Program-made: the position numbers and the translations under genes
In this document: positions 1 through 64,000 of the stretch, in pieces
How the letters are laid out: the number at the start of each line of letters is the position of its first letter
Position numbering within the stretch: position 1 is the stretch's first letter
Notes under the pieces: model-generated
What the model saw: only the letters and a program-made list of their open reading frames with translations
Told to the model about the DNA's origin: nothing
Database searches by the model: none
Source: Octopus vulgaris
Taxonomy: Eukaryota
NCBI GenBank assembly: GCA_951406725.2
Contig: OX597825.1
Span: forward strand, 25,606,001-25,670,000
Direction: 5' to 3'
Length of the DNA stretch: 64,000 nt

Positions 1-291
1 TTCTCCTCCTGTTCTTCTTCTCCTAGAGGTACGGGCCACACCAGAACCCGAACAATTTAACTGCTTTTTCCGTCCAGCGCTCTACGACGCTCTCTGACTG
101 TATGGACTTTTGATGTTAATTTTTCCTCCTGCCGCCGTTTCTTACTCAGAGCAGTGTCGACCACTCCCATTTCTCAGAGCATCCGACACTTTAACGGTGA
201 CACTATTACGCCTAAGTCGACATGGACCTTCCGCATTCTAGTTATGAAAATATTAGAAATAAGCTAAATGATTACTATCCATCCATCCATA

Positions 292-941
292 CGTGGTCTG
301 ATCAATAAGTATTCAGAGTGCTGCCAGAGTAACGAAGCTAAAGCATGCAGAGTATAGCCGCTTGCCATAGATTGACTATGAACTTTGTTGTGCATGTGCA
401 CTAAGTTTTAACGTTGTAGCTCAGTTCCACTGTTTACAGTAGTGTTTGGAAGGAAGGTGTGTAGCGTGTAATCGTGGTATTGGCCATAACGGGAAGAGTT
501 GAGCAGAGAGTCTGCGTCAAATTTTGCCAAAAGCTTGGTAATACCTGCTCAGAGGCCTACGCAAATTTTCAAAAGGTTTTCATCATTTTCGACACAATCA
601 AGGAGATCCTGTGCAACTCAAACCCGAGTTTCATTTTGGTCAGCCGAAAGCATTTTAGCACAAACTTAGCAGACTTGCGTCTCTCTATCCAAATCTTCCG
701 TGATAATGGACTGAACTGAACTGTAACTAATCTGCACATTCTCTGATAACTCACGGACGGTGATTCGACGATTTATCCTCACAGCTGTACGCACACCTGC
801 GATGTTTTTCTGTGCTGGTTCCGGGTCTCCCACACTGTTCGTCAATATCAACATTTTTTCGGCCATCTTGGAAACGTCTGAGCGTCTCGTACACTTTTGT
901 GCAGCTCATACACTCCTCTCCATACACTTTCTGCAACTTTG
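292..941. mobile_element. Mariner remnant (5' TIR plus transposase N-terminus) with an internal inversion
   Basis: TA then cgtggtctgatcaataagta at 290. The + strand encodes EQRVCVKFCQKLGNTCSEAYA (~500-565). The continuation KLQKVYGEECMSCTKVY...RFQDGR...GRP...RRITVRELS...DLLDCVENDENLLK lies on the - strand (941 to 562). Confidence 0.85.
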
Positions 942-963
942 AATACACACACACACAGACATA

Positions 964-2244
964 TAAATGGTCATCCCATAAGTTATGTCCGAATTTACCT
1001 TTTTTAAATTGAATGAAATTTAATAGTATTTTAGAATGTCTAACGGAATTAAAAAATATTTTTATGTATTTGTGCACATTTAAGCTAATTAAATATTATT
1101 TTACAGAACAATAAAATTAAAATTTCTTTGATTAAAATCCTTTCAAACATGGAAGTATCCAAAGAACATTTGAGGCACACAATGCTTATGAATACAAAAA
1201 AGAAACTCTGCAGCCGAAGCGACTCGAAACATACACTTAGTTTAAGTAAAGAATGCTTGAATGAAAGAACTTGCGGAAGATGGTTTGCAAAATTCAGAAG
1301 TGGAGATTTCAGCCTTGAAGATGAAGATCGAACAGGACGTCTAGTTGATTTTGATAAGCTCCTTGAGGCATTACTTGAAGAAAATCATGCGTTATCAGTC
1401 GAAGAATTGGCCATAAAACTTAGTTAAAACCATACAACTGTTCATCGTCATCTTCAACAACTTGGAAAGCTTCCTAAACTTGGAAAATGGGTGCCTCATG
1501 AATTGTCCGAAAGCAACTGCAAATCCCGTGTTGACATCTGCTCTTCTCTCCATTCTCGAGAACTCATTTCACCCTTTTTGACTGGTGACTGGTGACGAAA
1601 AATGAATCTTCTATCGAAATGTTAAACGTCGTAAACTGTGGCTTGGTAAAAGGGAAAAAGCTCAACCACAACCGAGAAGGGAACTTCATGAGAAAAAAGA
1701 TTCTTCTCTCTATCTTGTGGGATTGCAAAGGAGTAATTCACTTTGAATTGTTACCACTTAATGCAACAATCAGTGCTCAAGTCTATTGTCAGCAATTAGA
1801 GCATTTGAACTAAGCTTTGAAATAAAAAATACACGCTTTAGTGAATCGAAATGGAGTGATGTTTCATCAGGACAATGCGCGACCCCCCACTGCAAAGATC
1901 ACATCACAGAAAATCGAAGAGCTTGGTTGGGAAAATATTCCTCATCCACCTTATTCTCCTGATCTTGCTCTCTCAGACTACCATTTGTTTTGTAGTTTAC
2001 AGAATCATTTGGGGGACATAACTTTATCAAGCCAGGTGGAGGTTGAAACTGACATTTCAGAGTTCTTCGCTTTGAAACCAAAAGAGTTCTACATTAATGG
2101 AATTAAAAAGCTTGTAAATAGATGGAAGGAAGTCACAGATAATCAGGGAAAGTACATTGATGATTAAATTTCAATTAAATAAAACATTTGATCACTTGTT
2201 TTCTTTATTCAAAATTCGGATAGAACTTATGGAATGACTTGATA
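964..2244 (+). mobile_element. Full-length (~1.28 kb) decayed mariner transposon
   Basis: Imperfect TIRs taaatggtcatcccataagttatgtccgaattt (964) and aaattcggatagaacttatggaatgacttgata (to 2244), flanked by TA; size typical of mariner. Confidence 0.95.
1149..2167 (+). pseudogene. Mariner D,D34D transposase pseudogene
   Basis: MEVSKEHLRH start, RWFAKFRSGDFSLEDEDRTGR, WVPHEL (~1488), TGDEK (~1588), HQDNARP and HPPYSPDLALSDYHLF; broken by stops and frameshifts into ORFs 1128, 1592 and 1841. Confidence 0.95.
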
Positions 2245-2274
2245 TATAGCCTCATACATGTATGCATACATAAT

Positions 2275-3330
2275 TCTCCTCTTATTAGCAGGTAGTGTTT
2301 GGTTTATTAGCAACATTAAGTAATTAGCTCTGACTTTCTATTCAAGGTGTAAATCTTTTTCTTTTGGCTGTAATACATATCATGATTGCAATAGCTCCAA
2401 CATTTACATAAGTGATGTACTTACCTATGAAGTTCAATACAGACCGGACGAAATTTCGGTTTGACGGCACTTTATATACATTATGCTTCTTAAAACTATA
2501 GTAATTCTCTCGCTTACATAACTAAAATTAGACTTAAGTTTAAGAGGTAGCTCTTGAAACTCACCTGCTCAATCCGATATATGATTCAGGCGGCAGTATG
2601 TCTCATGGAGCTGGGAATATAATTCTGAGTGTTAGAGATACAATTCTCCATGACTTGCCAAAAGGACATAAATGTCATTTTTGACAAATTTAGTTATATC
2701 CTCTCCAGTTTAAGCTAATGGAATTCCTATATGCCTATTCCATGGTTTGTATTTGGATGATAAATGTCTATGCAATTTTTTCCAGTGCTTAAGCTTATTA
2801 TGTGACTTGGGATGCTTACTCACTGCGATGAAACCGTCCATATTTATCATATAATTATATCTTACCTTTAAATCTTTCCGCTAAAACCCTTTGGAATATC
2901 TGTGACCTGTCGGAAAATGTTTCTGAATCCAGTTTAGAAAATCCTTAGTGATAATATTTCAAATTGAGAGCGAAGAAAGCAGTTTTCATAAAACTCTTGC
3001 TATATAACAAAATAATTTTCTTTGCTATTATGAATCCTTAGGGATTTGGAGTATCACAAATCGTAGATTGTTGTGTAAAGATACGTTGTCCCCTACGATT
3101 GTACCCAGTACTTCGTGTATTCATATCCAGCAAAATTAGTTTAACATACAATCTTCCTTGGTCGATAGAATCAACTCCAAGGTATGCGACTGATCCAATA
3201 ATCAAGTACGCCTATTCACAAACGTATGACATTTAACCCTATTATACAAATCATTGGCTGGGTAAAAAATTATATAGCTTATAACACATAGTTATCAATG
3301 GCTAAATTATCACCGAATTTAACATCGGTT
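2275..3330 (-). mobile_element. Highly decayed Penelope-like element (Naiad-like linker plus GIY-YIG)
   Basis: Minus-strand translation gives FLNWIQKHFPTGHRY (~2945-2900), resembling the FLxLIDKHFP linker of Naiad-type PLEs, and ESYIGLS (~2587-2567, YIG motif). Boundaries approximate. Confidence 0.6.
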
Positions 3331-3778
3331 TCAGGTATTTAGGACCTTTAAGCCAATTCTACTCTCTTCCAAACATTCAAATGAAATCTTCGGTGTGATA
3401 TTCACATAGTCGAGAGCGCACACATATAATGATGCACAGAAATACACACAAACACAACAGTATATTTATATAAAACTATGGTCATGTCCAAGGTTAGTTG
3501 AATTAGTTTCAATGACTGATTGTATAGATTATCCTTTTCTGCCCAAATTTCCCATTTGCAAAGTAAGTCAATCTCTGCTGCTTCTCCTTCATCTCTCCCT
3601 GAGCATCACTTTCTCGTCGAAGGAGCCTTTTGATCAATAAAAATGAAGAAATTAGATACGCTTGTGCTCTAGTGCAGTGGTTCTCAAACTTTTAAGTACC
3701 AAGGACCCTTTTTATTTAAATGAATCTTCCCACGGACCCCTTTTAACATGCTTATCCTTAGGTATATATATATATATA

Positions 3779-4005
3779 AGGCGGCGAGCTGGCAGAAACG
3801 TTAGCATGCTGGGCGAAATGCGTAGCCGTATTTCGTCTGCCGTTACGTTCTGAGTTCAAATTCCGCCGAGGTCGACTTTGCCTTTCATCCCTTCGGGGTC
3901 GATAAATCAAGTACCAGTTACGCACTGGGGTCGATTTAATCGACTTAATTGTTTGTCTGTCCTTGTTTGTCCTCTCTGTGTTTAGCCCCTTGTGGGTAAT
4001 AAAGA

Positions 4006-4009
<4 letters not shown>
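3779..4009 (+). mobile_element. tRNA-derived SINE family A (Meta-domain-like core), tail type 1
   Basis: A-box-like tggcagaaacg, B-box gagttcaaattcc, core gtcgactttgcctttcatcc-ttcggggtcgataaa, tail ...agccccttgtgggtaataaagaaata; many copies in the window. Confidence 0.9.
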
Positions 4010-4068
<59 letters not shown>

Positions 4069-4071
<3 letters not shown>

Positions 4072-4309
4072 TAGTGGATAGGGTGTCAGCATCATGGTCG
4101 TAGGATTGTGATTTCGATTCCTGGACCGAGCGATGCGTTGTGTTCTTGAGCAAAACACTTCCTTTCACGTTGCTCCAGTCCACTCAGCTGGCTAAATTGA
4201 GTAACGCTGCGATTGTCTGGCGTCCCGTCCAGCTGGGGAACATATACGCCATTGAAACCGGGAAACCGGGCCCATGAGCCTGGCAAGGCTTTAAAAGGGC
4301 GCAGTTATT

Positions 4310-4312
<3 letters not shown>
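4069..4312 (+). mobile_element. tRNA-derived SINE family D (V-SINE-like central segment)
   Basis: Head gcttagtggatagggtgtcagc...tttcgattcc; near-identical inverted copy at 30900-31152. Confidence 0.85.
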
Positions 4313-4352
<40 letters not shown>

Positions 4353-5129
4353 TATATATATGAAAATTTGAATTTAGTTCACGGAGCCCCATTACTACCT
4401 TCGCAGACCACCAGGGATACGTGGACCGCAAATTGGGAACCACTACTCTAGTGGAAGGAAATATGTTAATTTTGACTCCCTCTCATTTCTTCGCTATATG
4501 TATATATTCAACCATACATAAATAAATACATACACATGTGTATATGCAAGCACACCCATGATAATATCAATCTATCTATATGCACATACATGAGCATATA
4601 TGCATGTTATACGTATATGTGTATGTATGTATGTATGTATGTATGTATGTATGTATGTATGTATGTATGTATGTATGTATGTATGTATGTATGAATGTAT
4701 GTACGTATGTATGTATGTATGCATGTGTGCGTGTGTGCGTGTGTATGTGTATATAATGTATGGTGATGCCAATGTTTCGAACCTTGCAAGTTTTCCGTTG
4801 ACAGTAATCATCACCCATTGGGGAAATCGTAAGGTTTGAATAGATCTCGATGTATTGGGTAGTTTATTGTGTAACTGTGTGTCTGTGTGTCACACACATT
4901 ACATACACATGCGCTCGCCCCCTCCCCGCACATGCGCTCGCACCACTACACATTCACACGAACCCCCACATATACTGTTATGCAAATGACTTAAGAACTG
5001 CATGCCAATTAAAACATGATTGAGATCGAACTATTCCCTATAATTGTACAAAGTAAAATGAAAAACTATAAAAAATATTAATTACACTCGTCATAATGTC
5101 AAATTAAAACATGTAATAAAGATACATTT

Positions 5130-6050
5130 GCAACGAAAACACACTGAGGAATTAAGAAACAAATGAATATTAGCAGTAAAAACTCAATGGCAAAAATAAA
5201 TAAAGTAAATAATGCAAAAAAAATTACTAATCAAACTATGGAGCAGTTTATCAGAGGCATACGCACAAAGTCCGCTGGCAATTAAAGCATTTATACAAAG
5301 ACACATTGTTATCGATGGAAAGCGGTTTGTCAATCATTTTATATTAGCAATCAAAACGCGTTGCCAATCGAAATATATTCTCAAAGAGCATTTGCAAGCA
5401 AAATACGTTGGGAATAAAGAACTTCTTAGGAATTAGAATTGATTGGTAATCAAAACACATTAGGCTTCGACGTATATTTTTACAATGAAACACATTGGTA
5501 ATAAAAATCATATTGGCAACCATATTGTATTGAGAATCAAAATGCATTTAGCATTAAATACTATAAACGATGATGACACGATTGCAACTCTGACACCTGG
5601 CGATCTCACCACATTGGCTTTGAAAACGCTGTGGCCCAAAGGAGATTAACAATAATGTTGCTCTAGCAATTAAATACGATAAATATTCAGAATCATTGGC
5701 AACGAAACGTATTAGCAGTTAAATTTCCATAAAAAAACACACACACACTGGTATTAAGAATATTTGACAATCAATAATATCGGCAATGAGATTACTTCGT
5801 TAAGCGTAACATGTTGGCTGTTTCAAACGGGTAATGAATACGATTGACAATCATAACATATTGTCAACAGGAATGAATTGACAATCAAATCCATTACAGT
5901 CATAAAGCATTGACTACTGCATCACATGTTCTATATCATTACAATGGTAATAAATTTGTGTCGACAATTAAACAATCGCATTAAGAAGCAAAATGTCAAC
6001 GAGAGCAACATTTTTAATTAAAGCGCATTGACAATTTCACGTATTGTTGT
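5130..6050 (+). repeat. Old degenerate ~17-bp minisatellite (consensus approximately attggcaatcaaaacac)
   Basis: Recurring units attagcaatcaaaacgcg, attggtaatcaaaacac, attggtaataaaaatc, attggcaaccatattgt, attgagaatcaaaatgc, attgacaatcataacat, attgacaatcaaatcc. Confidence 0.75.
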
Positions 6051-6960
6051 AGAATAATTACTACTTTTATGAGACAGGGTCGAGCAAATCTTTTACGTTT
6101 TTATTACATTAAACATGCATGGCTGAGTCATAAAACAGACATCAGCGTCATGCAAAGTGAAATATATACAGAAAGAACCTAAATTCATGAAAAAGAGATG
6201 TCAGAGCATTCTATATTTTCAATTATTCAACTAATATGAATAACCAAGAAGCGTGGGTTTCTAATATTCAATGGCGGCAATATTTATTGTAGCTTTCTGA
6301 TTTGGATAGACACCAGTGTTAACTATTAAGTTTTACGGTGTAAATGCAATGAAGAATAAAAAGGCTCGTACAGGAGAAAGAGGGTTTTAATAAAATACGG
6401 TATTAGCTTAAGTCTTTGATATGAAGATAAAGAACCAAAATATTTCGGAAGTTAGACCTTCATAATGAAAAGTGATAAAAACATAGCGGGAGCGGAGAAA
6501 GTCAGCGAACGAAGAAAAAAAAATGGACGACAGGTTAGGAACCAAGCGCAGTGCAGTGCTATGGAGTGGAATAAGAATGGAAGAAGGCGGGTGTGTATGT
6601 GCAAGAATGGGAGTGTACTCTTGGTTGGAATCAGGTTCTGTGTGTCGATTGTCCATGTGCAGTATAGGGGCTCATGTTAGTGGGCATGTGAGGTGCTAGT
6701 GTTTGTGTGTAATCATAATATGTGAGTGAAGAAAATATGGATGTAAGGGATTAAAAGGTGAGAGGAATATTTAAGATGTGATAGATATACGGAAGTGGGT
6801 AAAAGTAAGAATACAATTGCTTAATATGAGTGGAATGTTCTTTCATTTCGCTATTTCTTTTTTAGAAATGAAAACAATATTCCACTCATATGCGAGACCA
6901 ACATACGTGGAATATTCTTTTCATCTCTTATACTAAAAACGATTCAGCTCAGTTGCTTAA

Positions 6961-7343
6961 TGGAAGCACTCCATCGGTTACGACGATGAGGGTTCCGGTT
7001 GATCCGAATCAACGGAACAGCCTGCTCGTGAAATTAACGTGTAAGTGGCTGAGCACTCCACAGACACGTGTACCCTTAACGTAGTTCTCGGGGATATTCA
7101 GCGTGACACAGAGAGTGACAAGGCCGGCCCTTTGATGTACAGGTACAACAGAAACAGGAAGTAAGAGTGAGAGAAAGTTGTGGTGAAAGAGTACAGCAGG
7201 GATCACCACCATCCCTGCCGGAGCCTCATGGAGCTTTAGGTGTTTTCGCTCAATAAACACTCACAACCCCCGGTCTGGGATCGAAACCGCGATCCTATGA
7301 CCGCGAGTCAGCTGACCTAACCACTGGGCCATTGCGCCTCCAC
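6961..7343 (-). mobile_element. tRNA-derived SINE family C, tail type 1
   Basis: Head tggaggcgcaatggcccagtggttagg...ggtttcgatccc; TSD tgcttaat at 6954-6961 and 7347-7354; related heads at 38412, 51113 and 62350. Confidence 0.9.
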
Positions 7344-7794
7344 TAGTGCTTAATATTGCAGTCATATTAAGCAACTGTGTGCCTACTTCTTGCCATCTCT
7401 GCATATTAGCATACAATGAAAACACTTTGTATACAAAGTGAGTTGAAGCTAGGATTTAAAAGACCATAGTTAATTGCCGCAATACATCCTGTCTGTGTTT
7501 CTTTCAATGTAGTATCTCTTTTATGGCCTCAAAAATAAGGATTTGGCTGAGTAAGGCGCATTTTTCTCTACTCTTATTCAGATACATATATACATACATG
7601 GATAGATACAAGCATACACATACATACCTACCTACCTACCTACATACATACATACATACATACTTACATACATACATACATACATACATAAATACATACA
7701 TGCATACATAGATGCATATATATAATTATATATATATGTGTATATATATATACATATATATATATATAAATATATATATACACACACATACATA

Positions 7795-7962
7795 CTGTAT
7801 TTTAGCGTGTATAAGGAACCCCCAAATTTGGGGGCTTAAAATGTGGAAAAAAGGCTTTGTAAGACTTTATAATACTATCTATGTATAAGAAACTCCCATT
7901 TTTTAAACCTAGTTTTTGACAAAAAGAAAAAAAAACGGTTTCTTATATAGGTTAAAATACAG
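7795..7962. mobile_element. 168-bp Tc1/mariner-superfamily (Tc2/pogo-like) MITE
   Basis: TIRs ctgtattttagcgtgtataag / cttatataggttaaaatacag, each flanked by TA. Confidence 0.8.
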
Positions 7963-8087
7963 TACATGCATAAATACATTTCATACATATATATATATAT
8001 GTATATACACATACATATAGCACACACATACACACACATATGAAGTCAAAAAACATGTGAGATATTTCCATCTAACTGTCATAGGAT

Positions 8088-8692
8088 ATGATTACAGCTG
8101 TTTCAAAACCATATTCATGTAGTATTACTTAAAATATGCAAAAATTATATGTACATGTTTGCATCAATATGTATACTCAATATTATTACTCTTTTACTCT
8201 CTCTTTTACTTGTTTCAGTCATTTGACTGCGGCCATGCTGGAGCACCGCCTTTAATCGAGCAACTCGACCCCACGACTTATTCTTTTGTAAGCCCAGTAC
8301 TTATTCTATCGGTCTCTTTTGCCGAGTCGCTAAGTAACGGGGACACAAACACACCAGCATCGGTTGTCGAGCAATGCTAGGGGGACAAACACAGACACAC
8401 GAACACACACACACACACACGCATATATATATATACATATATACGACGGGCTTCTTTCAGTTTCCGTCTACCAAATCCACTCACAAGGCTTTGGTCGGCC
8501 CGAGGCTGTAGTAGAAGACACTTGCCCAAGGTGCCACGCAGTGGGACTGAACCCGGAACCATGTGGCTGGTAAACAAGCTACTTACCACACAGCCACTCC
8601 TGCGCTTATACAAGTATATATTCACAAGTATACTTATACAAGTATATATTCACAAACTAATGCAAATATAGGAGGCTAACTCATCAGATCAT
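8088..8692 (-). ncRNA. Type I hammerhead ribozyme split by a SINE insertion
   Basis: Minus strand: atgat-CTGATGA (8692-8681) ... GAAAC-agct-GTA-atcat (8104-8088). Stem I atgat/atcat pairs perfectly; stem III is the palindrome acagctgt. Confidence 0.65.
8187..8605 (-). mobile_element. tRNA-derived SINE family B (CORE-like accttgggcaagtg) with internal microsatellite and CR1-like tail
   Basis: Head ggagtggctgtgtggtaag...gggttcagtccc; tail ggcggtgctccagcatggccgcagtcaaatgactgaaac; second full copy at 63511-63956. Confidence 0.9.
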
Positions 8693-9111
8693 CGGAACAT
8701 AATGATTATATCTATGATGTCTGAATGTGTGTGTGTGCTTGTATGCACGTTATTATTATTTTTAATCGCCAAATTATTTTTGATGTATTACTTTTAATCG
8801 GCAAAAGTGACAAAATACGTTAAGGGTTGGGTGATTCGTATACGACATTTATCAAACTTGATAAGGGGCGTACGCAAAACTCTCAGCTCTTAAGTCACTC
8901 TGTAACTTCTGCTGATTAAATGCAATAAAAGTGTATAAACACATTTAAAATCACGTTTATCCTGTTGGTTCTACCAAACTGATATATATATATATATATA
9001 TATATATACGTGTGTTTGTCTAGTGTATTATAGACAGCTAAATGTAACTCAAGTATAACATTTCTGATGATGGATAATAGTAAGAATAAAAACCATGTCA
9101 ATTTCTATCTA

Positions 9112-9202
<91 letters not shown>

Positions 9203-9899
9203 TTATCTATCAATCTATCTGTCTGTCTGTCTATCTGTCTATCTATCTCTCTATTTATCTGTAGTTTGTTCCTTCTCGGTAAAAACAAATATTCTATAGC
9301 CTACTGTACAAAAAAAAAAGACAAAACAACAAAGCAAAATACAACACACATGAAAGAATACAATATTTTATAGAGTGACATCCTCTCCAATATTTTGAAA
9401 ATGATAGACACAAGGCGGTAACAGCATCTGTTCTTCTTCAAATTGCCTGTTTGGCCTCTGGAAACGAATTCGAGTATTTTCCATTCTGTTTTAGAAGTGT
9501 TGTTCATGCCCGGTTACAGGAGACATGTATTCCGATAATACAAAATCAAAAATCGGATTGCCTGGGTTGTGAAGTTGTTTCATGTGAAAAGTGTGATAAA
9601 TATTGCATTTGCTCGTTCTATACAGATTTGTTTTCCAGATGTAAAGTAAAGGTAAATAGTAGAACAATAACAAAAAGCAAGAAAAAAATCAAACAAACCA
9701 AACAATAATACTGTGAATGCTGGAAGAACAAGAAGGGAAGGAGTATAAGAAAATTAGCGATAAAGGAAGAATAATGAAACCTGAGGAAGAATGAGCGACA
9801 GCAATAATAGAGAGAAGTACGATCACGTGGAAGTAGCTAGAAAGCTCGAAAAGAAATAATATTTCATTGAATACTTAACACAGCTCAAGTAACAAATGT

Positions 9900-10700
9900 C
9901 GTTTATGTAATGTATATTTTCCCTTCATAAACTGTAGTTTCAGCGATGGATATTTAATCTGCATTGTTCCTTTGCAAGAGATATTCATGATTTGTTAGAC
10001 GACATTTTCCTACAGAACATAACTTAGCTTTTCCCGTGAATAATTCATCACAGAATGATAATAGTTTTCAGGATATGCTATCCCCCTGTTTGTAAGCGTA
10101 TTGTGGGGGAATATATAATATTATTAGTTTTGTTGAACTGCAGAAGTAATGCTAAAATTTCCTCATATAATCGTTGGTTTTTGATTTCACTTATAGGAAA
10201 GGTTTGTAACCGTACTTCTCATAAAGTATCTAGTTACAACATTGCATTCTCAATATTGTTTCCATTAAGTATTTATCCACCGAAATTGCACAAATGATTT
10301 CTGTCATCTGTCGTTAAAGCTAGTGTGACGAAGGCAGTTTTTTTTCTCGAGTAGCGAAGGGATATTTGATGATAATCTGGTCAGTTTGATGAGAATTTTC
10401 GTCACAATTAATAATTGGGAAATTAATTTTGTCCATATGTTAAACTTTTATATTTTGAAAGGGTAAATAAATAGCATGCATAATATGATATTGTGACACT
10501 TCTCCGGGGTAACAGCGTTGTTACCTAAGTTACCTTGAATTAGTAAAGTAAGCACGACTTCACTGAAACATGTATAGAAGCGTCTAGAAAGCTGAATGCA
10601 ATGAGATTCTACTTGACACAGGCTTTTGTTTGTTATACTAATGATGTAAACGAAACGATTTAGCTTCAAAGAAAAATCGAAACTGGCTCATAGTAATTTT
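9900..10700 (-). mobile_element. Possible very old PLE (GIY-YIG region) remnant
   Basis: Only fragmentary Cys-containing segments (CNFGG, CSVGKCRL) on the - strand; no intact motif. Confidence 0.3.
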
Positions 10701-11215
10701 ATTATTTGTTCTTCTGTTCACAGCAGAGTTTTATAATTAACTATGCATTCGGTAGAGTGCCGAGCAAATTACCTTGCGGTATATGATTAGGTCGCTATGC
10801 GTTGAGTTCATAAAGCAATTTTACCTTTAATCCTCTCAATATCGGTGGGACAAGCATCAATCAAATGCTGGAACTAATATAACCGCTTGCTCCCACAAAA
10901 ACATTGTGTCATATGCCTGTTTTAGAAATTATTATAGAATAATTTAAAATATTCTACTCCTCATTTATGGTTTTCTAATCTCAAGACTTATTTTAAAGGG
11001 GAGGTATAACTGCAGTTAAGATATCTTGCAGTGACAGGTTTTTAATTTTTGTATGGTTTCATTTCAGACAGTATCCATGTCGCTTGACCATTCTAGTATG
11101 CCCCATATGGAAAAATGATAGAATTCGTCAATGTTTTTTCTTTTGTGAGGCGTAAGGATTCAATTGCTCTCTTTGCTTTCGTTATTCTGCTTTCCCATCT
11201 AATTATGTACAGCTC

Positions 11216-15452
<4,237 letters not shown>

Positions 15453-16580
15453 TATCTATCTGTCTATCTACCTATATGTAGGTATATATGTATATAAGTA
15501 TTGAACCAAAATCTCATTACCAGGAATCGGATATCGTAAACTGATTGATGCTCTGTATGATATATGATTTGACGGATAAGGTTTATTTTTTTGAGTGTTG
15601 GAAGGAATTACTCCAATTGCCTAATGTCTAAATATATTCGATAAGAAGACAGTCATAGAAATTGTCAAATAAATCAGAAAATAGTGACTACTCACCTCAG
15701 TAATTCACAGTAATGTTCTAAGTACGAGTATATATATACATATATATATATACACACACTCTCCCACATATAGTCACAGATACATATATATATGTACACA
15801 CACGCATAAATACATAATAGACATACACATATATATGTGTATGTATGTGTGTATTATATATAATGAAGAGCAATTATGTTGAAGCAGAGGGTTAAATCTT
15901 CTACAACCGTACGTTGATCAATAACTAGTAAGTCGTAAAAAAACGTAAGCATACATATATTTGTATAGTGTGAACAGTTTTACCTTCATATTAGAATGAA
16001 ATTGACCCGAATAAGATGATTTAAGACAATTGGATGAATGAGAAGGGAGAAAAATATATCTCGAGCATTTTTCATTAGATTTAGAATGAACTTGAGTAAA
16101 AACCGATATTCACAAATCTTCCATTTGGACTTACTTTGCAATCAAATGAAATTGAGCTGAACAATTCCCATAGCCAACTGGATTCAGGATAAATTTCATG
16201 TAACAAATGTATATTGACTCCTATTTCGTTTCAGAATAGGCAGTGATTCTGAAATAAAAACCGAGAACTCTTTATTTCAAAATCAGCAGCAGACATGAGG
16301 TACATGGTTATGTGTTTAGAAAAGTGCTTTACAGCTAGTGCTTTTGTGTTTAATCTCATTATACAACACATCGGTTTGGACTGGCTAGTACACGTTCCCG
16401 TATATGAAGTATTTATTTTACCTGCAGAATGTTATATTTCGTTAGAATTACATGTCTACTTATCTATCCATTTTTCTGTCAGTCTAAAGTATTTTTCCTT
16501 CACTCTCCCTCTTTGTATTTTATGTATGTATGTATGTATGTATGTATGTATGTATGTATGTATGTATGTATGTATGTATG

Positions 16581-16657
<77 letters not shown>

Positions 16658-16661
16658 GTAT

Positions 16662-17579
16662 ACAGAAAAACAAAAGACGAAGGCAGGTGTATAAACAACA
16701 AGCAGGTGGATTAGTTTGACGCTCGGGGGAGAAAGTCTTTTACGTTTCCAGCCTAAGCTCTTCAACAGAAAAGAATACGAGGAAATAAATAGAGAGAGAA
16801 TAGAAAAAAAAATTGTGGATTTAGTAATCAATCACGGCGACCGGTTGGGAAAGACAGTTTGACAGGAGAACCACGAAGAAGGGGAGATAATAAAGTACTG
16901 GTGATCCAAAATCTGAGTGGGGTGCATGCGTGTGTGTATGCGAGAGTTTTTGTGTGTGGATGATGTGTGCGTATAATGGTGTGTAGTTGTGCAGATAATA
17001 GTGTGTGGTGCGGTGCTGGGAAGTGGTCAGTGCTAGTGTGTGCAGAGTGGTGTGTGGCGGTGTGGGGTGTAGTTGTGGGGTGTAGGTGTGGGGTGTAGGT
17101 GTGGGGTGTAGGTGTGGTGTGAGGTTGTGGGAGTGGGATGTGTGGGTGTGGAGTGTGGATGGCTGGGATATAAGTGAAGAGAGAAGGTGGGGGGGAGTGA
17201 AAAGTGGGAGTAGGTGTAAGATGAAAAGTGGAGAGGAGAGGAGTCAGATGAAGATGGAGGGGAGTTGAGCCCATGTGGCGCAAAGGAGTGAAGAGGGAAG
17301 ATTAATTCTAGTTCACGTCGAAGGCACGAGTTCAAATGGCCCCTGTGCAAAGACAGTCTGAACATAGAAAAGTGTTGTAATGAATGACCGGTAAAGTAGA
17401 AATGGCGCGAGACTGGGGTGTCATTACCGAATCTAATGTTTTGGAGGTGCTCCGCGGACCAGTCAGCCAAGCAGCGTCCTGTTTGACCGATGTACAGAGA
17501 AGGGCAAAAAGCGCAGGAGATACAGTAAAAAACGAAGTGCAGGTAAAAGAGTCATTTTCTTTTTTTTGCGAATTCTCCC

Positions 17580-17583
<4 letters not shown>
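16662..17583 (-). mobile_element. Penelope-like element 3' part: GIY-YIG endonuclease remnant plus pLTR
   Basis: [51 protein letters not shown]...RRELELIFPLHSFAPHGLN, then a C/A-rich tract and an HHR-like motif; flanked by TA-rich microsatellites. Confidence 0.9.
16736..16772 (-). ncRNA. Degenerate minimal hammerhead in a PLE pLTR
   Basis: tttt-CTGTTGA-a-gagc-ttag-gctg-GAAAC-GTA-aaag; A6 changed to T and one stem II mismatch. Confidence 0.6.
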
Positions 17584-17633
<50 letters not shown>

Positions 17634-17708
17634 GTATATATGTGTAAATATATATATATGTATATAACTAAACATACATACATAAATACATACATACATA
17701 CATACATG

Positions 17709-17778
<70 letters not shown>

Positions 17779-18261
17779 GTACTGTCCTTAGGCACTCTCC
17801 ATCTATCTCTAAAATTAGACCAATTTAAAGCCATATCTTTTGCTGGAATGCATCTTGAGGCACTCTACTTGCTATTGCTATCGGCCAATTTTAAGTAGGA
17901 TATTCAAGAGTTTGAAACATCCATACACTGATTATTTATAGCCTGGCTTGTAAAACCGTGAATATTTTGTATCTACATGTAGTGACATATGAGCGCAAAA
18001 TTCCCAAGTCTATGGTGAGTCTGATTGCATGTATTAAATTTATTTCTTTACATTTGATTGAATATCAGTTTCAACTTTGATTGGAGGTTTTCTCTGTTTT
18101 CTACCGTTTCAGCATGTTATAAAAATGATTTCATTTCTATAGTTGGTTCACTCAGGATTTAACAATTCCGGGAGTTTAACATTTTATGTTCAGTCATAAC
18201 TTTTATACGAGAAAAAGTTTTTTGAGTTGCCATAATGCCGGTTTCTTATAAACTATGTCTG

Positions 18262-18690
<429 letters not shown>

Positions 18691-19263
18691 TGCTTTTTAT
18701 GAATTCTATTTATTAGTGTTCTTACTTGCTTTATTTACAGGAAGCTGATTATCTTAATAAACAGTCAATATGCTCTTCACGATTTAATGTAAAAAGGTTA
18801 TAGAGAAATATATAAATGTTCTTCACTGTTTAATGTAATATACATATAAATTCCTCAACAAGCTAAACGCCTGAAGCAATTCTCTCCCCTTCAATTGCAG
18901 TAGCAGTCAACTACGCGAATAGTAAATTGCTCTTTCTGTGCAAGTCACCAAGCTGTCATTTTTTTTCTTCCTATAACATAAATTTTATTCCCCTCTACTA
19001 ATATTTCAAAATGTAGTAGTAATTTTCAATATTGTCCTTTGTTGTCTGCAACAAACCTGTACAATTTAAGAAGGTATCAAATTTCGATTCTTTTCATGGT
19101 TAAATTTACAATTCTTTGACGTTTATGGATATTACGGTTATATCAATTTCTGTCTACCGTAACGACTCACGAGGCTTTTGTCAGCACGCAATATAGTATA
19201 AGACACATGCCCGAGATGCCACCTCTTACCACACAGTCGCACATGCACCTCTCTCTCTCGCCA

Positions 19264-19349
<86 letters not shown>

Positions 19350-19363
19350 CCTACCTACCTACG

Positions 19364-20845
<1,482 letters not shown>

Positions 20846-20849
20846 GAAT

Positions 20850-21300
20850 ACGAAAGCATGCAATAGGAACATTTTTGCGAAACAAATGGAAAACAAGACA
20901 AGTAACCTAAAGAACGATCCTCCGTATTTCGAGCAATTCACGACAAGATACACCTTCGACAATACAGTTGGTCCCGCAAAGCAATTCAAATAAAATTTGG
21001 GATTTTGCGGAGGGTCAAAGTCGGTAGCAAAAACAAGACAGTGAAAACAGACAGGAAGAGCTGCTAAGCCTAATTAGTTGAACTGGCGAACGCTGGAGGA
21101 AAAAGCTCTGACAGGAGACAAATAAGAATGCGTCTGATCCCGGCGGCTGATCGGAAGGAAAGAAAGAAACTCAAGTTAGAAAAAAGAAAGATGGCCAATG
21201 GTCACGTGCAAGCAACGAGAGGAAGAGTAAGGGAGAGAAGAACAGATAGAGAACGGCGAAGAGGAGAGGAAAAGAATTAGAGAAAGGATGAGAGAGAAAA
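20850..21300 (-). mobile_element. Probable non-autonomous repeat (PLE-type architecture)
   Basis: Purine-rich + strand similar in layout to 57205-57590; no coding motif. Confidence 0.3.
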
Positions 21301-21989
21301 AATAGAAAGGGATGCATGGTGTTCAATCATATAATAATATAAATAATATATATATATGTATATATGCATATATACATACATATATGCACTTACTTACACA
21401 CGCACACACACACACACACACATATATGCATATATACATACATATATGCACATACTTGCATATATATATATATGAACTAAATGCAGGCATTAAATTTCAA
21501 TAAAGCACAATACGTTAAATTCCAATTTTAGGGTGTAAAAAAGAAAATACATTTTAAAACCTCAAAAGAATGGTTATTATAAAAGAAACATAGATTTAAG
21601 TGCTAAGTACAAAGAGATTTATTATACTCTGGAAAGGTTTTACTTGAAGAACAAAACCTGAAATATTTCAAAACATACCGGAATAGATAAACAAAGATAC
21701 CTTTGAATGAAGTAAAACTTAAAAATTAAAACGATACGAAGAAAAACAGTGTGAAAATGAAGAAAAAATATTAAATAATCGTAATACCGCGTTACATTTT
21801 CAAGAAGCCATGTAACATTAGCAAAGATAAAGATGAATGTTATATAAAAAGGTTTTGCGAAAGATCTCTTATTTTATGTTTTGGAACATTAAGCTAATGA
21901 AGAAATGATAATATAAAAAGAAGAATCCACTTCAATTATAATCAACGTAATTACAATTCCTTTGTGCTAAGTAACCACCGTCGACACTC

Positions 21990-24120
21990 ACAAGGAGAGA
22001 TAATAAAGAAGTTATTAAGACCTTCTATTATGTCATGTATTTTCCCACAAATAAATCTAATACTGTGCAAATCTACTAAAACTGGAGACAGAAAAACCTT
22101 GAAGTAAGACCCTACATGGACGATAACAAACTTGCCAACGTCAGAAGAAACATTATGAAAAAAAGGTTACTAACAGAATTAGAAATTGACCAAATTAAAC
22201 AATCGGAAAGGGATAAAAAGAACGAAAATGCAGCTAAAGGAAATAATTATAGACCAGCTCACGTCTGAGGAAAATGCAATAATTCTTAGAAAGAGTTAAT
22301 GTAACTGATAAGGAAAGTCAAATACTGTCTGAACAACCATAAACACTAAGACATGAAAATGAAATAGATGAAGAAAGTCACACAGAAATTGACCCAGCAG
22401 AACTACATGATCTAAAAAATCAAATCATGATTGAATGGCTAAAAATTAAAGAAACCAGTATCAATGAACGCAATGCTCTCCCAAAAATTCGCAATTCTAA
22501 CCAAAACCTGAAAGTAATTGGTAAAATCCGCCTTGCACTTAAGGATATAATTTTAGCTAATGATGTTGATATTATAGATCTCAACCACCTGTACTATGTA
22601 TTCGAGAAAATCTCAACGATTGTATGTAGTGAAAATATTAGAAAACGACATTTCCACAAAAAGCCTACTTGGCAAGAGCGTATTCAACATCAAATTCAGC
22701 TACTTAGGTCCGATATAGAATATTTAAAAAAACCTTAAGTTTGACAAGACTATCAAACCAAAAGGTTGCAAGACGCAAGGAAAATTTTAGAAAAATAAAG
22801 AAGGAAATAAGTGGAAATTTTACCGGTGAGTGTGTTAATTATAAGGCACTAAAAGATAATGACTCTCCCCAGACACAACAGTAAAGAAAAATATAATATG
22901 AAAACCATACTTGACATCCATAGCATCATAGAAACAATCAAATAAAAGCTATGTGCTAAAGCTGCCCGCACAGCAAGGTATGAAAAGCGCGTTAGATTCT
23001 TCAAGGACAACAACATGTTCAAAAATAACCCCAAAACGTTTTACAGGAAGATAGGGAAAATATCAGTTACAGTAAAGTCTGTTAAAAGAAGTGCAGGAAT
23101 TTTGGAATAAAATGTGGGCAGAAGAAAAAACTCACAACGAAAAGGCCCCTTGGATTGCTTACAGACTTAAACTCCTTAGAAGAACAAAAGTGCAAGGGTA
23201 CCAAAGTAGAGGATGTAAGATCTGCTCTCAGGAAGTCAAACAAATGGAAGGTGTAAAATTGCTAACAAAACTTTACAACAAGGTTTTGCAACATCTTGGT
23301 ATGATTTCCCCCTTGGCTAGTAAATAGTGTTGCATTCCTACTTCCAAAAAATGAAGAAACTAATGAACCAAAAAATTATAGATCCATAACCTGCTTAACA
23401 ACAATGCATAAGACATTAACATCTGTCTTGACTGAATATAGAAAGTGATACATTTTAATAGAAAGTGATACATTTCTTAATGAAAGGATGTAAACGTGGG
23501 TCCTATGGTTGTAAATATCAGCTACTCGTCAATAATTTTGGAAGATTGTCACAAACGACACAAAAAGTTGTGGATAGCCTGGATAGACTATAAAAAAAAG
23601 CTTTTGATAGTCTACCACATATCTGGATTAAAAAATGTCTGGAAATGTATAAAATAGCACCTACTCTGTGAAACTTCTTGTCTGTAAGTATGAGATCATG
23701 GAGAACCACACCGACTTTGGACAGTGACAATGAATCTCTCAATGCTAGATGTGAAAAAAATTCATGTTGCATTTCCCAGGGTGATTCCCTATCACCACTC
23801 CTCTTTCGTCTAGATTTAATACCTCTCTCGAAATTGCTCGATGATATACAATACGGCTATAAAATATTTGATAAAAATATAAATCATCTCATTTACATGT
23901 ATGATTTAAAGCTGTTTGCAAAAAATGACCAGCATCTATAGGGCTTACTAGCGATTGTTAAACAATTTAGTGATGATAGGATGACATCTGGCCTCGATAA
24001 ATATGCAAAAGCTACCTTTATCGAAGAAAGAACGACAGAAATATCCAACGTTAATCTTGACCAACAGAATGTCATAAAGAAGTTAGAACCAACGGAGAGC
24101 TACAAATACCTAGAGGTATT
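21990..24120 (+). mobile_element. R4/Dong-clade non-LTR retrotransposon, decayed ORF from N-terminus through RT
   Basis: KLANVRRNIMKKRLLTELEI, RYEKRVRFFKDNNMFKNNPKTFYR, EFWNKMW, NYRSITCL, KRGSYGCKYQLL, AFDSLPHIWI, QGDSLSPLLF, HLIYMYDLKLFA, YKYLEV; many stops and frameshifts. Confidence 0.92.
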
Positions 24121-24121
24121 T

Positions 24122-24856
24122 ATCAAGGAAATGTCAAGCGGAGAAAAGACTGGGTCAGTGAGACCACTAGCATTGAGACACTGTCATATACTCTGATGAG
24201 TCCAAGTTGGCTGCATTTTCTGACAGTGGTCGAGTATAGGTCTGGAGAATCTGTGATAAAGAATTCGACGTGAAAAGATTGCAGCCAACAATGAAACACG
24301 GCAGCTATTCTGTGGTAGTCAGGGGAGCAATTTGGAGCAATGGTGGATCAGAGCTAGTAGAGTGTGAGGTAAACATAAAATCAGATAAATATGTGTCCAT
24401 ATTGCAGAAAGAACTCCTAATCTTCTCCAGTGGTGAAATGATGAAAGAAAACTCTTTATTTATGGAATATGGGGTTCCTTGTTACAGGGCTAAAAAGACC
24501 CAAGGCTGATTGGAAGGGAATAACATTAAAAAGCTACCATGGCCAAGCCAATCACCAGATTTGAACCCTATTGGACACCTCTGGGTCATAATGAACAGAG
24601 CACTTCGTAAAAAGGACGACAAAGCATATTCAAAACTTATGAGATTACTGCATGAAACTTGGCAAAAAATTCCTCAAGAGAATATTGGTCATCTGATCAG
24701 TAGCATGCTTAATAGCATCCTTGCATTGAAAAATCTAAAGGGCATCTCTACTAAATATTAGATATTCCCATTATAATAATTAATAAATATTTTGAATGTA
24801 GAATTTCAGATTTGAATTAAATGTAACGAGTATAAGAGTGTCTATTTACTTCTGTG

Positions 24857-24862
<6 letters not shown>
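24122..24862 (+). mobile_element. Tc1 (DD34E-type) transposon 3' part, decayed
   Basis: YSDES, PTMKHGSYSVVV, KYVSILQ, WPSQSPDLNPIGHLW; ends at (TA)n. Confidence 0.9.
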
Positions 24863-24905
<43 letters not shown>

Positions 24906-25534
24906 CATACACACACACACACATATATATATATATGCACAACGTTTCGTTTTATATGAAAAAACAAACAAACATATGTGTGTGTGAAATTCTAAGTTGA
25001 AATATTTCCTAGGTGAACAGGCTCTACATAAAAAGTTCATTTCCCAAAATTGCTGGCTTTGTGCACACATTTGAAACCAGTATTTCATAAAGTTGTTAAG
25101 ATATTTCCTAAAGCGTATGTCGTCGTTTAAATGAGTTAAACTGTTTTATATAATAAAAATATCTGCCTTCATAACAATGTAACCTTTTGTAATACCATTT
25201 ATTTTTATAGTTTATATATATTATTTTGTTTTTATATTATTTTGCTCTCTATTTTCTACTATATTCTCTATTTTCGTTAGAATACATTGTCTGCATAGGT
25301 ATTTTTTTTATAGAATGTCAAAGAATTTCGAGATACGTTTGAATGCATTATCTACAGTTATTTATATACCTGTGCGGAATTTTTACCTTTATATTTCCTG
25401 TTTTAGCAACTTGCAACTAAATCGCACTACACATCTTTCCAGTTAATTGAAATTTGGAAAATAGTTGCAGTAACACTTTAATCTGCTTGCTAAAACACAT
25501 TCTATTAACGGCTGAGCCAAAGCATTGTTTTCAT

Positions 25535-25605
<71 letters not shown>

Positions 25606-25624
25606 ATACTACTACTACTACTGC

Positions 25625-26100
25625 TATTATTATTTCCTTTTATCTCAGGTTTTGTTGGAAATCCTGGAATCTTGCATGCGTAGCAGACTTGCTACCTGCA
25701 GCCTACGGTGCCATGCTATCCGTTCTTTCCTGATTATTCCGACCGTGCCAAGGAGGCAAACCTTTTGTATCAGTTCTACTGGGCACTCTATTCCAATTTT
25801 CTTTATATTCCCTTTGGTGCCTTCTGATACTGTTTCCGATAACCCAAAAATAATTGGCACTATTTTCACCTTCTTTATTTTCCACAACCGGTCTATTTTG
25901 TACTTAAGAGGGTTGTATTTATATATTTTTCTGCTTTCTGTCTTGACTATTCGTGGGTTATAGTGGCATGCAACATCAACTATATGGCACATATGGTGCA
26001 TCTTTTCGATCACCACAAGGTCCGGTCTGTTATACTCTAGCACCTGATCTGTTTGGATCGGAAAATCCAAGAAGAATTTTCTCGTTTGCGACTCCGTAAC
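25625..26100 (-). mobile_element. R4/Dong 3' fragment (restriction-like endonuclease domain)
   Basis: WDFPIQTDQVLEYNRPDLVVIEK...IVDVAC...KIYKY...RLWKIKKVKIVPII...QKVCLLGT; flanked by (TAA)/(TAG) repeats. Confidence 0.92.
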
Positions 26101-26137
26101 TCTTTGCTGTCTGTGCTCATAACCACCACTCTCTGCA

Positions 26138-26216
<79 letters not shown>

Positions 26217-26227
26217 GTTATTGTTGA

Positions 26228-26288
<61 letters not shown>

Positions 26289-26323
26289 GTTATTGTTGTT
26301 ATTATTATTATTGGTTATTGTTA

Positions 26324-26361
<38 letters not shown>

Positions 26362-26362
<1 letters not shown>

Positions 26363-26562
26363 TAGTGGAAGACACTCAACTTATTCTCAAGCACCACTCT
26401 CAAAATCCTAGCTGTCCCCAATAGAGCAGTTTTTCTGACCTGCTTTGCCCCCCCCCCCCATGTCAATTCCAATTTTTCAGACGTATTTTTTAAACTTAGT
26501 TGTTAGTGCTCCGAGTGCCCCAAGAACCACTGGCATAAGATTTACTCTCGTCATTCTTACAA
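26362..26562 (-). mobile_element. Second R4/Dong 3' end
   Basis: MPVVLGALGALTTKFKKY...QKTALLGTARILRVVL followed by (TAA)n. Confidence 0.85.
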
Positions 26563-26699
26563 TTTCTTCTTCTTCTTCTTCCTCTTCTCCCCTCCTCCTC
26601 CTCCTCCTCCTCCTCCTCCTCCTCCTCCTCCTTCTCCTCCTCCTCCTCCTCCTCCTTCTTCTTCTTCTTCTTCTTCTTCTTCTCCTCCTTCTTTATTTT

Positions 26700-26990
26700 T
26701 TCATTTGCTTCCCATTTTATTTCATCTTCCGAACGGGTCTCAACCAGAGATGTAAGACCTGTACATATCAGATAGAAAGAAACTCCCTAAGAATGTGAGC
26801 GGTTGTTGTGTCTTGTAGATAGTTGGTTTCACAGGGATCTGATAAAAAAAAATTGTCACTACCTTTCTTGATCATCTCTAGGACACCCACAAAAAGATTG
26901 ATAGTTTGGTTTTTATTTGCCACATCCTAGATATTTCAGTCACGAGGTCCTTATATTTATAATGCAGTAATCAACTCCTTGATTTTGCTA
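26700..26990 (-). mobile_element. Third R4/Dong 3' end (more decayed)
   Basis: KYKDLVTEISRMWQIKTK...VGVLEMIKKG...TAHILREFLSI* plus 3' UTR. Confidence 0.8.
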
Positions 26991-27014
26991 GCCTACCGTC
27001 TTCGTTTCTCTTAT

Positions 27015-28110
27015 AATAATGGTTTCAAATTTTGGCACAAGGCCTGCATTTTCAGGGGAGGGTGTTAATCGATTATATCGACCACAGGGCTCGACTGGTA
27101 CTTATTTCATCTACCCCGAAAGGACGAAAAGCAAAGTCAATGATAATAATTCTTTCTGATTTCAAGGCAAGGCCAGCAGTTTTGAGGGAAGGTAGCCAGT
27201 TGATTATATCAACCGCAGTATTTGACCGGCACTTCGTACTTTATTGAATCGATCCTGAATGAATGAAAGGCATAGTTCACTTCGATGGGATTTGAACTCA
27301 GTACGTAAATAACCGAAAGAAGTGCTGAAAAGCATTTTCTCCGATGTGGTAACGTCTCTGCCAGCTTGCTGTCTTAATGATAATAATAATCCTTACTACT
27401 ATAAACACAAGGGATAATAATATTTTGGGAAGCAGGCAAGTCGATTGGATTGTTCGCAGTATTTGACATGACTTTATTTTATAGGCCGCAAAATGACTAA
27501 AAACTCGATCTTGGCGGAAGAAATACTGCTTAGCATTTAGTCCGGCATACTGGTGTTTCTGCCAGTTCACCACTTTTATAGTATGATAATATAAAAAAAT
27601 GCTGATATAATTTTATGTTTAGTTTATTATCTTAAGTTTACGCCGTTTTCCTCTACTTTCCATAACTGACCATGAGATTGCAACTACAAAGTCCGGGCAA
27701 GGACTTGTTTATGGAAGACCAGCAGTCAGCCATGCATACCAGCCTCCCCCTTCACGCCACCGATGTTATCCAAGAGAAAGACAAATGCCGATACAGCTTG
27801 GCATCAGTGACGTCGCAACTCATTTCTACAATATATTCAGTCCCTAGAAATACTCTGAAATATATATTTGAAGATATTGAGAGTAAAGACAGAAAAGCTG
27901 ATTTCAAATTTTGGTACTAGGCCAGCAATTTCGAGGGGGCAGAGAAAGTAATTTACATCGACCCTAGAGTTCGATTGATACTTATTTCGTCGACAGCGAA
28001 AGGATGAACGGAGAAGGCCGACCTCAGTGAAATTTGAACTCAAAACGTATAGATGGATGAAATGCCACTAAGCATTTCGCCCGGCGTGCTAAGGATTCTG
28101 CCATCTTGAT
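27015..28110 (-). mobile_element. Cluster of degenerate SINE A copies (tail type 2), same orientation
   Basis: Repeated tttcaaattttggcacaaggc...tcgac...gaaaggcaaagtcg...tttgaactca...ctgccagc units at ~27020, 27160, 27400 and 27900. Confidence 0.85.
27670..27830 (+). mobile_element. RTE/BovB 5'UTR-like (Ceph-domain-like) fragment
   Basis: ggaagaccagcagtc...cacgccaccgatgttatccaag...gccgatacagcttggcatcagtgacgtcgca recalls RTE-BovB 5' segments (recognised from memory, not searched). Confidence 0.5.
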
Positions 28111-28249
28111 TGTCTGAAAATAATAGAAAACACAAAAAATAGGTTTAATATCTTTTTATAAAAAAATATATATACATAGTTTATGGATGGTAAAAGCCTC
28201 ATAAAAGGTAATGATATCCAACTGGTTTTCGCTATTTTAATTAGTTTTT

Positions 28250-28410
28250 CAAAAGGCTCGAAATTCACATTCCAGCAAGGAGTAAAATTTTCAGTTAATA
28301 CCAACTTCACGTGTGCTTCCCAGGACGTTATCTATGTCTTAACCTCCTCAGGTTATAGCCACAATTATGTGGGCCAAACGAGCCTTACTTTGAGACGCAG
28401 AGTAATATTT
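28250..28410 (+). mobile_element. PLE GIY-YIG N-terminal fragment
   Basis: NTNFTCASQDVIYVLTSSGYSHNYVGQTSLTLRRRV (VIY...YVGQT). Confidence 0.85.
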
Positions 28411-28412
28411 CT

Positions 28413-28488
<76 letters not shown>

Positions 28489-29177
28489 CATATATAGATA
28501 TATATATATATATAGATATATATATAAATAATTATGTTTTAATTTTATATTTAGTGTATTATAGTGTATTTCTCTCGCCTATATTTTCTTGCAATCATTA
28601 GAAATACATTAAAATTTATATTTGAACGTACTGAAAGAAACGGTGAAAACATTGCGAAAAATAATATCAAGCTACTTCAGAATGCATTTTTAAATATCTT
28701 TTGCTTGGGATGATCATTCGTACAGTTTTTTTTTATAGCAGGTTTTAGCACTAATTTGATCTAATTAACTATAAGTGGTGCACATTTTAAGTCTCCCTTT
28801 GCTGCTTGCATCACAGCTTGATCACCTAATTAGTCTGAATGAATGTGCATGTGGGTGAAGGTGGGATGGGATTCGGGGCTGTGTGCACGTGTATACCCAT
28901 ATGCACACACAATCAAATATAGTAAATTTAAGTATGTGCATAAGCATACGTATACACACAGATCTTTATACAGAGGTATATATTTTATTATGAAATATAC
29001 GCGCAAACACACATACACATATATACCTGTATAATCTATTTATATACATAACAGACATATATATTTATAAATGCGTATACATATATCTATGTATGTATAT
29101 ATATGCATGCATCTATTTATGTATACATACATACAAACATACATGCATGCATGTGTATATATTTGTGTGTATATGGA

Positions 29178-29227
<50 letters not shown>

Positions 29228-29475
29228 CACTCTCTCTCACACACACACATATATACACACACACACACACTCATATATGCGTAAATACACATTCATATGT
29301 GATCGTCTTTAAACTCTATATTCATATTCTTCAATATGAAGTTAGTTTCTCTTCCTCAATCTCCTTCACCTACACTTGTTGCCCTTCAGTTCTTTTCCTT
29401 CTCTCTTCCATCGCCTTCTCTTTTGCTTGCTTTTCTAATTCTCCCATTCTTTCCCAACATTATTGAAAGCTATAT

Positions 29476-29889
29476 ATTGCTTTACTACCCACAAGGGGCT
29501 AAACACAGAGCGGATAAACAAGGACAGAAAACGGATTAAGTCGATTATATCGACCCCAGTGCGTAACTAGTACTTATTTAATCGACCCCGGAAGGATGAA
29601 AGGCAAAGTCGACCTCGGCGGAATTTGAACTCAGAACGTAGCGGCAGACGAAATACCTATTTCTTTATTACCCACAAGGGGCTAAACACAGAGGGGACAA
29701 ACAAGGACAGACATAGGTATTAAGTCGATTACATCGACCCCAGTGCGTAACTGGTACTTAATTTATCGACCCCGAAAGGATGAACGGCAAAGTCGACCTG
29801 GGCGGAATTTGAACTCACAACGTAACGCAGACGAAATACCGCTAAGCATTTCGCCCGGCGTGCTAATGTTTCTGCCAGCTCGCCGCCTT
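29476..29889 (-). mobile_element. SINE A head-to-tail dimer
   Basis: Two tail-1 units; the second starts at internal gtatttcgtctg; 18-bp TSD cattattgaaagctatat at 29458-29475 and 29890-29907. Confidence 0.92.
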
Positions 29890-30576
29890 CATTATTGAAA
29901 GCTATATTCAGTCAGTTTACTCGTCAAAATAACTCCTTTTCTGAAAGAGAAAACTGCTGATGACCGAACTGATTGGTTGTAAACTATAACTGGGAGGTCA
30001 GCATTTCGTATCCAGTAATTAACCTGTTTGTGTCTGAAATAATTCGCTCTTTATGTGGACCCGTCTCTTTGGTTTTAGATAATCTAGGTGAAGCAATTAG
30101 GGAAATAAACAAGCTAGAGTAAGCAATACTAAAAACTATAAAATTGAATACGATTTCATTAGATTTCAGGTGCAGGCACGACTGTTTGTTTAAGAAGCTT
30201 TAAGAACTACTGGTTCGGGGTTCAATCACACTGAACGACACCCTGTGCAATAGTCTTCTGTACACCCGGGCTATCCAATGATTTCTGAGTAAATTTGGTA
30301 GACGGAAACTGTGAGAAAACCCGTTCTATAAATATTTGCTTAACTACATACATACACAAATAATGAAAGAAATTATATAATATGCTGGATCGCGTAGACA
30401 TCCGCCTTGAAATGGTTTAACAAAGGATTATGCGTTACATGATTATATTCGATTTGATCTCGATACTCTATCCCTAGATGATGTCTTCGGGGATTAGCCT
30501 AGGAGCGAACTGATTATGGAGTTCGATGTTTTGGGACAAAAATCCAATCGAATCATGGTAGTGTGTGAATAACTAG

Positions 30577-30796
30577 CGAGGCAGTGCTGAAGAGTTCCTG
30601 GCTTTAAGGGGATCACGAAAGTTCTGGTCAGCTCAACTTTCCGAGTTCTTTTACAGGGCTTAGATAAATTGAACCACCGCTGCAATAGGTGTGTGTGCAA
30701 CTGAGAGGAGATTATGCTGAATAAAATCATAGTTGACTGATCCTCCTATATTTGATTTTACCCAATGTCAGCATGTTTTCAGCACCCCGCCCCTCG
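30577..30796. mobile_element. Mariner-derived MITE / internal deletion derivative
   Basis: Ends cgaggcagtgctgaagagttcc and ttttcagcacccc...cctcg-ta; interior retains a mariner-like C-terminus (GLDKLNHRCNRCV...GDYAE). Confidence 0.7.
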
Positions 30797-30899
30797 TATG
30801 GTCATTAGATGATTATTTAAAATTCCTCATGACTGCATCGTGATAATAACCTTTACTGATTATATAGGTACTATTCCATGTTCGCTTTACTTACTATTA

Positions 30900-31152
30900 A
30901 TAAATGAATAATAAATGCACCCTTTTAAAGCCTAGCCAGGCTCATGGGACCGGATTCCCGGTTTCAATGGCGTATGTGTTCCCCGGCTGGACGGGACACC
31001 AGTCCATCGCAGCGTTACTCATTTTTGCCAGCTGAGTGGACTGGAGCAACGTGAAATGAAGTGTTTTGCTCAAGAACACAACGCGTTGCCCGGTCCAGAA
31101 ATCGAAATCACAATCCTACGACCATGATGCTGACACCCTATCCACTAAGCAC
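30900..31152 (-). mobile_element. SINE family D
   Basis: Reverse-complement match to 4069-4312. Confidence 0.88.
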
Positions 31153-31153
31153 A

Positions 31154-31234
<81 letters not shown>

Positions 31235-32056
31235 GGGAAATTCTGTCTGTGAGTGTTAGCTAAATCCTCCTACGCCGTTTTATGGATTTTGATGAAACTT
31301 GACATGTGAGTAGAACTCAGGTTTGGAAACCTCATGGCATACTCAGATTGTTGAAAAAAAGAGATAACAGGGCCCCTGGAAGGGATCCTTATATAAAGCC
31401 AAGGCAAATAACCAATTCATTTTCCTAATCTATTTGGTAAAAATGAGATTGAGTATACTTATTTCTTAGTACTTGAACTATTCGAGTACAACACTTAAAC
31501 AAGTAAATAGTATTCTCCTGAACAATATATCCACTTATTTCGGTTAGTGACTTATTCATGTATATACCAACACAAGCGCCCCTGAGGATAATATTCTTTG
31601 GGAACGAACTGAAGACCTTTTCAGAGTTATTTAATTTGAACAATTATCTCATATCTAATTAGCCTGTTATTTTGTAACATGCTTTACGATTTTAGTATAC
31701 GTATCTTATTAATATTTCCACCTATGTTCTATATACACTGAGAACGCATTAAAGCCCCTTTCGGGTTACTTTATTTAAATTCTTACTATCGGGTAACTAA
31801 TTTCATGTTATTACATAACTGACTTCACAATTTGGGTATTCATACTGCTATTCTCAACCATGGGTCACTTCTGGTAATTCGTCTCTAAATTGTTTTATAG
31901 TGACCTAATACGTCATATTTGATTTTAACTTTCTCCCCCATTACAAGTGTCATACTAAGATCCTTTGTCTATAACTGTACCTGAGATACTTGGCAACTTC
32001 TGGTCGCTCAGATTTCGCTGCCTGTTCGTTTCCCTGCATTGTTTCTGTTTTAATAT

Positions 32057-32286
32057 ATTTCTTTACTGCCCATAAGGGGCTAAACATAGAGGGGACAAAC
32101 AAGGACAGACAATGGGATTAATTCGATTGCATCGACCCCAGTGCGAAACTGGTTCTTTATTTATCGACCCCGAACTGATGAAAGGCAAGGTCGACCTCGG
32201 CGGAATTTGAACTTAGAACGTAACGACAGACGAATTACCGCTAAGCATTTCGCCCGGCGTGCTAACGTTTCTGCCAGCTTGCCGCC
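32057..32286 (-). mobile_element. SINE A full copy, tail type 1
   Basis: TSD ttctgttttaatat at 32043-32056 and 32287-32300. Confidence 0.92.
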
Positions 32287-33761
32287 TTCTGTTTTAATAT
32301 GAAGCCATATCGCAGGTTGTGCAAGCAGGCCGTAGTTATCTCTCCAGTGGAGCCAGCTTCTAGGCTCTATGCGAATCGACTCTGCATCCACTTCTGTGAG
32401 ATAGCATCTCTCCGCCGTAGACATTGCCACTGTCAAGCCATATTGAGGCCCTGATGTAGGGTATCGCAATAAAAAGTTCGCCAATGTTATATTCTACTAA
32501 ATGATATTGAGCTTTTTATTACAGTTTACAGTTTGTTTTTAGCACAGAAAATACATACATACATGTTTATATTATGTATATGTGCACACACACACATACA
32601 CACGCGCACACACACACAAACACACGCTCATAGTTAAAAGTATTATGGCTGATACTCAAGAATAAAAATCGTTTGACAAGACCATAAAAAGCCAACCGGA
32701 TGTAATAAGGAGTGTAAACGATTGAGGTTCAGATGCCATGTGGTCACAAATAAATTTCGCTTTATGAACGAAAATACCACGACGACGACGACGACGACCA
32801 CCACCACCACCACCACCACCACCACCACCACTACTGCTACTACTACTACTAGACTGCTTTCTATTTTTCGGTTAGTGGGAAAGTACACGATAATAAAAAT
32901 GGTTTTATGTAAGTAATTTAAAATACCCTTATCACGGTCGTCATCACCATTGTCCTTTTCTTCAGCAGCCATAACGTAACGATTACCAATGTCCATCTCC
33001 ACATATGTACATATACCTATGAATACGAGTTGTATGTGTAGATGTTGATGTATGTATATATATATGTACATATTTAATATATGCATCTGTATACATCTTC
33101 ACCTATATATTTTCTTCTACTTCTAAGCACTGACCTGTTCAACCAACCTAATCTATATTCCCAAATTCTTCATTCTACCATATTACTACACCTACCCCTC
33201 TCTCTTCCCCATCACTTAGGCTCTATCACTACATACCTGACACTCCTTTTCTTTTTTACACTATTATACCTCTTTCTCTATGACCCCCCATTCATTCTAT
33301 CAGACACTCCTTTACTCTTTACCCTATCATCTTTTTACATTCTCACATCTTTCTCTCTTTATCACCCTCCCCTCCCTATTCCTGCTCTCCATTTATCTTG
33401 ACTGACCACTAAATGGTTCACCTCTTTATTATCTCTCTCCTTGCTTTTCTTTTCTATTTATTCCTCTCTTCCTGTTTTCGATTTGACCTTTACAAATACA
33501 TTCCCTACTTTTTGGTCACTTTAAATAAACCCTCGATTCAATAGCACTGTGTACAAACACTATACATGGAATGACCAATTTTAAATACTATTGAAATTTA
33601 CTCACAATGTATTAGAATCTTAAATGTATACCATTCTGCCTAAATAATGGATCTACAAATGCAATATCCTTGCATATCTCACATCAATTTTCATTCCTCC
33701 ACTTCACTCTCTATTTCATATCTTATCTAAATTAACTATTGCATAACCATCTTCTCACACC

Positions 33762-33809
33762 GTCTCCGATGAAGGGATATAAAAACTATCCCAGAAACAG
33801 CTGTAAGAC
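33762..33809 (+). ncRNA. Type I hammerhead variant (CCGAUGA core) near the 3' end of a ~0.8-kb C/T-rich non-coding element (~33085-33875)
   Basis: gtct-CCGATGA-a-gggata-taaaaac-tatccc-a-GAAAC-agct-GTA-agac; stems I, II and III all pair. Confidence 0.75.
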
Positions 33810-33980
33810 TTTCTATTCATAAACGTTATAAAACCTTCACAGCCTTGGCTTTTATCCCATTCTGAAAAAAAATTATATATATATAAGTTCAGCAAAATTT
33901 AGATTCAAATGAATATGATACTTAAGTCAGATGCACAAGAATTTTGTATGGTGTTATCCATATAAATCCATGGGGTGATC

Positions 33981-34075
33981 ATAATCAAAATAAGCAACAA
34001 TATTTAATAAAATAATGTAGCGTGAAACGATCGTACCAAATTACCGAAGTTATTCTTGTTGCTTATTTTGATTAT
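33981..34075 (+). mobile_element. Truncated copy of the 39581 HHR element with a 20-bp inverted terminal duplication
   Basis: gaaacgatcgtaccaaattaccg..gt.attcttgttgcttattttga shared with 39653-39700; ataatcaaaataagcaacaa (33981-34000) is the exact reverse complement of 34056-34075. Confidence 0.8.
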
Positions 34076-34112
34076 ATATATACACACACACGCATATATG
34101 TAAGTATGTGTG

Positions 34113-34147
<35 letters not shown>

Positions 34148-34966
34148 AATGCTGAAAGATATACAATGTCAACTTGACGCTTCTTGTTGCGTGCTGATTA
34201 CACTTTGTATAAGAGTAACCTCGGCTGATCAATGAACATTTGTCAGTAGAGAAACCAAGGTGGCGACGAATTATTTGTGAAAAAGGATGGTAACAAAGCA
34301 AAAGCAGAGTAAATAATTCAAGAGAAGTGTAAATGTATAGTGGTGGTGGTGATAGTAGTGGGGGTGGGGTGGGTGTTATTTCAAGTGTTTACATTTTCAG
34401 TTTAGATTCCTTGGACTCTCAATAAAGTTAATTAGCACAAAGAACGTAATTCAATAGCACACGCACACACTCACACACACATACACATACATACAGACAC
34501 ATACACACATGAACACGCACACACACAAATTCAGTACACATATATTATAATGTATGCAGAATTCCGAGGTGCTTCTTGTGTGAATAACGCACGATTCAAA
34601 GTGTAGGATGAGATTCTTAAAAAGAAGTACCATGAGAGAAACGAAAAGTTTGTGAAGGAGTTAAGATAAGACAAAGACTACGGGAATAGATTCGCTTTGT
34701 GATGAAAGAATTTTCTAATTAGAAATTCCGCTTCCTTAATTTGGTCCTTACATTGGAGCTAGAGGATTATAAATTGAAGTTTCATTCCTTATGTTCAGGC
34801 GGCACCCAATGTTCTTTAATCTATGTATTATATGTATTCTTTCCTTTATGCACGGTCTTCAGTTTTTGTTTTATCCGTCGGTATACAATCTCGGTCTATC
34901 TAAAGCCATTCATTTTATAGGTCTATATTTAACCACTACGCCATATGCCCACGGGATAATCAGCGG

Positions 34967-35548
34967 CACTCCAGGTTAAAGAAGGGCTTCACCGACATAA
35001 GATGTTATCTGTTTGGTGGGATATGAAAGTTTTAGCCCACTTTGAACTTTTAAACCCAAACCAAACAATAACAAAGGAGATTTACTGCAATCAGCTTGAG
35101 CAGCTTAAGTGAGCTCTAGAAAAATAACAAAAGAAAACAACCACCTTTGGTTTCATGACAAAAAGTCTTCTTCCATCATGATAATGCTACGCCACATACA
35201 TCGAGGATGACATTCCTAAAGCTGGAGCGGTTTGAATTGGAAACGATGCCAACCCACCATATTCGCCGGACATTACTCTATCTGATTATCATTTATTCTG
35301 CAGTCTTCAAAATCATTTGGATGGAAAAATATGAATTCTGTAGATGAGGTCAGAACAGTACTGGAGGAGTATTTTTCGTAATGGACAAGTGAATTTTGGA
35401 AGAGGAGCTTTGCAAGTCTACCAGACAGAAGGAAGAGCATTGTAGAAAATGAAGGAGAGTATATTTTAAATTTAAAAAGAACTTAATCTTAATTTTGAAA
35501 ACTAAAAGAAGTATAAAAAAGTCGCATTATTTATGGGATGACCCAATA
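34967..35548 (+). mobile_element. Mariner 3' fragment with right TIR
   Basis: LSVWWDMK, FHHDNATPH, PPYSPDITLSDYHLFCSLQNHL; TIR ttatgggatgacccaata resembles that of the 964 element. Confidence 0.9.
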
Positions 35549-35623
35549 TATAAGCTAACATTTACCTATATTTTATATAGTTATTCGATTTGTTCTGTAT
35601 ACTGCATCATAAATCCTAGTTTT

Positions 35624-36020
35624 GGATCTTTTCGGTTTGAACGGCAGTTTTTAAAAAATAATTTCCACGTAACTAAACACTTTTAAACTTCGTATACTGG
35701 TAGAATGTGTTTATAAAATATCTTTTTTCTCTTGGCTTTATTGAGAAAATTCTATAGTTTGTAAGATATTTGTTGTTGTTTTTTCTTCAATTTCTGCAAT
35801 TTCAACCATACGGCATCCTGTGCCGTATGAATATGTCCCTCGTTTAAGAAACAGATTGAGTTTATTTACATTTTGGAAGAGAAAAGATACCCTTCCCCCC
35901 ACCCCAACCCTAACCCTAAAACAGATTGAAATGCAATAGATCGATACTAGGGTCATAATTATGGGTGAATATTTCATATGACACCGCTAGAAAAAACTGC
36001 CGTTCAAACCGAAAAGATCC
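35624..36020. mobile_element. 397-bp MITE with perfect ~29-bp TIRs; superfamily unresolved
   Basis: ggatcttttcggtttgaacggcagttttt / aaaaactgccgttcaaaccgaaaagatcc; flanking duplication tagtttt (35617-35623, 36021-36027); internal aaccctaaccctaa. Confidence 0.9.
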
Positions 36021-36869
36021 TAGTTTTTTTTGCTGATATGGGACACCTTTATTTCAACCTTTTTACTTATCTTTATACTTGCTATCTTTATCAGCTCCCT
36101 TTAGATTCATTTGTTAGATTCATTTGTTTATGATCTAAGTTCAATCTCGGCATGGTTGACTTTGGTTTCCATCCTTCAAGAATCTATAAAATTAAATTTT
36201 TAGACTCGCTCCAACGTAATAAATCGGTATAAATTTATTCTTATATAGAACTAAAGATGACATCTCTGACTCATAGTTTCATATTATTGACTGAACTCAT
36301 AGAAATCCGATTAAAATGGTTTATTACTAATATATAATTTTGTTGTAGTTCTGAAATTGCAAATATTTACTTTATATACTCAGACGCCAAATACATTAGT
36401 GATATTTCTTGATAATAATCGAGTATTTGTATTTCTATTGGTATTTCATTCCAGGCAATAAGGCATTGATTTCACTCCATTATAATTCATATATGAACTT
36501 TGAACATATCAAAGTCTAGTTATAATGACAGAGAAGAAAATATGAGATATATAATCGTAATATCAGTATGTAGATGTCCTGAATTCGTTTACTATCACTG
36601 ACCTGGTACTGCAGTTTTGTCTCTGAGAACATGTAGAGAGTTCTCGCTAACAGTCTGATATTGGTAAGATATTGGCTCGGATACACTAACGCACATTATA
36701 TTCTAAAGAGTGAAGTCATTGAGAAAGGAATAAGACTTCTGGATTATTTTCTTTTAAATACTTCACAAATTTATACTGTACTGTAGAACAAAAGGGGTAA
36801 ACTTTAAGCAAAAGGGAAAATGAACGGTAATTCTAAACTGAAGTGATGTATATATTCCCTTATATTGTC

Positions 36870-37372
36870 ACTTTCGAGTGCTACTGGTAACATGTAACCC
36901 AGTACAACCTGTTGCATGGTCGGGTCGTCGACGACTAAACCGGCAACCCCACCAAGCTTGCTTGGTGAGGAGGGTGTTTATTGGACACCCAGCGGGATGG
37001 AAAACAAAACCCGTCACGTCAAAGGGCGGAGGAACTCTTGAGAGTCAACGGCCATCCAATAAATGTCTTAAGGATGTATCATGCTCAGGAACATAGAAAT
37101 AATCGGACTGAATACCCGATCACGCGGTTAAACCATTGGGAGTGAAGGACTCCTAGCCTTTGTTAGGGCATCCTTCTAGGAAAAGGAAACAATCTGGTAA
37201 CTGGGATAACTCCGACATAAAACATGCGGCTCAGTAGTTACCGATGATGTTGACTTGTTCTTCTTTTCGGATTATGGCTGCTGTTGCTTAGTGAGTGGGA
37301 TTGACTCAGTGCACAGCCTTTCCTCACTTGAAAACAAAATCTTCTTGCACAGGCATTGCATGATAACAACAT
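36870..37372 (+). mobile_element. Non-coding, probably RTE-related repeat
   Basis: GC-richer island with gggcatccttctaggaaaaggaaa (RTE 5'UTR-like) and hairpin caccaagc-tt-gcttggtg; ends in aacaac. Confidence 0.45.
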
Positions 37373-37810
37373 TGATTAAGCTTCGGGCAATGGCCATACT
37401 TGATAACGAGGGGGCAGCCACTATATTGCTAAATACACCTTCTGGTGAACAACGTACAGCTCAATCTTTGGTGAGCGGAAATCTTCGTATTATATCTCTT
37501 ATTGCCGATCTTACGAACTTTGTACATATAACTGACGCGGGCGTGGTAAAAAAGATTGTTTTCAAACCGAAGAGCTCCGGGTTTAGTACCACTGCATGGC
37601 ATCTTTTTCAGCGAGTGTCTACCACCATGATCCCGAGCTGACCAAAGCCTGGAGAATGGATTTCATTAACGGAAATTGAAAGAAACCCATCGAGCTCAAA
37701 TTCCGCCGAGTTCGACTTTCATCATTCTAGGTCGATAAAATAAATACCAGTTAAGAACTGGAGTTGATGTAATCGACACACCTTTCCCAAACCAATATGT
37801 AGAGCCATGT

Positions 37811-38013
37811 TTAAGGCGACGAGCTGGCATAACCGTTATCATGCCGGGCTAAATGCTTAACGATATTTCTTTCGTCTTTAATTTTTAAAAATTCCACTGT
37901 GGTCGATTTTGCCTTTCTTCCTTTCGAGGTCGATAAAATAATTACCAGTTGAGTAATCGACTCACCCACTCTCTCAAAATTGCTGCCCTTCGGCCAAGAT
38001 TTCAAACCAAATG
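37811..38013 (+). mobile_element. SINE A (tail type 2) inserted immediately behind another SINE A
   Basis: TSD tgtagagccatgt at 37798-37810 and 38014-38026. Confidence 0.88.
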
Positions 38014-38411
38014 TGTAGAGCCATGTGTGAACATGGATCTACATCGAGATGTATACCAAAGTTGATATCGTATCTTTTCCTCTCAATACTCTGCCAAAAG
38101 TAATATCCAGTTTCATAATTTTTTTATAATATGAAGATAAAATATATTCAGCCGCATTTTTATGATTAGAACGCTTATTGGCGATTGTTGCAATTTTTTG
38201 CCTGTTATTTATATTGTGTGTACACGTTGTAACATGTTGTTACAATAATCTGTTGTGCGCGTGCACGCGTGTGAGAATGTTAAATTAAGGTTATTTTAAA
38301 GCGAGTTTAATAATAAGCTTAGTTCCCTATTGCAACTGGAATTAATTATAAAATTCGTGTAGGCTAGCAAGCAAACCTAACGGTGTATTCAACCAGATCC
38401 AGCCACATACG

Positions 38412-38691
38412 CTGGTTAGGGCAGCGGACTCGCGGTCGTAGGATCGCGGTTTCGATTCCCAGGCCGGGCGTTGTGAGTGTTTATTGAGCGAAAACACCTA
38501 AAAGCTCCACGATGCTCCGGCAGGAGGTGGTGATCCCTGCTGTACTTTTTCACCACTCTTTTACTCCCTCTTTCTTCTGTTGGCCTGCTCGCTTAGCCAG
38601 CGGGGTGGCGTCATTCGAAGGCTAAAACAATGCGAACGCATTGTGACCAGCAATGTGTAACAACATCTGATGGTCTGGTCGGTCACGTGAT

Positions 38692-38700
<9 letters not shown>
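38412..38700 (+). mobile_element. SINE family C with RTE-like tail (tail type 2)
   Basis: Head and core match 6961-7343; 3' end tgtgaccagc...ctggtcggtcacgtgatcacgtga matches the RTE end at 58681-58740. Confidence 0.88.
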
Positions 38701-38737
<37 letters not shown>

Positions 38738-38745
<8 letters not shown>

Positions 38746-39375
38746 CAAAATGGGAGAAGAACGCAAAACATCCGGACAGCTAGGTGATACAAAAATGGGA
38801 CAACAAAACATCCAGATAGACGATACAAAGAAAACAAGGACGGGTCATTCTTTCCTCAATCAAGCACCAGATTATCCTCACAATTTCGGCCGAGTTGAAA
38901 AACTTTGGAGTCAACGAGAAGGAGTACAGTTGGACATTTATTTTCAATCATTGCAATTGTTTCCACACAACGTAGTTCTCCAGGAGTGCAGGTACTTGTA
39001 TATGTAACCGTTTCTCTGCATTATGAGATCTAGTTGTGTTTCCTCAGGCGATATGTAAATATTGTCTCCGAAAGTTCATATTCTCGGCTTCAAGAACGTC
39101 CTCTTGATCTGCGGTGGCCTGAATTTAGTAGTAGTCACTGAGCTTATTAGGGTGTGTTGTTGTTGAAGGGCCGTTGGCAAACTGCTTTCAATGTGTCGAT
39201 GTAGTGGGATGGTGATTCTGCTACTGTTATGCGGTTGCCGTTTTAAAGGGATTGGCATGTGATTTCTTTCTTTGTACTGTTGATTTGTTCTTCATGGTTG
39301 GTTTCATATGCGAACCTGGAAGTACTTATAACAGTACTGTTGGATAGCACAGGGTGAAATCTCAAAGCGAATGAG
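38738..39375 (-). mobile_element. Probable PLE-derived remnant
   Basis: Shares gacgatacaaa and aaaacaaggac.ggtcattc with 57205-57590; - strand CTPGELRCVETIAMIENKCP resembles a GIY-YIG C-terminus. Confidence 0.5.
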
Positions 39376-39580
39376 CTATACACAGCGCGCACAAACGCAC
39401 ATACATATTCATATGTATATATTCCTATATATATATATATATATATATCTTAGTCAGTCAGTGGAAGGACTTCACTACCTCATATGTTCTTAAAATTTAA
39501 ATCCACATCTTTTTATATCTACCTTCTTTATAATCTTGCCACTTGATTTGAACATTTTTGTATTAATGGAAAACCTCTAT

Positions 39581-39671
39581 AATTGGCTGATGAGTACTCA
39601 GCATCTTAAATATGTTGTAATACTTACAACATTTAATAAAATGATGTAGAACGAAACGATCGTACCAAATT
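39581..39671 (+). ncRNA. Type I hammerhead ribozyme with long stem II
   Basis: aattgg-CTGATGA-g...[catc/ttaaat/atgttgtaa-tac-ttacaacat/ttaa/gatg]...c-GAAAC-gatc-GTA-ccaaatt; all core nucleotides intact, predicted cleavage after 39664. Confidence 0.85.
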
Positions 39672-39791
39672 ACCGGAGTCATTCTTGTTGCTTATTTTGA
39701 GTATATATATATATATATACACATTCACAGAAAACACACATACACAGATATGTACATATATACATTTATATCCATACATATGCTTACGTAC

Positions 39792-39861
<70 letters not shown>

Positions 39862-39914
39862 GCATATATTTAAGTGTGTTTCTATATATACGAGTGTGTA
39901 AATATGTGTAAATA

Positions 39915-39953
<39 letters not shown>

Positions 39954-40263
39954 TGTGTGTGTTTACATTTTCATAAGCATTAGTTGATTGCGATGCCAAT
40001 TTTCGCCCGATGAGCAAGCCAAGCAATCGCAGCTTGAAGTCTAAATAAACTGAAAATTATTTAAATTATAATTAACTCAAAATTACTGAAGATGAAATCC
40101 AGTCATCAATAAATGTTTTTGCATTTATCCTATAAAGTGATAAAATGATCAACAACACCGAACAGTACACACGCTCTTACAGAAATGCGCATACATATGT
40201 ATGTATATGCATACGTATATATTTGCTAGATAAGCATAGAATCTCTCTCTGTCTCTCCCTCTG

Positions 40264-40348
<85 letters not shown>

Positions 40349-40534
40349 GTGTTTATGGTTTTATCTAAATCCGATGTTTTTCTCATTTCATTTTTGTGTT
40401 ACAATATATCGTCATCCATTCTTTCTTAGCTGAGTATTTTTAATTGGTATTTTTCCCCAAATATATTTATTTACAACAATCTGTTTTTTTTCTTTCCATC
40501 TCTTTTTCGCTTTCGATTTAGGATTTCATTTCTT

Positions 40535-40578
<44 letters not shown>

Positions 40579-41199
40579 CATACACGCTTATATGGTTACG
40601 TTGTAATCATTTAGCGCAATGAAATGAGAGAAAGTAATGTAGTGTTTTCGTCTTGGAATAAGGTTACGGAATGTTGTTTCTCTTTCTTTTAAGGTTTGCT
40701 ATGCAACACTAATTAGTTGGAAAGAGTGAAGGATTGAAAAATAACGAGCGCAAACTGATAAACAAAATCAGCAACACCGCCACTACCAGCTCCACCGGCG
40801 CAACAGTCACCACCATCACCATCACCATCACCATCACCACCACCGCTACTGATACCAATAATAAATGAAGCAAAAAAAAATTAAATAAAGATAAAAATAA
40901 GGTTTTGGGAAAGCATTAAATACTAAAGAAATTACCGGAAATTTGCTGAGCATGTTGTTTTGAGGTTAGCAACCAATTAATCTAACATGTTTAATTTAAT
41001 ACAACACCACACCTGTAATTTACATAGAGCGTTGGAAAATTCTTACTAATCTGATAGCATCGCTTTCGTTTGGGTCTTTAGCATCTTAATTTTCTCTCTG
41101 CCTATCTGTGTGTGTGTGTGTTTCTCTCTCTTTTTTCTGCAATATCGATTTCATATTAATGAATGTGATCCTGGATATGACAGACTAAAGACCAAATAA

Positions 41200-41895
41200 T
41201 AATTTTTGTCACAGGGCCAGAAATTTTGAGGGAAGGGGGAAGACAATTATATCGACACCAGTGCTCAACTGATGTTTATTTTATCAGAAAGGATAAATGG
41301 AAAAGATGACCAGCGGGATTTTGCCTTAGAAATTAAGCCGGAAAAAAATGCCGCTTAGCATTTATCTAGCTCGCTAACGAATCTAGCAGCTCGCCGCCTG
41401 TACTGGTTAGATAAAACTGGTTTCAAAGTCTGGCACGAAGCTATTAATATTAGAGGAGGGGGTAAGTCGATTATACCGACCCAGTGCTCAACTGGTAGTT
41501 ATTTTATCGAAACGGATGAAGAGCAAACTTGACATCAACGGCATCTGAAATCAGAAAGTAAAGCTAGGAAGATGGCGCCAAGCAGGTTATCTACTGTGCT
41601 AAAGTCTTTGCCAGCGCGCCGCTTTTCAAATTTTCACACAAGGCTAGCAATTTGAGGTGAGATAAGTCGATTACATCGATTCCAGTGCTCAGCTGGGTAA
41701 AACAGCATTACTCAGGTATCGTTGGGTGATATCACTGCTACGCCGAACAAAATGTTTAGCGGCATTTCGCCCTTCTTTATGTTCTGAATTGAAATTCTAC
41801 TGTGGTCGACTTTGTCTTTCATCCTTTCGGGGTCGATGTAATCTACTTAAACACGCCCCCGAAATTGCGACCCCGTACCCAAATTGAAACCAATA
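41200..41895. mobile_element. Cluster of old SINE A copies (three on -, one on +)
   Basis: Degenerate family A units at ~41205, 41420 and 41625 (-) and ~41740-41895 (+). Confidence 0.8.
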
Positions 41896-42137
41896 TTCAG
41901 TATAGCAAAACTTGAGCTTTTAAAATGTTCTAAATGATGTTTTAAAACGCTGGGTATATGTAAAAATTCCTGTTTTTTATGTTCCTTTCATCATCCCAAG
42001 ATTGATTAAGACATATATTCGTTGTTAATAATACTCATTTGCTGAAGGTATATTGTATTTCGGATAATCTCATAAAGAAGTGTGCATCCTAACTTCTTCG
42101 TTTAGTTAATCAATACGATTAGTACTGGCCACGTACA

Positions 42138-42216
<79 letters not shown>

Positions 42217-42275
42217 CCTATAATTTTTTACCAGTTTCATTCCTTGGCAACGCGTGTGCGAACATCAATGTGTTT

Positions 42276-42427
42276 ATTATTTACGTTATTTACATTTGAC
42301 GGATATTTGTCCTCATCTTGTTTGTTGTTAACAAAACGCTTCGGCTGATATACCCTCCAGCTTTCATCAGGTGCCTTGGGGAAATTTCGAACCTGAGTTC
42401 TCATTCCTAAGCTATTTTTCGATGTTG

Positions 42428-42462
<35 letters not shown>

Positions 42463-42544
42463 GTTATTATTGTTATTATTAATCGAACTCGGAATCTTGG
42501 GGTTAGAAGCCCGCGCTCTTAGCCACTACGCCATATGCCAGTGT
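42276..42544 (-). mobile_element. SINE family E: tRNA head + (AAT)n + hammerhead-containing tail
   Basis: Head ggcatatggcgtagtggctaagagcgcggg...gagttcgatt; HHR-like cac-CTGATGA-a-agctg..cagcc-GAAGC-GTT at 42373-42335; 12-bp TSD atcaatgtgttt at 42264-42275 and 42545-42556. Confidence 0.85.
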
Positions 42545-45500
42545 ATCAATGTGTTTGTTCTTTATTGGCTTCGTATACGTGACCTTTGCAATATATGCAA
42601 TTTCCTGTCGTGCAGCAAGGATATGAAAAGCAATATCAAGAGAGATCAGATGCATTACGCGTATGAATAAATTGACAATATCTGAGGAAGTTCTGTACCT
42701 AGGAGATATCAGAATCTACACAATCAATAAGCAACCACCTGCTTCGGGGCAACGCGATTCAAGATGAAAATATAATTGAATGATGATTAGTTATAATGCC
42801 CGCCTTCAAATGGGATTCCTGCAGACATTTACTCATAGAAAGGCTCTCAATTATATACATATTCCAAGGAGAATATCACTAATAGACATGCAAAAAGCGA
42901 TTTAAACCCTGTGGCATTCTGCGACATTTCCGTGAACACCACGAGTATATATGAACTGAATAAGGGTTTGATTAAGGGATCACGCAGTGTAAAGGATCTA
43001 AGTTACCCCCAATTGCATCCAGTCTTTCTACAGTTCAAAACTTAAACAGTGTCATCTTAGATACACTGATGGAAATCTAAAGATGCGTTGGTCCTAGCTA
43101 GAATACCTTCAATGTTAGGTGTATTCAATTAAACCACCAATAAAAATGTTTCATACGGCTTCCTTGAAAGACCGAAAACTGTAAATGGATCTGCTTCGGT
43201 TTCGATGACGAGTATTTAATTGTTCAATCAACTCACCTAATTGCTCAATGAATTAGCTTTAAGTAGCTGAGTATTCCGCAGGCGTGCATACCCTTATCAT
43301 AATTCTGTGTGTACCAGTACATGTACGGTCTAGTCGATGGATTTCCGTACAGTTTCCGCCTACCTAATTACACCCACAAAGCCTGGAACTGCCCGAAGTT
43401 ACGTCACGTATCGGGATCCAGCCTTGGACCTCACAAGTGAGAGTACATCTTAATGTATCGGTCATTCTGCGTCCAGTACAGCATGTTTCACATACTTTAC
43501 CTTGATTAAAGCTATAGATGGTGAACAATTGGTCAGCATCACATCATCTTGTTACAGAAAACAATAGCCGTATTCATTATAAATAACAAACAAAAATAGA
43601 CAAACATAAATGGGGATCAAGTATCCTGTTTGAACACCAACCGACAAAAATAGACAAAAAGTTAACATCCATATGGAAAAATATACGTACACAAACACGC
43701 ACACACATATGTATGTATGTATTCATGCATGCATGCATGCATGTAAGTATGTATATATGTACGTATGTATGTATGTATATATGTATTCATGCATGCATGT
43801 ATATATGTATGCATGTATGTATGTGTGTATGCATGTATGTATGTATGTGTATGTATGTATGTATGTATGTATGTATGTATGTATGTATGTGTATGTATGT
43901 ATGTATGTATGTATGTATGTATGTATGTATGTATGTATGTATATATGTATCCATGTAGGTATGTATGTGTGTGTCTGTCTGTCTGCCTACTTGTTTGTCT
44001 GTCTGTCTGTATCTATCTGTCTATCTATATATCTATCTATTTATCTAGGCGTACAAAGAAGAAGCACTCGACTTATCTCGAGGAAAATATAGATATTTTT
44101 GCTTAGAGTATTTAGATTGGATCTGCACTTTAGTGTGAAAGCACGCTTCGAATTGTTATGATAAACATGGTTTTTAGACAAGTGTAATTATTACTGGATG
44201 ATATGTTATGTTTGGTGGTATCCCAGCATGAACACAGCTTTAAAGCTGAAACAATTTAAAGGTTTAAAGATTAACCAGTTTATACTACATTAGAGTTTGA
44301 GACTATTGCTGAATGACTACTGAATGTGAGAAACAATTCTGGCACAGAAGATTAGAAAAGTTTACCTTACTCCGGTCACAACCTGAAATGAAGTGAAACA
44401 TTTCTGAAGTACACTAAAAATGATGGGATAAATTTAGGAACAAATGATTGGTAAATTACTGACAGGGAGCTCCGTTGATGGCAGCATTATAAAAGTTCAG
44501 TCTACTTGTTAAAGGACAAAGTCGGCTTTTAACATACACGAATGAATAAAGAGGGGCTTTGTAAAGAATGCTGCTGGTTAGAGTGGGTAAGTAATTTCTA
44601 TCATTCCAAAGCCTCCGAGTATAGAGATATAGACTGGAATAATTTTCATTGTTACCGGATCTGAAGTGCTACATATACCTCTTTAAAGGCTTTGGCTGAT
44701 TCCTGTGTAGTTCATCGCGATAACATTGAGTAGATTCGGTATCACCCTTTAGACTACTAAATTGAAAATTGATAATTTTTTAATGATTAATATGCCATTA
44801 TTAGGTTATTAGTGAGCTTACGATTTTTAGAATTTTGTATTACATTTTTTATTAGTATTTAACTTATATTCTTTACTGTTGCCTTTATTTCATTCTTTGT
44901 TATTTTTCCATTTACTTAACCTTTTAACTACATTGAAAATCATTGGGTTCACCACAACTCTATTATTTGTGCTTCACCAATATTCTTAGTTTTGGAAAAT
45001 TCTAAATCCTTCATGGTGTATTCTATATTCTATAATACCTTTTAATTGCAACTCTTACACCAAAATTAACATCTAAATATATTCAAACGTAATATCTTTT
45101 AAAATTTGATTTAATTGGATCTAATATAGTTGGTTTTAACATACACCTTATTTCAAGCAGCGTTTATTTTATTGTTAGTTATACTTTTATAGGTGCCTAA
45201 ACTCAACTTCCTCCATCTCTATTCCCCCTTTCTTTGCTCCCTCTGAAAGCAACATAATTTACCTTCGTATCCTAAAGAAATCTTAGCATGTACTTAGAAG
45301 TAGCGTTTTAACAAATATATTCAACGAAGTTTAAAATCCTGCTTAAAAAAACTTTCTTTATTTTTCCTATTACGTTTTAGTTCGAACTTTTCCTTTTTAT
45401 AAAGGTGGTTTTATATTAGAAGTTCCATTTCCTAAATTGTTTAACATTTACTTCGTTCTTTTGAGGGGATATTTTTAATGTTAATATAATATTAATAATA

Positions 45501-46084
45501 ATTACAATAACAGCAGCAACAACTGCAAAAACAAGATCTCACTGCAAACCTCAAACGTATTTTCTAGTAGCTTTTTAAAACGAAAATTTTTACAACATGG
45601 AATAGCTCTGAAGAACGTAGAAGCATAGAGTTGCAAAACTTTTGTTGTATATCCATATATTTTTTAGACAAAAAAGAAAAAAAAAATCCATTTTTAGACT
45701 TATTTTGTTTCTCCACGTAGTTTACCTAAAGAAAATGTGTTTAGCTATAAAAATTTGAACCACGAATCTCGAAAGAAAATGTGCAAAACCAACAGTGTAA
45801 TACACAGAACATACGTAAAATAAAATGAGAAAACATTCTATATAAAAACACATAGAGTACAAGAGAAAAGAAATATCAAAAGCGATTCCACCGAGAGCCG
45901 CTGGTGTGAACAATACTAGCGTTTTCTTTGTCAAAGAAAGCATTAATGCATAAAGCATTAAAAATAGGTTCAGTTTTTACTTCATAAAAAGCCAGTGAAG
46001 ATCTAGGACATTGGGGATTAACTAGAAAAGGAAAAGAAGTCATAGAAGGAACATCATATCACACGAGACAGAATTATTGTGCCT

Positions 46085-47615
46085 TCTGGTACTTATTTTG
46101 GTTCTTTACCTTCTGAGTTCAAATATCACCGAAGTCAATTTTCTCTTTTAAAAGTACCAGTCATGTACTTGAGTTGACCATCAAAATTGCTGGCCTTATA
46201 CCCGAATCAGAAACCATCATTAATAATCGGCAAAATCGTTACAACAAAATACCCTCTGGTATTTTGTATGACACTTTATTTTCTGAGTTCCAATCCTACT
46301 GATAGGATTTTCACCCATTCGGGGACGATAAAATAAAGAAGCAGCTAAGTACCGGCTGAATTTAATGGATTTATCTCTCCCTCAATTTACATACATTGTA
46401 CCTAATTAATAAATTATTATTATTATTACTATTAGGGCAAAGGCGGCGAGCTGGTAGAATCATTTTCAGGCATTGTGTATATAGTAGAAAGGATTATTAT
46501 TAAAGGCCATGAGCTGGCAGAAACGTTAGCACACCGGGCGTTCTAAGTTCAAATTCCGCCAAGTCGACTTTGCCTTTCATGCCTTCAGGGTCGATAAATT
46601 AAGTGCCATTTGTGTACTGGGGTAGATCTAAACTACTGACCGCCCCCCCCAAAAAAAATTTCGGGCCTTGTGCCTAGAGTAGGAAAGATTATTAAAGGCA
46701 GCAGGCTGGCAGAATCCTTAGGACGCTGGAAGAAATGCTTAGAGGTTTTTCGCCCGTCGAAGGTTCTGAGTTCAAATTCCGCCGCGGTCGACTTTGCCTT
46801 TCATAATTTCAAGGTCGATAAATTAAGTATCAGTAAAACACTGGGTCAATGTAATTAACTAGTCCTCTTCCTCCAAATTTCAGACCTTGTGCCTTTAGTA
46901 GAAAGGATTATTATAGATTATTAATTAAGATGATGAGCCGGTAGAATTGCTAGCATGCCGGACAAAATGCTTAGCGGTATTTCTTCAGGCTTTACATTCG
47001 GAGTTCAAATGCCTTGGAGATCAACTTTGTCTTTCGTTATTTTGGGGGTCAATAAATATATGACTTAGTTGATTCACGGGGATCGATGCAGTCGACTGTA
47101 TCCTACTCCCAAACTTCAGACCTTGTGCTTTAGAATGGACAAAAATCATCATTAAGGGGTCGGCTTGCAGAATCGTTAGCGTGCCGGATAAAATGATTTG
47201 CAGTACTTCTTCCGCATCTTTATGTTTAGAATTCAAATGTCGCTGACGTCAGCTTTGTCTTTCATCCTTTCGGGGTCGATAACAGAAAGTACCAGTCAGA
47301 AACTGGAGTTGATGTGCTAGACTAACCCCATTCCCTCAATCTTTCTATCCCTGCACAAAAATGACAAAGAATTATTATTAACAATACTAATCCATCGAAG
47401 GCGGCAGATTAACAGAATCATTAGAACGTCGGACTAAGTGCTTTGCGGTATTTTTTCCTGCGTTTATATTTTGAGTTCAAATTATTCCTATATGAACTTT
47501 GCCTTTCATCCTTTCGCGATCGATAATATAAAGTACCAATCAAGTGCTGAGATCAATGCCATCAATTAACACTATACCCCTCAAAATTGCGGGCATAGGG
47601 TCTAATTCAATAACC
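46085..47615 (+). repeat. Head-to-tail array of ~8 diverged SINE A (tail type 2) copies
   Basis: Units start near 46085, 46225, 46440, 46503, 46695, 46930, 47155 and 47398, separated by attatta-type linkers. Confidence 0.9.
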
Positions 47616-48276
47616 ACATCATCATTAACCAAACCGGTTCCCCTTTAAATAATTCTTCACTTACCATCTATTGTTTTTACCTCTCTTACTTTTTCTATTG
47701 ACTTTTTCTAAAGCTCGCTCTTTTGTTAACGCTTACTAAAGTATCCACACTCACCTCATCAAAAGAAAACAACAAAAAACTTTAAAAAATGATTAAAAAT
47801 TGATAACCCAATATTGTTCGTTACTATCTATATTTTCATTTGAAGCTGCTTTTCTTATCTCTGATAATTAATCAATATCATACGTTTTATTACTGAAACA
47901 TCATTTCTAGTTAGATTTATATGATTCCCTATAGACTGAGGCCGACTAATTATTCGGCAATCTTTTCATTTTCTGACACTATTCCGCTTACATCGTGGTT
48001 TTAACACATTTCCTAAATTTGTTTGAAATTATAACCGTGAGTAATATTATACGACACTAAATATATCTTTTCTATATTCTTAAGCATATCTCTACAGATG
48101 TCCTATTGAATTTAGAGCCAGTACTGAAAGTTAGGACGCTTCGTATGCGAATACGTCGATGTAAATAATGCGAATGAAGATAGAAAAATAGGCGTCTCCT
48201 TCTTCGTATTCCTCAATTTCAAGTTCAGATTTTCTAATCCCTCCTCTTTTATTCACGGCCACATTCAGAGTGCATT

Positions 48277-48351
<75 letters not shown>

Positions 48352-48613
48352 TAATTTGTAAACGTAGCGCAGGCGTATAGTCAAAAAGACAGCTTCATCA
48401 ACATAATGTCCCAGATTTGATTCCAATGCATGGCATCATTGGCAATTGCCATATTCTGTAGCCGGGGAGAGGCCTATATTTTTGCCATCGAAATTGGTTG
48501 AACGAGTTTCCTTGTAATTCAAAATGCCCAGCCTTGCCATACACGAGTTTACGCTTATTCTTGTTTGAGAATTACGTAAAGCAGAAATGTATCTAAAGTA
48601 CACATACATACAA

Positions 48614-48644
<31 letters not shown>

Positions 48645-48838
48645 TACACACAAATATATTCGTTAATTCAGGAGCAGGTAACTTATCAGTTCGGACAACT
48701 GAATACTCATCGTTGATCGAAGATCTACATCCACCACCACCACCACCATCATATGCATACGTACATACACGCATACAGATATACATACATACTTGCACAC
48801 ACACACAGACGCACACACACACACACACACACACAGAG

Positions 48839-48888
<50 letters not shown>

Positions 48889-49177
48889 GTTTATAAAGGA
48901 CATTTTCGCTTGACGCATTACTAATGCTTAGAAAAACCTAATCAGACGGCATTTAATTCCATTAAGGTGGAAGATAAGTAAATTATACAGATATGAGAAG
49001 CTGCCGAATATTAAATATACGATAGCATCGATTGCTCAGCTCAGATTATTCCTCATGTAACAATTAAGAACGTATTACAGAAATTTTCTTAATCACTGTA
49101 ATGGATTGGAGCCAACCAAAACGAGGTGCATCGAATTATTTCAATGCATCTTACATATTATATACTTGAAGATAATA

Positions 49178-49229
<52 letters not shown>

Positions 49230-49231
<2 letters not shown>

Positions 49232-49783
49232 GCCCTGATGCAGTACCAGGCAGTGGCTCTCATGGCTTCTGATCTTAACTGATTGGAAGTGTTATCATGT
49301 ACATTGTTTTGTCTTGGTATAAAAGATGGGCTACAGCAAATATTCTGCTCAATACCACAGATTTGCTTGTCAGTTGTTTGACCTTAACCAGTTGAGCATG
49401 TCACTTAGTGGCTGACGATATGTGCATCTCTGATCACGAGCAGAAGTAGTGGGGAGCATCATAGCCATGTGTTGAGAGGATTCTTTGGGATTTGAATAGT
49501 TCACCTCTGGAAACATGGGTGGTTCTTTCAACATCCTTAAACAACCCTTATTCAAGGACCGTTTGAGCGGGATGGGCTACTCAACCTGAAGAAAATTCTA
49601 ACTGGGCCCCACCTGCAAGGTCATGTGCTGTTTATCTTGATATGAGATCACCATGTCGCGCACATATGGTTGTGATGCATGTGCCTGATGTACCTTTATC
49701 AGACGGGTAGTCATTATGGGTATATTGGGCTTCGTATATTTTACCCCAGTGTCACTTTGATGGCATGAACTGCTCTCTCACTC

Positions 49784-49784
<1 letters not shown>
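49230..49784 (+). mobile_element. ~555-bp non-coding element embedded in (AAT)n
   Basis: GC-richer island with pure (AAT)n on both sides and no credible ORF. Confidence 0.65.
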
Positions 49785-49815
<31 letters not shown>

Positions 49816-49869
49816 TAATAACAATAACAACGGCTCTTTAAACATACATAGAATGAAGAATTTAGGTTA

Positions 49870-50450
49870 CTTTTCTTCTCTGCTATAGGCACATGGCCCG
49901 AGATTTTGGGAAGGGGGGGCAGAGGATTAGATGATCCCAGTATGCAACTGGTATTTAATTTATCGACCCCAAAACGATGAAATGCCAAGTCGAACTCGGC
50001 GGAATTTGAACTCAGAACGTAACGGCAGACGAAATACCTATTTCTTTACTACCCACAAGGAGCTAAACACAGAAGGGACAAACAAGGACAAACAAACGGA
50101 TTAAGTCGATTATATCGACCCCAGTGCGTAACTGGTACTTATTTAATCGACCCCGAAAGGATGAAAGGCAAAGTCGAACGTAGCTGCAGATGAAATACCG
50201 CTAAGTATTTCGCCCGGTGTGCTAATGTTTCTGCCAGCTTGCTGCCATTTATGTTATTATTTCGATAAACGGAAGGCAGCGAGCTGGCAGAATCGTTAGC
50301 ACGCTGGGCGAAATTCTTTGAGGCACTTCGTTTGCGTGCATCTTCTATGTTTAAATTCTGCGGAGGTCGCCTTTGCCTTTCGCTCTTTCCAGGTCGATAA
50401 ATTAAGAACCAATGAAACACTAGGCTCGATGTAATCGATTGGTCCTCTCG
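49870..50450. mobile_element. SINE A dimer (-) plus head-to-head SINE A (+)
   Basis: - copies 49870-50245 with junction gaaatag|gtatttcg; + copy starts near 50273. Confidence 0.88.
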
Positions 50451-50692
50451 TTAGATTAAAATCTTCGACTTCAAGGCCATCTCATCCGTCCGACTTGTTT
50501 TGAACATTATATATATAATATTCAAAACAAGTATATATATATATATATATATATACACACAACGTTCTTCTTTCGGTGTCTATCTATCAAATCCACTCGC
50601 AAGGAGTTGGTCGGCCCGGTGCTGTAGTGGAAGACATCTGCCCAAGGTGTCACGCAGTAGTTGGAAAGCGAACGTCTTACCACACATCAAAA

Positions 50693-50765
<73 letters not shown>

Positions 50766-51483
50766 CTCTCTCTCTCTCTCTCTTTTTCACACACACATAA
50801 AAAAAAATTTAATGAATCTGGTATCAAATATTGTCATTAGATATCTCATCCTTTGCTCCCAAAACAAGGAATTGTATGTGAATGAATATCTGTATTCGCC
50901 CTATTCGAAAAGAAACAAAACACAGCAAACAAACATTTTGAATGTTTATCTGTCTCCATGTTGCTCTAATTTCATATTGGTCGCCATATTTTCATTGCTA
51001 TCCAATAAAATCTTTTCTCCTACAAGACTTTTTCACGCATCCATTCACGATTATTGCTATCTATGACCAGTATTTCTACGTTCTTTTCCCCGCGCGCACA
51101 CACACACACTGGAGGTGCAATGGCCCAGTGGTTAGTGCAGTGGTCTCGCGGTCGGAGGATCGCGGATTCGATTACCTACTGAGGTCTAACAAGAGTGACA
51201 ATGGCTGTTGCATGTAGCAAATTCGCTTTAAAGACAAGATCCATTCCTAGCGGTGATGGGTAAGGATATTAGAGTTGTTCCCCTTCATTCCAGACTTTAT
51301 ATTTTTAAATAGATATATAGGGAGGCTTTCATATTTACTTGGAAGTATAACGTCTGTTAATTGTAGGATCCCTATCACTGCGTTGTATATCTGAGACTCT
51401 ATCGTTTGTCCATATATGAGGCAAACCACTTTCCAACTTATTGTCTCTTAGCCCTATTGCACATATACTCACACACACACACA

Positions 51484-51574
<91 letters not shown>

Positions 51575-51880
51575 ATGTGTGTATGTATATGCTTTTTTGT
51601 TCTCTGTCTGTGTGTGCGTGTGTCCGTATGTGTCTGATGAGCGTGAATGAGTGTGCAGAAACAGTATGAAATACATTTTAAAGTAAACTTGAAAGTGTTA
51701 TACATGATTTTCATTGTTTTTGTTTTTGTTTTTTCTTCTTTTTGTTACCGAAATGTAAGAAATAAATAAAATTCTGATATCTCTCTCTCTCATGTCATAA
51801 GTTTTGAAAAAAATCAACATGAACAACGCAAAAAAACAACAGCAACAATAACAGCCACAATAACAGTAGCGATAATAATA

Positions 51881-51932
<52 letters not shown>

Positions 51933-52090
51933 TATATTAATAATAATAATAATGATAAAATAATAATAATAATGATAATAATAATAATAACAACAATAAT
52001 AATGTCTCTAAAACCTACACGTACATGATAAAATATATATTTTATTCTTAATAATTCAGATCTTATTTCAATTCATATTTATTATTAGCA

Positions 52091-52199
<109 letters not shown>

Positions 52200-52472
52200 T
52201 ATTATTATTATTACTATTATTATTATTAATGTTGTTGTATCTAAGCTATATTTCATATATAATTTCCGTTTTCTTTATACATTTTTATGCTATTTTTTTC
52301 TTTGTCTTCTACTCAGAAAGATTTCTATAAATCATTAGAGTCGTCATGCCGTCGTAGTTTTTGAAATGATTTTGAGACAGGTGAGATGACAACGCAAAAA
52401 TATGGAAATCTTTCGCGTATGATATGTTGCTTCAAGTTCTCCGTTGATGTCTTTGGAAATGTCGGAAAAGTT

Positions 52473-52516
52473 TTAAACTTGGGTAATGTAGAAGTTGGAA
52501 CAGAGTGGCGTGAAAT
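52473..52516 (-). CDS. Candidate terminal coding exon of an unidentified host gene: (N/D)FTPLCSNFYITQV*
   Basis: Acceptor ttttaataattctttggacatcattgcag|at; the phase-1 frame ends in TQV-stop (class I PDZ-ligand pattern) and is phase-compatible with 59997-59943. Confidence 0.5.
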
Positions 52517-52689
52517 CTGCAATGATGTCCAAAGAATTATTAAAACAAATAAAACAAATAAAAATAGTGCATACGCGTGCGCACTCGCGCATTCAGACAT
52601 TCGCATGCACATAAGCATTTGTAGATTTATTGAGAGATATACTTATATTCAGTAGCATATAAGTATATCACACAATAAGGAGGGAAACA

Positions 52690-53600
52690 TCTAAAAAGAA
52701 AATTAGAAAAGAGTAGAGAAGAGAAATAGAGAGAAGTTAAAAAGGACTAGATGAAAGAGAGGAAGATAGAGATAGAGAGGCATAGGTAGATGTATAGAGA
52801 TAGATAGAGAGAGAGAGAAAGAGAAAAAGGGATAGATAGATAGTGAGAGAGAGAAAGAGAAAAAGGGATAGATTGATAGAGAGAGAGAAGAAGAAGAAAG
52901 AGAAGAAGAAGAAGAGTAGAAGAAGTAGAAGAAGAAGAAGAAGTAGAAGAAGAAGAAGAAGATGAAGAAAAAGAAGAAGAAGTAGAAGAAGAAGAAGAAG
53001 AAGTAGAAGAAGAAGAAGAAAAAAAAGAACAAAAGAAGGAAAAGAGATTGGACACCAAGGTTTGAACCCACAGAGAGATCCGGACAAGAATACGGAAAGA
53101 AGTTGATAGATATAATAAATATTGAGTTATAGTAAGAGAGAGAAAGAAGGAAGTAGTATAGAAAGGTAGGAATAGAGAGAGGGGACAGAAGAAGATATTG
53201 AGGAAGAGAGAGTAAAATGCAGAATGAGAGAGATTAAGAAAATGAAAGATATAAATTGGAAATTCTTGTGTGTGTGTGAGAGAGAGGGAAAGAGGAAGAC
53301 AGAAAGAGAGAGGGTAAAAGGATAAATAGATAGGTAAATAGTGAGTGAAGTGGAGCAGAGTTTGAAGCATAGTTTACGGTAGATATTGTCATTGTCAGGA
53401 AAGTGAAAGTGAAAGTAGAAAACAGAGGTGGGCCATGAGAAAGCGAGACAGGAGAATAAGAAAGAGAGAAACAGAAGAGAGACGAAAGGACAGGGAAAGC
53501 GAAAGAGAGAGAATTACCAAGGGTTATACATAGTTACGTAGAGAAATAAATGAAAAGAGAAAGAAGAAGAAACGAAGAGAAATGGTGAGAAATTTCACAA
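52690..53600 (+). repeat. ~0.9-kb purine-rich tract including (GA)n and (GAA)n
   Basis: Directly visible strand asymmetry. Confidence 0.9.
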
Positions 53601-54340
53601 CTTATTGATGTGAAGCAAAACGAAAAATATTAAATTGTATATAATTTTTGTTGTTGCTTGTATTGTTGTTGTTCTTGAAGAGATGGAAAGTAAAATAACT
53701 TGTCACATGTGAACCTGAGATAGAAATAAAACGGTGGCAGATGATAGACAAAGTTGTTTGAAACGACTTATAAGATTTGGCAATTCTTATTAAAGAATAC
53801 GTTCTGATGGGCTAAAAGTCAAAGATTGACTGAAACAGACGAAAAATGACTGAATCACGAAAGACAAGCGAGATATGATATAATCAAATAGAGCAGTGAC
53901 CTGTGATATTAAAACCAAACATGACAGAAGTACGAAACAGTGGTTTGTGACATCAAAAGAAATAAAAACACAATGAAAAACAATATTTGCCGACAACAAA
54001 CAAATCGGAAACGACTCATGCCAGAGCAAAATATTAAATAAATACAATACAGCAACACAGAATGATTTTTATGTATGAGTTTTCTTGAATCAGGATATCA
54101 AAGAAGATATCATTCGATCAGTAACTAATAAGAGCAAATATTGGAAAAATAATGAAGCAAGTGATAGATTAATCATAGATGTTAGAAGAATTGTCATTAA
54201 TAGTTTATGTAGCAGGACAATATTGTCATATGTATATGACACGCTCCAGAAGTTCAATCCAATATTTGAATATCGCATCGCTTTGTATATTTGATAAGGG
54301 TGCGGATGCAAGAGTCTCTTTCTGTGTGTGTGTGTGTGTT

Positions 54341-54401
<61 letters not shown>

Positions 54402-54510
54402 ATATATCGTATTATATTAACGCACAAATGTATATATGTATTAATCTTTTTATGCCAAGTTATATACGAAAGCAAAAATCAAATATATACTATTTAAAGC
54501 CAGCATAGCA

Positions 54511-54552
54511 CAGTCTGACGAATATAAGCATGCCGAAACTTTGATGTCACTT
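54511..54552 (+). ncRNA. Degenerate type I hammerhead
   Basis: agt-CTGACGA-atataagcatgcc-GAAAC-tttgat-GTC-act; core and stems I/III present, stem II poorly paired. Confidence 0.5.
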
Positions 54553-54993
54553 TTAACCTTTTCCTTGTAAAAGTTTAATAAACATGAACACTACTAAAAA
54601 GTACAGAGTAATGCTTTAGTTCAGTGTTAAATTGCTTTTTTCTATAACTTGATATAAAAACAAACATTAATATTATAAATCCTTTCCGATGGGAATGCTT
54701 CTTTAAAATTAACTTGAAAGCAAGAAAAGAGTGATCCACATTCTATATAATTCTCTATGAAGAATATACCAATAATAACTAACAGGCAATTCAAACTGAG
54801 TAAAAAAATCAATAATACCACAGGAGAATAAATATCGGTGGGATCATAACTAAACCAACATAAAATGCAAAGGCCTTCCACGGCATGTATGAAAATATCT
54901 AGACGGACAATTTTCGCAAACGATTATATCAATACCTAATTGGCAGACAGACACAAATGTCAAATTAAATCGTTAGCCATGTACACAAGCATG

Positions 54994-55245
54994 TCTTGTC
55001 TTGTCCTGAGACAGCATTCACCCGGGTTGGGTTGAGCTGACTTCATTCATCCACAACGCTGCATCTCTCACAAACGCCGACCAGACCTGGCGATTTCAGG
55101 TTAACGACCGCGTGATCTCCAACCACTCCTTATTCCAGCGGCGAACTCCGTAGATATGGGGGTCTAGGTTGGGTTCCAGATTAGCCTTGACTGTAATCAG
55201 CCAGGTTTTTCGTTGTCCACCACATAGCTTTCGCCAACCCTGAAG
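54994..55245 (-). mobile_element. RTE LINE 3' end, 5'-truncated
   Basis: GWRKLCGGQRKTWLITVKANL...NRQVWSAFV; (caaga)n tail; perfect 11-bp TSD acacaagcatg at 54983-54993 and 55246-55256. Confidence 0.9.
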
Positions 55246-55378
55246 ACACAAGCATGGGTCTTATCCAATTCGTACAAAGGCTACCCGGAATACTCATGAT
55301 CTTATATCGTAGTGGCGTGTAAATTCAGCGGTAAGAAAAAGAATTAAATTTAAATATAGAACGCGAGCATTCACACAT

Positions 55379-55440
<62 letters not shown>

Positions 55441-55779
55441 ACACACAAACACACGCACACACAAACAGGCGAAAATGCATGCACCCATACACATATAGAC
55501 ACATACTCAGGGAATATATACATATGTATATGAGTATAGGCAACAGTGCATTCTTCGGAGGATATTTTACCATTATGTGACACGGTGTTTTGAGATGGAA
55601 GAGCGGCAACCTGTATAGGCATCGTATATCATAACCCCATGTCGATCAAAGTCTTGTCAGAATAAATTAATAAAGGGTTTGTGTTTATGTGTTCGTATGT
55701 GTGAGTGTGTGTATATGTATATGCATGTGTGTATGTAGTATGCGTGCGTGTGTGATGTATGTGTGTATGTGGTATATAT

Positions 55780-56012
55780 ATTTCTTAACTACCCACAAGG
55801 GGCTACACACAGAGGGGACAAACAAGGACAGACAAACGGATTAAGCCGATTACATCGCCCCCAGTGCGTAACAGGTACTTATTTTATTGACCATGAAAGG
55901 ATGAAAGGCAAAGTCGACCTCGGCGGAAATTTGAACTCAGAACGTAGCGGCAGACGAAATACCGCTAAGCATTTCGCTCGGCGTGCTAACGTTTCTACCA
56001 GCTCGCCGCCTT
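55780..56012 (-). mobile_element. SINE A full copy, tail type 1
   Basis: Matches 3779-4009; imperfect TSD tgtatgt(g/a)gtatatat. Confidence 0.9.
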
Positions 56013-56455
56013 CAACTGTATGTAGTATATATTTATGAGCGGGGAGCGTGCGATTTTAAATAATCTGTGAATCAAACGATAAAATAATATATTTCGATCG
56101 ATGTCGCTTACCTTTCGTCCGCTTTCGAGATCGATAAAATAAATCGCAGATAAAATAATAATAATCGATATGATCAACTGAAATGTTTAAAGGTTTTGGC
56201 CCAGTGAAACAGTTAACCAATTCATACATATTTAAATTATGCAGTACGAATATATTTGCATAGTTTGTTTAGATAAATATGAATAAACACATTTCCAACA
56301 AAATGTAAAATGATTATAGACGCACCAATAAACACCGCTCCACTCACGCACGCAACTTTATATATGCATTTTACACACGCATTTCAATACGTAGATTCTG
56401 TAACACTTTCATACAGATACAAACTCATATATAAATATATACACACATATATACA

Positions 56456-56515
<60 letters not shown>

Positions 56516-56591
56516 AAAATTACATGGTTATTGACGTAGTGTCCATTTTCGGCATAGAAATTTTTTCCTTTGCTCTTACTTATAAATTGTT

Positions 56592-56645
<54 letters not shown>

Positions 56646-56830
56646 TGCACGCGTGTATACCCCTCGCACATACATGTATGTTCAAGTATATATGATTACA
56701 TAATATATTTTTTAACATAGATATAAATATACGATTGTGTATGCGAATAAATTTTCGTATATCTGTCTATGGAGGTCTCTGTCTATACATTTCTCTCTTT
56801 TTCTCTGTACATGCTTAACACAACCCCACT

Positions 56831-56884
<54 letters not shown>

Positions 56885-57086
56885 CGGTCACGAGCACCAT
56901 TTGGTTCTCTAGCCCTTAATTCAGCGGAACATCTATGATGTCACCTGTAGGAGGAGAGAAGGTGATCTCAGCAGCCAGCTAGTATCTATCACAGTTGTCT
57001 GACTGAAGCTGCATTAAAGCAAGTGCTTTACTCGAGGAGACAACACATCATTCGCTCCAGGAATCGAATGTCCACGTTTACAATCT

Positions 57087-57180
<94 letters not shown>

Positions 57181-57204
57181 CGTGTATGTGTGTGTGTGTG
57201 TGTA

Positions 57205-57590
57205 AACAAAACAAAAGTGAAACAAGAACGTAACAGACGGCAACAAAATATTGGGGCAGTTAGACGATACAAAAAAAGACAGGAAAAAACAAGGACAGGT
57301 CATTCGAAGCTTTCAATCTTCAGTCGAGTGCCAGATCGTCTTTGTAGTTTCGGCCGGTTATTCTTGAGACTGCTCTACTCTAGCTGACCCCAAGAAAATA
57401 CAATCTAAAATCACTAGATTCTTTGGAAGAAAGCAAGCTAATGTATACGAAAACAAGGATGAAAATGAAAGGGAGAAGTTGTACACAATTACAAATACAA
57501 AGAACAGGACATTAACAACAGGTGTCTTTCGACTAAGGACGAATTAAATTAAACTGACGTGTGTGGAAGTGAAGCCTTACGGCAGGACCA
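57205..57590 (-). mobile_element. Non-autonomous repeat related to 38738-38900 (PLE pLTR-like)
   Basis: Shared motifs gacgatacaaa, aaaacaaggac.ggtcattc and tttcggccg. Confidence 0.55.
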
Positions 57591-57594
57591 TAGA

Positions 57595-58244
57595 GGTTGA
57601 AAGTCATGGGAAGGAATATAAGAGTATACGTGTGGAGACAGCCAAACGAAGTATTTGACCCAGACTGCCTTCTTCCAACTTTTAAACAGAGAGGAAAATC
57701 TGTGATGATCTGGGCGGGGCTGTATCTTGGAAATCTGCCGACCCAATGGCTTCCCTTCATGGCAGGATTAATAGTCAAGAGTATTTAAGCATTTTATCTG
57801 ATTAAAGTCATTCTATGTTTGCGGAACTGTTTCCAGAGGGAAACGCAATCTTTCAGGATGATAATGCACTAATTCACACAGCGAAAGCTGTTACTGACTG
57901 TTACGAAGAATATTCTAGTGAAGTTGAACATCTTATCTGGACACCACAGTCCCCAGATCTCAATATTATTGAAGATTTATGGTGCATTTTAGAAAAACAA
58001 GTAAGGAATTGATGTCCACCACCATCATCACTACAAGAACTGGAGAATGTTTAAGCTGGAGAATGTTTAAGCTGGAGAATGTTTAAGCTGGAGAATGGAC
58101 AAAAATTCCTTTGGAAGCAATTCAAACTTTGTACGAGTCCATGCCTCGTATAATTCAAGCTGTAATTACTGCCAAAGGCCGTGCTACACCACATTAAAAT
58201 AAATTTGTTTGAAATTTTAAGCTCTTTCCATTATTATGTCCAAC

Positions 58245-58247
<3 letters not shown>
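57595..58247 (+). mobile_element. Tc1 transposon 3' part, decayed
   Basis: VYVWRQPNE...PTFKQRGKSVMIWAG, IFQDDNALIHTAK, WTPQSPDLNIIEDLW; ends tgtccaacccc-ta. Confidence 0.92.
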
Positions 58248-58307
<60 letters not shown>

Positions 58308-58331
58308 TACATGCATACATACATGCATACA

Positions 58332-58374
<43 letters not shown>

Positions 58375-58635
58375 AATAGTAAAAAGTGAAAAAAATACAG
58401 AAGGCTTAAATGTTAAAAAATATATATTTGCGTCAATATGTCTGAAGAATATTAAAAAAAAGTTTTCTCTTATAATGACATTTAGCTTTTCAAATTTCTT
58501 ACGACGTTATGTTTATGTTGAATAGAGTTATAACAACAGCAGCAGTAGCACCAAAGACAACCCATTTTGTGTGAATATAAAATTGTAGAATAATGCAGCA
58601 TATTTCATAAATGGTGTCCTCTATAAGACTAATGG

Positions 58636-58740
58636 GACCACGTGTATGAGGAAGGCGCAATCCAGAGAGGAGTGGGCAGCGTGCTGTGACCAGCGGTGTC
58701 AAATGAACGCCCGACGGACTGGTCGGTCAAGGTCAAGGTG
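58636..58740 (+). mobile_element. 105-bp RTE LINE 3' end
   Basis: GTTCMRKAQSREEWAACCD; (ggtcaa)n tail; 13-bp TSD ataag(a/t)ctaatgg at 58623-58635 and 58741-58753. Confidence 0.85.
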
Positions 58741-59942
58741 ATAAGTCTAATGGCATTTTATTAACTCAGGGGCAAGGGCAAGAGAGAACAAAATTGTGAC
58801 CATTGAAAAGAAATTGTGTGGTACAAATTTTGAAGAAGGCCGCTTTTCTGTCTGGCCAACTCTCGTTAACTCCTTTATGTACCCTTAAAAGACAAGGATA
58901 AGCGTAGCGGCGGAGGCACTGTCTTCTAGTATGCTTTATGAATGGTGGGTGATAACGGTAAGACTTTTGACAAAGCCAGATTTCTTACTTTGCCCTGCAG
59001 CTATAAAAGGGAGTGTAATTGAGTAGGAGTTGGCTTCTTTACCTCTGGTGCCCTAGAATAATTCATGTGGAGTGATGTCAAGAACCACCTTAAATGGTCT
59101 CAACCCTTAACGGACCATTTTGATTGTTAGTATTTTCTTTCTTTCACTTTCTTTGCTTGCTGTGACATTCTGAGTCACCAGTACTTTGGTATTTTGTTCT
59201 TGTTCTGACCCGAAGTTCTTGATCAATTATGGAGGCTTTCTTTATATTCCTGACCATGAATACATAAATATATAACTGTCTTAATCCGAAAATAAGAGTA
59301 TTTTTATTTATCTAATAATTTATTTATTTCCTACCTTCCATCCTTTCTTCATTCATTCTTTCTACCTCCTCAACGCTCTTTTCTTTATCGTTCTTCTATT
59401 CCTTTCTATTTCTAGCGACTAATCGTTTGTGCGGTTTTAGAAATGAAATTTTACCATAGCAGCAACACCCACCCTGCCAACTATTGCTATGATTAGCCAC
59501 CACCACCACCACCACCATCGCTATTATCTGCATCATAACCATCATTACTACACCCCCACAACTAAGAACAACAATGTGAATAGGGACAACAAATAACAAG
59601 CAAGTGTCTGTCAAGTAATTCTCTAAGTTTTCTAAAATAGAGGGAGAAACATCAGGAGATTCCCAATTATTTTGACTGCTTAGCATAGTGGACACAAAAA
59701 GAAATAAAAAGAAAAAAAAAACTCAAAAATTAATTGCGCACTTCGCAAAGAAAGTTAATAAAAACTATTTCTTAGAATTGTAAAAGTTAGAAAACAGGGA
59801 AAAAAAAAAAATATTGCTTAGTGTATTTTATTAACCATACTTTTGTCGAAGAAAATTATGAATAACACGTTTTCATTACATTCAGGTATTTATATGGATT
59901 TTCTAAAGACTTAAATTATATTTTTATAAATCCGCGGCTCAC

Positions 59943-59997
59943 TTAGAAAGCGCTTGCGGCGCAGCCTTTGAAAAGCGCTAGCGTAATCTGATATAAA
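59943..59997 (-). CDS. Candidate internal micro-exon FISDYASAFQRLRRKRFL (alternative acceptors at 60002 and 59987)
   Basis: Polypyrimidine tract tttctcttcttcttgc...ttttccagtgtag|, GC/CpG-rich 55-nt body in an AT-rich context, donor CTAA|GTGAGC (phase 1). Confidence 0.5.
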
Positions 59998-60126
59998 CTA
60001 CACTGGAAAAGATATATTGCAACGACAGCAAGAAGAAGAGAAACAAGTCCAACAATGCAGCCATAGTAATGATTTAGTATTTCTTTCCAAAACCAACAGT
60101 AAGAACGTGAACAACGGTGACATTGC

Positions 60127-60166
<40 letters not shown>

Positions 60167-60215
60167 TGATGATGATGATGATGATAATAATAATAATAAT
60201 AATAATAATACTAGT

Positions 60216-60262
<47 letters not shown>

Positions 60263-60268
60263 TACTAG

Positions 60269-60305
<37 letters not shown>

Positions 60306-60356
60306 GTATTAATAATAATAATAATAATAATAATAATGATGATGATGATGATGATG

Positions 60357-61351
60357 CTTTCATTTATTTGCCTCAGGGATGAAGGATGAGGGGGCAATAC
60401 AAAGAGGTTTACGTATAATGAAAGGATGAAAAAAAGTAAGTATACACGGTAAACACTGAAAAACGAAGAAACACATACACAGCATACAAAGGTTAAAAAA
60501 AGGTGGCGGGGAGGATGATAAAGATGTAGCCCTCCTGATACAGGAAGACCCCTAGGGATAATTGTGGAACCCCATTGTCCGAGATTTCCCAGAACACCAA
60601 GAGCAAGTGCCTTTCCACTTCCTTCTCTCCATCTTAGAAGTCTACACTGACATAGATACAATCCACTCTTACCATTTTTGCAATTTTCACGAACCTTTCA
60701 ATAGACTCACTTGGGGACTGAGGTGCCCCCACACTCTCAATTCCCTTTTCAAGTGAAACTTGAAAAATGTCAATGAGAGCTCTACCAAAATGGAATGTAT
60801 CTGTCCTCATGCCTTTCAGCCTTGTCCACTAAATAACCTCTTTCGCCACAGCCACCAGGCAAAGAAAAACTGCCTTGCCTGCCCGTTTGAAAGAGAGCGA
60901 TGGGGCGATAATCAGTACAGACTCGGCCGAATACGGATCCGTCCCACACGTGACAGAAGCTGTTCGACATAACCCCACAAGTCAGCAAAGCCCGGACACT
61001 GAACGAGTGCATGCAGAAAGGGTTCGTTACTCTGCGCGCACTTCGGACAAGTCCGTCTGACAGCACATCCGTGCCTGTAGATGTTATCTCAAACCGGCAG
61101 CGTCTCACTCGCAGTAGCATTGCCAGGTCAAGGACATCTGGAAATTATCCACGATAGTTCCAGACCGGAAGGACTTCTGGAATAAACTAGCCAGTTCGTT
61201 TTTATTGGCGACGAGAGTCTTCTCGAAAACGTCTTCGTACTTCGCTGCCGCTAATCCTGCATACATTTCTAACCCGGAATATCCATCGATCCCATTGCCC
61301 GACTGGTAGAGGGCTGTGAACCCCTTACGACATTCTAAATGCCAGGCACCC
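60357..61351 (-). mobile_element. Tx1/L1-clade LINE 3' end (zf-RVT CCHC) with 3'UTR
   Basis: IVDNFQMSLTWQCY, then frameshifted TLPV*DNIYRHG..RTCPKCAQSNEPFLHALVQCP..ADLW; aataaa followed by an (ATC)n tail; (AAT)/(ATG) repeats on both sides. Confidence 0.9.
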
Positions 61352-61403
<52 letters not shown>

Positions 61404-61424
61404 GTTATGATGATGATGATGTAA

Positions 61425-61605
61425 TCTCAAATTTTAAAACAAACACAAAATTTTCTTATGGTTTGTTAAACACTCTATGTACAAAGCTAAATATATGGCA
61501 GCCTAGGCATAACACCAACATGAACTTCCAACTAGTTATTTCTTGTGGTCCCTGGGTAAGACTTGGAGCCAACTTGTACAAATGCAAAGCAAAAGTCAAA
61601 CATAA
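61425..61605 (+). mobile_element. Probable R4/Dong 3'UTR fragment inside (AAT)n
   Basis: tccctgggtaagacttgg resembles tctctggttgagaccc in the 26700 Dong 3'UTR; ends in aataataa. Confidence 0.5.
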
Positions 61606-61816
61606 AATAATAATATTATTATTAATAATAATATTAATGATAATAATAATAATATTGATAATAATAATAATAATAGTAATATTAATAATATTAATAATGA
61701 TAATATTATTAGTATTAGTTGTAGTAGTAGTAATAAAAATATTAATGGTAATACTAGTAATCGTATTAATAATAATAATAATAATAATGATGATGATGAT
61801 AATGATGATGATGATG

Positions 61817-61894
<78 letters not shown>

Positions 61895-62349
61895 GTAATA
61901 ATAATAATAATAATGGTAGTGGTGGTGGTACTCCAACCACGGCCTTCAAATACGACGATGTATGCATAGCAAGAAATATAGCGACAATGACAACGATGAT
62001 ATCTGCAACAGCAACTACAACAATAACAGCAACAATAATACTAACTACCGAATCCAACATGGTCACTCGATCTGTTGAAAAATATCCATATTCTGTTCAA
62101 GTCACGTCCTGCTGTCCGAGAAAAAAAAACGTACGTTGAATAATCAATTTCGCTAATGTGGCTCTGCAAAGCAATCGACCTTTCCATATTAATGCATGTT
62201 CGTGTTAATACCACGTAATCATTTAGACCGTTGCCGATCTGTTTGATTTCCATGATGCCGAATATTGTGACAGTGGCAACATCCATGTGTAGCGACATGG
62301 CTTTCCTGTATGTCAGTTTGTGATAACGTTGACAGCATCAACAGCCCCA

Positions 62350-62540
62350 GTGGAGGCGCAATGGACCCAGTGGTTAGGGCAGCGGATTCGCGGTCGTAAG
62401 AACGCGGTTTCGATTCCCAGACCGGGCATTGTAAGTGTTTATTGAGTAAAACACCTAAGCTTCGCGAGGTTCCGGCGGAGTGGTGATGGTGAACCCCGCT
62501 GTACTCTTTCACCACAACTTTCTTTCACTCTTTCTTCCTA
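62350..62540 (+). mobile_element. SINE family C, 3'-truncated
   Basis: tggaggcgcaatggacccagtggttagggcagcgg...ggtttcgattccc...ctgtactctttcaccacaac. Confidence 0.88.
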
Positions 62541-62699
62541 CTTCAACAACAAAACAGAGGAACCATGGTGTAACCCACTATGGTGTGGTAGACTTTCAGA
62601 CCCTAGTCTAGATCGCGAATCCTCTATTCCCCAGGATGGTTCAGCTCTCCATCCGTTAAAAGCCACCGTTTATATATATATGTACGTATGTATGTATGT

Positions 62700-62915
62700 A
62701 TATGTTTGTGTGCCTGTGTTTGTTCCCCCAACATTGCTTGGCAACCGATGCTGGTTTGTTTACGTCCCCGTTATTTAGCGGTTCGGCAAGAGAAATGATA
62801 GAATAAATACTAGGCTTACAAAGATTAAATCCTGGGAGTCGATTTGCTCGACCGAAAGGCGATGCTCCAGCATGGCCGCAGTCAAATTACTGAAACAAAT
62901 ACAAGAAAAGAAAGC
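62700..62915 (+). mobile_element. SINE family B 3' half
   Basis: gcaaccgatgctgg...ggcgatgctccagcatggccgcagtcaaattactgaaac. Confidence 0.88.
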
Positions 62916-63466
62916 GCTATCAAGGTAGAATTAGAATCCATAGATGACACCGGTTCAAGTGTCACGTGACTTACTAATTTAGTTCTTCTTAGTGATGACG
63001 CCAAAATACGAAGAAGTTACTACAAGTGATTGGTGTCAATTATCTCCATCAGCTAATAAATTCATTTAGTATTGTTATCATTTGTATGTTTTAATAATGT
63101 ATGTTTGTTCCTTTGTTTAGTATAATGAATAGTTTAATGTCTATATTAGCTTCGATAAATTGGTCGTCCACTACCTTATTATATGAATGATATTTACTAG
63201 ACAGGCAATTACCTATAGTCTGTTTTAAGCGGTACTGTTTTCTCAAAATGCCATAAGGTCGCAACATTGTGGTGACGCAGTATATTAATATGTATGATCG
63301 CCCCTCTCCCCAGCGAATGACTGGTGATAATTTCTCGAGGCCTGAAGGATGAAATGTGAAGTCGGTTTGGCTAGGCTGAGAATAGAATTCACAATCTGAG
63401 TGACAGAGGTGCAACAGCCACCCATTGAGATGTAGATTGTCTGTGTATCTGTCCCCCCTACCCCTC

Positions 63467-63510
<44 letters not shown>

Positions 63511-63513
<3 letters not shown>

Positions 63514-63702
63514 TTTTAGTCTTTTATTGTTTCATCATTTTACTGCGGCCATGCTGGAGCACCGCCTTTTGGTCGAGCAAATCGATCCCCAGGACTTATT
63601 CTTTGTAACCCTAGTACTTATTCTATCGGTCTCTTTTGCCGAACTGCTAAGTTACGGGGACGTAAACATACCAGCATTGGTTGTCAAGCGATGTTGGGGG
63701 GA

Positions 63703-63764
<62 letters not shown>

Positions 63765-63956
63765 TACATATATATATATATATACATATATACGACGGGC
63801 TTCTTTCAGTTTCCGTCTACCAAATCCACTCAAAAGGCTTTGGTCGGCCCGAGGCTATAGTAGAAGACACTTGCTCAAGGTGCCACGCAGTGAGACTTAA
63901 CCCGTAACCATATAGTTGGTAAGCAAGCTTCTTACCACACAGCCACTTCTGCGCCT
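63511..63956 (-). mobile_element. SINE family B full copy with internal (CA)n/(TA)n
   Basis: Matches 8187-8605 along its length. Confidence 0.92.
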
Positions 63957-64000
63957 ATATATAGAATAATCGAACATTAATCACAATAACAAGAGGACCT

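Follow-up and report, generated by a model that had tools for sequence, protein, structure and literature searches.

A tRNA-headed, hammerhead-bearing short insert in Octopus vulgaris read as a solitary pseudo-LTR of a Penelope/Poseidon PLE

The closest described relatives of the octopus element reported here are Poseidon of Anolis carolinensis (PAc) and the Penelope of Drosophila virilis, in which a single ORF encodes RT together with a GIY-YIG endonuclease at its C-terminus, and in which a pseudo-LTR overlaps the start of that ORF, with a hammerhead at the ORF start and a promoter in the pseudo-LTR (PMC11167929, PMC8557442, PMC2377424). Their insertions have two 3' ends that lie a 30-40 nt tail apart, and include inverted and partial-tandem forms (PMC11167929, PMC8557442). 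In anole Poseidon, RT begins synthesis internally, at two positions some 110-170 nt into the ORF; the hammerhead lies at the ORF start, and the principal substrate is RNA that remains uncut (PMC11167929). The internal promoter of D. virilis Penelope lies in the pseudo-LTR and is described as TATA-less and LINE-like, polymerase III being unmentioned in the available text of that paper (PMC2377424). The octopus element shares this ORF, pseudo-LTR and insertion architecture, with a promoter that is putative here; unlike either of them, however, it holds within its pseudo-LTR a tRNA-Arg-like head with A and B boxes followed by an (AAT)n run. Its hammerhead is of the minimal type I known from PLEs, with CUGANGA, an extra nucleotide between 9 and 10.1, a G10.1-C11.1 pair, a helix II of 5-6 bp, a helix I of 5 bp and a palindromic ACGU that replaces helix III, and compared with the hammerheads of Cervera and de la Pena (2014), as far as these are set out in the available text, it shows no structural difference, the copy analysed here being mutated at three positions (PMC4209133).

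Other short repeats share parts of this plan. Schistosome Sm-alpha and Sj-alpha are likewise tRNA-related, short hammerhead repeats present in thousands of copies, but their hammerheads are canonical and lie in tandem repeats that are cut into monomers, with no parent ORF described in the available parts of these reports (PMC2770079, PMC6765202), whereas the octopus unit belongs, as an integral part, to a PLE that codes for protein. TRIMp3 elements (Helenus with a tRNA, Cassandra and Ajax with a 5S sequence) similarly carry a small-RNA-derived Pol III promoter sequence in their terminal repeat, proposed to have arisen by SINE insertion, yet these belong to the LTR elements, are non-autonomous, carry PBS/PPT and have TSDs of 4-5 bp (PMC10886601), while in octopus the head sits in a PLE pseudo-LTR and is carried by ORF-bearing copies. 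Animal non-LTR retrozymes are also short, hammerhead-bearing and pseudo-LTR-related, and differ in forming head-to-tail tandem repeats that give circular RNA (PMC7229834; bioRxiv 10.64898/2026.07.22.740005); the main text of the preprint contains neither 'tRNA' nor 'octopus'.

The unit lies in a window of 64,000 nucleotides of the O. vulgaris genome (contig OX597825.1, positions 25,606,001 to 25,670,000), to which all coordinates below refer. Direct reading of 41800-43000 reveals a 269-base insert at 42276..42544 on the minus strand, in the order head, (AAT/AAC)n, hammerhead motif and tail, and every feature of the minus-strand anatomy given in the preliminary description (tRNA-like head, AAT/AAC run, hammerhead-like tail) is present. 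It is bracketed by an exact 12-bp repeat, at 42545..42556 on the 5' side of the element and at 42264..42275 on its 3' side, and as this direct repeat occurs exactly twice within the window, the perfect TSD reported earlier stands. The tRNA-Arg-like head of the PLE pseudo-LTR occupies 42481..42544 (minus strand), as delimited by the family alignment and the comparison with the genome's own tRNAs, and the same head is found 3' of the ORF stop in long copies. It begins in a remnant of the palindrome TGCCC-AC-GGGCA, which places tRNA +1 at 42540, the A box TGGCGTAGTGG at 42533-42523 and the B box GAGTTCGATT at 42490-42481, the latter having been shortened in this copy by a deletion of ~15 nt that leaves it without its last CC. 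The (AAT/AAC)n microsatellite within the pseudo-LTR follows at about 42425..42480, its length varying from copy to copy, and then positions 1-149 of the pseudo-LTR tail at 42276..42424, which end in the first of two 3'-end clusters of the family and so lack the optional 30-40 nt tail extension. An ATG at 42404 opens the first 43 codons of the PLE RT-endonuclease ORF (42276..42404, open up to the end of the element), and overlapping this ORF is a minimal type I hammerhead motif at 42330..42375, with CTGATGA at 42370-42364, GAAGCGTT at 42342-42335 and a predicted cut between 42335 and 42334, all on the minus strand. A second, internally deleted relic of the same family lies on the minus strand at 34920..34955, where the palindrome and the start of the head (-4..+21) are fused with the tail end via a shared TTAA; the head remnant noted earlier at 34929-34950 is therefore real and slightly larger than first drawn. 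Elsewhere in the window, 184 bp from the end of a common SINE-like repeat are duplicated in tandem (29475-29840), and there are decayed LINE-like coding fragments that are RT- and endonuclease-like by eye (19675-20732, 22343-22738 and 25645-26139).

That such units form a high-copy family, as had been predicted, is borne out by exact matches across the 2.8-Gb genome (G000) to a head 22-mer (3173), a hammerhead 24-mer (3470) and a tail 24-mer (at least 10,112), with reversed-pattern controls for all three motifs giving 0. Head and tail moreover move together as anticipated, since the head is followed by the tail in 20/30 head-anchored loci, and is found upstream in 43 of 85 tail-anchored arms (the first 100 tail-motif matches minus 15 that carry an intact hammerhead motif), the other 42 beginning in or past the microsatellite. 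The median mismatch to the family majority is 4.7% in 44 arms unselected for the ribozyme motif. We give practically no weight to the reading that the insert arose just once, as a local chimaera whose direct repeat is there by chance: tails do also follow the (AAT)n runs of other elements (e.g. L069, L083 and L088), but the family counts and the linkage of head and tail in both the head-anchored and the tail-anchored loci refute it, and a 12-bp TSD is expected by chance only at ~2e-4 (30x30 junction search). Because of these counts, this linkage and the family majority described below, we find neither a chimaera confined to a single locus nor a consensus without hammerhead geometry, the two outcomes that the preliminary description had named as speaking against it.

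In long copies the arrangement runs from the ORF stop through ~25 nt to the head, (AAT)n, ATG, hammerhead, tail and remaining ORF. The ORF was found upstream of the head in L084, L044, L049, L030, L082 and L012, and L136 has the full arrangement tail-ORF-head-(AAT)n-tail. What appeared as a 'ribozyme tail' is the first ~54 codons of an RT and GIY-YIG ORF: the frame from the ATG at 42404 passes through the hammerhead, and in L136 and L144 runs on into an N-terminal domain, which in L144 has 58% identity to an 806-aa relative. RT (PF00078, E 2e-10) lies upstream of the endonuclease, and the two share one ORF with GIY-YIG at the C-terminus (order as in L136); the GIY-YIG motif YSIPCSC..YKGE..R..EH was read from an alignment of the family (A1), no GIY-YIG domain being called by Pfam in the family ORF. 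The same alignment shows the CCHH residues, namely two Cys inside the GIY-YIG core and the invariant H222 and H229, and by inspection no CX2-5CxxC linker between RT and endonuclease, and a DKG motif precedes RT (LPADKGN in L136 and L147). Such a linker separates Neptune and Nematis, in the paper that also defines the CCHH and DKG motifs (PMC8557442). Since DKG and CCHH are present and the Neptune-type linker is absent, the parent is placed by its motifs in the Penelope/Poseidon group; protein relatives have 60-67%, up to 73%, amino acid identity, and one is labelled Octopus sinensis. The window unit is thus almost certainly a piece of a PLE. The chimaeric SINE/retrozyme first envisaged has to be given up, as head, microsatellite and hammerhead all belong to an autonomous PLE. 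The earlier suggestion that a PLE stands behind the unit's mobility was right in so far as a PLE was found as mobiliser, but the unit does not simply borrow a PLE 3' end, the whole of it being found inside the autonomous element.

The family majority, taken from the same 44 unselected arms, reads GACAC-CUGANGA-A-GGCUG..CAGCC-GAAA-CG-UU-GUGUU, and so restores the full minimal-hammerhead core that the window copy lost, which is what the proposed consensus check had looked for. Individual core positions are well kept, with GAAA at 15.1 in 40/44 arms, G at 10.1 in 41/44 and G at 1.1 in 39/44, and the entire core in 19/44; the free position N7 is the sole common non-CpG polymorphism of the core (30 T and 11 A among the 44). 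As the family keeps GAAA, G1.1 and G10.1, the window copy has three damaging changes, at 42362, 42339 and 42334 (hammerhead positions 10.1, 15.1 and 1.1), so that the copy is indeed mutated as described earlier (GAAGC, weak stem I), with one change beyond that tally. Stems I and II fold in an intact copy and not in the window copy by structure prediction, and on these sequence grounds the window hammerhead is likely dead. Our hammerhead call rests on the pattern and the family alignment; Rfam hammerhead models, proposed as a check, match neither the window copy nor the intact copy (nothing at E<=10). In the family the hammerhead is the usual PLE motif, for which cleavage is predicted only as a dimer or with protein help, the predicted cut falling after GAAACGUU at tail coordinate 90/91.

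Further hammerheads and deletion derivatives were met beside this family and within it. At 16660-17551 (minus strand) the window holds a 3' fragment of a second, different PLE family, in which a GIY-YIG-like stretch precedes a repeat rich in pyrimidines; the latter bears, near 16740-16770, a minimal hammerhead that has decayed, and the end of the fragment resembles L241, L248 and L249. Genome-wide there are 2508 further matches to the short-stem minimal hammerhead pattern (controls 9), mostly from one or a few pyrimidine-rich families in which stems I and II covary. Two unrelated loci, L353 (G000:C3:3.76 Mb) and L356 (C3:4.76 Mb), share a deletion junction that joins ORF +235 nt to the head palindrome, and represent a non-autonomous mini-element with two pseudo-LTRs; in L353 two hammerheads lie about 500 nt apart, making it a candidate retrozyme precursor. 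In L361 and L373 ORF +235 nt is joined to sequence that begins precisely at the predicted cut site, which a 4-nt microhomology is equally able to explain.

Inverted (head-to-head) partners are present in 44 of 89 hammerhead-anchored loci, L087 having been dropped as the partner of L086 and our chaining undercounting such partners, and in 47 of 85 tail-anchored arms. TSDs of at least 8 bp flank 19/44 inverted pairs (shuffle mean 0.31) as against 1/30 single units (shuffle mean 0.4; 15 singles beginning in a microsatellite left out), and the window copy, with a TSD around a single non-inverted unit, is the exception. This excess on inverted pairs may reflect both-strand priming by a dimeric protein. 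The 3' ends fall into two clusters, at tail 130-159 or 170-190, which are 30-40 nt apart and surround a predicted stem-loop, and partial-tandem pseudo-LTRs lie ahead of the ORF in 4/30 N-terminus loci, one more having a head that starts at -1. Inversions and two 3'-end clusters are PLE hallmarks. Some tail-only copies have their start within the (AAT)n at another retroelement's end (L069, L083, L088, L144, L159, L176, L188 and L198), which suggests that their 5' side was joined when the element's own (AAT)n annealed with microsatellites of the target.

Copies terminate 50-95 nt downstream of the predicted cut site, and therefore the inserted template was uncut there. Near the cut itself, 6/85 arms start at tail 90-94 compared with 1 at 56-89; but at least three of the six represent an internal deletion or a point change, and this stretch also holds the palindrome TGTTAACA, so that the starts are confounded as a footprint of cleavage. 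Another reading is a non-LTR retrozyme, in which tandem monomers are cut by the hammerhead, circularised and reinserted. Such an origin would fit the type I hammerhead and the length of the unit, which is within the range of retrozymes; a 2026 preprint has PLE pseudo-LTRs as the source of retrozymes (bioRxiv 10.64898/2026.07.22.740005, in its available text), and the two-hammerhead mini-element in L353 exists; we nevertheless judge it very improbable, because copies are solo or head-to-head, with no head-to-tail arrays in 90 loci bar partial doubles (L075, L079 and L204), their ends do not map to the cut site, and the ribozyme is of the minimal PLE type and not the canonical retrozyme type.

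The head has its best match in the genome's own tRNA-Arg(TCG), with a score of 64 where shuffled heads reached a best-of-all of 34.9 +/- 3.7 (0/300); the isotype is provisional because no more than 25 different tRNA sequences, the majority of them Lys and Thr, entered the comparison. The Rfam tRNA model aligns to the head in the correct register but at only 10.8 bits (E 9.7), which is not significant, and ARAGORN called no tRNA in the window or in 40 loci. The tRNA-derived head claimed at the outset is accordingly supported by the own-tRNA match and the shuffles, and weakly by Rfam. In the family majority the A and B boxes are intact and the tRNA stems decayed. We found no tRNA head at 29/30 other minimal-hammerhead loci of the genome, the 30th being of the same family, nor ahead of the 86 hammerhead-like motifs found among 80 PLE loci from metagenomes. 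The unusual trait is the tRNA-derived head at the copy boundary of an otherwise known element class, and it looks new. Octopus SINEs, which bear the names OR1 and OR2, were reportedly the subject of Ohshima and Okada in 1994. Papers on octopus repeats list Penelope and tRNA-SINE families, without this link in their available text (PMC13282606, PMC8967140), and a tRNA-headed PLE was not found in the literature that we searched, a search that lay outside Repbase, Dfam and SINEBase, where the family may be catalogued.

Heads start preferentially at one place. In one sample 36/76 begin at -7..+4 (a 12-nt interval), 17 extend further and 23 are shorter, and in a second, overlapping sample the numbers are 13/43, 10 and 20. 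The 22-mer directly upstream of the head has 758 matches against 3173 for the head, and is thus about 4-fold rarer. The palindrome TGCCC-AC-GGGCA spans -7..+5 and coincides with this 5' peak.

In a refinement of the model first proposed, the solo units would be a true SINE that is transcribed by Pol III from its own A and B boxes, uses the PLE protein in trans and possesses short masters of its own. The family majority does combine head and tail with intact A/B boxes and no T4 terminator, the head is about 4-fold in excess over the sequence upstream of it, internal RT initiation as reported for anole Poseidon would turn any tail-containing RNA into a substrate (PMC11167929), and non-autonomous masters exist in the family, as the junction common to L353 and L356 attests. 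However, a comparison of 41 long with 68 short heads, confined to the head region, revealed no position that differs at p<0.001, and the only frequent polymorphism, at position 64, occurs in both (22/68 short, 16/41 long). Short and long heads are without diagnostic bases, and therefore no separate SINE lineage was detected. Considering in addition that the head belongs to an autonomous element, and that PLE-like inversions prevail and not single TSD-flanked units, a true SINE seems to us quite improbable.

Taken together, we propose, with a probability of roughly 60%, that the insert is a solitary, damaged pseudo-LTR of a tRNA-headed Penelope/Poseidon PLE, made by RT that began inside the RNA, at the tail, and proceeded back as far as a predicted transcript start at the head. 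Judging from where genomic copies begin, transcription likely starts at the first base of the head, where 5' ends pile up, with the A/B-box head as a putative internal promoter, either of Pol III type or with a Pol II start at the same place. By analogy with anole Poseidon, the PLE protein would nick DNA that is AT-rich, bind its own RNA over the first ~170 nt of the ORF, and prime internally. RT initiation at the tail of the 5' pseudo-LTR would then copy only the head, microsatellite, hammerhead and tail, so that the product would be a unit of ~270 nt for which no separate SINE is needed. The frequent head-to-head pairs with TSDs would result if priming took place on both strands. The hammerhead had no part in forming the 3' end of the window insertion. 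Against a start at the head, only 1/9 ORF-bearing copies with an upstream head begins at the head's first base.

The same PLE fragment might instead carry its head as an inert passenger, an old captured SINE head, with fold-back at the palindrome or cDNA annealing setting the 5' boundary. The RNA reads were of no help in locating a start site. Three raw RNA runs under one organism label, from ordinary cDNA of unspecified strandedness, were aligned to L210 at 85% likeness. Depth is equal on both strands and tracks copy number, no start or end pile-ups were seen in the three runs, including at the hammerhead cut site, and the commonest fold-back (strand-switch) joint lies at +2, within the palindrome. 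Reads that show no dedicated transcript, and this top joint at +2, favour an inert head, as do the position of the palindrome exactly at the 5' peak and the finding that, of 34 inverted pairs that include any head, 24 possess an arm whose end falls at -7..+4. Conversely, non-inverted singles start there too (the window copy, L065, L074, L169, L171 and L178), the family majority has kept both boxes intact although its tRNA stems have decayed, and in many inverted pairs one arm stands at +1 while the other is cut elsewhere, which an RNA end fits better than a symmetric fold-back. We therefore regard an inert head as a possible but rather unlikely account. In the same reads an excess of A>G/T>C was considered as RNA editing and rejected, being explained by CpG decay in the reference copy.

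Returning to the solitary pseudo-LTR with a head-borne start, we observe that the 2,688 nt of the family majority, read on the sense strand, contain no run of T>=4 (codon-shuffle P 0.10). Other LINE-like ORFs of the genome are also T4-poor (e.g. 0 in 442 codons of L058), and nine distant metagenome PLE ORFs have 6-42 such runs, but are more T-rich. The absence of T4 is compatible with Pol III; it is non-specific and not evidence for Pol III. A stronger proposal, in which a protein-coding PLE has taken a Pol III promoter from tRNA-Arg into its pseudo-LTR and now depends on it for transcription, internal RT initiation turning the element's own 5' repeat into tens of thousands of SINE-like units, is speculative and in our opinion doubtful.

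Our findings correct an annotation trap, in that short tRNA-headed SINE-lookalikes in the octopus genome are pieces of a PLE, and they provide genomic support, from a mollusc-type genome, for the internal initiation of RT at two sites that was demonstrated in vitro with anole Poseidon. With an inert head, the window unit would be an ordinary fragment of a PLE. Were the A/B-box head to function as a promoter, the capture of small-RNA promoters, as in SINEs and the TRIMp3 LTR elements, would extend to PLE pseudo-LTRs, and a link open to testing would connect PLEs with retrozymes and with SINEs that bear hammerheads. Should Pol III capture itself prove true, a SINE would here be emerging from a PLE, the first case of a SINE-like element partnered by a PLE and not by a LINE, and may illustrate a possible route to hammerhead SINEs of the Sm-alpha type.
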